A stretch of 64,000 nt of DNA from Corallochytrium limacisporum Hawaii (Eukaryota > Protista > Pluriformea): positions 38,261 through 102,260 of the forward strand of contig PDIP01000040.1 in the NCBI GenBank assembly GCA_002811645.1, read 5' to 3'. The notes under the pieces are model-generated. The model did not search any database. It was not told the DNA's origin and saw nothing but the letters and a program-made list of their open reading frames with translations. The position numbers were made by a program, and so were the translations under genes. Below, piece by piece: positions 1-64,000 of this stretch (position 1 is its first letter; every line of letters begins with the position of its first letter).

Positions 1-235
1 ACTCAATCATGATTAAAAAGAGTGATCGGGGTTCTCGTTTTCGTGCGATTTGTCTCATACTTAGGAGACAGAGGGTGGTACATCAAGAAAGCAATAAGTG
101 ATACTCTCGTTATCAGGACCCGAATGGTGGGATTGGTGTACACCGTTTGGTACAATGATCAAGTCATAGCGATATGAGGAAAAGAACGACTGCAATGCTC
201 GATAAAGAACATAAATTCAGATCAGAACATGTACT

Positions 236-2218
236 ATGGCGGATCAGCCGGTGAACAGACGGCTGTTTGTCATTTGGGTTCCAGACGATGATGAGGAACA
301 AGATCAGGCAAAGACGGATTCGCATACTTATATTGAGCGATTAGGAGGACTACAGAACATTGCAAATGCACACCGGCGTACCATTAGTGCAGCAGGGACC
401 GGAAACGTTTCACGGTTCCCATTGTCTGTCGACGGTGATGATGCACACGGCACGCACACACGGGTAGTGACCAGACACGAAGCAGCGCTCGAATACCAAC
501 CAATAGTGATTCTACGACTGTTGAATGGTGGATCTTCGACAGAATCACCCGAAATGATCGGCACTGCATGTCATACATACGTCCCGCGACCGAGACCACA
601 CATTGCGCTCGGAGCAGACGCGTTGGATCAGAGCCAACGGTCTGTGATCGAAGAGGCATTGACCAATCCTTCGCTTCACCGTCATCGACAGACCCTTAGT
701 ACAGCGTTTCCAACAGCGGTAGTGAGAGCACAAAACAGTGATGAGGGATCAGTCTTCTTGGCCCCCGGAGTCGATCGCTTGGATCACGTGCTCCGTGACT
801 GGGCCACGAGCAAGAGTGAAAGACATAGCCTCCTCGATGCTATAGGAGATGCTTTTCATGGCACTTCAAGTCGACCATTACACCCGCAGGTTGCAATTGA
901 ACGACTGGCCATGGAGATCAATCAACACTTCCGGCGGTCTGCATATCAGTCGGCTCCGACCAAGGATCCGCCAGTGTTGCGCCCACTGGTTACTCCACAA
1001 TATTTCAGCGAAACAACTCTTGCAGAGCGCAAGCGACGGACGGCTTCTGCCGCATCTGGCAATGGCAGCCTGCGGTCGCTCCGCGGCCTTGGGCCCACGA
1101 CCACCGAAACCGCGATCAAGCAGCGGCCTGCACTGCTCCTCACTGAACCCAACGAACATGCTGAATCGGTAGGGATAGTCAGTCTGCCTTTCGCAGCGCG
1201 TCGACGGCTTCGCACATTGAGCCCACTCTCTACTGGAAAAGAGCGAAAACTCTGGCACACCGATGCAGAAAGGAGCCTGGCAGCCGAGATAGATGCACTC
1301 TTTTTGAACCGTCCTATCTGGAGCGTACCAGCGCTGGCTTCAGTGATGAAGCTCAGCCCATCTCCGTCGTCATCATCCTCAGCATCTGCGAGGTCCATTG
1401 ATTACCACTTACTACGCCGTGCTCTCGCTGCAAAGTGCACCTTTCTCCCAGACGGACCCTGGGCAGGCTGTTGGTGCCGCAGAGGGCACGATCCATGCCA
1501 GAGTCCCGAGTCGCGTTGGTTCCAAACTGTCTGTTTCCGGCCCCCACCACACTCAGCCAAAAGCGCACGGGCGGCGCGGCAATGGGAGCAGAGTGCTGTG
1601 AAGAAAGGGAGGCGCTCATCACCGTCGTCAAAGTCGAAGAAAACATCTCGGCCATCGCTACAGTCATCGCTGCAGGAGCTGATCGAGTCCGACCCACCTC
1701 ATGTTTTCGCCCAAACGGCGAGACAGAAGCATTCCGAAACGGCACGGGTCTTTCAAGTCGTCGACATCGACGTCGCTTCGTTGCGTGCATGGATCGAAGA
1801 GCAGCCAATGACCGCGCGTCCACAACTGAATGGCAGCTCTGACGGTTGGTTCGAACGCGGTTTCATTACCGCACTGCGGCTGCGTATGGAGGCGTACGTC
1901 GACGCTTGGCGCCAGGGCCAAGCGGAACCCGAGGGTCTGTCAGTGACCACTGAAGCCACACGTGCGGGCGGTGTAACCACGGCCGACGATCCAGGTCCGC
2001 AGGAGCCTCCCACTAAGAAACGACGGACCGCGGCCCGTGAGGCTCCACCCAAATCATCTGCGGTACCCACAGAAGAAGCTTCTGCATTCTTGGAAGGCCT
2101 AGTTGGGGTTGAAGGGTTTGCTTTATTGGACGACGAAGATGACGAAGATGACGACGTCAATGAAAATGAGGAGAACGAGGAGGACAACGATGATGACGTA
2201 GAAGAGAGGCCAGTGTGA
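236..2218 (+). CDS. GTF3C5: RNA polymerase III transcription factor TFIIIC subunit 5 (tau95/Tfc1/Sfc1-like)
   Basis: 660-aa ORF with tau95-domain motifs LFLNRPIWS, GPWAGCWCRRGHDP, RWFQTVCFR and DGWF, plus the acidic D/E C-terminal tail typical of the family. Confidence 0.8.
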   Translation: MADQPVNRRLFVIWVPDDDEEQDQAKTDSHTYIERLGGLQNIANAHRRTISAAGTGNVSRFPLSVDGDDAHGTHTRVVTRHEAALEYQPIVILRLLNGGSSTESPEMIGTACHTYVPRPRPHIALGADALDQSQRSVIEEALTNPSLHRHRQTLSTAFPTAVVRAQNSDEGSVFLAPGVDRLDHVLRDWATSKSERHSLLDAIGDAFHGTSSRPLHPQVAIERLAMEINQHFRRSAYQSAPTKDPPVLRPLVTPQYFSETTLAERKRRTASAASGNGSLRSLRGLGPTTTETAIKQRPALLLTEPNEHAESVGIVSLPFAARRRLRTLSPLSTGKERKLWHTDAERSLAAEIDALFLNRPIWSVPALASVMKLSPSPSSSSSASARSIDYHLLRRALAAKCTFLPDGPWAGCWCRRGHDPCQSPESRWFQTVCFRPPPHSAKSARAARQWEQSAVKKGRRSSPSSKSKKTSRPSLQSSLQELIESDPPHVFAQTARQKHSETARVFQVVDIDVASLRAWIEEQPMTARPQLNGSSDGWFERGFITALRLRMEAYVDAWRQGQAEPEGLSVTTEATRAGGVTTADDPGPQEPPTKKRRTAAREAPPKSSAVPTEEASAFLEGLVGVEGFALLDDEDDEDDDVNENEENEEDNDDDVEERPV

Positions 2219-2343
2219 GACACAAAGATGACAATGGAGGCTCTGTATGAGTCTGGAGAAAGGATTTCTACTTGTTTGCTTGTTGAATGCGCCCCAGTGT
2301 ATCTAAACTGACTGGAAAGCTCATCTCCCGGAGAACTGTCTGC

Positions 2344-2917
2344 TTAACCACCGCCACCTTCCTCGTCCTCATCCTTCACAATTGGCAAACCATCGATTGT
2401 CTTCAATTGCGGCAGACATTTTCGATATCTCCGCGAGATAACTCTCCTGATCACCCTCATGCTTGTCACAGATCGGGGTTCCCTGCAGCAACAACTCTGT
2501 CAATTTCGGCATCTCTGCCAAGATTTCAATTTCGTCCCAGTCCTTGATATGTAGAGCACCTTAAGGTTCTTCAGGACCTGCACACCGCGCAGGCGCTCAT
2601 TGTTGTTGTAGCTGACCCATAGTTCCTCGAGGTTCTCTGCCAAAGGTTCCAGGCCCTCAAGCTTCTTTATGTTATTGCGACTCAACGAAAGAATTTTCAG
2701 ATTGGATAATCCGTTCAATTGCTGATTTTTGCGATGGCATTTGTTGACAGCGCCAATCTCTCGCATGCTGTAAGGCTTCCCAAGGCGGCATCCATTTTTT
2801 TTCGATCGGAGGCAGCTGCATATAGAGCTTGATTTCCTACGCTTTTGCAATATCCTCTCCCTCGTTGGCCTCTTGCCATGCAGCTAACGCGTCCTTGATA
2901 GTCGTGCCCTTCGACAT
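2344..2917 (-). pseudogene. DNAL1: Axonemal outer-arm dynein light chain 1 (LC1/DNAL1, LRR protein) pseudogene
   Basis: Manual translation across frames: [188 protein letters not shown]. This is collinear with DNAL1 end to end. In-frame TAG at 2837-2839; frameshifts near 2795-2802, 2717-2720, 2546-2550 and 2419-2422. Confidence 0.92.
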
Positions 2918-5800
2918 TACTCGGGGGTTCCCTTGTGTTTCTGAGATTATTCTTACTGAGTCTTCCCCAACCAGGATCCCGAACGGACCGGACTAGGTGC
3001 TTCTTGTCAACACCAATTGAGATCACTTCCTTGCGTTCACATTTTTTGAACGACATGCAGCGATTCTGGTATCTGACATAGCTGTTTCTATTCAATTGTA
3101 TATTCCATAACCATTCCTTTGTCGTACTGGTCATCCCTCGAATGGCGACGAACCTGTGTTCACCAGGAAATCCACACCCAGGTCCCGTTTATGTGGGGGG
3201 AAAGGGTGTGTCCCTACGCCCAACGGAGGTCAGCCGCCCCCGAGGGGGGGGGAGTCCAAGCCAGAAAAAAGAAGGCAAGGGGCCCCTACGCAAAGTTATC
3301 ACCGGCGCCCCGCTACGGTGAATATTTGCTAATGCGCGAGTGCGGAAACTCGAGAACTGTGGCTCCTGGTTGCTTGGGGGGGGGAACCGGCCGTACGCAC
3401 GCGGCTTAACGCGGTGAAGAAGTGGGTGCATGTTCAGTGTCGATTTCCAGGGTGCAATAAATGGGAACCCGGATCACACATCTTGACATTGTTGTGAACT
3501 ATTCCAATGTACCATACCAAGGGTCTCAGCCGGAATGGCAAACGGCCACTCTCTGGACGCCACTGGAAAGGAGTTGCATTGGAACGTTGCATATGCGGGC
3601 GATGTGAGTCAGGAACGACAGCAAGGCCAATGAGTGAGTTTGGTCGATTCTGCCTTACCGAGACAATGAAAGAAACGATTGAGACCTGTGATCTGCCTAA
3701 GGCTAAATGTGTCCTATGCCATGTAGCACTGCTGTGTATAGAGTCAGCAAAGATGGAACCTGGTTGAATTGTATTGAAGGGGTTACCTTTGAAGGTGCTA
3801 CCAGTGGAAATCTGGTCGCACTTCACAGGCCTCAACTTTGCAGGGTAGACAATTGGTATAGTATGATGGAGAGACTGCCTGTGACAGCGATAAGATATTC
3901 GCCATCGACGGCTCTCACAGATTCGTGGAGATTAAGGTCCTTGCTGCACAGTAAGACTAGATCATCATAACAGGATCGTAATCGGCCTGATGATTCAGGA
4001 GTAGGCATGTTGCCCAGTGACCAGAGAACATCCACAAACGAACGTACTTAACCCTTTCGTTGATTACCGACGACAACACAACAAAGCTTCCCGTATCTCT
4101 GCATCCCTATCTGATACTTCTGGTCCTGTCTATAGCATTCAGGACTCCCGTTAGACCTGGTGTCTGTCGGCAAGACTCACTGCTGAGGGCGGAGCGTGAA
4201 GCTTTCCAAGTCCTGTGTTATGAACAAGACCTCAAGTCGGGCTACTGTATCCCGAAAGAATGGTCACAGAGACTGCCCAGTGTCGAGGCAGAACTTCCAG
4301 CTCCGTATGCGGGCCACATTGTTCGTAGTTTGAAAGAACGGAGCAATGAAACTCTTAGGTTTCACAACCAATACCGTGCATGATGATAGGGATTCTGCAG
4401 GACTATCAGTCCTGATTAAATCAATATAGTGTATCAGGGAATATTATGTCAACTATAGACAATTCTGTAAACCACTTGGTATTCCCCAGAAATCACCGCC
4501 TCCCTATACGCCCAAGAACCATGTTTCAACTACTCCCCCCTTGCACACGCGCCGAACGGTTAGGGGGCACCGTGGTACCTCCTCCGCCCGGCTAGAGAAT
4601 AACCTCTTTTGCAATAAACTTATCGAGTGATACGCCCCTGTCGTGCTCATTCAGACCGGCAGGAATCCTAAATTTATCTCTCGGCCAGTTTGCGAACACA
4701 CGCGGATCTTCGGTGAACGGGAAGGAGAGGGCATTCGCCCCCGTTCCTGGCGAAATGCACTCCACCTCCCACTATTGCCGTAACATGGGGCAAGGGCTGA
4801 TATTCTGGGGCGGGAGGGAAATTCTATGAGCAACGAATGCATTTGAAAACCTAAAGAAGGCGGTGCTAAACCCTTGCCCCAGACATCCGCTATTGGTGCC
4901 CTTGTGAATGTTCCCGGGAAAGGGGGACGTCCAGACATATATAGCCTTGCCCCCTGACGCTGACCTTGCCCCTGACCCTGCCAGTGACCCTGATCATCGT
5001 CGTTTACTGTTACCGTAGGGCCTCGAAAAGACTATTCAAAGACTATTCGCTGTTTATGGAGAGGTCATGGTCTCGGCCACGCATTTCTTTCCCGTTGCAA
5101 AGTTCCGAACCTGGTGTAACCCAGGAATCCTCAGGACATACAGCTTGTCATCGGACGGGGGACACCTTCTAGTGCGAGCACTGAATGGAAGAGGGATTGA
5201 TTTGTACCACGTGGGCAGTCCAGGTTCAGTCCAGGTATTTGGCTGAGACTCTGCGAGAGTGGTACGGCGCAGGTATCGGACATTACTTTGAATGCCAGGT
5301 GCAGGGTGACTTGACCTTCAACGGACATCAGTTCATAGCCCTTTTCCGGGGCATTGAATAAGCTTAACTTTGAGAGAAGTTGCCCTACAATCTATGGTAA
5401 ACACCTGCGCTAGTGTATCTCAGGCTGCGTCTTGTGCAATTGCTACGCAAGGGCACGGGTGCGCACGGAAGCAGGAACAGAAAGTGCCGACCCTGCCAGG
5501 ATACCCTAGCCCCTTAGCATATACATAATTTTGGACCGCCGTGGTCCATCCGGTTTGATGCGATCGCAAAGGAGTCTGCAACGAAATTCCAGGCAATCTA
5601 CGATGGAGCGCCAATGGAGCAGGGGCTGCTGACTGGCAGTGTGACTGGTGCGACGTCGAGCCTGGGCGTGTCCAAGAATCGAGTACATTCACTATAAAAA
5701 TTCGAAAACACAGCGGGATACTTGTTTCAGCGTGAATCAAACCTTGACGAAAGCAGACGCACCTCCTGTGCATATTTTCGGCAACACAAATGCCATCCCG

Positions 5801-5831
5801 GGCCCAACGTTGCTTTGAGCAACGTTGGGCC
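5801..5831. repeat. Perfect 14-bp inverted repeat with 3-nt spacer, containing an X-box-like core
   Basis: GGCCCAACGTTGCT-TTG-AGCAACGTTGGGCC; the arms are exact reverse complements. Confidence 0.85.
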
Positions 5832-6975
5832 ACCTAGCTGAGACACTGGTGAAATTGGGAGCCGGTCAAGCACTGATCGCAATACTTCTATACGCCTTCC
5901 ACGGGAGGATATTACTGTATCAGATAAACACGCTTCCTGGAGTCAGAAAATGATCAACAGTGTACACCGGGCTCTGCGACCTAGAAACAGGGAGAGGGGG
6001 GGAAAGGTGGCAAGGGGGTGGGGGAACGGACAGCCGAGTGTACTCAACTGTTCTTGGCTTGTGAACCTCATCGGCATCTCCAGGAACACCTTCAGAAGCA
6101 CCTCTGTAAGGAGGGAGTCATGCCCGGAGCACATGAAATAGACCCTAGTGCCGCTAGTTTGATTGAAACCGTATATGTACTCGTACTTTTCTCCTGGCAG
6201 CACGTCTCAGCCCCCAGATGTGGATCTGCATCGAAGACTCCACACCTGGAAAGGCAACGAAAACAATGGAGAACAGCGCTACTCTGCCTGCTGGCTTCAA
6301 TGAGCCATTTATATGCTGTATGCCACTACAATTGGACCGAGCTACTCGTGTTGACATGTAGTCGATGTGTCATCGTGGTCCGTGGGTGTGAACTGTGGCG
6401 GTTGATGCGCAGACGTTTTATTGCTACACTGGAAGCGCTCAAGCACCGCTCAAGCACGGTACTACAACTGGGAGCACTGGGGCATGTATGATATTGGGCC
6501 GTCAATTCCTGCGGCCGCTTCTGCTGTTGCGGTGCTTGTGTCTGCAAGGTTAAACTATGAGTCCCTAATGCTCCTCTACCACGTAGATGTTCTAAAGCTA
6601 TGCACGTCACCATAGGAATTGTACACAAAGCTGCACACGGAGCACAACTGCAAGGAGGACGTCATGCCCAGAGCACAAGGGAGCATAAGGCCAAGTTTGG
6701 CCTCACATGGGACAGCATGGTTGCAGTGCGTCGTGACGGCACGTCAGTGCCCCCTCAGAATGGAGTTCACCTGAAGAAACCAACCAAGAAAGGCCAAGCA
6801 TGCGATAGCCCACAGACGAGTCCGTCGGTATCGATTGTGATGAGTGTGTACAGAAACCTTCGTATCATGATCTAAGCATGGACATCGAACAGGTATTTAT
6901 TGGGGTTGGGATCAGTACCGACACGTCGATTATCAGAGGCAAGCAAACACGTCTGAAATCCAATCACGTACCACA

Positions 6976-7737
6976 ATGCAACTCACTGGAATCTTTGCCT
7001 CTCTTGTCTTGGCCACTTCGGCAATGGCTCAAACTGCTGGCAGATCTTTTGATCTGGTCTTCAATGTCGGTCCAGGACCTCGGCATGGTTGTGATGCAGA
7101 TTTCGGCCATGGAGGAGTCACTGGTGAGGACATCATCACCGTTGCTGCAAGTGACTACCCCGCCTGGGGCGGCTTTACTGTCGATGTCTACAATCTTGCC
7201 CGTGCTCGCAAGTACTTCTACGACCAGGGCTTCGGTGCTGGCAAGTACGGTCACGTCGGTGGCATTGTCAACCCCCAGACCCTCTACGCGCAAACCGTAG
7301 AATCCACATCCAACAATGACTACAGCCTCGCCCTCTTCACCCATGACGTATTGACCACGGATGCGGGCGTGCCCCACCCTATCGTTCAGAGCGCCAGCGA
7401 TTCCAAGGATGCCTACTTCATTGCATTCAGCCTGCCTGTGGACACTGATCAAATCAAGGAAGCAAACTACCGGTCCTGCAAACCCTACCACAGCAAGACT
7501 CTCTACAGGTCTTCCATTGCTTACATCAACATCCCCACGAATGCAAGCACCTTTAACGTCTCCTGCAAGAGTGTCGATATGGATGATGGCAGCCGTACCC
7601 TGCAGGACCCCACAGCCTGTGTCAATGCCATTCTCAACCGCATGGAGGGCGCTTTCTGCAATGATAACCCAGTAGGTTACTCCACCAACACCAGACTGGA
7701 GACGTGCCACTCTTTCACTAACTTCAGACTGCACTAA
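6976..7737 (+). CDS. Secreted protein of unknown function, possibly a divergent PEBP/YbhB fold
   Basis: 253-aa ORF with signal peptide (MQLTGIFASLVLATSAMA), strong C-ending codon bias, A at -3 of the ATG and six Cys. The CDS call is well supported; the fold call is tentative. Confidence 0.85.
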   Translation: MQLTGIFASLVLATSAMAQTAGRSFDLVFNVGPGPRHGCDADFGHGGVTGEDIITVAASDYPAWGGFTVDVYNLARARKYFYDQGFGAGKYGHVGGIVNPQTLYAQTVESTSNNDYSLALFTHDVLTTDAGVPHPIVQSASDSKDAYFIAFSLPVDTDQIKEANYRSCKPYHSKTLYRSSIAYINIPTNASTFNVSCKSVDMDDGSRTLQDPTACVNAILNRMEGAFCNDNPVGYSTNTRLETCHSFTNFRLH

Positions 7738-8281
7738 TCGCATCATGCGCATGCACTCTTCTGCCCTAGATGCATACTTCGCTCAGCGTTCCCTCTTTTT
7801 TTTTTTGGTGTGGGCGAGGTGTTTGGCCAGGTCTGGATAGACAAGAACAGAAGTCCTTCGTTCTAACATGGTCAGACCCCTCGAAAGCCTGTTCCAGTCG
7901 TTTTTCTTTTGGGGTGGAGTTCTCTATTCCTGTTGCCGTATCCTCCGACGAAAGCAATTTTGCAGTTCGGAGAATAAGATGTTCATGAATTAAAAAGACA
8001 TGTCCCATTTGATCTTTCCGGTTTTCACTCAGTCCCCCCGTCGCCATTTCGACCTCGGCGCAGGCAGAGGTCAGAGATAGGTGGCTACCTGCGCTTCTGA
8101 TAGGTTGCCACGCTCGCCTCCAGAGGCACCTTCTTTTACAGCCACGAACAAAAAGTATTGAACGAAGAAGGTCTAGTATAACGCCTACAGAAAAGATATA
8201 TTTAGCATGGGAACATAGTGTACGGTGGTAACCAGGAACGCAGATGCAAATTGAGCTAAGGGTTATTATTCAATTGCTCGC

Positions 8282-10021
8282 TCAAGCACTGGCAGCTTTT
8301 TCGTCGGCTTGTTGCTCGGATAATACTGTAGGCGGCTCGTAGTAGTTCGGCAACGGCGGAGCACCGGCTAGCTGTTCCTTCAGGAAGTAGCTAATCTCAC
8401 TGTTGCTGCCCATGCGGTTCGCGACGTCGGCGTTCAGACACCGCACGACGCGCCAGCCGAGCTTAGTGACGATGCGGTCACGCAATACGTCCTTGGCACG
8501 CAGTGTATAGCCCGGGCGCCAGTAGTGCATATCACTATCTAGCTCAAGGTTGATCTTGGAGTCGTGGAAGGCAAAGTCCAGGAAAATACCGAAACCGACA
8601 TGATGCTCAACCTTCACTGGCATGCCAATGATGGCAGCCAGACGCTGAGCGTACGGACTGATCACGCGCGATGCAGGGTTCTCCTGGATGGTACAGTCAA
8701 TGCTCAGTCCGTCTGTAGGCAGGTCTAACTGGGCAAATTCATGTGGGAAACACTGCAGAGCCGCAAGCATGAGCTGCGTGTTGCTGCCATGCACAACCTT
8801 GACCCGACCATCATCATCAGTGGGTAGCGTGGACAGCCAATCCGACATAATATCCTTTGGAATTGTATCACTTTTCTGCATAAGAACGCACGCCAGTAGA
8901 CTGTCACGTAGCATGGCGCTCTTGCTCTGACTCTGGCTCTTGTCTTCGCGAAAATCATTTTCCATTTGTTCCGCATCAATAGCCTTGTAGACGTGCGTCA
9001 GCAGGCCGCTTGAAATCTCGTCCTTGGCCTGCGCGCTTAGCACCGTAGACAGATTGCCGAGGGTCGATGCGAATTGATTAAATGAGCATCCGGTGGTACG
9101 TGCTGCCATTTCCCGCACGTTCAGATCCTCCATGAGGTTCTTAAAGTTGAAAAGGTCCAGTCCACCCTCAGGTAGTAGACCCTCGAGGGCATGGAGGTAT
9201 ATGTTCGCAACTTGCTTGCCGGGTTCGGTCAATTTTGTGGCAAAGGACTTGTCCTCAGCCTCTCGACGCTTAAAGGAGGAGGTCAGGAGATCTTCCAGTC
9301 TGGTTCCTGGCCGGGTCTCTGCGGTACCCTGGATCTTGCGATCAGAACTAGCTTTGGACCCTGGGATGCGTTTGAGAATGTCAGCAAGACGGTCGCTCGC
9401 CTGGCTACCTCGTTGTGGATCCTGGACCTTGCTTCCCAAATCACGCATGCCACCCTTTTGCTTCTGGCTGTCCTGCTGCCGCTGTTGCCTGCGTTCACCA
9501 CGTTGCTGCTGCTGCTGCCTGCGTTCGCTACGTTGCTGTTGTCCATCACGGCGGTCTCTACGTTGGCGGTTCTGCCGCAGATCACTGTCTCGAGGTTGCT
9601 TCTGGCGCCTATCACTGCGCTGCAGCTGCTGCAGCTGCTGCTGCTGCTGCTGTCCGTCACGACGATCTCTACGTTGGCGGTTCTGCTGCTGACCATCTTT
9701 TCGTTGACCTCCGCGATCATCTTGCTTCTGAATGCGACTCGCATGTTGTTCCTGAGTTTGGTCACTACCGGCACGGCGCTGACGCTCCTCAGGTTTCTGC
9801 TGCTGGCCCTGTTTTGCTCTGACCCCGTCTCGGATGGGTCTGACCTCGCTTTCTGGACGTTTATCGAAGCCTTTCGATTTATTCCCACTGTTTCCAGCGC
9901 TGCTATCTGTGGAATAAAATGCGAATCGTTGCGAAATCTGCACGCCTACCGCCCTCACAGGAGTAGCGTTTGACTGTGCTGATAATGTGCGTGGCACACG
10001 CAACAAACTAGTCCTATACAT
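8282..10021 (-). CDS. RAP-domain (FASTK-like) organellar RNA-binding protein
   Basis: N-terminal R/S-rich mitochondrial-type presequence and a Q/R-rich repeat region. C-terminal RAP-like segment: VEHHVGFGIFLDFAFHDSKINLELDSDMHY...DVLRDRIVTKLGWRVVRC. Confidence 0.75.
   Translation of the reverse strand: MYRTSLLRVPRTLSAQSNATPVRAVGVQISQRFAFYSTDSSAGNSGNKSKGFDKRPESEVRPIRDGVRAKQGQQQKPEERQRRAGSDQTQEQHASRIQKQDDRGGQRKDGQQQNRQRRDRRDGQQQQQQLQQLQRSDRRQKQPRDSDLRQNRQRRDRRDGQQQRSERRQQQQQRGERRQQRQQDSQKQKGGMRDLGSKVQDPQRGSQASDRLADILKRIPGSKASSDRKIQGTAETRPGTRLEDLLTSSFKRREAEDKSFATKLTEPGKQVANIYLHALEGLLPEGGLDLFNFKNLMEDLNVREMAARTTGCSFNQFASTLGNLSTVLSAQAKDEISSGLLTHVYKAIDAEQMENDFREDKSQSQSKSAMLRDSLLACVLMQKSDTIPKDIMSDWLSTLPTDDDGRVKVVHGSNTQLMLAALQCFPHEFAQLDLPTDGLSIDCTIQENPASRVISPYAQRLAAIIGMPVKVEHHVGFGIFLDFAFHDSKINLELDSDMHYWRPGYTLRAKDVLRDRIVTKLGWRVVRCLNADVANRMGSNSEISYFLKEQLAGAPPLPNYYEPPTVLSEQQADEKAASA
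9480..9690 (-). repeat. Coding Q/R-rich imperfect repeats within the RAP protein
   Basis: The QNRQRRDRRDGQQQ unit occurs twice (about 9541-9574 and 9652-9685, 111 nt apart), with CAG-rich tracts. Confidence 0.8.
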
Positions 10022-10777
10022 TATTGTTTGCTCCTGTTTTTGACAGCGATACCTTGCCTTTCTTAACTTAGACTAATGTCGCGTAAACTACAACTACATG
10101 ATAGAGGATAACTTCTTGTGTCACGGTGTCTTGGATCCTTGTCATACACACATAGATGAACAACTTGGGAGCTGATGTTGTCAGGTTTTCTCCTTGTAAT
10201 ACTTGCCTTGGGCTTTATTAAATCATATTCCCAAGGCCACTGATGTTTTATGGACACTCGCACTGCCAAGAGAAGAAGGTCTACAGACAACAGCGGATCT
10301 GCCGCGTTGAGCCTCCACTGTCCCTTGGCCAGGCTCGCTAAATGTTTTGGATCCCCAACAACCCTGACGGGTGTGCACCGCTCACATGCGCCCCTTACCC
10401 ACCCCGCCCACCCGGCCCTGATTCCCGAATTAATCCATAGTAAATAAAGTTTCAGCTTTATTGCTCCCTGACGTGGTTGGTCCAGTTCCAAGTCCCTATC
10501 TCCTCCCTTTTTTGGCTTATCCCGGCGGGTCAAAAGGGTAGGGATTGGTATTTTATGCAATCGAGGAGCCAAGACTCGATGAAAGTTGTGCTTTAAGTCT
10601 GCCTGGCATTGGTGGTTCAGTGCTCCATTAGGACAGGTTATGGGCAGTGTGCTCAGTAAGTTTACAGCATAGTCACGTGTCTATGGTATTAGAAAGCAAT
10701 TGGATATTCTATAAATTTCATATGCTGACAAGTTGGAGGGTCCTCAGTATGCATCAGAGCGGTGAGAATAGACAACA

Positions 10778-11590
10778 ATGGGCGGCGGCATGATGAACGT
10801 TGATCACTCCCGGATCATCGTCAATACTGCAGAGTATGGCAAGGATGAGACTTGGATAGACGTCACTGACAAAGTACAACAGATCGCGTCCGATTACAAG
10901 GACGCACGCATCTGTATCGCCCGGCCCAAGACTATAATGAAGATCAAGAAGGACAAGGAGTACAATAGGTTATTCGGAGATCCCCTGCCCGGTCTGCGCA
11001 AACGCCTTCGTATTGCCTACAGTTTCATTGGCCCTGAACATAGCATGACGATTCCCTGCGGCAGTGCCGTGGCTTTGGACTTGGAAATGGCATGGATGCA
11101 TAAGCACAAATCTGTCGAGTTCGACAGGTTGCAACGACAGGGAATAAAGCGGTTGGAGCATGACCATTTAACGCGGTGTGATGGAGCTCATGGCAATAAA
11201 CTAGATGGTTATCAGGTGCAGAATCAAGGTGCGTATAAAGGGTACCCAGGCCGACCTGAAGTGCCGATCGTGCTTCGCAACTTCACAGCAGAGATCACTG
11301 CAGTGAATGCACCGACACGGGCACTGGACAACCACACCGAAATGCACGCTGACGACGAGGATTTTGTTATGGATTTTCTTACACGCGATGGGCGGTGGGC
11401 GTATATCAGAGAAGAAGACACCCTGCGCATGGGTGAGCGGGGACAGGAGATCGAAGTTATTTACAGATTCAACGCCAACAACATTTGTATGGAATACGAG
11501 GAAGATGAGTACGTAAATGAAAACTATGAAACCGTCCTCGACTACATGTACCCACACATGATGCCACTTTGGAAATATCAGCAAATTTGA
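10778..11590 (+). CDS. Hypothetical protein with an N-terminal DUF3395/SUEL-lectin-like module
   Basis: 270-aa ORF with good Kozak context (ACAATGG). Pattern AEYG...IDVTDKVQ...NRLFGDPLPGLRKRLRIAY matches the 'FGDPxPGxxKxLxIxY' motif of DNAJC11 C-terminal/SUEL-like domains. Confidence 0.65.
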   Translation: MGGGMMNVDHSRIIVNTAEYGKDETWIDVTDKVQQIASDYKDARICIARPKTIMKIKKDKEYNRLFGDPLPGLRKRLRIAYSFIGPEHSMTIPCGSAVALDLEMAWMHKHKSVEFDRLQRQGIKRLEHDHLTRCDGAHGNKLDGYQVQNQGAYKGYPGRPEVPIVLRNFTAEITAVNAPTRALDNHTEMHADDEDFVMDFLTRDGRWAYIREEDTLRMGERGQEIEVIYRFNANNICMEYEEDEYVNENYETVLDYMYPHMMPLWKYQQI

Positions 11591-11667
11591 AGCAGACCAT
11601 CAAGCGTTTGTGATGTCAGTCAATACAAGGGTACCTAAGTATGTGTTTATGCGTTTGAGACCGCCAC

Positions 11668-12249
11668 TTAATTAGTCTTCATAGCCTTGATCGAAGGCAG
11701 ACCTTCAGCAAGCCCAGCAGCCTTGCGTTTGTTGAAGGGTGCATCGTCAGACTCTTGCCCCCTTTTCATGTCGTTGATGTCCTCGACGGCGGCGTCTAAC
11801 ACCACAGACTTGGTGCAGATTTGATGCCTGACAGTCTCGACCTTGGAAGTCTTATAAGAGTCAGGGCGCGTCTCCTTGTCTTCAGATTTGGCAATCATTT
11901 TATTAGTGGTCGTCTTGTCCTCCTCGTCCGTCCAGCCTGCCTTCAGTTCCTCGTCCTCTTTCTGATCAATCTTGGTCTCATCACTAGCTCGGCTCGAATT
12001 CTTCTCCTCTGGCTGGTATGTACTGGAATGATCTCCACTTTCAACTGATGCAATGTCGTCGGAGGTTCCATGTGGTGTGGTAACACTCTCCTTGGCCGAT
12101 TCGAGGGGATCGATCACTTCCTTTTGTACTAATGGAGTGTTCTCAATAGCGATTTGGGACATGCTGTTTAGGTCACGAAGAATCTTCTTGTATTGCACGA
12201 AACGTAGTAGATTCATTTCTTGTGGGCTCACTTCTTTAACTGGAGCCAT
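11668..12249 (-). CDS. Hypothetical charged, largely disordered protein
   Basis: 193-aa ATG ORF with an N-terminal helix (EMNLLRFVQYKKILRDLN), a D/E/K-rich body and an NLS-like KRK motif. Confidence 0.6.
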   Translation of the reverse strand: MAPVKEVSPQEMNLLRFVQYKKILRDLNSMSQIAIENTPLVQKEVIDPLESAKESVTTPHGTSDDIASVESGDHSSTYQPEEKNSSRASDETKIDQKEDEELKAGWTDEEDKTTTNKMIAKSEDKETRPDSYKTSKVETVRHQICTKSVVLDAAVEDINDMKRGQESDDAPFNKRKAAGLAEGLPSIKAMKTN

Positions 12250-12515
12250 TTGCGGATTGTGCCAGCTGAGGCTTTAAGTATCTGTGTGTTGGCATCGCTG
12301 AGCACAACCACCACCAACGAGTGAGACTTGGTTTCGAAAAATTGAAGGCGTTAGTCTTTCCCCCCTCCCCCACACTTGGAGACAGATGAGACCCCGTGTT
12401 CGGGAGTCTAATAACCTACGAAATAACCCGCCTCTGCTCAAACTTAAACCGGAAACTCAAAGGCATGATACCACAGTTCTCGCTTGGCCGGTTGCTAGAC
12501 CGATATGTATGTTCT

Positions 12516-14024
12516 TTATTTGATCTTTTGACGCTTAGTTGGCGGCTCCTTACCAGCCTTCCTTGCATCATAGCAGGCCTTGATGCGGTCCTTGTTTTCC
12601 TGGCTGGCCTTGGCATGGTCGACGATAGGTTCGGGGTAGTCAGTTCCAATGATACAACCAGCCTTCTTCTGCACCTCCTTGGGTGCCTTCCAGGGTTCGT
12701 ATATGTACTTGGCTGGCATGTCCTTGAGGACCGGCAGCATCTTCTTGACGAAAGTGCCTTCCTTATCGTACTTCTGCGGAAAGGATACAGGTGAGTACAC
12801 GCGGAAGAATTGGTAGAAGAAGCAGCTGCAGCTAAGCCACATCCAGTTGGCGTGGTTGACGGCCCAATCAGCGTCCACAAGATATTTGTCAAATATGCGA
12901 GCACCTTCCTCCCAGTCCTGGTACAAATCGCCACGCGTCAAGAAACATGCTACGGCATGTCGACCAAGATGGTGCATCCAACCTGCCGTCTTGAGCTGTG
13001 TCATCAACGCGTCAATCCATGGAAAGCCGGTTTCGGCATTCTCCCACTTCTTTATCATTTCTGGGTCGTGGTCCCAGTCCATTTGGTATACAATTGGATT
13101 GCCCTTCATCTTATCATAGTTTGGGGTTGTATGCGCAACCAAGTAAAACCATTCACGGAAGATCAGCTGGCCATGGAGACTACCGGGTGGTTGTGCATGT
13201 TTGCCCTTGTACTTGTCGTATACCTTCTGGACTTCATGCCAGAACTTGCGCGCCGACAAACAGCCGAACTTCACGTACGGACTGAGCTGAGTGGTGTCTG
13301 GTTCGTGGACCATCATTGTAGGGTTGGTTTGTGGCTTCTCAAAGAGTGCTGTCCGCTTGCTTTGTTTCATAAAGTTGCTTAACCGGGTCAACCCATGGCT
13401 TTCTCCTCCAGTCCAAGGCAGCTGTACTTCCACCTCGGGGTACTTGATCTCCTCTAGAGTCGGGAGTGCGAATGATGATTTATTGTTCTCCACGCCCGTG
13501 GCCTTGGGCAGCTTGGTAGGAGCATCCTTTGGGGGTGGAATATTCTGACCTACAACAAGATTGGTGATTTGCTTCATCTGCATAGGGCATTTGCCACCAG
13601 TTTTGTTTAGTAGAACCTCTGGATTGAATAAGGTATGGGTCCAGTGGATAGATACATCCACTTTTTGCTTTTTTGCTACCTCCTCAACCCTAGCATCACG
13701 CTCCTTCGCGTACGGTTCAATGTCACCCTCAAACGACAGGAATCTCACGTCGTGCTCGTGGATGAAGTCAAAAAGTTCCTTAATCGGGTCGCCACGAAGC
13801 ACGATGAGCCGGCTACCCAGGCCTCTCAATGATTGGTCGAGGTCTTCCAATGCCTCAAACAGAAACTTGACTCGGATAGATGCAAGTTTTTCTTGGTCAT
13901 AGAAATGGGGATCGATACAAAATATTGGATACAAGCCGTTTGTTCCATTCTTTGCTGCCTCCAGTAGGGCCGGATTGTCGTGCAATCGCAGACCCTTCCG
14001 GAACCAGTGTACTGCCTTCGTCAT
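12516..14024 (-). CDS. (6-4) photolyase / animal-type cryptochrome family protein
   Basis: Motifs VHWFRKGLRLHDNPAL, TTQLSPYVKFGCLS, GFPWIDALMTQL, WMHHLGRHAVACFLTRGDL and NWMWLSCSCFFYQFFRVYSP; C-terminal NLS-like KRQK. Start moved to the first ATG at 14024. Confidence 0.95.
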   Translation of the reverse strand: MTKAVHWFRKGLRLHDNPALLEAAKNGTNGLYPIFCIDPHFYDQEKLASIRVKFLFEALEDLDQSLRGLGSRLIVLRGDPIKELFDFIHEHDVRFLSFEGDIEPYAKERDARVEEVAKKQKVDVSIHWTHTLFNPEVLLNKTGGKCPMQMKQITNLVVGQNIPPPKDAPTKLPKATGVENNKSSFALPTLEEIKYPEVEVQLPWTGGESHGLTRLSNFMKQSKRTALFEKPQTNPTMMVHEPDTTQLSPYVKFGCLSARKFWHEVQKVYDKYKGKHAQPPGSLHGQLIFREWFYLVAHTTPNYDKMKGNPIVYQMDWDHDPEMIKKWENAETGFPWIDALMTQLKTAGWMHHLGRHAVACFLTRGDLYQDWEEGARIFDKYLVDADWAVNHANWMWLSCSCFFYQFFRVYSPVSFPQKYDKEGTFVKKMLPVLKDMPAKYIYEPWKAPKEVQKKAGCIIGTDYPEPIVDHAKASQENKDRIKACYDARKAGKEPPTKRQKIK

Positions 14025-14682
14025 TTTTGGGAATTGCGGACGCAAACAGAATGCTAGTACGCCACTGCATTATGTCCACTTCATATTGTACTGAAAGGCA
14101 CCGAGTACTAAGTAGCCAGTCGGCCGAACTACCCCCTTGAGTCCTTATGCGCACAGGCTCTGACAGAGCCCGACGGTGCCCGCCCACCGGCGAAATCCAA
14201 AATTTGCCCCTTCCATTGCCTATAGAAATTGATTTATTGAGCGGATGGGTAGCCATGCCCTTACGCCCCCAAGCACCGGGGAACATGGCTGTCTGGTGGT
14301 GTTGTAGACGTGGACAGCACTCGCGTGGTCATTTGGAGTCACAGTCTCCAGAGTTCCTGATTTCTAGTCGTACGTGAAAGGAAAGGTGTGTACGTACGTG
14401 TCGGTAGGTGAAGCAAATTGAGAACAATCTGCCACTGTGTTTTGCGAGAGAGCCTGGACGAAACAGATCCTTAGAATGAAACTGGACATCACCCCAGATG
14501 ATGATCATGTAAAGAACTGGATTTAAACCCTGAATGCCTTATTCATTGATCTATACAAGTATAACTTAGTCATATAGGCACTCCATTATCTCGTCCTTGA
14601 CACTAGACATTCAAAAAGGAAGGTACTGAAGTACAGTTTATCTAGGTATATTCTTTTACCGCAGCCAACGGTGCTATGTTTT

Positions 14683-14982
14683 CTATGCCAGGCTACGCTT
14701 ATCAGGGGGGTTAAAGAGTGTGCTCTGAAGCACATATGATCCAACCATAGCCCCACTCGCAAGTACACCTCCGATCGTCAACATACGAGCTTTCTTGTTC
14801 TTCATTGGGCGAGTGGCAATTACTGTAAGTGGGATCAAAGGCACGTAGATAAAGGGAGCAAACTGCATGATCCCTGCCCGCCTATTTGACCTCTCCAGCT
14901 CCCCATTCTCAAACTTCCGCTGGTGCTCAAGGATACGCTCTTCCTCCTTTTCAGGGTCGATCTTTCCGTACGGTGCACTCAT
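14683..14982 (-). CDS. Small two-TM membrane protein of unknown function
   Basis: 99 aa from the ATG at 14982 (AAGATG context). Charged N-terminus followed by two hydrophobic segments (FAPFIYVPLIPLTVIA; MLTIGGVLASGAMVGSYVL). Confidence 0.65.
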   Translation of the reverse strand: MSAPYGKIDPEKEEERILEHQRKFENGELERSNRRAGIMQFAPFIYVPLIPLTVIATRPMKNKKARMLTIGGVLASGAMVGSYVLQSTLFNPPDKRSLA

Positions 14983-16732
14983 CTTGATGGTTTCTATTGT
15001 CACAGTGCTACACAAAAACTATGAGTGTTATACACAATTGTCTATTGCGTACTGACAGAATCATACCAGTTTAAGTAGTTCAATACCACATCGCCAACAT
15101 TCATCAGTGCCTGTGTAAAGCTGAGTTCCGGGCGGCTGTTGCTTTGACGAGCGTGTGTGAGACGTCGTCTGCGTCACCGTCCCTTCTCTAGGCCAGTGGT
15201 TTCGCATCTGCACAACTCCATCCACCCTCTCCGGTATTAGACTCCCTCTAATCCAAATAAATATGTTGTTAGGTTTACGGTTAATTGAAGTTGCCCGACC
15301 GCTGTTGGTTTCCGTGCAAAAGGCACGGGGAATACACGTACGGTGGTACATTGACTATGAAAGCGGGGCATTTCGACCCGCTTCGTGTCTGGCCAGGCCC
15401 CCCGGTGCATTCGTCACCGTTCTGCTGCAGCGGCCACTCAGGAGCACATTGCCCCGGCGGCCAACCGAGGGGAATTAAAAAAGCTCCTCCCAGTGGGCGG
15501 GAGGGGGGGGGAGAGGGGAGGGCGCCATTGGCGGCCAGTTTCTCAGTTTCTTGGGTATGGCGAGGGGAAGCAGAACGGTGCCAGGAGGGGCGGGGTAGCA
15601 ACAGGTCGTACGTTGGTATTAGCGCTTCCTTTTTCTTCGTCAACACCATGGCTTCTGACCTGCACCATTAATTCACGTAAGATCGAACGACCGAAGAGAC
15701 GGGAGGAAAACCAACCGGACGCACTGGCACCTGTTCGCTTCGTAAGGAAAGCAGAGTGTACCGGCTGTGCGGGCTCTCGGTCCGCGGGCAGGTCTTCCCT
15801 TGAAAATTGCGCCTCGAAAATTTGGCAGCAATTGCTGCACAAACCAAGGGGAAACTCGGTGAAGATACGGGCCCCCGCTTGCCCTTTTCGAAGACTCTAT
15901 CCTGTGCATGGTGAAGCCGTTGAGAACGATTGACAAATCGCCGTGAAACATCTCCAGCCGGGGGGTTTGGGTTGGGTTAAATTGCTTCCGGAGCACGTAA
16001 GTCCTTTTTCTTTTCTTCTGGCATGCAGCGGCGGAGAGTCTCTTTTTGACAAGAGGGTCTCGGCCGTTTGGGATCGCGCGTCTCTCGGACAAAGTCACAC
16101 ACCACCCAAACTCTCAAGAAAAAAAAAGACAGCGGTAAGTATCGTAAGGGTTCCACCGCTGATCTCGATCCGTTCCTCTAAATCCGGGCAGTAGCGGCGC
16201 GCCACCGGAAACAGAAATCGTGCGTCACTCAGTTTTACAAATTTTCTTCATTTGTCGTAATTTGCGCACTGGGCATTCTGCACCTCCTCCAACACCTCAG
16301 CCGGCGCCCGGTATCCCGTGACCGAAGGTCTGACTGCCAACAGAGGTGGGATGTGCTCTTGCATTCGCAAGCGCAGGAGTTTTTCCCGACGGGTGGTAAA
16401 CGTTAATTTGCCCCCGTAGTTCGGCGGTGGCTGTAACACTGTTGACACCTGGAGACGCTTCCCGCTGTTGTGTGACCCCCTTCGAACGGAAAGTTCGGGC
16501 AGTAGTGCCCATGGCTGGTTTCTGCTGGCCTGACGTGGCTTTATGTTTCTTTCAGCAGAAAGAGCGTTCAGCCTATGCCGTGTCTGTGCGGCAGGCATTG
16601 GCTTGTCCGATCCAAAGGTATTTTTTGGAATGAAATTTGTAATGGAGCTGTGTTGACGATAACTCAAAATATAGGCGTGGATGATGTGGCATACAGGATA
16701 AAAGGGAAAGCACATACGAATATACACAGAAC

Positions 16733-17971
16733 ATGCACTTGTACATACTGCTGCAGGTTGCGTTGACTGCACTGCTGTGCGGTCATGTAGAAGCCTGGGG
16801 CTATCATGGGCATAGGTTAGTTGCAAGCCTGGCAAAATTGCACCTCTCACAAGAAGTCGGAGAGTATATTGACAAGGTTGACGAAACACACTTCGGTGGC
16901 AATATGATTGATGATGCGTCACTGCCTGACAAATGGGATCATTCGAAGAAGCTGAGCTGGACCTTTCCGCTTCACTTCGTCGATCTACCAGACGATTCAT
17001 GCTCATACAATTCCACAGAGTGTATCTACGACGGACACAAGAACTTTTGCGTGGTGGAGGCGATTAAGAACTACACGCGCACAATAATCACAGACGACGA
17101 GGACGATGCCCGCAAGGCGTTTGCCTTGATCATGACCACCCATCTTGTGGGGGACATTCATCAGCCCATGCACGTGGCACATACGACAGACAGGGGAGGT
17201 AATTCTATTCACGTTCACTTCAATGGAAAGAAAACGAACCTTCACGGCCTCTGGGACTCGGACATGCTGGACTACATGTTGAAGACAGAGTTCGACGACG
17301 ACTTTGATAGACTATTGGGATATATTCAAAACAGACTGATGACAGAATGGTCTGACCAGGTTCAGACTTGGCTGGCCTGTCCAAATTCAAACCAGGACCT
17401 CTGCCCGAGCGCGTGGGCGGACGAGAGTGCCCATCTGAGCTGCAAAGTCGCTTATAACGAGGTCAAGGACGGAGACACTGTAAGCATGGACTACTACAAA
17501 ATACACAAGGATCTGATGTTGCAGAGGATTGCACAGGCAGCCCTCCGTCTCGGCAAATTGCTGAAACTAGCGGTGCATCCGAATGGAGGATTCATCGTTG
17601 CCAACAGGACCGATCCATTCGGACCGATTGATGGTGATCAAGACACCTCTGTGACTCCTCACGTTCCATTACCTGGCTTCGAGAACGATAACGCTTCATC
17701 GGAGATCTCCTCACAGACCAACCACGCCCATGTTCTCTATCTTGGTGCCTTCTTGGTTGCTACCATCATCGGCATGAACCTGGCATTGCGAAGGATGAGC
17801 CCAACCATGGCAGAAGCCCAGGATCAACTACCTTTGCTTGCACCCCCCAGCATGCGCGCCAGCTCTGTCAGCTACCATCGCGTGATGCTACCACGCAATC
17901 GCTCCACTTCATCATGCACTAGCTCTAGGCCAACGTCTCGTCTCGGCACCATCTATGAGGCTGAAGAATGA
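16733..17971 (+). CDS. S1/P1 nuclease with signal peptide and C-terminal transmembrane anchor
   Basis: Signal peptide followed by WGYHGH, LPDKW, LHFVD, HLVGDIHQPMH, DRGGN and NLHGLWDS (zinc ligands); TM segment VLYLGAFLVATIIGMNLAL. Confidence 0.95.
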   Translation: MHLYILLQVALTALLCGHVEAWGYHGHRLVASLAKLHLSQEVGEYIDKVDETHFGGNMIDDASLPDKWDHSKKLSWTFPLHFVDLPDDSCSYNSTECIYDGHKNFCVVEAIKNYTRTIITDDEDDARKAFALIMTTHLVGDIHQPMHVAHTTDRGGNSIHVHFNGKKTNLHGLWDSDMLDYMLKTEFDDDFDRLLGYIQNRLMTEWSDQVQTWLACPNSNQDLCPSAWADESAHLSCKVAYNEVKDGDTVSMDYYKIHKDLMLQRIAQAALRLGKLLKLAVHPNGGFIVANRTDPFGPIDGDQDTSVTPHVPLPGFENDNASSEISSQTNHAHVLYLGAFLVATIIGMNLALRRMSPTMAEAQDQLPLLAPPSMRASSVSYHRVMLPRNRSTSSCTSSRPTSRLGTIYEAEE

Positions 17972-18023
17972 GAAAGAGCTTAGATACTAAATTTTAGCAT
18001 ACCCACTACACAATACCTAGCTG

Positions 18024-18052
18024 TCACATCACATCACACATCACATTACATC
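18024..18052 (+). repeat. Short (TCACA)n microsatellite in the 3' flank of the nuclease gene
   Basis: TCACATCACATCACACATCACATTACATC. Confidence 0.7.
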
Positions 18053-18635
18053 CTGCACCTACGTACATATCAACATGCCGTATTTATATCTCTGGGCGAT
18101 CGGAAATGGACATGAAGGCCATGCCTATTAACTCACTCACTTTCAGATGGACCACGAAAGATAACGAAACCAAACTGACGGAGGGTGCGCAATCTACTTG
18201 GCCCTCAGGCCTCCGTCCCCCCTCCTCCCTACCACGACGCGGGTCCCCACTTTCAGCCACTTTCGCGCGCTTCCGGCTTCTCGGTCCCTCCACCACCCCC
18301 GCCACTCTGGCCCCTTTCTCTTTCTTCCCTCCCCCGTTGGTTGATCCCTTCCACCAACATTGATCCGGTGCCGATCAATGAAAGGTAAACAGGGTGAGTG
18401 AAAACCTATTCTTTTTCCTTTCACCATGGACTACAGGTATTTCATACGTGTCAGGATCCGAAACAGAGACGTGTCACATAAAAGACTTCTTACGCGGTTT
18501 GTGTAAAGAAAAAGGGAACGGTAATTGCGGATGCGGACAATACGAGCAAAGTAAGAACGGACGAGACAAAATCCATAACATGTTCTGTGGATCACAATAT
18601 AATAGGTAGGCTAAGAATAGACACGTACGTACAGA

Positions 18636-21600
18636 ATGGCGGATGCAAACAACAATAGCATGGACTCCATTCCTCCAGAGGCTCCACCTACGTCGGGGTC
18701 AACGGGACGCACTCGAAAAGCCACAGATGAGGATAGTCGCGCGTCCAACGAGCCGACACCGAAGCGCCGGCGCGAGAGCAGCGATTCTAACACTGGCGGA
18801 TCGTCTCGGAGACGGCCTAGTCTTGGCGGAGACAAAGCTTCACCAGTTGTCACCACTGTAATCAAACAGCCTATGAGCGGCTCTAAGCCGACAATGATCC
18901 AGGAAGAGGCAGAACCTACAGTAGATATTACCGGGACTACCCCACTCGTGGCTGCTGATGCAGCCGGGGGTACCACTACGTTGACAGCTGAAGATCCTCA
19001 GAACCTCGAACCACGGTACCTGAATGGTCACCTGGTCACACAGGACATGATCAATGCTGCGCAACAGAGCCGTCTGCTGCCGTTTGCGATGAACTATGAT
19101 GAGGCCCTCCAGTTCCCAGACGTTACCAACGTAAACCAGGTCAACGACTACGTCTACAGTCGAAACTGGATCCTTGCACTCTGGTTCAGTAATGTCCGGC
19201 GGTGGCTCGACTACAATGACATTGCAACGAATCCGGACTTTCTGAACATTACTCATGGACTGCCATATCGTCTGTGGCGCTACCTGACAATCGGGGGCTA
19301 TATCAATGTTGGAGTCGTGCAGAAGCCGACGCACACAAAGGAAATTCTCAGCTTCCCTCGGCGATATCACCGTCTTCTGGCCCGGTCGCAAGCCAGCACT
19401 ACCGTGCCTGGCACTATGAAAGCTGAGGACGAGCGCATGGAAATCGAGCGCGAAAATGCCATGCATGCAGGCCATATGCGCCAGCACAGGAAGATCAAAG
19501 CGGCACCAAAGATTGCGATAATCGGAGCTGGAGTCGCAGGTCTGTCATGTGCGCGCCAACTGCAGAATTTTGGTTTCAATGTTGTCGTCTACGAGGCCCT
19601 AGGTCGGGTCGGTGGTCGCGTTTGGACGAGGCGCACACCTGACGGTGTGGCATGCGATATGGGCGCCATGGTCCTTACTGGACTGAGCGGAAATCCTTTG
19701 GTCCATCTGCTGCGCCAGTTGAGCATCCCGCTCACTGCCGTTCGGTCAAAGTGCCCACTCTATGACATTGACGGACTTAGGGTACCTGCTGACGAGGACG
19801 ACCGATGGGAGTCTGCCTTCAACAAGTTCTTGGATGCGTGCTCCATGCTGCCAAAGGACCTGAAGGGAGCTGTGGATGAGAACGGGAATAAAACCCTGAG
19901 CCTTGGGGAGGCCTTTGAACGGGTCATGGAAAAGTGCAATCAACATTCACAAACAAACATGATTGCACAGCTTGACAAAGTGAAGGATGCTATGGCCAAG
20001 TTCAAACAGTACCTGCAAAAGGCCAATACCGAGGCAGCCGTAGCATCCAATGGAGGCGCAGGAGACGGATCAGCCTCGGCCACTGCTGGAGGTACAGGCG
20101 CAGACGCGGCTGAGACCGATGAACCCTCACGTCCCGTCCGTGCCGCGGCTAGTGCAGCTAAGGAAGCGTCGGCTGCAGCTGCTTCGGGCGCCAAGGACAG
20201 CGCTGCCACCGCCGGTGACGATGGCCTACCCACTGACCAGGCACTGCGTCAAGTCGCCGAGGAACTAGGCCGCAGTCAGAGCTATGAAATTACTGATCTT
20301 GGCAAACGATGCATCGAATGGCATTTAGCAAATCTGGAGTACGGCAATGCCAACTATCTGCACAATATCTCCCTCGAATATTGGGACCAGGACGATGGTA
20401 ATGAGTTCTTGGGCACGCACGTGATGGTGAAGCACGGCTACTCCGCCATACCCAGAGGGCTTGCTAATGGCTTGGACGTGCGCACGGGCCATGTCATCGA
20501 AAGCATCGACTACACCGCTGGTGATGATGGCCAGGTCATCATCAAGGGCCAGGCAATGAAGAAGGATGAGCCAGTTGTCACTAACTCATCCGGCAGCGCC
20601 CCGCAGATCATTATCAAGGGTGAAGATGACCAGCAAAAGGATGTCATACAGACCGGTATCAGTTCTAGTGCAATGGCAAATGGCGGCCACATTGCACCAC
20701 ACGACGGCCAGAACGTACCTATAGGGGTTATGGGCCAAATAGCACGCGCTGCGGAGGACCGACCCAGTGGCGTCGGTGACCGTGACAATGTGAAGAAGGA
20801 AGAGGAAGACAAGCAGGACACATTGTACGCGAATAACAGTGGCAGCGCCGACAGTATCGAAATGGCTCCGTTCCTAGACGAGGCAGACCATGTGGTTTGC
20901 ACTGTTCCTCTGGGCGTCCTTCAGCGCCGAAAGATCAAGTTTAATCCAGAGCTTCCGCACTGGAAACTGGACGCCATTGACAATCTCGGATTTGGGTGCA
21001 TGGAGAAGGTCGTATTGCGCTTCAATGATCAATTTTGGGGCAATGATGCAGATACGTTCGGTATCATGGGCGATGATGCTGATCGCCGTGGTGAGGGCTA
21101 CATTTTCTGGTCTCTTTCCGGGTCCTTCGAGACACCGTCCCTGTTGGCGATGCTTGCGGGCAAGGCAGCTATGGAGAGCCGGAATGTCAGTGACAGCGAG
21201 CTTGTAGACCGCGTGAAGGCCAAACTGAAGGAAGTATTCGGGTCCCGCTTCCAAGAGCCCATTGCACATGTCGTGACACGATGGAGCTCGGATCCGTTCT
21301 TTGGCGGCTCGTACTCCTCGCTTGGGCGCAACGCCCGGCCCGAGGACTACGATCTCACGGCGGTGCCGCTGGCATCGACTGGCGAGGCCTACAAGACGGT
21401 ACCCATATCGGACCGACGGAACAAGACCGTACCCGAGGCTGCTCCGGTCACACGCGAGGCACAGGAAGCCGCCATGCATTTCTTTGAAGCAACATCCCAG
21501 GCATCGCTGCGTCTACTCTTTGCCGGAGAACACACGATGCGTGCATACCCGGCCACCGTGCATGGAGCGCACTTGTCCGGTCTGCGGGAGGCGCAGCGAC

Positions 21601-21680
21601 TAGCAACCCTTTACATTGACCTCGCGGAGATGGACAAAAACGCCAACGACAGTGATTCCAGCGACGGAGATCCCTTTTAG
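18636..21680 (+). CDS. KDM1A: Lysine-specific histone demethylase LSD1 family (SWIRM + FAD amine oxidase)
   Basis: SWIRM domain (YVYSRNWILALW...YLTIGGYINVG); FAD motifs IIGAGVAGL and EALGRVGGRV; DMGAMVLTGLSGNP; WHLANLEY; GFGCMEKVVL with the catalytic Lys; FAGEHTMRAYPATVHGA. Confidence 0.93.
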   Translation: MADANNNSMDSIPPEAPPTSGSTGRTRKATDEDSRASNEPTPKRRRESSDSNTGGSSRRRPSLGGDKASPVVTTVIKQPMSGSKPTMIQEEAEPTVDITGTTPLVAADAAGGTTTLTAEDPQNLEPRYLNGHLVTQDMINAAQQSRLLPFAMNYDEALQFPDVTNVNQVNDYVYSRNWILALWFSNVRRWLDYNDIATNPDFLNITHGLPYRLWRYLTIGGYINVGVVQKPTHTKEILSFPRRYHRLLARSQASTTVPGTMKAEDERMEIERENAMHAGHMRQHRKIKAAPKIAIIGAGVAGLSCARQLQNFGFNVVVYEALGRVGGRVWTRRTPDGVACDMGAMVLTGLSGNPLVHLLRQLSIPLTAVRSKCPLYDIDGLRVPADEDDRWESAFNKFLDACSMLPKDLKGAVDENGNKTLSLGEAFERVMEKCNQHSQTNMIAQLDKVKDAMAKFKQYLQKANTEAAVASNGGAGDGSASATAGGTGADAAETDEPSRPVRAAASAAKEASAAAASGAKDSAATAGDDGLPTDQALRQVAEELGRSQSYEITDLGKRCIEWHLANLEYGNANYLHNISLEYWDQDDGNEFLGTHVMVKHGYSAIPRGLANGLDVRTGHVIESIDYTAGDDGQVIIKGQAMKKDEPVVTNSSGSAPQIIIKGEDDQQKDVIQTGISSSAMANGGHIAPHDGQNVPIGVMGQIARAAEDRPSGVGDRDNVKKEEEDKQDTLYANNSGSADSIEMAPFLDEADHVVCTVPLGVLQRRKIKFNPELPHWKLDAIDNLGFGCMEKVVLRFNDQFWGNDADTFGIMGDDADRRGEGYIFWSLSGSFETPSLLAMLAGKAAMESRNVSDSELVDRVKAKLKEVFGSRFQEPIAHVVTRWSSDPFFGGSYSSLGRNARPEDYDLTAVPLASTGEAYKTVPISDRRNKTVPEAAPVTREAQEAAMHFFEATSQASLRLLFAGEHTMRAYPATVHGAHLSGLREAQRLATLYIDLAEMDKNANDSDSSDGDPF

Positions 21681-21907
21681 GTTCCAACAACTAAATGCAT
21701 CAAATCGAATCTAGTGCACATGGCAATAAGGATGTTTATGAGATTCTATGGTTTTTCTTTACGTAATTCTGCTACTTTCATGATCGGTTCTGCACATATC
21801 CTTCTCTGGCGCCCTCCAGTCGAAACATTTGACTGCTTGCACAGCGGCCTACAACATGTTTCCTTAGCTGACTCTTGATGGCAATGCGTTGTGTCGATTT
21901 TCATGTT

Positions 21908-23473
21908 TCACTGCAATTTCTTGTCCGCGGCAGCGTCCATGAAGTCTGCAGCCTCCTCCTCGATAAATTTGACCAGAACATCACTATCCGGAATTGAATC
22001 TGCGTCGCCGCTGATGCAGATACGAATGCCATCATTGTAGGAGATCGGTACAGCAAAGCAGGCCGCCTGACCCGGGGACACAAAGCCGAGCACGTCCTTC
22101 ACCCGACAGCCACACAGGGCAACCGGCAGGGGCGGACCCATGATGTTGCTGAAGTAGTAGCTAATAACCGGAGCACGCCCAGCCACAATCAGGTCCAAGA
22201 ACAGATCCGGCCATGTCACACTCATTGTTCGCACCAACCACCCGCAAAAGGTCGCCTCTGGGCTTGTCTTCTTGAAGCGCGTCTCGCGGTTTATCAGCTG
22301 GGCTCGTTCTACTGCGTTCTGCACCTTGATCGGCATGTGAACATAAAAAAATCCTTGAGCATTACCAATCGAAACAAATCCATCCTCATCAGGTTCCGGC
22401 AGTTTGGCTCGAAGATTCATTGTACAGACACCACGGAAACGATTAATATCATCTGGATTCTGGCCGTGGTGCTTGATGTACCGACGCATGCCACCGCCCA
22501 GGATCGACAGCAGTACATCGTTCAAGGTGATCTTGTTGGCCCTGGCAATGGGTTTCAAGTCACTAAGCATAAACTTTTTGGTTGCGTTTGCGTACTTGGA
22601 CGGGTGGGCGCGGTGCTTGCCATTGAATGGATTGACGTCGTCTCGGAGCAGCTGGTAAGGTACTGATACTCGCCAGATTGCGTAGATCCAGGCCCAGATC
22701 ATGTAGAAGAAAATCAGGATCGCCCGGATGGGACTAGGTACAGTCTTCAGGGGTTGGGCACCCGCGATAGCTCTACGCACACTCTCTTCCTTTTGCGCCA
22801 CCATTTGTTTGAAAGCGCCTCCCTGGCTCAGCGGTACGTTCAAGTTCTCTGCTTCTGTGCACAGATCGCTGATCATGGCTACAATCGCATCACCGTCCCC
22901 GATCGCATGGTGGCACCGCAACAGGAAAGCAGACTCATTGGTCGACGGTTTGTGGATGATGTGACCCTCCCATGGGGGTCGATTGCCCGGCATTGGTTGA
23001 TTCACGCGCACAGAGGCTAATTCTTTCAGAGCAACGACAATGTCGTCGGGTTCTGGTCTTCCCATCCAGTTTTTGACTTCGTATATCTGCGCGCTGACGT
23101 CGAGCTCCTCCAGTGGTTCGCTCCAGTAAAACGTCTTGGACTTGTCCAAAATTACCTGGCGCAGTCGGATGTATCTCTGGCTGAGGTTTGCAAAGGCCTG
23201 CACGACCTTGTCCTTGTCAAGGTGCCCATCCAGAACAGCACTGAATGTGATAAACGGCGTGAGATCGTGGTGTTTCTCCCGAATCAATTCATAGTACTGT
23301 CCATAGGCTGACAGGCGTTGCCAGATCTTGTTGCGGTTGCCTGGACGGAGCTGAGACTTGCGCATCGCCCGCTTTTCTTTGTGGGACCTTTCACGTTTTA
23401 GTTTGCCATTTGGTACGGCCAGGGGTTCCATTCGATTGATCATGGTTTCGATTGCCTGCGGATTTGTCCTCAT
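21908..23473 (-). CDS. Wax ester synthase / diacylglycerol acyltransferase (WS/DGAT)
   Basis: RPPWEGHII, catalytic HHAIGDG (HHxxxDG), TLNDVLL, NLR...GN, SNIMGP and ISYNDG; one internal hydrophobic segment. Confidence 0.92.
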   Translation of the reverse strand: MRTNPQAIETMINRMEPLAVPNGKLKRERSHKEKRAMRKSQLRPGNRNKIWQRLSAYGQYYELIREKHHDLTPFITFSAVLDGHLDKDKVVQAFANLSQRYIRLRQVILDKSKTFYWSEPLEELDVSAQIYEVKNWMGRPEPDDIVVALKELASVRVNQPMPGNRPPWEGHIIHKPSTNESAFLLRCHHAIGDGDAIVAMISDLCTEAENLNVPLSQGGAFKQMVAQKEESVRRAIAGAQPLKTVPSPIRAILIFFYMIWAWIYAIWRVSVPYQLLRDDVNPFNGKHRAHPSKYANATKKFMLSDLKPIARANKITLNDVLLSILGGGMRRYIKHHGQNPDDINRFRGVCTMNLRAKLPEPDEDGFVSIGNAQGFFYVHMPIKVQNAVERAQLINRETRFKKTSPEATFCGWLVRTMSVTWPDLFLDLIVAGRAPVISYYFSNIMGPPLPVALCGCRVKDVLGFVSPGQAACFAVPISYNDGIRICISGDADSIPDSDVLVKFIEEEAADFMDAAADKKLQ

Positions 23474-26400
23474 TGCGGTAGACTATGAGACGACAATGGT
23501 TCTTCGTTCCTCTCGCAATCTTCCGACTCTTAGTCTCCGACCAGCATGGAGACAGCTATTCGCTATATATGGTTTTGTTCTAGTTCAGATCCACCGAAAA
23601 CTTTCTTATCCCAAAAGGTGGGCAGTCTATTATGTACACAGCTCCGCCGCATACACGCACGCTCAGCACATTTTCTGGCTCTCCTTTCGTACCCGAAAGC
23701 CAAATGGCCGGGATCTATGCTTAGTCTGGGATCCCAAACATTGCAACCATGTACTTATCGAAAGGCAACCAACCACGCACGACAACCAAACAAAGGCGCC
23801 ACAAAACCTTGGCCACTATGTCACATGATGAGTTCATGAAACAGTCCCTACGACCCACAAAAAATGGGGTGAAAAGAGATGGCCAGCTGGGGATTGAAGA
23901 GATCAGTGAAACTGAGATGGCCGCAGATATCCCACTACTTATCAATCGTAATATCGCGGAAGTGTGCGTGCGCCGTGCTTTCTTTCTCCTGCATGTTGGT
24001 TACGAAAACTCGCTTGTGGCAAAGGCCATGTTCCTTCTTTGCGTCTGCGCACACACACCAACAGGCAAAAGAAACGCTTCCCCAGAGGCAAGCAAAAAAA
24101 AGGGAAGGGGGGGGGGGAGGAGGAGGAACCAAGGAGCGGAGTTGGTCAACTGCTGTTCAGGGCCCTTGCAGGTTTGACCCCCCCCTTCCCGATTGGTGCG
24201 CCATCGGTCCCCTCCCTCCTGCTTCCCCTCCCTTTTTTTTTTTTTCATTTCTCGCTCTCTCTCGCATTGCCCTTCTCTTAGTTTTGCCTATTCGTGGGGC
24301 GTCGACGCATCATCACCCTCTCGTGCACCCCCTCCCCTCCACTCCCCTCCTCCTCAGGCCAGCTTCCCCCCTCCCCCTCCCGCCACAAGGGGAGGGGGTC
24401 CCTTTTCTCCCGTTCCCCCCCCCCAAACTGACGCTAGCACACGGCTCCAGGAAGGGGAACAGCGGCCCAAAAACTTAAAACAAAGGAAAATGGAGAACAA
24501 GCGTCCAGAAATGCAAGAAAAAGAAGAATAGCCAAAAAAATGTAAAAGGGCAAAGATAAAGGGAAGGAAGAAAAAAGTAATGAGAAACATGGACCAAAAC
24601 CAAGCATTTTAGACTGCAGAAAAAAAAACAGAAGATGGAAAGCCAAGCAAATGAGCCCCGGGGGAGGGGGGTATTACATACCACGGCCTCCCATACGTCC
24701 CGTTCCTTCCACAACGATCCTATAGAAACCGCACACCACGACCTTCCCCCGCATGTTTCCCGGTCCGTGGTGTGGTAGTAAGTTGCCCATGGCAGACGCA
24801 CGATGGGGGCATCGTAGATTTTGCCTGTTGGTTTTTCTTCTTCTGGTTTCGTGGCTCTTTGCTCACGTGTGGTTGGTTGGAAGGGCAACAGGCGACGATA
24901 GCGCGATCTGCGTGAAGAAGTCAGGGTAAAAGGATGAGCAGTGTAGGCCCTTGCCAACGCGTACATAGCCATCACATCGGATTTGGGATCCCGCCCGGGG
25001 GGTGGGGGGGGGTTCGTTTGTTTGCAAAGAGCAGCACCGCAGCACCAAAGAAAAACTACCACCGAGCGTAATGGGTCAACGGCCGCAACACGCAAACAAG
25101 GCTTTTTACCCTCAACACTCCAGCACCGCCCTAGTTTTCCTATGAAATAAACCACTCCCCTCGCCGCAAACCCACCGGTGTTCCAGCTTTGTTCTCCCCT
25201 CATCCCCGCTCTCTCCGGTTTGTGTGGTCTATGTGTCTTCCCCAAACTCCATTCTCCTTCTCTGTGTGTGTGTGTTGGGGGGGGTCCTGCCAGCGTCTTT
25301 ATCATTCCGTAGATATATTACCACTACTATCTTTTCACCGGGTATGGTACCTTTTGCCAGGAACGATCGATTGACACCGTTTCATCTCCAGACGAAGAAA
25401 GGCAAAAACAAAAAGGGCAAAAAAAAATAGATTGCGTAGAGCAAAGCCCGGGCCGGGAGATAAGGCCCTTGGGCCTACTGATCCAAAGAACGCACGTAAT
25501 CTCCTTGCCCCACGCCAACGTCCCCCCCCCATATTTTTAGTAGCGGCTTATTTTGTGAGCTATAGCCCAGAGGTGCATACCGGAGCTGCGAATTGGAATT
25601 TAAGGGTTGCATTCTTGAACCGGCGACTGTTTGTTTTAGAAGGAAAATATAGGTCTAATACATAGGGTAAGGGCCTGTCCCTTAGTTTTTCCTTTTTGTG
25701 TTTTTTTTTCCTTTGGGGAGCGCGTTGTTTCACCACCCGTGTGGTTGGTTACGTTTCAGTGCTGGCAATAAAACTACTGCTTCGCACACAACGCAAACAC
25801 AAAAACAATCGACGAATGTATGAAATCGGTGATAGGTCCCAGGAGAGGCCGTCGGGGGTGGCCGCGAAGGGGAGGGTCCTGGAGAGAGGTGTAGCGGACC
25901 CCAACTCCAAAAAAAACAATCAAAAGGGGACCTCGAAGAAAAAAGAATGTACAAAACTAAAGAAAAAAAAACAAAAGGAAAATTAATGATCAGCATAGGG
26001 GGGTTACAGGCACAATGCTAGAAAGAAAAAAAGAAACACTGGGCGGTCATCGGTTCACTGCCCCGATGTGTGCAGAGAAAAAAGGGCCTGTTTTGCTTCG
26101 CACCAGCACCGGAGGAGAGCGAACTCGCAGGAATCCAGAGCGGGGTGTGTTCCAGCCCTTGCGGTAACCGGGTCATGGGGTGTGCTTCCTGTGGCATCCA
26201 TCAGGAGAGAACGGAGCAAGGAGACTGCTGATCGAACTGCACGTCCTACGGTATTCTCAATCCGTACTAGTCATTGGCGGCCATTGTACCTCTTAGGAGA
26301 ATCAGAGAATCCAACCGGTTCGGGTTGGCGTACCAGCATGTGAATTATTCTGCAAAGAAGACAGTTCATGGCTGTCATTGGCCCCAGCCCTCCGCAACCA

Positions 26401-27266
26401 GTTCATAAGCAGGAGCTGTCGAGATCTCAGTTCCACCTGCCCTCGTCCATTTGACAGCGAAATCGGGAACCCCCCCCTTTCCTCCCGCTCTTTCTTCACT
26501 CAGTTCAAAACCGTTTCATCCCCCCACACACACTTCTCCCATCGCTCCAGTACTACGACCTCGACAACCCGTCTCAGTGTCCGCCCACCCGCGCGGCTGG
26601 CCACATCATCATTCCATCTGTCACCCGGACGCGGGGACCATCTCGAGACTTGAAATTGGTTTCGGACCAACCAATTTTATTAGGCCCCCGATGGTGAAAT
26701 GGGATGGCTGAACGGGAGTCTATTTTCATGACTCGTTCCGGGTTTGTGGTTGGATCGGTGGGTGGTCTCCCTCCTGCCCCTGTGTAACAAAACCATTGGC
26801 TTGCTGAGTACCACCAGCTACTGCGCAGGTCCCGCCCCCCCCCCTTCGGGCAGTTATAGCTTGCGGCAGAAGGGCCACAAAAAGGTTGGCGGTACTGAAA
26901 CCACCGAGGTGGCCGCCTTCTGAAAGTACCAACGGTCCTACTGCACAACCACGGGCAACCGGAAAGGGCTGCTTTTTGGAGACGGAACCTTCTTCCGGGT
27001 ACTTCAGGGAAAGCACAACGGTCCAGACTGTAACACACTTTACAGATGTTTATGTCGTGGCCGAGAGAGACTTGGCTTCTTATGATACTCACGACCCAAT
27101 TAAGATAGGCCTCGTGAAGTGACAATGAATAGCTCACATCAGGTAGGATAGTGCACCAGGTGGTCAGTCATTTCTGGAAGGGGACAAAGATGACGCAGCG
27201 GGACCTGCGCCAGAAGAAGTCAAGTATTCCTTAAGCCAAGTAGCCAAATTCTTTTCAGATTAAAGG

Positions 27267-28622
27267 ATGTTGAAGGAGTTTGCGAACGTGTTCAGGCATT
27301 CCCGTTACTTGCTGGCGTCCTGTATTGTGTTTGGCGGCATCTCCTTCGTGGCCTATGTGAATCGACCACTGACGGACCGAGAATGGGATGCATATCTGCG
27401 ACGACACCGGAAGCTGCGCATCTATCCCAACACGATGAACATGGACGATGGGTTCGATCTGAGTCCAATCCTGCTCTCTGATCTGCATAAAATCCCGGAA
27501 CTATGGAAGGAATTGCTGAAGCCCAAGGACGATGAATATTCCCGCCGCTCAATCCCAGGCATGGCCCAGCGCAAGATCCTCAATCCCATGAACCCGGCCA
27601 TCGAATTTAATGAGCCCGATGAAAAGGGGAAGGGTATTCTAAGGGACGTGACCGACATGCAGCGAGTACTGAACAAGAAGCGATTCTACCGTATATACGA
27701 TCTCGACGCCGAAACGATTGAACGGCACCAGGCGGATCAGACCTACGGTACACTGTGGCCTTTACAGATCCTTGCCACCTCGGTGGTCGTTCCAGTAGTC
27801 AGTCTAGCCATGCGTGCAGCTATTGTCCTGCGAAATGACTTCGAGGTCCACGGGCAGGACCGACTGCGAGACGCTGTCCTAAATCGATCCGAAGGAAAAG
27901 CTCTGCTAACGTATTCGAACCATGTGTCAGTGCAAGACGACCCGGGCCTCATGTCATGCGTGATCCCGGCCGATATTTTGATTAATCACCGCAAAATGCG
28001 GTGGGGTGGGTGTGCGGAAGAGATCTGCTTCAAGACATCAGCGCATTCGGCCTTCATGGGCACTGGTAAGGTTATGCCCCTGCTGCGGGGTGCTGGTGTG
28101 ATGCAAGGGTCCTTCACGCGACTGATCTTGCGGGCAAACCGTGGTGACTGGGTCCACATCTTTCCGGAAGGCCACGTACACCAAGTTAAGGGTATCGATC
28201 ACATGCGCTGGGGGATTGGACGGCTGATCACGGAGACCAAGACAGAGAGCATGGTGCTGCCAATCTATATCGACGGCATGCAGGACTGCCTGCCTGACGA
28301 CCCGGAAACGCGGATCACCCGAAACACCATCCCGCTGGCGGGCAAGAAGGTGACCGTTGTGATTGGTGAAGCAGTTCCGGTCGGTGACTTGCACTCGGAA
28401 TATCAGCGGAAGCGGCGTGCGCAGGCCAGACAACATGCAGCGCACATGGATTCCCTCGACGAGGAGTACTTTAAACGTGCGACCGCAAGGGTGCAGGCAG
28501 TAATGGCAGAAATGGACCGCCGGTTCCGAGCGGGGCAGAGTCCGCAAGAAATCGCTCGCGCCGCCACGGACTTGGCAAAAGAGCACAAGTGGAGGACGGG
28601 TTCGGAGAACAAGTGGGCATGA
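27267..28622 (+). CDS. TAZ: Tafazzin (cardiolipin transacylase)
   Basis: LLTYSNHVSVQDDP (HX4D), MRWGGCAEEICF, RGAGVMQ, WVHIFPEG and RWGIGRLI. Confidence 0.92.
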   Translation: MLKEFANVFRHSRYLLASCIVFGGISFVAYVNRPLTDREWDAYLRRHRKLRIYPNTMNMDDGFDLSPILLSDLHKIPELWKELLKPKDDEYSRRSIPGMAQRKILNPMNPAIEFNEPDEKGKGILRDVTDMQRVLNKKRFYRIYDLDAETIERHQADQTYGTLWPLQILATSVVVPVVSLAMRAAIVLRNDFEVHGQDRLRDAVLNRSEGKALLTYSNHVSVQDDPGLMSCVIPADILINHRKMRWGGCAEEICFKTSAHSAFMGTGKVMPLLRGAGVMQGSFTRLILRANRGDWVHIFPEGHVHQVKGIDHMRWGIGRLITETKTESMVLPIYIDGMQDCLPDDPETRITRNTIPLAGKKVTVVIGEAVPVGDLHSEYQRKRRAQARQHAAHMDSLDEEYFKRATARVQAVMAEMDRRFRAGQSPQEIARAATDLAKEHKWRTGSENKWA

Positions 28623-28729
28623 ACATGTGGAAGCGAGCTTTGGACCCGTTCTGATGTCATAATCAAAAAAAGTCCCACACAGAGGTCACGTGCTATGCAC
28701 AATGTAGTCTATTTGAAATAAAAAGAAAT

Positions 28730-30091
28730 TTACGACAACCCTTTGATATTGAGCACTTGCTCCCACTGCTCCGGATTCATTGCCCGGCCCCAGGTGTCTG
28801 GCTGAGCTCGCATTTCAGCTAGGGCGAGGCGACAGTCCTCAGTCTCCGCGGCCCTCAGTGCCTCATTTCCGGGGTCGCCACCTTCGTCCCCATTGTCACG
28901 GTCCAGACGTTCCCACCGGTGCAGAACAATCGCAGCAAACTCGTTCAGTGACAATCCGGCTGCGTGACCTGCAAGTTTCGTACATTCCTGATAGAATTCG
29001 ACCTCTGTGGCCATCAGTGATCGGATGTCCGTCAAACTGTCCACGGCGGCCAAGAACTCTGCATGCAGGAGGTCCATAATCTGATCCAGGTTGGTCCCAC
29101 AAAACCAGTTGTGATTTACGCTGATACAGTCTGTCAGGTTTAGGACTTCATGATACCATCCCGAGGGAATGAAAATAGTCTCTCCTGGTTCCTGCAGGAC
29201 GGTGTACACCGTCAGTGGGTCCATACGGCTGTCCTCACGCCCCGTCTTTGTTGACCTATTCCGGAGGTTCCATCGCTGCGGTCGATCCGACACAAACTGT
29301 GACGGATTGATAACAATTTCACTAATCAGTTCCCGAGTGAGTAAAGTCCGGCTGTGTTCCCACTCTGCGGCGACCGATGCGGACGCAGGCCCGACTACGA
29401 GCCATAGCTTCCTACCAAAGACATTTGCTGACCAACTGTAGGATCCCATGACGTCGTGGTGGAGTGGGGTTGACGTGCCTGCACGTCCAATATACACAAA
29501 TCGGTAATCCGATCGGTGCTGGTCCTTCTGATCTTCACCATGGGCATGATGCAGTTGGTTCACCAGATAATCGTTCATCCAGTCAAGTCCCAACGGTTCA
29601 GGCATGGCGTATTTCTCGCACTCTTCCGGCACTTCTGCAAACAGATGCCAGTCCTTCACGTACAAATCCAGCGCTTCCTCGTTTAGGGACCCTGGGTTGA
29701 CTCTAGTCCACCAATTTTTCAGAGTCATTGTCGACCTCTGGTGTGCTTTTGAGGTGTCTACAGTGCTAGTTGATGCTACCGCCACGGGCACAGATCGATT
29801 TCCAAAGTCACCGATCACCGCAGGGATGCCTTCCGTCCCCCATGTGTTGCGGTAGACCCATCTATCAGTGAAACCGGCGTCAAAGATGGCAGGCAGATTC
29901 CGCTCAAGGATCCGTTGACGAAATTCTGTTACCGCATCTTTGCCGAAATCGGACATATGGAATCGTTCCACCCCGGAGAATGCGAGTGCAGCCTCTGCCC
30001 GTCGTTCGGCACGTACCCGCCGTGCTTCCTGAACGCAATCAGGCAGCAGATCATCATCTGCTGCTACTGCTGCTACCGATAGGACTCCCAT
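28730..30091 (-). CDS. JMJD4: JmjC 2-oxoglutarate oxygenase JMJD4
   Basis: LYVKDWHL, DWMNDY, DYRFVYIGRAGTSTPLHHDVMGSYSWSANVFGRKLW and QEPGETIFIPSGWYHEVLNL...SVNHNW. Confidence 0.92.
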   Translation of the reverse strand: MGVLSVAAVAADDDLLPDCVQEARRVRAERRAEAALAFSGVERFHMSDFGKDAVTEFRQRILERNLPAIFDAGFTDRWVYRNTWGTEGIPAVIGDFGNRSVPVAVASTSTVDTSKAHQRSTMTLKNWWTRVNPGSLNEEALDLYVKDWHLFAEVPEECEKYAMPEPLGLDWMNDYLVNQLHHAHGEDQKDQHRSDYRFVYIGRAGTSTPLHHDVMGSYSWSANVFGRKLWLVVGPASASVAAEWEHSRTLLTRELISEIVINPSQFVSDRPQRWNLRNRSTKTGREDSRMDPLTVYTVLQEPGETIFIPSGWYHEVLNLTDCISVNHNWFCGTNLDQIMDLLHAEFLAAVDSLTDIRSLMATEVEFYQECTKLAGHAAGLSLNEFAAIVLHRWERLDRDNGDEGGDPGNEALRAAETEDCRLALAEMRAQPDTWGRAMNPEQWEQVLNIKGLS

Positions 30092-30861
30092 TCTATCTCT
30101 TCCATGACGGTAAGAGACTTATCCTTCCATCAATCACTACTCCGTTTGTTCTCATCTGACCCGGCTGACCGCACCAACATAGGTGCGGTTCCAGAAGAAC
30201 GAGTCTGTGGTAATCCAGTGACCTTGAACTAGGTTCCATATCTCCTCACTATGTACTATATGCACCAGCCATTCTGGTTCATGCGAGGATCAAAGTTCCA
30301 AAGTCAAGATTGCTACTTCATCCCAACCTTGTCACTACCTTCAGCACGAAAGTTGAGTGCAAATCAAATCGGTTGACCCAATTGGGCAAGAGTTTGGTTG
30401 TGACCTGCCTCGGTGGGTCCCTGCAGTGGCCTGCGGACACTAACGACCAGAAAGGGCCGCCCTGGCCGCTTGCCGTTATCAGCACTGGGTTTCCATGGGC
30501 TCCCCTGCTACATACGGAAAATTCAAATAAATGCACTCATAGTACTAAAATTCATGCAATTCAACGACATATCAGATACGGACTATGAATAGAATGGGGT
30601 CTCGCTGGGGTCGCAGTAGGGGAGGTGGGTCTCCACTCCACACACATCGCACACGCCCTCCTTTCTCGGTGTGGGTCTCACGACATGGCTTGCTATTTTC
30701 GAAGTATTCACCAACGAATCGTGTACACCAGGCCGTCGACAATACGATTGATTCGTGACTGGTGTCATTGTCAAACCCCCAGGGTAGCATTATTGAAGTG
30801 CACCGATAGGGCAGGTTTTAGGAAAGAGGCAACCATGACATAAAAGGGCGAATTGATAGCC

Positions 30862-33234
30862 ATGGACGGCGAAAACCCAGACTCCACGGTACCATCGTCT
30901 CAGGACCACGGACAGCCTGTCTCAACAGGCCAGTACCAGCATCTACACCATGACCAGTCGCAGTCGACACAGGATGGCAAACCCGTAACCAGCACAGAGT
31001 CCACACCACGGCGATGGTGCCTTGAACAGGCGTGGAATGAAAAGGTGCGCATGCGTAATTCTGCTACGTATCTGAACTTCGGATCCACTATGCAAGAATA
31101 CTCCACCGAAAATAATTCACACATTTTGTCGAAGCATGACATGGGACAGGTGAGTCACGGTAATGCGGGAGGCGAGCTACATTTGATGGACAATCAACTA
31201 CAGCAGCAGCATAAGGATTCAGACTTGCCACAGAGTAATGAAGAAACAGGGGAAGGTCTGTTGTCTAGTACCGCGTACGATTCAAGTAATTCGGGTATGG
31301 TACCACAGCAAGCGCCATTGCAGCACTTCAGAGGCATGACTACATCGCAGGTTATGTTACGACAACTTTCCTTGAACAGCTTGAAGGACGAATTGAAAGC
31401 GCCGTCAATTCTAGATTTTGACAGCTTCCAACGTGAACATGAACTTGTGGAAGGTGACGAAGCCAACAACAAGCGTCCATCCCGCGTATTTGGTGCGGAG
31501 ATCGACCTATTTGCAGATGAGGCAATGATGGCCACGGAGACCGATCTCTTTGCGGTTCATTCGGATGTCATGGAAGAGATGTTGAAGAAGGTACCAAAGC
31601 AATTTGCGTCTGAGGAAGCCTTGCTAGACACACGCACACCAACAAATGCAATGGCAGCGGGACGGGGCTCCCGTCGGGCGCAAGAACTGCACCGACTGAT
31701 GCATGATGGGGTGTTAACGATGCGTGTTCCATATGGAACTGTTATCGATGACCTCGACACAGTAGAGCGAGACTATGTGCTAGTCGCACCGGGCAAAGGC
31801 GTAGTCATGTCCTTCTCCATTGATGTAGTGGAGGATCAGGCACTGAACAGGAGCAAGAGATTTCCGATTGTCAACCCAATCAGGTATTCGGGGCGGAAAG
31901 GGAAGACCGCGGAAGCAAATCAAGATGAGAGCCAAGGAGATTGTGGACGAGAAACCCACTTGAAGCATTACAACATCACTCCTGCTTTGCTTAAAAGGTA
32001 CCTTCTCTCCTTGATTCTCGCTTGCAGCGCCGAGGAACGGTCTGGTCAGAACCAGTTGTGCCTCCCGCCCTGCCCGCTGTGCAAGGAGGACCCTGCGGGC
32101 GAGACCACAGAGAATGGTGCTGTTGCAAAGAGCAAAAGCGCTCGCGTCACATCCGTACGGAATGAGAAGGGCCGAGATAGACTTGTCGCGCATTTGGTGA
32201 ACCGCCACGGTCTCTACATTGGTTCTGCAGATGGTTTTGTGCAGGTAGGCATGTTCGTGGACTATCTAGGTGACGTGATCGGGGACCGCAAGTGCCTCTA
32301 CTGTAGCAAGGCCTTTCAGGATGAACCGAAATGGAAGAACCACGTCCGCAAGAAGCACCACATGCGTATAAATCCAGAGCATCGGCAGTATGACAAGTTC
32401 TATCTCAAGAGTTATGCGGATGCTGTTGTGCTACCAGTAAAGGATGAGAATCGCATCGCTCTGATCACGGGCACACAGAGCTCATCATCACGTGCTGCGC
32501 GACATGTGGACCGTAATCACAGCCCACCGTCTCGGCAGGTGGCGGCCGGTCGGCTGCGGTCTCCCATCGCCAAGGAAGATGAGCCGAAACATGTGGATCC
32601 GTCGCTTCCCGAACTTCGGCACCAAGGATACGAGGATGCCACCGACGATGAAGATGACTCTGACGAGGACAACGATGACGATGACGCACAGGAAGATCCC
32701 TGGATGGTCTGGGACGATGACGGACTTGTGGACGACCCGTGCGAGTGTCTATTCTGCTGTAAGACTTTCCGCAGAGCACCTGAATGTGTTGATCACATGG
32801 CACGGGTGCATAACTTTGACCTCAGTAGCCTCCGCAGGAAGAAGGTCAAGCAGGTAGACAGCGATGGCAGGCCTTGCAGGGAGCACAGGGCAGAAAGGGG
32901 GACAAATGGCGACAATGACTGTAACGAAGTGACTACGACAGGTCTCCACACCTTCTATGACTGCGTAAAGTACATCAACTACATGCGCCATCTGGCTTCC
33001 ATGCGTACATGTGCGTTTTGCAAGAAGACGCTGCCCACCGAGGCGGCGTGGGAGCAGCATATTCGCGAGATGAAACATCAAGGATTGGCTGCCATGTTGG
33101 AGGGCAAGGAGGGGGATGATGGCGACACTCAGAACCGTAAACCACCTTGGCAGGATGATAAGTTTTTTATGCCGAGAAAACCAGTGGAGCCCTTGCTATC
33201 ATGCATTCCGGACTTCAGCGGCGATGAGTCATGA
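30862..33234 (+). CDS. ZNF277: ZNF277-like C2H2 zinc-finger protein with long N-terminal extension
   Basis: HLVNRHGLYIGSADGFV, CLYCSKAF...HVRKKHHMRINPEHRQYDKFYL, CLFC...HMARVHNFDL, FYDCVKYINYMR and WQDDKFFMP. First ATG is at 30862. Confidence 0.85.
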   Translation: MDGENPDSTVPSSQDHGQPVSTGQYQHLHHDQSQSTQDGKPVTSTESTPRRWCLEQAWNEKVRMRNSATYLNFGSTMQEYSTENNSHILSKHDMGQVSHGNAGGELHLMDNQLQQQHKDSDLPQSNEETGEGLLSSTAYDSSNSGMVPQQAPLQHFRGMTTSQVMLRQLSLNSLKDELKAPSILDFDSFQREHELVEGDEANNKRPSRVFGAEIDLFADEAMMATETDLFAVHSDVMEEMLKKVPKQFASEEALLDTRTPTNAMAAGRGSRRAQELHRLMHDGVLTMRVPYGTVIDDLDTVERDYVLVAPGKGVVMSFSIDVVEDQALNRSKRFPIVNPIRYSGRKGKTAEANQDESQGDCGRETHLKHYNITPALLKRYLLSLILACSAEERSGQNQLCLPPCPLCKEDPAGETTENGAVAKSKSARVTSVRNEKGRDRLVAHLVNRHGLYIGSADGFVQVGMFVDYLGDVIGDRKCLYCSKAFQDEPKWKNHVRKKHHMRINPEHRQYDKFYLKSYADAVVLPVKDENRIALITGTQSSSSRAARHVDRNHSPPSRQVAAGRLRSPIAKEDEPKHVDPSLPELRHQGYEDATDDEDDSDEDNDDDDAQEDPWMVWDDDGLVDDPCECLFCCKTFRRAPECVDHMARVHNFDLSSLRRKKVKQVDSDGRPCREHRAERGTNGDNDCNEVTTTGLHTFYDCVKYINYMRHLASMRTCAFCKKTLPTEAAWEQHIREMKHQGLAAMLEGKEGDDGDTQNRKPPWQDDKFFMPRKPVEPLLSCIPDFSGDES

Positions 33235-33295
33235 CGCTGGCATCTCTTTCAGAATATTTGCTGATATCATACGAAACATTGTATTCGATTGATGG

Positions 33296-33784
33296 TCATC
33301 GGAAGTTGTCTAATTTGCTCAAATACATCAGAGCTTGGTCGAGTTCCTCTGCGTGCGCGGGCAGTACCGCTAAGCGGACCAGATGCGAAATCGATGACTC
33401 TAATAGTTCCACAGCCTCCAGTGCCTTTTTCACGTCATGATCTAGGCCTGCGTTGAAATCGGCAAGCTGCTCCTGAACTTCTCGCCTGCGGGCTTTGGCC
33501 ATATCTTTGCGTACTTGGTTTTGCCCTTGCTCAACTTTCCTGGAAACTTGGTGATCACACCCTCAGCCCCTGAGCAATTTCTCTCTCTGTCGCCCTTCAA
33601 ATGTCTGCATAGACGAACTCTCCGAGGAACACCAGCACTGCAGGAGAATCGCTTCGCCGTACTTTGCCGCCCTTCCCGCACCACATTCGGCGGCATCTCC
33701 TTGCGCGATCACCTTCGAACATTCTGTGAGAAACTGTCCCGCATCCTCCTTCCGCAATTGGAAAATTTATATGGGATCCGTCAT
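33296..33784 (-). pseudogene. Degraded helical/coiled-coil-like coding relic, unidentified
   Basis: ATG at 33784 is in frame with ORF pieces 33563-33757 and 33296-33502, interrupted by in-frame TAA and TGA. The last piece reads like an amphipathic helical protein. Confidence 0.35.
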
Positions 33785-34413
33785 TTCTGTGATGGGGACC
33801 TTTCTATCGTATCCATCATTACACACGTCTTTGACGGGCGGCCATTAGCCTTACCTTACCTCCCTGCATGGTGGCGGTCGAGGTGGGTCTCCCAGGCCAG
33901 AACAGCCACTTTTTCGGCCCGTGTCCCTACGGACACCCGCCGTAAAGGGTCCGTTGCCTGGGATGCCCAGCATTTTCATAGAATAGCCACCGTGCCCACC
34001 CAAGAAAATTAGGCCCCCATAAATCGTAAACGGGGAGTCATCGTGGAATTTTTCGCATTTCCACAGTGTGGGTGGACACCCTTCTAAGGCGCCCCCTAAG
34101 TCAAAGTGAAAGCATCAAAAGTCCCCTACGGGCCCCGGGGGCGGGGGGGGAATGGCCTCAGACAAATCAGGCCATCTGGTCCACAGATCTATACACAAGT
34201 TCGATCGGGGCCCGCGGAAAGAGGGGAGCCCCCTCTCCTGTACTGTATTCGCTGCGTAAACACTTGGCAAAAACAGAATCCTCCGGATCGGACTTGGTCA
34301 TTCTTCACCGCAGAACAGAAGGGACAAATACCACACACACGCAAGGGTATTTATGGTAGTGGCAAGACTTTGACTAATCTCTTGAAAGTCTATCGAAGTC
34401 AAAAGCGACCTCA

Positions 34414-35181
34414 ATGTTGCTGACCACTGTTTGTAAACAATTGCTCAAGATGCCAATGCCGTCCACTCAGAAAGCCATCCATCTGTACACTGCCTCTACC
34501 ATGAATGGGTGGAAGCCGGTGATATTCCTCGAAGAGGCGGGTGTGGAGTATGATCTGACCTACATTGATTTCTCCAAGAAGGAGCAGAAGGAGCCATGGT
34601 ACACGAAAATGAACCCGAACGGTCGCATTCCAACAATTGTCGACCATGAGAAAGATGATTTCGTTGTCTTTGAGTCGGGTGCCATCCTATGGTACCTGGC
34701 AGAGAAGTACAACAAGTTTTTGCCTACAGATCCCAAGAAGCGATCCCAAGTCATGCAGTGGGTAATGTTCCAGATGGGTGGCGTCGGTCCTATGATGGGT
34801 CAGGCTATGTACTTCCAACGAATTGCTGCACCGAACGGCAACGATGATCCGTTTGCCATTAAGCGCTACGTTGACGAGAGCCGCCGACTCTTGGAGGTCC
34901 TGAACACACAGCTGGAAGGAAAGGACTATCTAATTGGTGATGAGTATACCATCGCTGACATGATCACCTACCCGTGGGCACGCGCTTACTACTGGGCCAA
35001 AGTCTCTATCGATGGGCTGCCACATCTGAAGGGCTGGTTCGACCGTTTGGATGCCCGACCTGCCATCCAAAAAGCACTGACTATCCCTAAGGCAGTACCT
35101 GCCTTTTTCGGCGAAGGTGACGTCAAGAAGATAGTGGAGGAGAATGCGGCACGCTTCAGCCATGATGTGAAGAAAGATTGA
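34414..35181 (+). CDS. Glutathione S-transferase, Ure2p/YfcG-YghU-like (Nu-class-like)
   Basis: LYTASTMNGWKP, NPNGRIPTIVD, FESGAILWYLAEK, QWVMFQMGGVGPMMGQ, YTIADMITYPW and RPAIQKAL. The true start may be a downstream ATG (34450/34456). Confidence 0.93.
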   Translation: MLLTTVCKQLLKMPMPSTQKAIHLYTASTMNGWKPVIFLEEAGVEYDLTYIDFSKKEQKEPWYTKMNPNGRIPTIVDHEKDDFVVFESGAILWYLAEKYNKFLPTDPKKRSQVMQWVMFQMGGVGPMMGQAMYFQRIAAPNGNDDPFAIKRYVDESRRLLEVLNTQLEGKDYLIGDEYTIADMITYPWARAYYWAKVSIDGLPHLKGWFDRLDARPAIQKALTIPKAVPAFFGEGDVKKIVEENAARFSHDVKKD

Positions 35182-35335
35182 AGGCCTCCAGCAAGAGTGG
35201 CTCGTCTGTCACGGTTTCAGAGTATTCGTCAAAGGAAACCCGCCCATCACGGTCGCGGTCCATTTTTCTCATGATGATGTCGACGAAATCGTTAATGACC
35301 TCATAGGCGTCGTCCTCGCTTACCGAGCGGAGACC
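35180..35335 (-). pseudogene. EFCAB1: Calaxin (EFCAB1) C-terminal EF-hand relic
   Basis: SEDDAYEVINDFVDIIMRKMDRDRDGRVSFDEYSETVTDEPLLLEAF resembles the calaxin C-terminus ([32 protein letters not shown]...LLLEAFGPCLP). No ATG, no upstream EF-hands, and the tail is missing. Confidence 0.75.
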
Positions 35336-35888
35336 TGTGGTAAAGTTCACCGCAAGGATGCGTTATACCCCCAATTACACATCGCCTTAGCTTTTCACCA
35401 TGGAACCTTATATACTCCAAGCTACGATCCAGTGCATGATGGCCGATGAGAATGACGCAGAGACTACAAAGCATATGAATGAAAGCTACAAGCGAGGCGA
35501 AATTGGTACCCTGGCTCATCTCTTCGCTCATCCCCTTAAAAGCAGGGCCACAGACGCCCGGCTCTCCTTTCCCCTCGCCCCCTCGCCCTTTTCGTCGGTT
35601 CGTCTGCTGGCGGATGCCGGCCTCACAAACCGTCCGAACGGTCTGAGGGGGGATGGGGGGAGCATTCAGCAAGGGCAGACTCGGGAAGGAACAGGAGAGG
35701 CTCAGAAGGGAGGGAAGAGAGAGTCACACCGGACGAGCACGGGTTGAGCATGACTCACGCGAGTTGTGCCCGAGCAGGTACGCAGTCCCCGAAAATTCAC
35801 ATGTACCAAAGCTATACACAGATAACCATGCAATGAAATACACGCCAAGAAATGGAATATATATTCAGGGCAATCTCAATGTTGACGA

Positions 35889-38800
35889 TCAAGGCTGCAG
35901 GTCAGCGGTGATTCCCGAAACGAGGGAGTAGTAGCCACAGTCTTCGAGGGCGTGCTCAATAACGCTCTTGAGCTGCTGGTATGTTAAACGATTGTCCTTC
36001 GGCAGGGCACCTTGGGACGGAGATGACGAGTTTGCCCCTCCGCCGGCGCCCGATGTTGCAGAGGAGACGTTGGTGCTTTCCGGTGTGTCCACAGCACCAC
36101 CACTCGTACCCGCGGTAACACGATCCTGAGAGGCCAAGACTTCACCAGCCATCGGCCCAAAATCAATGTCCACGTAGTCTGTTGAATCGGAGATGAATTT
36201 TTGCAGTTCTTCTTTGATATAGTTGCCTCTGCGACCAGAGGCGAAGAGGAATCGTTTGTACGTCTCAATCACACGTCGAGCTGGATTGTACTCCAGACTG
36301 GGCGGGAGCTGGCTAATGTGGATGATCTTGTGCAGCTGAGAGAGCATGGTCAGAATTGGGTCCTGGATTAGGCGCACATTCTTTGGACTGACAGTGAGTT
36401 TGGCAGTGGTCAGGTTGGCACTGTACGGTCGGCTGGATAATGTCCGACGCACGGCCAAGGGCGAGGGCGCCGGTGGTGCGCCAGCACTAGCACCTGTACC
36501 ACCTGTAGCAGGCAAGTCGATTTGCGCCGACGGCGCTCTTGTGCCACCGCCTGGTGACACTGCTGCAAGCTCGCTAACTGACAGGTTCTCAGTATTTGAC
36601 CGTTGGCGCTGTGGCTGTTGTTGCTGCTGGCCTCCTGCCTTTAAGGTCGGAGACCTCTCGGAGTCAAACCCTTGAGTGTACGGACTACCTGGGGAAGGAA
36701 GCGACACCCGCCCGCCGGGCCCGGCAGTCCTTGGCGGTGCAACTGGAGTGCCGGGACCAGACAGTGCAACACCCTGGCTCACGGGCCTTGTGATCGCGGA
36801 CATACCAGTCAAAGGTCGTCCTCCTGTGGCAGTGTGGTGGTGTGGCTGGTCATGAACGTCCGCAGAAAAGTGCCCGACACCCTGTGCAGCCATAACAAGT
36901 TTCTGGAAACTCTGCATATTTGCATTGGCTTCTTGGAAATATCGCTGACTGCGCTTGCGCTCCCGTCCAAGTTCTTTTTCCATATTGAGCAGATCAATCT
37001 GCAGACGATCAACCTCGAGCAGAAGCATGGGAGCCACAATGGCAGCGACCTGATTGATGTCCGGTCTCAAAGCGCTCGACGGTTCCAGACAGTGATTTAC
37101 CGCCTCGGTGAGCAAAGGATTAATGTTGTCACGGCTGATAGGTTCAAAATCACCTTCCACAATTTTCTTAGCCAGCGTTAACATATTACTGCTGACGAAC
37201 GGTGGGTTCAGGGTGATCATTTGGTACAAAATGCAACCCAAGGCCCAAATGTCTGCCTTTTCGCCGTACGGTTCATTCTGCACTAGTTCCGGACAGGAGT
37301 ACATGATTGTACCCACCATACTGTTCATGACACTGAGCTCACTCTTGCGTTTGGCGAGGCCAAAATCAGTGATCTTCACCACGTCATCCTCATCGACCAT
37401 AATGTTCGCAGGCGTTAGATCCCGATGCACGATGTGTTTCTCTTTATGAATGTACCGCAAGGCTCGCACAAGCTGCACAAAAATTTTCCAGATTTTCTCC
37501 TCTGACATGGCTTGCTCCTTCTCCTTCAATGAGGCTAGATAGTCATTGAGACTAAAGCCATCGACAAGCTCCATTATGATGTGTAACTTATCTGCATCCA
37601 CGAAACTATTATAGTACCGCACAACATTCGGATGTCTCAACTGACTCTCTATCATGCTGACCTCGGTGAGGACATCCTTAGATGCCTTATGCTGTTCTGT
37701 TACGCTCAGCGAAATTTCCTTCATCGCATAGAACACAGACTGATCTGTACGCTTTCGAACTTTGTAGACTGACCCGAATGCACCCCTGCCCATCAGTTCA
37801 ATGATTGCGTAGTTGCCGACGTTCCGAATGGGGTTGCGATTCATGTTTACATCCCGAATGAGGTTATGGAATGACACAAGCCCGGTGTGATCCAAGTTCA
37901 TCACGTACTCGACAAGAACACTGTACTTGTTCAGATCCGACTGATAGTTCCCAACATCAATAAACATTTCAAACAAGCTAGGATCGAACAACTTCCGAAA
38001 CACGGAACGGTTGCGTGCCACACTAAAAATGAATCGCAGGCAGCGGAATGCACTGGCCATGGCGTCTGTGCGCATGGCGTCATCACTGAGCCGCCCTGTG
38101 GAAGGGCCTTTCATGGCAGCCGAGGCACCTTCATTGTTGGAGCCGTCGGCCATATGATGTTTCTGCATGTCAGCGCGTTCCGGCGAGATCGATGGCGACG
38201 GGCCGTTGCTGTCTTGTGGGCCGGACCGCAATCGTGAGATGGCATCGGTTATTTCTTCTGTTGGGTTCGTGGATGCCAATCGCTGGCTAGGAATGAGCAC
38301 CATTGCAATTTGGTACACACCGTTGTTCCGCGTTACCAAATGTGCGTTCGTGTCAACCATCATCAGCTGGGTTAACGAGTTAAGAGCAGCGGTCAAGATA
38401 CCGAGGACCCGCCTCATTTCCGCTTGATTTTCCGCTGCTGCTTTATCGTGGTTCGAGTCTTGCCGCAGTATCTCGCCAGCTGGTGCTTGATATCTTGCAG
38501 CTTCAACACGACTGAGAACTTGTCTTCGTTCGTTCACCCTTGTGATGGTATTAAGGATAAGCTGAATACCGCCCTTCTGCCGAATGACATCTGCGATGCC
38601 CGTCCGGGTCGACATCTTCTCGATGATGCCCAACATGTGCACACTGATGATATCGTCATTTAACATGAGCGACGTGAGTACAAGATTAATACCCTCTGCC
38701 CTCTCCATTTGCAATCGCGCGTTCTCTGCCCTGCACAGAGAATTAAGCAAGCCGCCCGCCACTCGCTTCGACTTGGTTGGACATTCATTCAGGAGGCCAC

Positions 38801-39935
38801 ACAAGGCATCTACGATGTTCAATTCCGCCATGGCATGCAGAGCCGCTCCATTTTGTGCCATACTATTCAACGCATGTAGGCAGCAGTGCAGAATGCGGAT
38901 GTCCTGACAATTCAGCAATAGTACCAGCTGGCGATGGAATCCCAATTGTATGAAGAGTTCAATGTGATTAGCCTCAGACGTTAATTTCTGCACAATACTG
39001 CTCTGTTCTCCAACCAACTCAGCCAGGTATTCCAGACCAATCGGTACGCAGTGTTCCCGGAAGTAGCGCTCGACGGACTGTTCAAAAATGTCCATCAGTC
39101 GCCGTGCACCGTCCAGTTCAACGAAATGATCCCGCAAAGAGTGGTCTCTGAGCAGCACACGGATGGTCTGGATCACGCGTAATTTGCTTGCGCCGTCTAG
39201 AGGTCGCCATGATGAGTCAACCAAATAGAGTTGCACGAGTGCTAGCAACAAGTCAAAATAGGTATTCGAATGGAACCTGTACGTATGCCGATGCCATGAA
39301 ATGAACTCCTCAAACGCTGATGCTGCGTCGTCTGTAAGAGAAGACTTGCCTCTGGAAGATAGGTCCTGCTGGTGTCTCTCGGTATCCCGTGCGTGTGTGT
39401 CACAGAGTACTTCAACCAATTTTCCTGCCTTGAGTTCCGCAACAGCCAGACTTTCTTCCGCAGACATAGTACGATCTAAACGCAGGTCCTCCTCTCCAGG
39501 GGGCGCTGGCAAATTAGTTCGACTATTGGCTGGTCGTGAACTACTTCTTCTAGGTACAGTCGGCATTTCCCTTGGAGAGCGACCTCCTCCTGTGAACACG
39601 GCTGTTCCACGACCGCGGCTGGCCTCCTCTGCTAGATTTCCCAGATTACCTCCTGGTGATCGTAACGAATCTACTTTCCTTCCACTTTGGTCCCCATGAT
39701 GTGAAGCCCGACGGACTAAAACAGCCTGTGCGCCGTTCGTCGACGGTGACGGCGGATGCTGTGGTGGGTGAACTCCGATGGCAGGGTTCCGTCCCCCGGA
39801 CGACGGCACAGCCTTGAATGTATATGGATTTCCAGGAGTGCTCCCACGTCTCAGTAAACCCCTTGCACCCCGGCTCCCGGTAGGCAGAGCCATACCAGCA
39901 ACCTCGAAATCTTGTGATTCCCGGCCACTGTTCAT
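35889..39935 (-). CDS. NEK10: NIMA-related kinase NEK10 (ARM repeats + central kinase domain + coiled coil)
   Basis: 1348 aa. ARM-like region, LFEMFIDVGNY, GRGAFGSVYKV, YAMKEI, NEK10-type HRDLTPANIM, DFG, GTIMYSCPE, and C-terminal DPILTMLSQLHKIIHISQLPP. Confidence 0.93.
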   Translation of the reverse strand: MNSGRESQDFEVAGMALPTGSRGARGLLRRGSTPGNPYTFKAVPSSGGRNPAIGVHPPQHPPSPSTNGAQAVLVRRASHHGDQSGRKVDSLRSPGGNLGNLAEEASRGRGTAVFTGGGRSPREMPTVPRRSSSRPANSRTNLPAPPGEEDLRLDRTMSAEESLAVAELKAGKLVEVLCDTHARDTERHQQDLSSRGKSSLTDDAASAFEEFISWHRHTYRFHSNTYFDLLLALVQLYLVDSSWRPLDGASKLRVIQTIRVLLRDHSLRDHFVELDGARRLMDIFEQSVERYFREHCVPIGLEYLAELVGEQSSIVQKLTSEANHIELFIQLGFHRQLVLLLNCQDIRILHCCLHALNSMAQNGAALHAMAELNIVDALCGLLNECPTKSKRVAGGLLNSLCRAENARLQMERAEGINLVLTSLMLNDDIISVHMLGIIEKMSTRTGIADVIRQKGGIQLILNTITRVNERRQVLSRVEAARYQAPAGEILRQDSNHDKAAAENQAEMRRVLGILTAALNSLTQLMMVDTNAHLVTRNNGVYQIAMVLIPSQRLASTNPTEEITDAISRLRSGPQDSNGPSPSISPERADMQKHHMADGSNNEGASAAMKGPSTGRLSDDAMRTDAMASAFRCLRFIFSVARNRSVFRKLFDPSLFEMFIDVGNYQSDLNKYSVLVEYVMNLDHTGLVSFHNLIRDVNMNRNPIRNVGNYAIIELMGRGAFGSVYKVRKRTDQSVFYAMKEISLSVTEQHKASKDVLTEVSMIESQLRHPNVVRYYNSFVDADKLHIIMELVDGFSLNDYLASLKEKEQAMSEEKIWKIFVQLVRALRYIHKEKHIVHRDLTPANIMVDEDDVVKITDFGLAKRKSELSVMNSMVGTIMYSCPELVQNEPYGEKADIWALGCILYQMITLNPPFVSSNMLTLAKKIVEGDFEPISRDNINPLLTEAVNHCLEPSSALRPDINQVAAIVAPMLLLEVDRLQIDLLNMEKELGRERKRSQRYFQEANANMQSFQKLVMAAQGVGHFSADVHDQPHHHTATGGRPLTGMSAITRPVSQGVALSGPGTPVAPPRTAGPGGRVSLPSPGSPYTQGFDSERSPTLKAGGQQQQQPQRQRSNTENLSVSELAAVSPGGGTRAPSAQIDLPATGGTGASAGAPPAPSPLAVRRTLSSRPYSANLTTAKLTVSPKNVRLIQDPILTMLSQLHKIIHISQLPPSLEYNPARRVIETYKRFLFASGRRGNYIKEELQKFISDSTDYVDIDFGPMAGEVLASQDRVTAGTSGGAVDTPESTNVSSATSGAGGGANSSSPSQGALPKDNRLTYQQLKSVIEHALEDCGYYSLVSGITADLQP

Positions 39936-40591
39936 AATGAACCGGTAAACATGTTCCCTAGGAAGCGTCCATTCTGCTGAGGGACCTCAATGCAGTGTGC
40001 CATTTTTCACCTACATGGAATATGCAAACAGCTTCTTCACAGAGAGCCTAAAATTTGTACCAAGATGTGTACCCGTAGGCTTCCGGTATCTGTAGTACAC
40101 AGGAACGTATCGGTAATCAGAGCATTGAACTACCTGAAATCCCCGTCCAAGCAACTGCCAGCTGTACAACACGCCACGACAAAGCAAGCCACCCCGCCAG
40201 GGAACTGCCCGAGCCGTCCGAACTACTTTGGATTTGAAACAGGCAAATTTCCTACCCCGTCTTTCCACGACACTTGCAGTCCATGAATGTTCACAGAGTC
40301 GGCATATATTTATTACTATCCTCCGGGTCGAAATACCTATCCAAATCACAGTCAATCGACAGGAATAAGGAGGGAGGGAGGCGTTCGGGCCACCCCAGCT
40401 CAGATGCGAACTCAGCGATTCCGAAAACCGTTTCAGACTCAAGTCTGACGAATGTGCAACGTATATAAGACGATCCGCAGCTAAATCACCATTAAAATGG
40501 GATTTTATTGAATATGTGGAGTCTGATCACGGGCAATGAAGATGCTACGATATTTAACTCCTTTGATGGACTCGACTAGAGACAAGTTTTC

Positions 40592-41980
40592 ATGCGAGAC
40601 ATTTGGCATTTGAAGTCGCACAGCCAGAAGCTGGTCTTTGGCGTACTCCTTTGCGTATCTGTCGTGTTTCTCTGGGGAATATCGAATGCATTTGACCTGG
40701 ACACAACATTCGGAAACGTTGTTTTCACGGACGCCACAGAACCTGAAAGGAAGTTTGAACATGACCCAATTTTTGACGAGCTGAAAATTCACCTTCCCAA
40801 CAGCACCGAGATCGAGAGTCACATATCAGATGGAATACATTGGGATGAAAACCTGAAGAATGAGTTAAGGAGTCCTCCCTCGCAGTCATTTACGCAGTCT
40901 CGCTGGGAAGCCCTGGAGTTTAACTTCATGCACCATGAGGAGTCGGTTTTATTTATTTATGTGGCCACTGGACGGTATCAGAACTACATTCCACTGGTCC
41001 TATTTTACAACAGACTGATCATTCCAAGCTCATGCTTCCTGTTCTTCGTCGGTGAGCAAGTCCATGAAGATGTGCAGAAAGCCATTTTGTCTATGAATGA
41101 AACTGGCGACTTGGATCCACACTGCGTGCATTTTCGGGCTCCAACAAAAGATACCAATTGGGCTCTTAATCGCAGACTGTCGCAGGCTGTGCGTTGGGTC
41201 GATTTGGATGACATCATGTTGAGATACCCATATCATTACATTGGTGATGTGGACATTGCCATGATGCCTGAAACGCCAGATTTTCTTTCACAGCATTTGC
41301 TTCAAATGAGACAGTTAGACTTGCCATTTTCAAACGCCGACAGGTATTACCTCAGAAGTCAAAAGGAACGTGATCAATGCATGACTGCGGGACATAAGAC
41401 ATTCCACCGGGAAAAGGGCAATATACAAGACTACTGCCACCGCTTCACAGGGCTCCATTTCGTAGCCACACGCGAGTATTACACGGGGGCGCTTTCAGCG
41501 ATTCTTCGAATGCGGGAATTTCTGACCCAGGCCGTTAAGGATCAGAATGGGAACGCCGAGAAGGTACACAAAGTTCTGTGTGAGCACTATACAGGTATTC
41601 ATATCGCCTCATTCTGCGATGAAGCAGTCCTGCACGCTCTGCTGAAGGAGAGCACATTCGGAGATCGCATCGAGAGTCTGTATCAAAGCCGTAAACCCCT
41701 TCAGGAGTATAAGGATGTGATCCGATTTCGACCACATCATGGGATCCATTTGAACCACGGCAGACTCAACACCGTCCATAATTATTGCACCAAGGCTGAC
41801 AAGGAAAGCTATGGGCGATCATGGTGTGACTATCTGCACGCCGAAAGATATCCAACCCTGTCAGAATCAGTCCAACCAATTTGGAAACAATACTTTAGTG
41901 AGACTATTACTGTTGTGGAATCATGTTGTCCAGAAGTAATAGCACACCAGAAGAAAGAACATGACAAAAGTGGGCGATGA
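40592..41980 (+). CDS. Type II membrane protein, putative GT-A glycosyltransferase
   Basis: N-terminal signal-anchor (LVFGVLLCVSVVFLWGI), a stem region, DXD motif YHYIGDVDI, LPFSN, RFTGLHFV, DEAVL and RPHHGIHL. Confidence 0.7.
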   Translation: MRDIWHLKSHSQKLVFGVLLCVSVVFLWGISNAFDLDTTFGNVVFTDATEPERKFEHDPIFDELKIHLPNSTEIESHISDGIHWDENLKNELRSPPSQSFTQSRWEALEFNFMHHEESVLFIYVATGRYQNYIPLVLFYNRLIIPSSCFLFFVGEQVHEDVQKAILSMNETGDLDPHCVHFRAPTKDTNWALNRRLSQAVRWVDLDDIMLRYPYHYIGDVDIAMMPETPDFLSQHLLQMRQLDLPFSNADRYYLRSQKERDQCMTAGHKTFHREKGNIQDYCHRFTGLHFVATREYYTGALSAILRMREFLTQAVKDQNGNAEKVHKVLCEHYTGIHIASFCDEAVLHALLKESTFGDRIESLYQSRKPLQEYKDVIRFRPHHGIHLNHGRLNTVHNYCTKADKESYGRSWCDYLHAERYPTLSESVQPIWKQYFSETITVVESCCPEVIAHQKKEHDKSGR

Positions 41981-42184
41981 TGGCACATGAGATAAGATTA
42001 CGTCGTTGCGCGCTGTTGTGAGCATCATGACCATCACTAGCAGTGCGTGCGATGATTGTTGCCCTGCTCGTAGTCAATTTCATGAAAGAGAAAGACCATA
42101 ATTGACGTTCATAGAATCTGCACGTTGGACTTGTGGTGTCGTATAGAACTGTGAGATCTCCACATCTAAACTTTCAATACTTGT

Positions 42185-43577
42185 TTATTGTTGTGCGCCG
42201 CTGCAAAACAGGTCTCTTGCCATCAGGATGTGCTGTTCAAGACGATCTAGGTCAACCACCATGTCAGAGTCACGTATCCTGACCCTTAAGGGTTCGCACA
42301 CTTCCTTATTGCCACCATACCTCTCGTCCCAGTTCGTACACTCATTCTTCATCACACTTAAGATCTGTTTGTCGATTTCGCCAGTGCGTGGACCGACAGG
42401 AATATGGCCCTCACTAAAAATATAGCCACGTATTAAATTCTCAGTAGACTTCCCGAACACATCATCTGCAATCAGCACACCTACTTCAACAGCAACAGTG
42501 CTGGGGTGGGCCCACAGCAGGTTTACGACTTGGGAGCCGTGCGGTGTCACCAAAATATCAGACTGAAACTGCATCGCTTGCTCCTCTACAGTCATGTCGC
42601 TATTTGTTGTTACTATTTGAACCGGCTCACTGCTAAGCCTGTTCAAGAGCTGAATCACGTCATCAAGGTTTGTGAATCTCCGGGCAGAGTTTCGTGATTT
42701 CGTGCGTTGCACAAGTTTGATCCGAGGATTGCATTCCACGGAATGACTGGGATCTTCTTTCAATCCCAGATATGCGCGTAATTCGCTTGCATACTCGTTA
42801 GCAAAATGTGGCATCCATATCCCAGCCCGAGGTGAGATGTAAACTCGTTCAAAACAACTGCGTGTCCCAAAATCCTTTCCAAAGGCCAATATGTTCCCAG
42901 TGTGATAAAGATGCCGCCAGAAGAATCGCATCGTACTGGGACATTTGGGAAAGCCCTATACAATTATGAAATGCTATGTTATCGATGATACCTGGCTGAA
43001 CTTTATCCCGTACCATGCTGAGGTGAAATAATTTCCCCATACCTTTGACCCAGTGACTCAAATTATGATTGTTGGAAGGGAGTCGCCAGCAGTCGACGAG
43101 AAAGGTGGTACCTGGAACAAATGCCAAATCAAAGCGCTCCAAAAGATCAGCTTTCTTCATTCCCCTGTAGTCCATGGGCTTGCCGCGTCGAAAATTGTAC
43201 TCAGGAAACGGCTTTATGCCCATAAAATAGTCTTCTGTCGAGATGCAAACGTTTTCCATTGTTACATAAGGGGATTCATCATATATGCCAAGGACCTCAC
43301 CTCGGAACAGCGACAGTCGCTTTTCTAAGTTTCTACTCCATGTTGGCGGTACCGAAAAATAATCTATCCTATCTTCTTTGAACCTAGTGGAAAACTGATT
43401 CGCCAGGTGACGCAAGTATCTGGCTTTCTCATTGTCCACAGCATCATGCGGCGATACAAATGTGAATGGCCAGCTTGAAACAGATAGTTCAAGATTTGTA
43501 AGGGAAAAAATGGCCACTGTGATAAAACCTACAACTGCAAAAAGGATTTTCCGCGCATGCAGCCGCCTACAACGCAT
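42185..43577 (-). pseudogene. GT61/DUF563-like glycosyltransferase split by a frameshift (pseudogene or assembly error)
   Basis: ORF 42849-43577 has a signal-anchor, PGTTFLVD and HNLSHW. Overlapping ORF 42185-42931 has CFERV, RRFTNLDDV, EEQAMQFQSDILVTPHGSQVVNLLW and VEV. Together they are collinear with the intact paralog at 55598-57475. Confidence 0.75.
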
Positions 43578-44102
43578 AATTTCAGACCTCTCTTTCAGCG
43601 GAGTGTTTGAGGAACCAAACCGACTGGCTCCAACCCATTTCCCCCTATGTTACTGTGTGCAGAGACTGTGCTACAGCCTGCAATAGATACACAGATCTAT
43701 GCTACTGAACATATCCAACCATACATACTCGCGATCGCTTAGACACCTAGAGAATTTCAGAAATCACACATCGAACGGAGCTGCGGAGCAAGCAAATACC
43801 TCACCGGCACTCTCCCCCGCTTTCTACGCTTCGCAGACAGTCCTACGTGCGTGTGCCGAAGGAGCGGGAAATTTATGACACAAATTTCGTCGGAGAAGAG
43901 CTGAGTGTCACAGTCGCGAAGATTTTGCAAGTTCCCGGGGCGCCAGTGTTGCTACCAACCTCTGTTCATCAAAAACTGTCCCAGTTTTTGATTCCTTTCC
44001 CTGCCAACCCTGTCAGGACCGCTACGTTCGATCGGATAACAACCAAGAAAAAATCACAATATTGATTATATTTGAGTTTTTGATTGCAGACATTCAAATT
44101 TC

Positions 44103-44411
44103 TCACCCCATATCAAGCTGTCTGGCATGGTCCGTGCTGTTCATCAGCGGCGTAGATTGGTTTTCAAGCATGCTAAGTTCCATGCTAAGACTCTGTTCCA
44201 TGTGTGTTCGTGCCTTCTCGCCATCAGTGGCTCGCTCTTCTAGGATGCGCATGCTCTTCATGTTCTGTTTCGCAGTTTCTTCAAGAATGGCTACTTGATG
44301 TCCGAGTTCCTGAACCATGATGGCTGCAGCCTGGAGATCCGATTCGGAGACCGTAAGCAGCTTTTCATACGTTCTGTGTCTCCTGTTCATGTCCTTGTAC
44401 GTGTGCTCCAT
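44103..44411 (-). CDS. Short coiled-coil ORF (small gene or relic)
   Basis: 102-aa ATG ORF with a heptad-like E/Q/L/M pattern, starting only about 40 nt after the TMEM41 stop. Confidence 0.35.
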   Translation of the reverse strand: MEHTYKDMNRRHRTYEKLLTVSESDLQAAAIMVQELGHQVAILEETAKQNMKSMRILEERATDGEKARTHMEQSLSMELSMLENQSTPLMNSTDHARQLDMG

Positions 44412-44450
44412 GCTTTCTGACGGGTGTTTCTATACTTTATGAGGGTCACC

Positions 44451-45329
44451 CTAGTTCTTCTTCTTCTCGTTGGCATCAGTCTCTCCTGCTTCATCAAGCT
44501 TTTCCATGAGGTACTCCTTGAAGAATACAGGCAGTAAAGAGACGAACCCAGCGGCGAAGAGAAAAACAATGGTGTTGACAGAGTGCCCGAGATCGTTGTG
44601 CGTCAAGGTTTCGATGGTCTGCCCCAATTGCACAAACAGTGTTGAGGGAATAAGCACTCCAATGAATGTACCCAAAGAAAAAGGCACGATGGGATAAGGC
44701 ACCGAAGGACTGAACAGTGTAATCATCCAATTCGGCACCAGGGGAGTAATGCGCAAGAAGATCATGTACCAGAGCAAATGCTGCTTGTGGCGGTTGACTC
44801 TTTGCTCAAACTCACCGAGGTGGGACTTGAAGACAATCTTCAGTTCTTCGGAAATCAGATACTTTGCAAAAAAGTAGCAGATGGTGGCACCTGTGGCACT
44901 GCAGGCAGAAACAGTAAACAGGGCCACTGGGAATGGGAAGATGCTCCCGCCCAGAATTGTAAAAAATATGGAACCCGGAATTGCGAAGGCCTGAAGAACA
45001 ACGTATGTGGCAGCATAGACTATATACACGGTCCAAAAGTCTTCCTGAACCATACCCGCCAACGTTCTGTGCAACGTCTTAAGTTGTTGAATATTGCGAG
45101 GAATTTTCAGGGCTGGATGTACATGAAGCAGGGTCATCACTCCGTATAACCCGAACCCAATAAGTACTACCGCTACGACAAACTTTACAACTAATCTTAT
45201 ATACACTCGTCGGAGATTCACGGGGTACTGTCCACTAGTCTGTGCCCCGTTGATGCATTCCTTTCTGTGATGTATGGCCTGGTCGGGGTCCACCCCATCA
45301 GTGGAACCCCCATGACGTGTTATCACCAT
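44451..45329 (-). CDS. TMEM41: TMEM41/VTT (DedA, SNARE-associated Golgi protein) family scramblase
   Basis: YVVLQAFAIPGSIFFTILGG, CSATGATICY, YMIFLRITPLVPNWMI and GTFIGV. First ATG is at 45329. Confidence 0.9.
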   Translation of the reverse strand: MVITRHGGSTDGVDPDQAIHHRKECINGAQTSGQYPVNLRRVYIRLVVKFVVAVVLIGFGLYGVMTLLHVHPALKIPRNIQQLKTLHRTLAGMVQEDFWTVYIVYAATYVVLQAFAIPGSIFFTILGGSIFPFPVALFTVSACSATGATICYFFAKYLISEELKIVFKSHLGEFEQRVNRHKQHLLWYMIFLRITPLVPNWMITLFSPSVPYPIVPFSLGTFIGVLIPSTLFVQLGQTIETLTHNDLGHSVNTIVFLFAAGFVSLLPVFFKEYLMEKLDEAGETDANEKKKN

Positions 45330-45655
45330 GATGGTCTCTGCAAACGTGTGTACGTCCCGCGCCACACCCTCGCTTGATCCAGTCTACCTGTTTTAAGAAT
45401 TCTGTGAACCTTTGCAGGTACTGTATGCATTCTTAGGCCTGATCACATACCTTGAGCGACACATGATATGATATCACAAGATCAGAAAAGATGTGGCAGA
45501 AATGTCGCAGGATCAGCTCGAAGGAAACACACGAACGACGGTCACCACGTCAAAAACAAACTTAAGCCACTGCACCAGCGATTTTCCTGCGGGGCTGCCC
45601 CGCATTCGAATATAACTGATAAACCTAATAAAATAATTAAAGTAATTGAGCGAAA

Positions 45656-45680
45656 GGGAGGGAGGGAGGGAGGGAGGGGG
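45656..45680 (+). repeat. (GGGA)5GGGGG tract, canonical G-quadruplex-forming sequence
   Basis: GGGAGGGAGGGAGGGAGGGAGGGGG, directly after an AT-rich stretch upstream of TMEM41. Confidence 0.75.
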
Positions 45681-47460
45681 TGCACGGGTTCACTGCACAC
45701 GAACCGGGGAGGTCGCCTCGGTCGGGCAAGTTCCGCGTTGGGCAGTGAACCCGCGGTGCCCCAATTTTTTTTTTGGGGCAGGAAGTTCAAAGTCACGCAG
45801 TGTGAGTGGCCAAGGGCGACGGGAGAACAAAAAATAGAAACCAAACGCAAGGAAACAATATTGGGCAAAAGCCATAGCCAAATATGAGAACTACAGGGAA
45901 GGGAAGTGAAGAGAGGGAGGGGGGGGGAGTAGAATTTTTTTCTGCAAGGGTCCGTCGTGCGGGAAGACACCGGGGACCGGGGCCGCAGAGCAGCTGCAGT
46001 TTTGGACGGCACGCACTGTCGCGCGGGCCACAGAGTAAGCCTGGGTCTTCGGTTCAAACTTCTCTTCCCGTTGCCAACCAAATTATGCGTAGTACTCTGA
46101 ATCTTGTGGTATATTTGTATGGCTAACCGGAGTCGTGGCGGTGGCAGCACCAGTTCGAAAGGCAAGATGGGTACAAGTTCGACCCCCCCCCACCCTTGAA
46201 GATCGCTCCTCCTTGGTCCCGGGGCCTCTTTCCCTCTCCGTCCGCTGTTCCTGGGCGAGACAGGGTAGTTACACGCAGCGAAGAGGTGGCTGGCGAGACC
46301 GAACCCAAAGGCAGGGGGGGCACGGTGTGTTGGGAGTGCGTGTCAGAGGGAGAGTGTCCCTGCTTAAACAGTGGCGTTGTTTGGGGCGGCCGACCCTTTT
46401 CTGTGTGTTCTCTCTTTCTTTTCTTTTGGACAAGGGAGCGAGCGGGTTCGCAAAATAAAAACCACCTACCCAAGAGAAGAAAAAATAGTGAAACCGGTTG
46501 CCCCACCCAAACGCGAACGACGGACAGTTAAGCGGAGGGAATTAGTTCGGGACAGTGGTCCCATCGTATGGAAATGCTGATGAATATTACCAACGCATTT
46601 GGCACACGCAGCGCATCTTGCTCTGCACACTCTCGGTGTGCGTACTCGCACGAAAGGCAGGTAGACAGAAAGAAGGGAAAGAAAACCCTTTCGATCCTTT
46701 TTTTGGACCCTCCGGGCCTGTCTGTCCTTTGGCCCGAGGCCCTGACGTGGACTCCTTCCCTGAGAGACAGAGAGAGAGAAAGAGAGAGGGGGAGGCGGGT
46801 CTGTTGGCGCGCCTGATGGGGGGGGGGGGGACCCCAAAAATCTTTCTAATCGGGGGCCCCGTTCCGTCGGTTGGAGGTCGAGGCGGTGGGAAAACATAGG
46901 GGAAAGGGGAGGGGGGGGGTGAGAGACAGTAGAGCCCCGTTGAATGCCCTGGACTCGCGAATTACGGGAGATGTTGCGATGCGGTAGCGTGTTTCGGGAG
47001 TACCCAGAGAGATCACCCCGAAGGTGACAAGAATCTCCATATCCATCGTTCGATGTAAATGTGCAGCAGTGATAGCCTACCCAGCTGGCTTGCTGCTGGG
47101 TTTTTGCGGGAGGCCCATTTTGCTACCAATACGCGGTGGTCCCCTGCTGCGTAGGATGAGAACCCCGTGCTTGGTGCCGTGAGCTGACTATAGCGCGCAC
47201 ACTTTTAGACGTGTTTGACCGCGATGGGCTTCAGCCATGGGATCAGCGGAAGCTCACATGATTGTTTTGATGCTGATCGAGACGTGATTGAAACTATGTT
47301 TAGCACCTGGGTGACGGTGCAAGTAACCATCGAGTTTGACGCGTCCTAGACGCACTGCGCTTGCGGCAGAGTATTTCAGGATCGCTAACTCTCCGCTTCA
47401 GTTGCTGCGGGCTCTCAATGTGCATCACATGTAAAATAGCACACAGTACACAGTATCACC

Positions 47461-49146
47461 ATGTTGTTAGCACTAGTCACGTTCGTGGCCCTGCCGGTGG
47501 CCATTCCGCTGCTGCCGGTCATTGTTCTCAGCTCAATATTCTTCGGCACCCGGGCCACTTTGCGGTGGCCACTCCTGGCCATCGTCGGGGCAGCAACTTG
47601 CCTGGACCTGGCCGTGTATTTCATGATCCGGTATGTTGTCTTGTTTTTGGAATGGTCATTGATGAACCGCCCCTTCTGCAAGATTCGCGGAGCTTGCCAA
47701 GATGCACAGACCTACGACGAATGGGTAAAGGCCGCACGGGAGGCCGACCGTGTCACCGGGTGGGAGAGTTTCAAGAAGGATCCCCACAGTGAATACTACA
47801 ACTGGCGTCTGATCGATAAGATGATTGCCGACATCCGGGAATGTCAAGAGCAGGAGGACGTGGAGCGACTGCAGATTTTGCTGAGCAATTGTTTGCACAA
47901 AAATTTTGGTGGTATTCTCAATGAGCCTCTCTACCAGGAAACGCATATTGGCACTAAGTATATCATCGAAGAATTCGTCACGGAGGTGAACAAGGCCTTA
48001 AAGTACGTTGAAAAGGCCCCAGAGGCTCTAATCAAGAATAAGGACAAGCAGAAGTTCCTGAAACACGCACGCATGACCTTCGGCCGCACTGCACTGTGCT
48101 TGAGTGGTGGTGGTGGTTTGGGTCACTACCATTTTGGAATGGTTAGGGCCATGCTCGAGGCTGGCTGTCTGCCTCATATCCTTTCGGGTACCTCCGCGGG
48201 TGCTGTGGTTTGCGCTGTTCTCGGTACGCGTACTGATGAGGAACTGTTGGAGACTCTGAAGCCGGAAATGTACGAGAACATGACCTGCTTCAACGACTCA
48301 TACGCGGATCGCATCAGCAACTTGTGGAAGTACGGGACTCTGTTTAACCCTAACATCTGGCTTGAGAAGATCAAGTGGCATGCCAGTGGAAACATGACTT
48401 TCCTGGAGGCTTACGAGAAGACTGGACGCATCATTAACCTGACGGCCACACCTTCCGGCAACAGTCGCCCACCTTTGCTAATGAACTACCTGCTGACCCC
48501 TCACGTCACCATCGGCAGTGCTGTGGTGGCCAGTAGCGCCGTCCCTGGGCTTGTACCGTCGGTCAATCTGCTTGAAAAGGATTCCAAGGGTAATCTACGG
48601 CCGTATCATGGTGATGACACTATGTGGCGTGACGGTGCCTTCACAACTGACCTACCTCTTCAGGCGTTGGGTGAAATGTTCAATGTGTCATACTTTATTG
48701 TCTCCCAGCTGAATCCCCACATTGCACCCTTCTTCTACAACAGCCGTGGAGAGGCTGGCGGGCCCAGTGTGTGGCGTAAGCATAGCGGTGGCTGGCGTGG
48801 AGGTTTCCTTTTGAGTGCTATGGAGCTGTACTTGAAAGAAGACATGCGCCGGAACATGCGCGTATTGGGTGCTCTCGATCTGCTTCCTGCCATGTTCGGA
48901 TTCAGTTGGAGCCTAGTATTCCTGCAAGATTTTGAGGGCAATCTAACCATGGTACCACCACTCCGCATTCGGGACTATCTGCGCATCATTTCGGATCCGA
49001 CCTACGAAGACGAGGCACACTACTTGCATCAGGGCGAGCTGGTCGCATGGCAGAAGATGTCGTTGCTCAAGAACCGCATCTCCATCGGACAACAGCTTGT
49101 CATGTCCATGCGTGCTGTTGGTCTACCTAGCGATGATCCTATGTAA
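47461..49146 (+). CDS. Patatin-like triacylglycerol lipase (TGL3/4/5, SDP1 family; DUF3336 + patatin)
   Basis: TYDEWVKAAREAD...W, GTKYIIEEF, FGRTALCLSGGGGLGHYHFG, SGTSAG (GXSXG), WRDG and FIVSQLNPH. Confidence 0.93.
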   Translation: MLLALVTFVALPVAIPLLPVIVLSSIFFGTRATLRWPLLAIVGAATCLDLAVYFMIRYVVLFLEWSLMNRPFCKIRGACQDAQTYDEWVKAAREADRVTGWESFKKDPHSEYYNWRLIDKMIADIRECQEQEDVERLQILLSNCLHKNFGGILNEPLYQETHIGTKYIIEEFVTEVNKALKYVEKAPEALIKNKDKQKFLKHARMTFGRTALCLSGGGGLGHYHFGMVRAMLEAGCLPHILSGTSAGAVVCAVLGTRTDEELLETLKPEMYENMTCFNDSYADRISNLWKYGTLFNPNIWLEKIKWHASGNMTFLEAYEKTGRIINLTATPSGNSRPPLLMNYLLTPHVTIGSAVVASSAVPGLVPSVNLLEKDSKGNLRPYHGDDTMWRDGAFTTDLPLQALGEMFNVSYFIVSQLNPHIAPFFYNSRGEAGGPSVWRKHSGGWRGGFLLSAMELYLKEDMRRNMRVLGALDLLPAMFGFSWSLVFLQDFEGNLTMVPPLRIRDYLRIISDPTYEDEAHYLHQGELVAWQKMSLLKNRISIGQQLVMSMRAVGLPSDDPM

Positions 49147-49742
49147 GTGGGATGTAGTCAAGTTCCGGGAAACCATCACAGTGACGCTGCACCGTGCACC
49201 ATAGCATCATAAAATGGAAGACAGAACGAAGTAAGTTCACGACACTGCATGCTCTGCAAAACGAGGGCCATTAAAGAATGCACAAAAAACCCAAAGAATA
49301 ACGTGTACATATCCATAAACACTCTAGTTCACAGCTATAACATCCCTTTGTCCGTCTGAACAGGCTCCGAGGCGCTGCTCCCAGTTTTTCTTGACCTTAA
49401 CCCCCTGCCAGGGGGGGCCTCCGCCGGCCCCCCCTCCCCTCTTCGTGCCCTTTGCAAGGTGACCTGCTGCGCGTGGAGAGACCGCAGGGAAGCCTTCGTG
49501 GGGCGCCAAAACTGTTAAGGCATTGTTGGCTATTTCCAGTGACTCAACGATGGGATTTTGAATTTAATCTTCCATTGTTTGTATGTCTATTTGTTAGTGA
49601 TACTATCATTTAGTGAGTATTTTGTTGTAAACCATAGGTTTCTTATCGATGTATGGAAGTATGTAGCGAAATGATTTGAGAAACAAGCAACCACGGAAAG
49701 GCTATAGTAGGCTTAGTTGGTGATTAATTGCGTCATTTCACC

Positions 49743-51401
49743 ATGGCTGAGTCGGAAACACGGGAGCGGTTGTTTGCAGCAGCAGATCACCCTCTGAAGA
49801 ATTACACACCTGGGCATCTGGAACTGGTCACGCGAACGACGGGACAATTAATAGACGCACAGAGATGGTTCCTGACCCATGCACAACAGATCATGTTAGA
49901 ATTTTCTGTGGACCAGAACGCATTGAACATTGTGCAGCCTTGTTTGTCAACGAACCTAGCAGGAAAGGATATGCGAAACAAATTGAAAGCATTAATTCAG
50001 AAGATTGTGGACAAATACCCTGCGTCTGTTCCTGAAAGCGTGTCTATTCTGTTGGATCCATCAAAGGAGCAGGAACTGCAAGGATTCGTCACCCATATGA
50101 TCAATGAAGGATTATTCACTGTGATTAGGGCACTAGTCGAGATGTTCTTCGAAAAGATTAACGCCTTAGTTAAACACGACGAAGAAATGAACAAGGTTCC
50201 AGAGGCCAGTCGGATTATGAAGATTCGAGAAAGAATGCTCGGTGGCGAAGACATCATGGTAGCTTTTGGTTCCCTTACTAGCAACGAGACCATCTACGGA
50301 CATCTGCAGTTCTCCACTCAGATTCCATACTTGATCCTTGTCTGGAACCACGTACTGCATATGCAGGATTTTTTGAACCATACTCTGTCGTCCGTCAATC
50401 TCTTCCCACTGAAGATGAATCCCAAGGTTACAGGTGAACGCGGCCCGCTGTACTTCTACCGCAATCAACCGACTATGGCCAGTGATGTGGAAGTCAGGAC
50501 GCACATTGCCGCTATGCCGGGTGATCGTTTGATGTCCAAGGCACTCTCGGAGCCACCCCTGTGCCGTAGTCCACTGATGCCACAGAGCTATACAGGGCTT
50601 TTGCTCGGAGACACCCCAGGTGCTCTCGGAGAACACACAACGGCAGAACGTGACGATGGCCGTGGTGGTTCTGAGCCCTACGGCGAAGAATTTGCAATGA
50701 ACCTGCTGATTCTCAAAGCGAAAATGCACGTGTATGCGCAACGGGCGATGCTAGAAAACGTCGATCCAGAGGTGCTGAGCTACCTGGCAGCATGCATTGA
50801 TGACCAGCTGCGGGAAATATTTGAGGCCCTTGGGCACATTAGTAATCACAGAGAGGAACGTCTCAAGGAAGTGTATGATAACAAGGTGGTCAGTGATCCA
50901 CGTGCGCAATTGCAGCTCTACAATGACCGCGAAGCTGCCATTCAAAAGTCACAGAACGAACAGTTGCATCGTCGGAAACTGCAGGCCACCGCCGGGGAGG
51001 CCGGTCCTGCCACTGGGACTAAGGCAGGTCCCTCTAAGGCCGACAAGGCCAAGTTGGACTCACTGAAAAGCATGCTCAGCGTCGGACGAAAGCGTAAGAA
51101 ACCTGAACCGTCACCTCGGAAGAACACAAGTGCCATGCCTGGCGTTTCGCGCTTGAACGGCGTACCCCAGGCCTCTACACGCACTAGCGGACGGGGCAGC
51201 GCCAGTGGCACCGCCCGTGTCTCCCGTATCCGCACCGTGGACCTAACCTTCATGATGCAACACAACCGCTACTGGCGCAAGTCTCCGATCCTCTACGAGG
51301 CGCTCCAGGCCAGTCCGTTCAATGCCATGCCGCTACCGGGAAGCGGCGGAACGAATCGTGGGGCTTCGAGTGGCATTCCGGCGTTCGGGTCGACCGTGTA
51401 A
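49743..51401 (+). CDS. TAF4: TFIID subunit TAF4
   Basis: Histone-fold segment VDPEVLSYLAACIDDQLREIFEALGHISNHR...SDPRAQLQ and conserved C-terminal domain RIRTVDLTFMMQHNRYWRKSPILYEAL. ATG context is ACCATGG. Confidence 0.8.
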   Translation: MAESETRERLFAAADHPLKNYTPGHLELVTRTTGQLIDAQRWFLTHAQQIMLEFSVDQNALNIVQPCLSTNLAGKDMRNKLKALIQKIVDKYPASVPESVSILLDPSKEQELQGFVTHMINEGLFTVIRALVEMFFEKINALVKHDEEMNKVPEASRIMKIRERMLGGEDIMVAFGSLTSNETIYGHLQFSTQIPYLILVWNHVLHMQDFLNHTLSSVNLFPLKMNPKVTGERGPLYFYRNQPTMASDVEVRTHIAAMPGDRLMSKALSEPPLCRSPLMPQSYTGLLLGDTPGALGEHTTAERDDGRGGSEPYGEEFAMNLLILKAKMHVYAQRAMLENVDPEVLSYLAACIDDQLREIFEALGHISNHREERLKEVYDNKVVSDPRAQLQLYNDREAAIQKSQNEQLHRRKLQATAGEAGPATGTKAGPSKADKAKLDSLKSMLSVGRKRKKPEPSPRKNTSAMPGVSRLNGVPQASTRTSGRGSASGTARVSRIRTVDLTFMMQHNRYWRKSPILYEALQASPFNAMPLPGSGGTNRGASSGIPAFGSTV

Positions 51402-51444
51402 CACCCAGGCCCTCCCTCTCCCCTCTCTCAAGGGTCCGGCGGTA

Positions 51445-51457
51445 TTTCGGCGCCAAA
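51445..51457. promoter_or_regulatory. E2F-like site (TTTCGGCGCCAAA)
   Basis: Contains TTTGGCGC on the - strand, about 240 bp upstream of the coiled-coil gene at 51698. Confidence 0.4.
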
Positions 51458-51697
51458 TTTCCAAAACGGCCCCCACCACCTCCTCTCTCCTCTCCCCCAA
51501 TCCCCACCCTCCGTCGCCTTCGTGCGGGTGGTGGGTCTGTTGGTGACCGTCGACTGGATTATCCTTCGGTGTTTGAGATGGAGGCCGGCATGGTATTTGT
51601 ACATACCGTACGGAATTATTATCATGTGCACTTACATAAAAAACTGATACAGCACGATTAAATTTGCAAAAATAAGTTTGATCTTTTCAGGGGAAAG

Positions 51698-53194
51698 ATG
51701 CCGCAGGTGGCTGGCCAGGGACGGGCCATCGGCCAGGAGATTCATACAAGCACGGTAGAGCTGCTTGAACTACTGAAGCGTCAGAGGGCAGTACTCGAGG
51801 GCTTAAACTCAGGTACTGATTCTGCAGTTGAGTTTGTAGGCCAGGGCGAGAATGTAGTTTCTATCAGCCAGCAAGGGACGAATGAGCAACCGCGGCCATT
51901 GCAGTCGGAGGAGGACTTTGATGCGAAATATGCACGAATAATTAAAGACAAAGACACACTGATAAAGGCACAGACAGAAGAAATCACTGCACTGAACAAA
52001 AATCTGGACAAAATTCAGGGATCGATGCAGCGGGCCACTTACCTGGTCAATGCCCTTGAGGAGGAAAAGAAGGAAGCGGTTGCTGAAGCAAGAGAATGGA
52101 AACGGCTTTACGAAGCCGAGGAACAGAAGACGAAGCAGGAAGTGGAGAATATGGAACATTTACAGAAACGTGTGGTGCTACTGTCCGAGGCTTTGGATCG
52201 CTTGGAGGACAAGAAACGTTCGCAACGCAAGGAGAACAAGCGCCCAACGACGGTTACCCGCGGAATCCAGGTCACAGTTCCGTTCGCGGATCCCATCTCG
52301 CAAGAGATGTCCCTGGAACTCAAGTACAGTCCTCAAAACGAGTCGATAGATGAAATAGCTGTCGACAAACGGCAGGTGGCGACCGATTTTAAGAGGGAAC
52401 TGGACCAACTGAGGCAGTTCATGGAAACCACACTGGCCAGCATTCCCCCGGAGGAAGGGGACCTTGACAACACTGCAGGAGCCCCAAAATCAGGCGCTCA
52501 AGCAGCGGGTAATCTGTCCTTGAACCTCCCGGTTACAGAAGCCGAAAAGGCTGTGGATTCTGCAGAGCACTGTCTGAGCAAGAGTATGGTCACAGATCCT
52601 TCAACATTCAAGACACCGGATATCGTGGCCAAGTTCTCTAAAGTCAGACCGACCATTCCTGAAACCCCCGAATCTCCGCAGGAATTCCAGCCATCGGACA
52701 ATGCCTTAGTTGAGCTCAACGATTTGTTCAACCGCGCCGGGACCGTGACCCCTCGAGATGCATCTCCGCTGACCACTGCCAGGAGCAATGTGTCACAGTT
52801 ATCAGTATTCACAACCAGCAGCAACACGCAGACTCATCTGCCCGCAGTGACGGACATCTTCCGCAAATTGATGGCAGAACAGAAACCAAAGAAGAAAATC
52901 AGCAAGAAGACGATCCGAGCACCGGCTTTGCCGCAACAGAAACTGCCGTCCAAGAAGGGAAGGCCTGCAAATGCGAAAACAAACGACGAAAATGCCAAGC
53001 CGGCAACCAAGAAACAGAATATCAAAGCACAACAGCTGCAGAAGGGCAGCGCCATCCACAAGACAACGAGCACTGCTGCCAAACCGAAGACAACCAGCGG
53101 CAACGCTACCCGTCGGCATGCCCTTCAACCCCGCCAGTCCGGCAATCAGCACCAGCAACAACAGGCACCGGTTGCCACATTGACCTGGGTGTAA
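51698..53194 (+). CDS. Coiled-coil protein with SP/TP-rich linker and basic disordered C-terminus
   Basis: 498-aa ORF with a long heptad region (about aa 75-180), several S/T-P sites (KTPD, ETPESP, VTPR, ASPL) and a K-rich tail. Confidence 0.8.
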   Translation: MPQVAGQGRAIGQEIHTSTVELLELLKRQRAVLEGLNSGTDSAVEFVGQGENVVSISQQGTNEQPRPLQSEEDFDAKYARIIKDKDTLIKAQTEEITALNKNLDKIQGSMQRATYLVNALEEEKKEAVAEAREWKRLYEAEEQKTKQEVENMEHLQKRVVLLSEALDRLEDKKRSQRKENKRPTTVTRGIQVTVPFADPISQEMSLELKYSPQNESIDEIAVDKRQVATDFKRELDQLRQFMETTLASIPPEEGDLDNTAGAPKSGAQAAGNLSLNLPVTEAEKAVDSAEHCLSKSMVTDPSTFKTPDIVAKFSKVRPTIPETPESPQEFQPSDNALVELNDLFNRAGTVTPRDASPLTTARSNVSQLSVFTTSSNTQTHLPAVTDIFRKLMAEQKPKKKISKKTIRAPALPQQKLPSKKGRPANAKTNDENAKPATKKQNIKAQQLQKGSAIHKTTSTAAKPKTTSGNATRRHALQPRQSGNQHQQQQAPVATLTWV

Positions 53195-55597
53195 CGGAGC
53201 GAGCGGAGCCGTGCCGCTTAACAAGGGGAGTCTGTTTTAAGTTCGCAGTCATACCCAAGGGATCCCGTGTCCCGGCACCTCACCCCCCCCCCTTCCCCCG
53301 TCCGAACCCGGTACGGAGGCGGGCCGACCAGATTATCAGTACCACTAGAACACCAGTCGAACTGTTTTCTCCCACTCTTCGATTAACATATTCGGTCACC
53401 CCTTTTACCCTTTTGTAACGGACCTGTTCCCCCTTTTACCGTTGAACACAGTGGTGATGATTTCAATTTTCTGCTCTCTGGTGCCCCTGACGTTAGTCAG
53501 CCGTGGAGCCCTCACGGACGCGCCCCCAGGCGGGCCATTTTTTTGGGCTTTCAGTTGCCTCCTTCCTCCCTCCCCGGTGTGGTTGGGGGGGGGGGGGAAG
53601 TGCCTTTGTTTTGGGTTTGGTGTCTCGCGCGCCGGAGACAGCGGCAGGGGTGTGTGTTCAGGCTTTTGTCCCAGAAGAGAGACAGATATTGAAAACAATG
53701 AAAGAATACCGCCTAAAAGGAATGAGGGAACACACTCGGGGTGATGGGCAGGAAGAGATGGTATCGACACTGGCGGGACGTAGCCGCCCAGAGTCAAGGA
53801 AAGGGTAGGGGGAGGGAGGTGGAAGGAGTCAACACGCTCGGTTGGCCCGTTGCTGTTGTGTTATGTCTACGGGATCAACCTCTCTCCCCAATTAGGACCC
53901 GCTATTTGGCCAGTGGCGTTGTGAGCGTGCCTCTCTGCTCCGTGAGTTTCTTTCCCATATATTATGTATGTGACCTTGGGAATGTAACAGCAATAGGATA
54001 TCATGCAGAGTTTTGGTAAGCAAGTAGCCCTGCTGCTTTTGTGTGGATCCCCTTCCTGGCGAAATTAATCACCATACATTTGCTATTGACATGCACGAAG
54101 GGAGACGTTGGACCTTTGGCCGTGGGACGAAGGAACCGCAGGGAGAGCCGGGGGGGAAGAGGGGGGCAGGCCGATCTGCGTGAACCAACAAACGCACACT
54201 CTCTCCCAGCACAAAGACACACGCACAGAGACACAGGAGTAGACACAGGAGTCGTCCTGGAGAAAAGTTCCATATGCTCCAACGCCTGTTCTTTGCCCGG
54301 ACAACCCGAAGGAATGCCATCGCCCACCGTGCTGCCCCATTCCACGCTGGCGTTGGGGGTGTGCATTCTTAGCGAAATCATCGGGAGGTAGTAGCTGAAG
54401 TTTCCATAGTTCGACAACCGGCCTTCGTTCCACAATTTCCGTACTCAACGTACGTCCGAAAAGGACGGGCTTCACGAGAAGTTCGACCCAAGGTACGGGG
54501 CAGCGTGCCATTTTTGGTCGCATTGGATGCCTCGATTGCATGCTTCCGTTCGTCCTTGTTCCTTCTTTTAACATTTAATACATTTAATATGGAACCGGAC
54601 GAAAGTAAAGAGCGGCGGATCCCTGGCAGCGCGTGTCCGTGTGTACAACCAAGTGCGATTCATTTTTGGCGCTGCCAAGCGGTGGACGCCAGGGGAGAGT
54701 AAGGAAAACCTTTGGGCGAATGTGTGGCCCGAGTGCATACTCACTCCCCAGTCTGTTTCTTGGTAGTTTGGCCAGTAGTGGGCATTCGGCACACGCTCCG
54801 GTGTGCCACCTACCTTCTCACCGCAAAGGGGGCTTGAACTACGCCAAAGTGCTGAATTTCCTGTGCATAACTCCGTGGCCAATGTCCCGTGATGTACGGT
54901 AGGGCGCAAGGTTGACCGACTTCTTGACCTGGCCCTGGCCCCTCCCCCGTGTTTCCTATTTCTTTTTTTTTTTTTGGTTGCTGCTGCCGGAAACTGCTAC
55001 AGAACAAGTTCTTCCTTACTCCTCCCCTCCTTCCATTTCTTTCACCCGTCACGTAGACAAGGCCAGTGTATGGTTCGGAATCGGGGCGCACCGGTACTCG
55101 AGCCCTACGGCCGCGGAAAGGAGTGTGTGTGGTTGTGGCGATCCATTTCCCTCAGTATTGTGACGCGGTGTTTGTTTCGGGCAGGAGCACGGGTCTCTTG
55201 CTCTGCTTTCAGACCGAGGATTGCGATGAATGGAATGGCTGGAACGAACGGGAAGCAATATGGACCCTGGTGTTTCGGTCTACTTACGGAGACAATTCAC
55301 GCGATGATATTGGTGGTGTGTGGTTTGAAGGCCTCTTTACCTACTGAAGAGTACTGAGGGTACTTCGGACTTGGTGGACAGGAACAGTAAACAGAATCAA
55401 TACGAGCTGTACAAGACAGGAACTGGGACAAAAACCAGTTGTGACAAAGGCTTGAGTTCTTTTCGTAAACACCCCCTTTTTAAGGTTAGACTCCAGTGGG
55501 ACATGCAGTAAGGTCCTCTGCGACATACCACAGATTGTTACTATTGGTTTCTTTAAAGTTTGCCGGTTTGTATAAAGAGTGGAACCACCCTTCGACT

Positions 55598-57475
55598 ATG
55601 AGTCGCTACCAGAGGCTCAACACAGAGGAGCCCAACGGCCTTCACATCTCTATGGGTGGTGATGGACGGCGCGGCATGGCCCGTGCGGCTCGGCATAGCA
55701 TCGGTGGGGTCCACCGCAGTACGATTCTCCGTATCGGTGGTGGTTTGTTGGCTGTAATCGCTCTCTACACCGTGGTACGCTCTTTCTCAAGCGACTCTGG
55801 TCCCACGGGAGCTCAGGGCATGGACCACAATGGTCCCCCCGGATGGGAGGCTGAGGCTGACCGCCAGAGGTGTTCGGAAATGCTTGGTGTGACAGGTCCT
55901 GGTGAGATGGTTCAGACCGAGACCACGACCTCGACCGAGGTCACGACCTCTACCGAGACCCAGACCGAGACCACGACCCAGACCGAGACCACGACCATTA
56001 ATGATAAAGAGACCGCGACCACCGGTGCTGGGGCTGGCACTCCGGCTCGTTTCGATTTGGACTGGAACGGTGGCAACGGTCCCCTGAAAAAGTTGAGGAT
56101 CAAGGAGGTGTATCCGGATGCCAAACATCCTCGGGATTCCCGTGCCTTTTTATGGGATAATGATCCGGTCAAGATGCGTATCTGCCAGTACTATGATGTC
56201 TGTATCAGGAATCAGTCTGGAGAGCAGTTGCTGATCATGCACATGGAGAACGAGGGCGTGCGGGACGATTACAGAGCCGTGGCAGAAAACTGCAATGCGC
56301 CAGGTGCTAAGAAGCTTCCGCAATGCAAGTGTTTTCAGGGTAACCTGATACAGACTTTTGTCAGCGCGAAGGAAGTGAACGATTTATACAGGGACAAGAA
56401 ACTGGTATACCAACCGGGACATACCTTCCTAGTCGATACTTTCACCCCCAAGCACAACTTCGGACATTGGTTCGAAAAAATGGGTCAGGTCTGGACCATT
56501 CTACACAAGTATAAGGATGAGTATGACCTGGGTGAGGTGGATCAGCTTTTCTTCGATAAGGACTCGGAGCCAGACTCAGATTCTTTTAAGAACCTCTATG
56601 ACTTCGCCATGAGTGAGGCCGAACTGGAGAATGTACCAAAGCTTTGGGAAGGGGAAATTAAGGAACGTGACACTGGTATCTGCTTTGAAAAGATTTCCAT
56701 GCCGTGGACCCCTTCGAAGACCACGGGTCCGGATGACATGGGTTTCCTCAAAAGTGCGCTCTTGGAGTTCTTGAAGATCGAACCCAAGAAGCATGAGGAA
56801 AGACCTGATGCCGTATTGCTGTACCGTACTCAGTCTCAAGGTGAAAGAATTACGGGCGCCCGTCGTATGAAAAATCAGGACGAGGTCATGAAAATCATGG
56901 AGGAATACGGATACAACGTGCGCAGTGAGACCATCAACGAAAATACCCCTTTCGTCGAGCAGGCACGCCTCTTTGCTGATACTCCGCTGATTGTGTCTAG
57001 TCACAGCAGTCAGTTGCTCAACATGGCATTTGGTCAAGAGAACTACCAGGTGATTGAATCCGTGCCCATTATTCTCAACATGGACTTCAAAGAATTGGCA
57101 GTAGAGAGTGGTTTGAACTACTACTACGCCATTGCCGGGGTCAATGGCATGGATTTAGAAAGAGACCCGATAGACGGTTACATTGAGGAGTGTGTCGATG
57201 AGTGGCTGAAACTGGGACCTGAGGACTATGACGCCTACCGCGCTATCTTTGAAAAAGAGGTTTGCAACAAGAACAAGACCCCAAAATTATTCGACTACTG
57301 GCTCGAGATCAAACAGGGAGACTTTAATGCCAACTTGGACAATGTTGAGCATGCGATCGCCCTGGCCACTGCTCGGCTCAAGAAAGCCTTTGGAGATGAA
57401 TTTGTCAAGGGCAAGCCTAACAGTCCTTACACGTTCGACCTCGAGACGCCGGATGATGGAAACCCGGACGCGTAG
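55598..57475 (+). CDS. GT61/DUF563-like type II membrane glycosyltransferase with Thr-rich stem
   Basis: Signal-anchor IGGGLLAVIALYTVV, HNFGHW, ICFEKI, RRMKNQDEV, PFVEQARLF, VSSHSSQLLNMAF and VIE. First ATG is at 55598. Confidence 0.8.
   Translation: MSRYQRLNTEEPNGLHISMGGDGRRGMARAARHSIGGVHRSTILRIGGGLLAVIALYTVVRSFSSDSGPTGAQGMDHNGPPGWEAEADRQRCSEMLGVTGPGEMVQTETTTSTEVTTSTETQTETTTQTETTTINDKETATTGAGAGTPARFDLDWNGGNGPLKKLRIKEVYPDAKHPRDSRAFLWDNDPVKMRICQYYDVCIRNQSGEQLLIMHMENEGVRDDYRAVAENCNAPGAKKLPQCKCFQGNLIQTFVSAKEVNDLYRDKKLVYQPGHTFLVDTFTPKHNFGHWFEKMGQVWTILHKYKDEYDLGEVDQLFFDKDSEPDSDSFKNLYDFAMSEAELENVPKLWEGEIKERDTGICFEKISMPWTPSKTTGPDDMGFLKSALLEFLKIEPKKHEERPDAVLLYRTQSQGERITGARRMKNQDEVMKIMEEYGYNVRSETINENTPFVEQARLFADTPLIVSSHSSQLLNMAFGQENYQVIESVPIILNMDFKELAVESGLNYYYAIAGVNGMDLERDPIDGYIEECVDEWLKLGPEDYDAYRAIFEKEVCNKNKTPKLFDYWLEIKQGDFNANLDNVEHAIALATARLKKAFGDEFVKGKPNSPYTFDLETPDDGNPDA
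55913..55996 (+). repeat. Coding ACCGAGACC/ACG-based repeat encoding a mucin-like Thr/Glu stem
   Basis: QTETTTSTEVTTSTETQTETTTQTETTT. Confidence 0.8.
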
Positions 57476-58176
57476 ATCACAAGGTACGCCGTCGTACATG
57501 GTTAACACCCCCCCCCCCCGGGGGTTCTAGTATGATGGGTTTGATTAACCAATCACTTCCCGCACTAGCAAGTTATCCCGTCCATTTCACACCTACCAAC
57601 GAATCTGTCATTCATTTGATACGTGGTGAAGGCAACGAACTTATGAAGTCGTGTGTGTTCCTGTGTGGTTGGTTCGTCAATGTGAACTTTTTTACCGCTA
57701 TCAACATTTCTTAACCACCGTATATTACAACATATCATACTCTTTGCGACCAGTCAATCTACTTAATAAAACACCTCCCACCCTTGTCCTTGGGGGGGTT
57801 GCTGTTTATGGACAAAACGGTGCAAAAAGAAGGGAAACACACCAGGTGCACTGGCATTTCCCCTCTCCCCCCCCCCTCTCTCTGGCCTCTCACTTTCTTA
57901 GTTTTCTTGTTTTCATCGCGCCCGCTGGACGGGAGGGGGGGGGGGAACCGTATCGGGGCGGAGTTTCCGGGGTCCAGTACTAAAGCGGCCCCCCCCCACC
58001 CCGAGGGCGGGCGTTGTTGGGTGTGGACCCTGTGGGTATTTCGGGTTGCCCCTCGAATGGACCCGTTCCAAGGTGGTCTGCGCATGCTGTGCACAGAACA
58101 CTGCATCTCGATGTTGGCAGTCGGTAACGAAACATGTGTAGACCATATGGGTAGACCATAGGGATTGCAGACAAGC

Positions 58177-59616
58177 ATGCCACTGTATCTCTGGGGGGCG
58201 GGCAACCATGGGCAGCTCGGACTGGGAGATCTTACAGACCGGGAGCGGCCTGCAGAGGTGCAGCTGGTTGCAAATCAGCTGCGTGATTTGACGCCGGACG
58301 GCTTACCATCACCGACGGCTGAGAGTTTAGGATCGGTCCCAAACGACATTTGTCAAATTACCGGCGGCGGGGCTCATACACTCTTTGTGACAACCTCGAA
58401 TTGTGGGGACGTGTACGTAAGTGGCTCCCATGCTAAAGGCCAGCTCGGAGTAGGCGACTCTGTTATCCCCCTCAGGGACCCAGGGACACAAATATTTGTG
58501 AGGGTCTCAATTGGTGGTAACGAACGGATCAGAAAGATAGCGGCTGGGTGGGAGCACACTCTGGTTCTCACGACAGAAGGAAAGGTCTATGGATGGGGCC
58601 ATAATGGCTTTGGGCAGCTAGGGCTCAGTGACAAATTGAAGGTGGTCTCTGTACCAGAGATCCTGCCCATTGAATCTCCGATTGTGGATATTGCCGCCGG
58701 TCTGAGGCACAGCGTTGTAGTGGATGTTCATGGGAAGGTCATGGCCGTTGGGAAGAGTGCGGCCTCTCGTGCCATGACCTGGCAAGAGGCCCAGATGCAC
58801 CCACTAACGGGACTGCTGTTCCAGGATGATGGGAAGCGGTGCAGTGTCGCCGCTGAGGACATTTCAAACAATCATTATCATCCCATGCACTTCGACCGCG
58901 TGGCCTGTGGACAACATCACGTAGTGGTGTATTCGTCCAGAGACGCCCGCCATATGGCAGTGATGGGTAACGACCGGTTTGGCCAGTGCTGCGGTCTCTC
59001 GGGTCGCATTAGGATTTCCGGACTGGAGCAGGACGAGGCAGTCAAGTCGTCGACTGAGTACGAATTGTCAGTGGAAGAGTACGAATCAACTCGGTCGCAG
59101 TCTCTGATGCAGGCCTCTCCGAACCGTGCCAAGCGGCGGCGAATGATTCCGAAAGAGTCTGTGCCAGTCCTCACGGTGGTCCGCACTGATCCCACTGTAG
59201 ACAAGATGGTGTACAACGATGTAAGATGGACTGTGAATAGCGGTTGGAGCCATCTTGTCCGGTGCGATGGCAAGACAGCGTGGACCTGGGGCCGTGGTGA
59301 CTTTGGGCAGCTTGGACGGGGTCTGGACAGCGACAACGGTGGAACCCGCGCTGGGCTCGTTAACTTCAGCCCGATGATAGTGCCAGTAACAACTGATCTG
59401 GCGGTGCAACAGAGCGTCGCCGGATCAGAACACACTCTGCTGCTTACGAATCGTGGACTCTACGCGTGTGGTTGGAACGAGCATGGTAATTGTGGAACAG
59501 GGGACACGGCCGATGTAAGAACACCAACATTGGTAACAAATGTGGAAATCCCGGACATCTCGGTAGCTGTGATAGGTGCGGGCATGGCGACGTCAATGGC
59601 GTTTTGGCCATCATGA
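58177..59616 (+). CDS. RCC1-repeat protein (SERGEF/Ats1-like)
   Basis: WGAGNHGQLGLG, ITGGGAHT, IAAGWEHT, GWGHNGFGQLG, IAAGLRHS, SGWSH, WGRGDFGQLG, AGSEHT and CGWNEHGNCGTG. Confidence 0.88.
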   Translation: MPLYLWGAGNHGQLGLGDLTDRERPAEVQLVANQLRDLTPDGLPSPTAESLGSVPNDICQITGGGAHTLFVTTSNCGDVYVSGSHAKGQLGVGDSVIPLRDPGTQIFVRVSIGGNERIRKIAAGWEHTLVLTTEGKVYGWGHNGFGQLGLSDKLKVVSVPEILPIESPIVDIAAGLRHSVVVDVHGKVMAVGKSAASRAMTWQEAQMHPLTGLLFQDDGKRCSVAAEDISNNHYHPMHFDRVACGQHHVVVYSSRDARHMAVMGNDRFGQCCGLSGRIRISGLEQDEAVKSSTEYELSVEEYESTRSQSLMQASPNRAKRRRMIPKESVPVLTVVRTDPTVDKMVYNDVRWTVNSGWSHLVRCDGKTAWTWGRGDFGQLGRGLDSDNGGTRAGLVNFSPMIVPVTTDLAVQQSVAGSEHTLLLTNRGLYACGWNEHGNCGTGDTADVRTPTLVTNVEIPDISVAVIGAGMATSMAFWPS

Positions 59617-59702
59617 TGCATTGGCACTCCATGGCAATATCAGAAATAGATGCTTTATAAAGATACTCTAAATTACTTCACAATCCACTAGAACAATTCG
59701 CA

Positions 59703-60605
59703 CTATCGCTGCTTTCCGCAGGACCGACAAAAGGCATCATCCGCCATACACCTTGACCCGCAGCCAGTACACACAGCCGTCAGCTCCCACTCCGGTGTAG
59801 CAAAGCGTAAACGTCGCCGCAAACGGCGACTGAACCACAATCCAAGCCCACCCAGAACCATAAGGAACAGCTGGGTCAGTAGCAACGTGAAAAGGAACGC
59901 CCAGCGGACCATCTCCACGGTCGATGCCTTGGTCGGATCCTCGTGAGAGGGGAAGCCAAAGCGTCCGCTCCAGTGGATCCACATATCCGGTCCCACAGTC
60001 ACCATGTTTACTGTAACCGGAACGGAGTCCGACGCACTAATGGTACCGTTCAGTGTCAGACACTCACTTTCTTTTTGTTTCTTCTTCTCGACATCAAAGT
60101 CGCTGCCTTCCCCATCGGCGTCATCGGCACCGCAGACGATGGACACCTTTACTTTTGTATCCTCTTTGATATTGTACTTCATCGCTAGGCTCATGTCTTC
60201 AATGGCCGTCTTCATGGTCAATGGGGCCTCGTTTGCGTCTAAATTAATGTCAAAAGGAGCTTTATCAGTCACCATGGTGGTGTTGAAAAACTTCTCACCC
60301 TCGCCAATGCGTACAAAGTTGTGCAGATCTTTGGCGTTCATATTTACGTGTCCTCCCATCAATTCCATGGCACCATTTGCCTCAGAATAGTTTGCCGCGA
60401 AGCCCTTACCACTCAACTGAATACCCTCTTCCAGGGTCATGTTACTGAAGCGCGCTCGGATGTCGCTAAGGGTAATGTTGTGGGCAATTTTGTCATAGAG
60501 TGCATTTTCGATAACTTTCGCACTCTCTCCGTCCTTTTCATGGTTGAAACCCAAGACAACAGTTGCCAGGAGCACAGCTTCCAGGAAGGTCAAAGAGAAT
60601 TTCAT
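59703..60605 (-). CDS. Type I membrane protein with cytosolic C-terminal zinc ribbon
   Basis: Signal peptide MKFSLTFLEAVLLATVVLG, a luminal domain with N-glycosylation sequons, a TM helix followed by RRLRRR, and terminal CTGCG...FCRSCG. Confidence 0.8.
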   Translation of the reverse strand: MKFSLTFLEAVLLATVVLGFNHEKDGESAKVIENALYDKIAHNITLSDIRARFSNMTLEEGIQLSGKGFAANYSEANGAMELMGGHVNMNAKDLHNFVRIGEGEKFFNTTMVTDKAPFDINLDANEAPLTMKTAIEDMSLAMKYNIKEDTKVKVSIVCGADDADGEGSDFDVEKKKQKESECLTLNGTISASDSVPVTVNMVTVGPDMWIHWSGRFGFPSHEDPTKASTVEMVRWAFLFTLLLTQLFLMVLGGLGLWFSRRLRRRLRFATPEWELTAVCTGCGSRCMADDAFCRSCGKQR

Positions 60606-61202
60606 CCTTGCTGTCACTGAGAAAATGCTTTCACGACTAGCTCATATTCAAACACAGAACTGCATTTCCTACACAATAGTTCCCCTTCCTTACCTCTCTG
60701 ATTCACAGTTACACTCTAAACGATCTCTACTAAATGATACAAATGCAAAGGCTCTGTGAAAATGATGCGGTCTCATCTACCTGCTCTGAACTCCAAATCG
60801 CAAACGAAAAACAGCCAAAGTAAGTCACGGGACAAGGATCAAAAAAGCCAACGGGGGTCCAAGTAGTCAGTCACTGGACAGCCGAGGTGAGATGGGTTCG
60901 GGGGCGACTTCCGTCATTTCCCGGGTCTTCCTTCTCAACACACGGGCCGGCTGCGAAAGCGAATTGCACGGGGAGGCACACCCCCGGATCACCGGCCGGA
61001 GGGCAAAAGAATTGGGGCTCCCTGGGTGTCGGGGCGGGGAGGGGGCCAGGGGGCCCGGAGCCCCCGGGGCGGGAGAGAGGCACTGGACCGGTTAGAGAGG
61101 AAAGGGGCGACAGCCCGAGGGGCCTGCGGCGAGCGGAGGGTGCGATCCTCTTTGTATCGTTTTGTGTATTTGCTTACTAGTACTTGGTTCTTGATCTATT
61201 AT

Positions 61203-62459
61203 CTATGTCCGTTTACCGCCAAAGCCATCACTGGTAAGCACGTTCATGATCCGTTCCAGAAGACCCGGTCCTGTGCTGGCCCGCTGTTTGGCTTCGCGGA
61301 GCCTGGCGGCGTCCCAGTGAGGTTTGCTCTCCGGCGGAACGGGAGTTATCTTCCTAATCTTATCCAGTTCATATTCGATGTTGTAGTGCATCTTCTGTGC
61401 CCGCAGGATTGGCACAATGAGATTGAAATGATCAATACGTTTGTTTAGATGATTGATGGAGTCCCTCATGCGCTTCTCTGCGTCCCGCCACATCATTTCG
61501 TCAATCTCGGTCTCCATGTTGCCGTAGCAGTGCCAGGAGTACTCGCATTTCTTGCGCACCCGATCAATGGACTCGCGAATGTCCTTGTCTTGTTCAATCC
61601 ATTCCGGCAAGAGACCAGCATGGTGCATTAGACCCTGCATCTTCTGTGTTGTGCGATCCACGAACGGAGACGCGCTCTTGTACTTAATCGGCTTGCCTTT
61701 ACCCTTCAGATTATCAAAATCGCCTTTGGCCATGGCTTCTGTGATCATATCCTCGACCAAGCGAGTGTATCCCTTAGTTGCCTGGCGCTTGCGTACATAC
61801 TCACGCGCAGAGTCCTGCTGCTGTGCCACCAAGGCCGCCTCCTCATCCCCTTGCGCGCCGTCTTTGATACTCCGCATCTTTTCCATGTCCACGACCGCGT
61901 CCACTGCCCGTTCAAAGCGCTTTTGCTGTCGGCGCTTCTGTCTCTGAAAAACCGTACCGCGACCGACGTCCCAGTTTTCGAGGTATTGTCTGTGCTGGGG
62001 TGCGGTGTGCTTGATGTCCGGATAGTCATCTGGGTTGAATCCGGGGTCCTCAGCTTCATTCGCGTCCCGCTCTTCTATGTCCTCCACAATCAACTCGTAC
62101 GCAAGTGCAATCTCTTGGAATTGAGCGTGTTCAGTTTCACCTTGCTTTTGAATGGTATCCGGGTGGTAAACTTTTGCCAGTTTGAAGTATGCTTCCCGTG
62201 CCTCCTCAAGGGAGCTGGTCTCTTGCAACCCTAAGCGTTCGTAAGCCTTTCGCACGCTCGCCGGTTTCACTGCTGATCTTGATCTCTTTCGGTGCAAATT
62301 TGAGTCGTTTTTTCTATTCTCGAACTGTTGATAGTATAGTGACCGGGCTAAGTGAGTGGGCAACATGGGTCTACCACATCCAGCAAACTTGCTGCCTGAG
62401 ACCCGTCCGCAGCGCAGACAGGTCTGCATCCCAATGAGCCGTGCCCGCAGCAAAGGCAT
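61203..62459 (-). CDS. DNAJC28: DnaJ homolog subfamily C member 28 (J domain + DUF1992)
   Basis: Mitochondrial-type N-terminus, J domain with YHPD, IKHTAPQHRQYL, RLVEDMITEAMAKGDFDNLKGKGKP, PEWI and FNLIVP. Confidence 0.93.
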   Translation of the reverse strand: MPLLRARLIGMQTCLRCGRVSGSKFAGCGRPMLPTHLARSLYYQQFENRKNDSNLHRKRSRSAVKPASVRKAYERLGLQETSSLEEAREAYFKLAKVYHPDTIQKQGETEHAQFQEIALAYELIVEDIEERDANEAEDPGFNPDDYPDIKHTAPQHRQYLENWDVGRGTVFQRQKRRQQKRFERAVDAVVDMEKMRSIKDGAQGDEEAALVAQQQDSAREYVRKRQATKGYTRLVEDMITEAMAKGDFDNLKGKGKPIKYKSASPFVDRTTQKMQGLMHHAGLLPEWIEQDKDIRESIDRVRKKCEYSWHCYGNMETEIDEMMWRDAEKRMRDSINHLNKRIDHFNLIVPILRAQKMHYNIEYELDKIRKITPVPPESKPHWDAARLREAKQRASTGPGLLERIMNVLTSDGFGGKRT

Positions 62460-62775
62460 CTTAGTTCTTTTCGCGCCTCTTGAGGATCAATCAACTATCA
62501 TGTTACGATTTCATAAATATCCACTTACTACAACCAGCATATTGTCTCGAAGTCAATATCCACCATGGCCGAAGTAGCCCGCTTGGGTGGCTATGAGGGT
62601 CTCAAGGCTGTCTGGAAAAAGGTCTCTCTCGACAGATTGAGACCTTCCGCGATGAAATTGAACAAAACCCCCTTCAGATTAGGTTTTCAGTTATGTTTAT
62701 CAAGAGACCCTCAGTGGCTTTGTAGAGAGGGGTTCTGTTCGTCAGCTTGTAGTCCCTCTGGTGACTTTTTCCCTG

Positions 62776-62799
62776 TTTGGGCGGGAAGCTGAGTTTGAA
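62776..62799 (+). promoter_or_regulatory. E2F-like site plus CHR-like element in the DNAJC28/TOP2 divergent promoter
   Basis: TTTGGGCGGGAA-GCTGAG-TTTGAA, about 360 bp upstream of the TOP2 ATG. Confidence 0.5.
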
Positions 62800-63155
62800 A
62801 ATATCGTGCAGTAGAAATCCCATAGTCAAGGCGAAATTTGCACGGGGAAACCGGAAAGGGGAGTAAGTACGGTTGCAGCGCGGAGGTGGAGGACCTGGCA
62901 GGAAGATGTGCATAGCTCTGAGTAGTAGAGTGGTCTCATCAGGTATGCGTTCTTAGTCTCGAGCTGCAAATATCGCGCCTGTGGCCCAATGTGGTTGTAG
63001 TGTGCTTGTATACACTGGGTACTTGAGAACACCGTGTAAGGTAAGAATTGTTGAAGAACTGGCGGGATCTGAACAAGGGGATGTTCCGACAGCAAGGGCC
63101 AAGCAAACAGACGTTTCAGGTCGGGTCTATTTACGAAGCAAGTTAGCCAGAAACC

Positions 63156-64000
63156 ATGGCTGATATCTTTGGAGACGCTACGAACAAGCCTGCCGCGGCC
63201 GCTCCGGCCAAGGCCAAGGGCAAGGGAAAGTCTGTGGAAGAAGTATACCAGAAGGTGACCCAGACCGAGCACATCTTGCTCCGCCCTGACTCCTACATTG
63301 GCAGCACTGAGCCGCATTCTGACACTATGTGGATATACGACAAGAACAAGATGCAATTCGACCAAAGAAAGGTCACTTACACTCCCGGTCTGTACAAGAT
63401 CTACGACGAAATTCTTGTCAATGCCGCTGACAATAAACAGCGGGATTCGAGCATGAACAAGATCAAGATCGACATTGACAGGGAGAACAATACCATCAGT
63501 GTTTGGAACAACGGTCGTGGTATTCCTGTTGTAATGCACAAGACTGAAAAAATCTACGTACCTCACTTGATTTTCGGTGTTCTGCTTACGTCCTCAAACT
63601 ACAACGATGGTGAGAAGAAGGTCACTGGTGGCCGCAATGGCTTTGGTGCAAAGCTTTGCAACATCTTCTCTACCGAATTCATCATTGAGACGTGCAGTGA
63701 AGGTAAGAAATATCGTCAGGTCTTTAGTGACAATAACAGTACACAAGGCGAAGCAAAGATTACCAGCACCACCTCTCCGGACTATACATGCGTAACCTTC
63801 AAGCCGGACCTGAAGCGGTTCAACATGACCCAGCTTGATGAGGACATTGAAGCGCTGATGATTCGGCGTGCATGGGATGTGGCTGCCTGTAATACTGGTG
63901 TCACTGTGTATCTGAACGGTGAAAAACTGCCCGTGAAGGGCTTCAAGGACTACGCACGCATGTATATTGAGACCCGTGGTACCGAGAACCCTATCATTCA
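63156..64000 (+). CDS. TOP2: DNA topoisomerase II, N-terminal ATPase part (runs off the window end)
   Basis: Missing from the ORF track because it has no stop in the window. Manual translation: MADIFGDATNKP...YQKVTQTEHILLRPDSYIGS...PGLYKIYDEILVNAADNKQRD...NNGRGIP...LLTSSNYND...GGRNGFGAKLCNIFS. Confidence 0.97.
   Translation, partial: MADIFGDATNKPAAAAPAKAKGKGKSVEEVYQKVTQTEHILLRPDSYIGSTEPHSDTMWIYDKNKMQFDQRKVTYTPGLYKIYDEILVNAADNKQRDSSMNKIKIDIDRENNTISVWNNGRGIPVVMHKTEKIYVPHLIFGVLLTSSNYNDGEKKVTGGRNGFGAKLCNIFSTEFIIETCSEGKKYRQVFSDNNSTQGEAKITSTTSPDYTCVTFKPDLKRFNMTQLDEDIEALMIRRAWDVAACNTGVTVYLNGEKLPVKGFKDYARMYIETRGTENPII

Follow-up and report, generated by a model that had tools for sequence, protein, structure and literature searches.

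Corallochytrium limacisporum is a small marine unicellular relative of animals, one of the few such organisms in culture, and reconstructions of the animal ancestor's cell biology make use of it. To our knowledge, a flagellum has never been observed in this species. Its centrioles have been visualised by electron microscopy (Shah et al., 2024, PMC11153136), and two reviews repeat that a cryptic flagellate stage is predicted for Corallochytrium from molecular data or gene presence (PMC7147346, PMC12731214). In Hyaloperonospora arabidopsidis, a downy mildew that has lost its flagellated stage, remnants of flagellar genes are located among intact neighbours, and long genes have been cut to short relics (Judelson et al., 2012, PMC3471859), as is also the case here. 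Unlike this oomycete, Corallochytrium is a holozoan that has retained its centrioles and an intact SAS-6 gene, and for which a flagellate stage has been predicted from gene presence. No reports of decayed flagellar genes in Corallochytrium were found in the literature searched.

The locus described in this study belongs to the family of the outer-arm dynein light chain 1 (DNAL1/LC1), with structures available for human DNAL1 (PDB 8j07), Chlamydomonas LC1 (1ds9 and 1m9l) and Tetrahymena LC1 (7k58). It is similar to these proteins in length, about 190 codons, and contains the N-terminal helix, the SDS22-type leucine-rich repeats and the C-terminal LPxLKxLDG segment in the same order. Unlike them, it has no open frame, it has changes at otherwise invariant positions, and no outer-arm heavy chain partner was found in the genome. 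PPP1R7/SDS22, which gave the next-best matches in PDB, shares the repeat type with the relic but comprises longer proteins.

The analysed stretch, hereafter the window, consists of 64,000 nt from C. limacisporum Hawaii (GCA_002811645.1, contig PDIP01000040.1, positions 38,261-102,260), and positions below refer to the window if not stated otherwise. The genome searched was the full assembly of 24,109,830 bases, which is compact and intron-poor. This 24.1-Mb assembly was generated from Illumina reads with SPAdes and has a BUSCO completeness of 83.4%, and RNA-seq data produced in 2015 by Torruella et al. were used in the same multi-species genome project of 2017 (Grau-Bove et al., 2017, PMC5560861). 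We compared the window to four data sets. Run X1 is an independent 2015 data set from a separate study, while run X2 is probably the source of the assembly itself (depth 183). Run X4 is a 2015 data set from another sample of the same organism and represents a second strain that is ~0.4% diverged, with 11 substitutions per 2501 bases relative to the window strain (positions 1500-4000). Run X5 is a marine metagenome from 2025, from which pieces at 2261-2470 and 2752-2926 were available.

Three-frame translation of the region 2300-2960 revealed a colinear DNAL1/LC1 reading on the minus strand, from a start at 2917 to a stop that ends at 2344. Searches with tblastn using six DNAL1 orthologs recovered six pieces in strict order between the Met codon and the stop codon (2346-2344), and in a MAFFT alignment with an X at each break the pieces cover the whole length of the orthologs, beginning at residue 1 (Table 1). 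The joined reading was used in scripts only, and the X4 version was likewise rebuilt by script for translation. A DNAL1 open frame is absent: an in-frame TAG and four frame breaks interrupt the reading, which makes the locus a pseudogene of the family and not a working member.

Table 1. Pieces and lesions of the DNAL1 relic in the window, and positions of other loci mentioned in the text (contig and locus coordinates where a contig is named).
Feature	Position	Strand	Observation
Piece 1	2840-2917	-	Codons 1-26, starts MSKGTTIKDAL...; aligns to the N-termini of six DNAL1 orthologs
In-frame TAG, codon 27	2837-2839	-	Same in X1, X2, X4 and X5
Piece 2	2801-2836	-	12 residues; tblastn and alignment
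Frame break 1	2795-2802	-	Coding-strand run of 8 A; frame needs 6 or 9
Piece 3	2721-2795	-	MDAALGSL...NAIAKIS
Frame break 2	2716-2720	-	One base lost at the ...AGC AAT TG... junction, between ...KISN and LNGL...
Piece 4, central LRR block	2545-2718	-	LNGLSNLK...KVLYIS; best conserved part
Frame break 3	2543-2544	-	13-base deletion that removes the 'NNxIK' residues; window strain only
Piece 5	2420-2542	-	DWDEIEIL...AEISK
Frame break 4	2416-2422	-	One surplus base (AAAATGT), between ...ISK and LPQLK...
Piece 6 and stop	2344-2415	-	Coding 2415-2347: LPQLKTIDGLPIV and acidic/Gly tail; stop 2346-2344
DHC_N2 fragment	C261:50910-51308 (L003:6671-7252)	-	0.5 kb (positions 17-155), internal TAG
p28/DNALI1	C231:108020-108448 (L005:1300-2130)	-	Split over three frames
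IFT57	C143:188816-189830 (L007:436-1675)	-	Two pieces in different frames
4871-codon frame	C182:43451-48505		Sub-threshold matches to two dynein domains
CFAP20-type domain	C246:160745-161263		Inside a frame of 2245 codons
CFAP20-type domain	C171:237743-238255		Inside a frame of 679 codons
MYND frame	C187, L004:3840-4172	-	111 codons; about 3.1-3.4 kb before the window start

The initial annotation of the window had proposed that a full-length DNAL1 reading can be rebuilt only by passing a TAG and four breaks, and each lesion was indeed present at the place named. The losses and gains of single bases near 2718 and 2420 could be confined to the short intervals given in Table 1, and the short deletion near 2548 turned out to comprise exactly 13 bases, as judged from the X4 sequence. 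Two details were modified. The TAG at codon 27 is real, and the Lys expected in its place is plausible yet uncertain, as the six orthologs have T, K, A or L in this column. Likewise, the run of eight A is present, but the six A thought to be needed are one of two lengths that would serve the frame.

A comparison of the alleles shows which lesions are common to the two strains. Base 2798, in the A run of break 1, is a C in X4 and in the metagenome, with the length unchanged, so that this break is common to both strains. The same holds for break 2, at which X4 has no indel difference, and for break 4, which is found in X4 and in the X5 piece at 2261-2470 that aligns without gaps. At break 3, X4 has 13 extra bases behind position 2543 and its reading is unbroken (...YISNNKIKDWDE...). 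A direct repeat of five bases (TTGAT on the plus strand) lies on either side of the deletion site, as expected for slippage. Two further differences between the strains are an Ala codon at 2731 in the window strain, where X4 and all orthologs have Glu as part of the conserved I-E-K-I motif, and the end stop of the relic, which is TAA in the window strain and TAG in X4 and X5.

The central piece of 73 residues was used to test the assignment to DNAL1/LC1. Searches against PDB identified human DNAL1 (8j07) with an E-value of 9.5e-19 and Chlamydomonas LC1 (1ds9) with an E-value of 6e-16, and the DNAL1 match is far beyond chance. PPP1R7/SDS22 ranked below both (PPP1R7, 2.7e-14; about 1e-14 as compared to 1e-18 for DNAL1) and matched only a part of the piece. 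The named matches to this piece in a large protein database were DNAL1 proteins of fish (74% identity), insects and a chytrid, and the closest relatives of the relic in the protein search were opisthokonts. Against the six orthologs, the conceptual reading shows 47-56% identity, compared with 36-68% among the orthologs themselves, and the relic has thus drifted little. Of the 43 columns in which all orthologs agree, it deviates in a few, with an Ile to Asn change in the LRR core, an Asn to Thr change in the GNP motif and a Leu to Ile change.

Our preferred explanation, which we regard as very probable, is that the locus is a unitary pseudogene of DNAL1/LC1, located between intact genes, that resulted from the loss of the motile axoneme. 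Several other explanations have to be weighed against it, one of which is that DNAL1 is intact and working and that its apparent lesions are errors of sequencing or assembly. A runs are a classic site of such errors and contain or adjoin two of the five lesions, but the assembly is Illumina-based with a depth of 183, and X1 is identical to the window sequence without a single difference over positions 1500-4000. X4 carries the TAG and breaks 1, 2 and 4, without break 3, and the X5 pieces carry every lesion that they cover, with X4-like alleles. The TAG and the single-base breaks are thus common to a diverged strain and a metagenome, and homopolymer errors account neither for a nonsense substitution nor for a deletion of 13 bases. 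The lesions are not assembly noise, in agreement with the initial annotation, which had held five lesions in such a short segment to be an unlikely outcome of noise; all five recur in X1, which is independent, and four are found in the second strain and, where covered, in the metagenome. Errors have thereby been largely refuted as an explanation, and we consider them exceedingly improbable. Because the metagenome carries the TAG and the breaks, the dead gene is present in wild populations too. Four of the lesions are older than the strain split and the 13-base deletion is younger, and its absence from X4 shows that decay went on after the strains had split.

A functional gene that is rescued by recoding, that is by programmed frameshifts, stop read-through, RNA editing or tiny introns, could account for the good conservation of the DNAL1 reading. 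It would require a separate rescue for the stop and for each of four breaks that differ in sign and size, one of which is polymorphic between the strains. Introns could be ruled out, as no break holds surplus sequence of the size of an intron. Reassignment of TAG was ruled out too: this codon closes 3 of the 17 long open frames in the window as an ordinary stop, from which we conclude that the genetic code is standard. The 2015 contigs, which are probably derived from RNA, match the DNA letter by letter, and no outer-arm heavy chain was found to which the product could bind. Taken together, we find recoding extremely unlikely. The relic could also be a dead duplicate of an intact DNAL1 gene situated elsewhere, for instance in unassembled DNA, and the loss of the flagellum could then not be deduced from it. 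The BUSCO completeness of 83.4% leaves some room for such a paralog, but the search of the 24.1-Mb assembly with the best conserved piece, which the initial annotation had proposed as a check, recovered no second DNAL1 copy, only the relic locus and an unrelated SDS22-like LRR protein. The latter is encoded by an intact gene on another contig and is a multi-LRR protein of 363 residues. Other motility genes are moreover independently broken or without a match, and a paralog that escaped the assembly is in our opinion very unlikely. Finally, the relic may have been kept for a new role, either without coding or through a short peptide, for example by providing antisense or 3'UTR sequence to the neighbouring TFIIIC-Tau95-like gene. 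In the two 2015 runs, which are probably RNA, the contigs include both the relic and this neighbour and end near 4440, and the relic has drifted little. A young age would explain the low drift equally well, indels and a change at a conserved site are still accumulating between the strains, and positive evidence for constraint is absent, so we rate this role as very unlikely.

The relic is surrounded by long frames of 450-1348 codons that are clean, as had been pointed out in the initial annotation. A convergent TFIIIC-Tau95-like gene ends at 2218. Two of the three differences between the strains in the neighbouring intact gene are synonymous, numbers that are too small for a test, and an exact-sequence look-up of the neighbouring protein gave no record. 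On the other side, positions 3119-6900 represent a gene-poor stretch of about 3.5 kb that adjoins the relic, and ten open frames at 3119-6872, with lengths of 86-157 codons, were scanned against Pfam with no credible match. A patch rich in G/C homopolymers at 3140-3270 contains three small indel differences between the strains (3146, 3243 and 3265). Further along, two long frames of 262 and 253 codons on opposite strands overlap nearly fully at 6964-7752, of which one at most is real.

The 2015 contigs extend from about 784 to 4445 in X1 and from about 135 to 4439 in X4 and cover the convergent neighbour as well as the relic. Each of the two data sets totals about 13 Mb of contigs, corresponding to about half of the genome, which fits RNA-seq; the label 'RNA' on X1 and X4 is a guess, and the contigs are strandless. 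The relic is thus probably transcribed, possibly just as the tail of its neighbour, and if the contigs represent RNA the sequence is not edited. The relic contains a 127-codon open frame (2883-2503) that includes the LRR core, and a survey of transcriptomes could easily count this frame as 'LC1 present'. The concern of the initial annotation that presence/absence surveys may score the gene wrongly has a counterpart in the literature, namely the prediction of a cryptic flagellum from gene presence (PMC7147346, PMC12731214).

We also searched the genome for other dynein and flagellar genes. Searches with five Pfam domains (DHC_N2, Dynein_heavy, AAA_6, MT and AAA_9) all matched one open frame of 4907 codons on contig 184, which is presumably the cytoplasmic dynein heavy chain. 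No axonemal or outer-arm heavy chain was found with these five domains in the six-frame searches of the assembly, which were a first look, as were all family searches in the own genome, and a blank in them is not proof of absence. Two of the five domains also gave sub-threshold matches to a frame of 4871 codons, which may encode a giant AAA protein of the midasin type and not a dynein. The only other real heavy-chain trace was a DHC_N2 fragment wedged between an intact frame of 814 codons and Rad51 (Table 1), which seems to be all that is left of an axonemal or IFT dynein gene of roughly 13 kb. The gene for the inner-arm light chain p28/DNALI1 scored 226 bits to its family and is split over three frames. 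The two pieces of IFT57 are accompanied by overlapping junk, with no room for an intron, and probably represent a frameshifted flagellar gene. No match was obtained for the Tektin and Radial_spoke (radial-spoke head) families in the six-frame search of the assembly.

The centriole gene SAS-6 is an intact frame of 585 codons. CFAP20-type domains were found only inside two long frames, which resemble WDR90/POC16-like or CFAP20DC-like centriolar proteins, while a stand-alone CFAP20 of about 190 residues was not seen in the six-frame search. Among the handful of genes tested, the centriole set is kept, whereas the motility and transport sets are decayed. Our results support the suggestion in the initial annotation that the lineage gave up its outer arms or a motile flagellum, and they extend it, given that no axonemal heavy chain was found, that p28 and IFT57 are frameshifted, and that Tektin and the radial-spoke head are without a match. 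Outside the window, the 111-codon frame listed in Table 1 has a C-terminal MYND zinc finger, with no recognisable upstream part. It fits a candidate relic of ZMYND10, a dynein-arm assembly factor, for which a MYND finger alone is no proof.

A likely course of events is that selection on DNAL1 ended when the lineage ceased to build a motile axoneme. Early on, a nonsense substitution, the loss of one base and two slips of a single base each, at or next to A runs, would have disabled the gene. The 13-base deletion between direct repeats and the Glu to Ala change at a conserved position would have occurred later and in the window strain alone. One strain-specific deletion and one conserved-site change point towards neutral evolution of the relic, although only four substitutions separate the two strains. 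As a rough estimate, the four shared lesions, one lineage-specific lesion since the split at ~0.4%, and three or four changed invariant residues suggest that the neutral divergence since inactivation is at most a few percent.

The heavy chains are far more eroded than DNAL1, which means either that they died earlier or that long genes are deleted faster in a compact genome. Since they are almost wholly deleted, the loss of the flagellum is not very fresh. The description of the loss as 'caught in progress' in the initial annotation is therefore fitting only in part, although the DNAL1 relic itself has drifted little. A scan of metagenomes for close relatives with an intact gene recovered only loci of 60-62% identity from distant organisms. 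The locus of a 103-residue match (P0003) was useless for dating, as it belongs to an intron-rich eukaryote and is not syntenic.

The case is an ordinary one of pseudogene biology, of a type already known, and provides a useful correction regarding a key relative of the animals. Three observations argue against a hidden flagellate stage: DNAL1 is full-length but dead, p28 and IFT57 are dead as well, and no axonemal heavy chain was found. It seems that the cryptic-flagellum prediction is founded, at least in part, on gene fossils that similarity searches score as 'present', and relics such as those described here would have contributed to the published version of it (PMC7147346, PMC12731214). 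We lean slightly towards the broader interpretation that the 'flagellar toolkit' of Corallochytrium consists largely of recognisable, probably transcribed pseudogenes for the outer arm, the inner arm and IFT, and that the organism is truly aflagellate with centrioles for mitosis only. A reduced, non-motile ciliary structure may nevertheless persist. Presence/absence tables that are derived from transcriptomes or from six-frame matches need a check of frame integrity. The strain-specific 13-base deletion provides a handle for dating the decay, and if the broader interpretation is true, the character map of the Holozoa would need one more independent loss of the flagellum, which could be dated from the polymorphic lesions.
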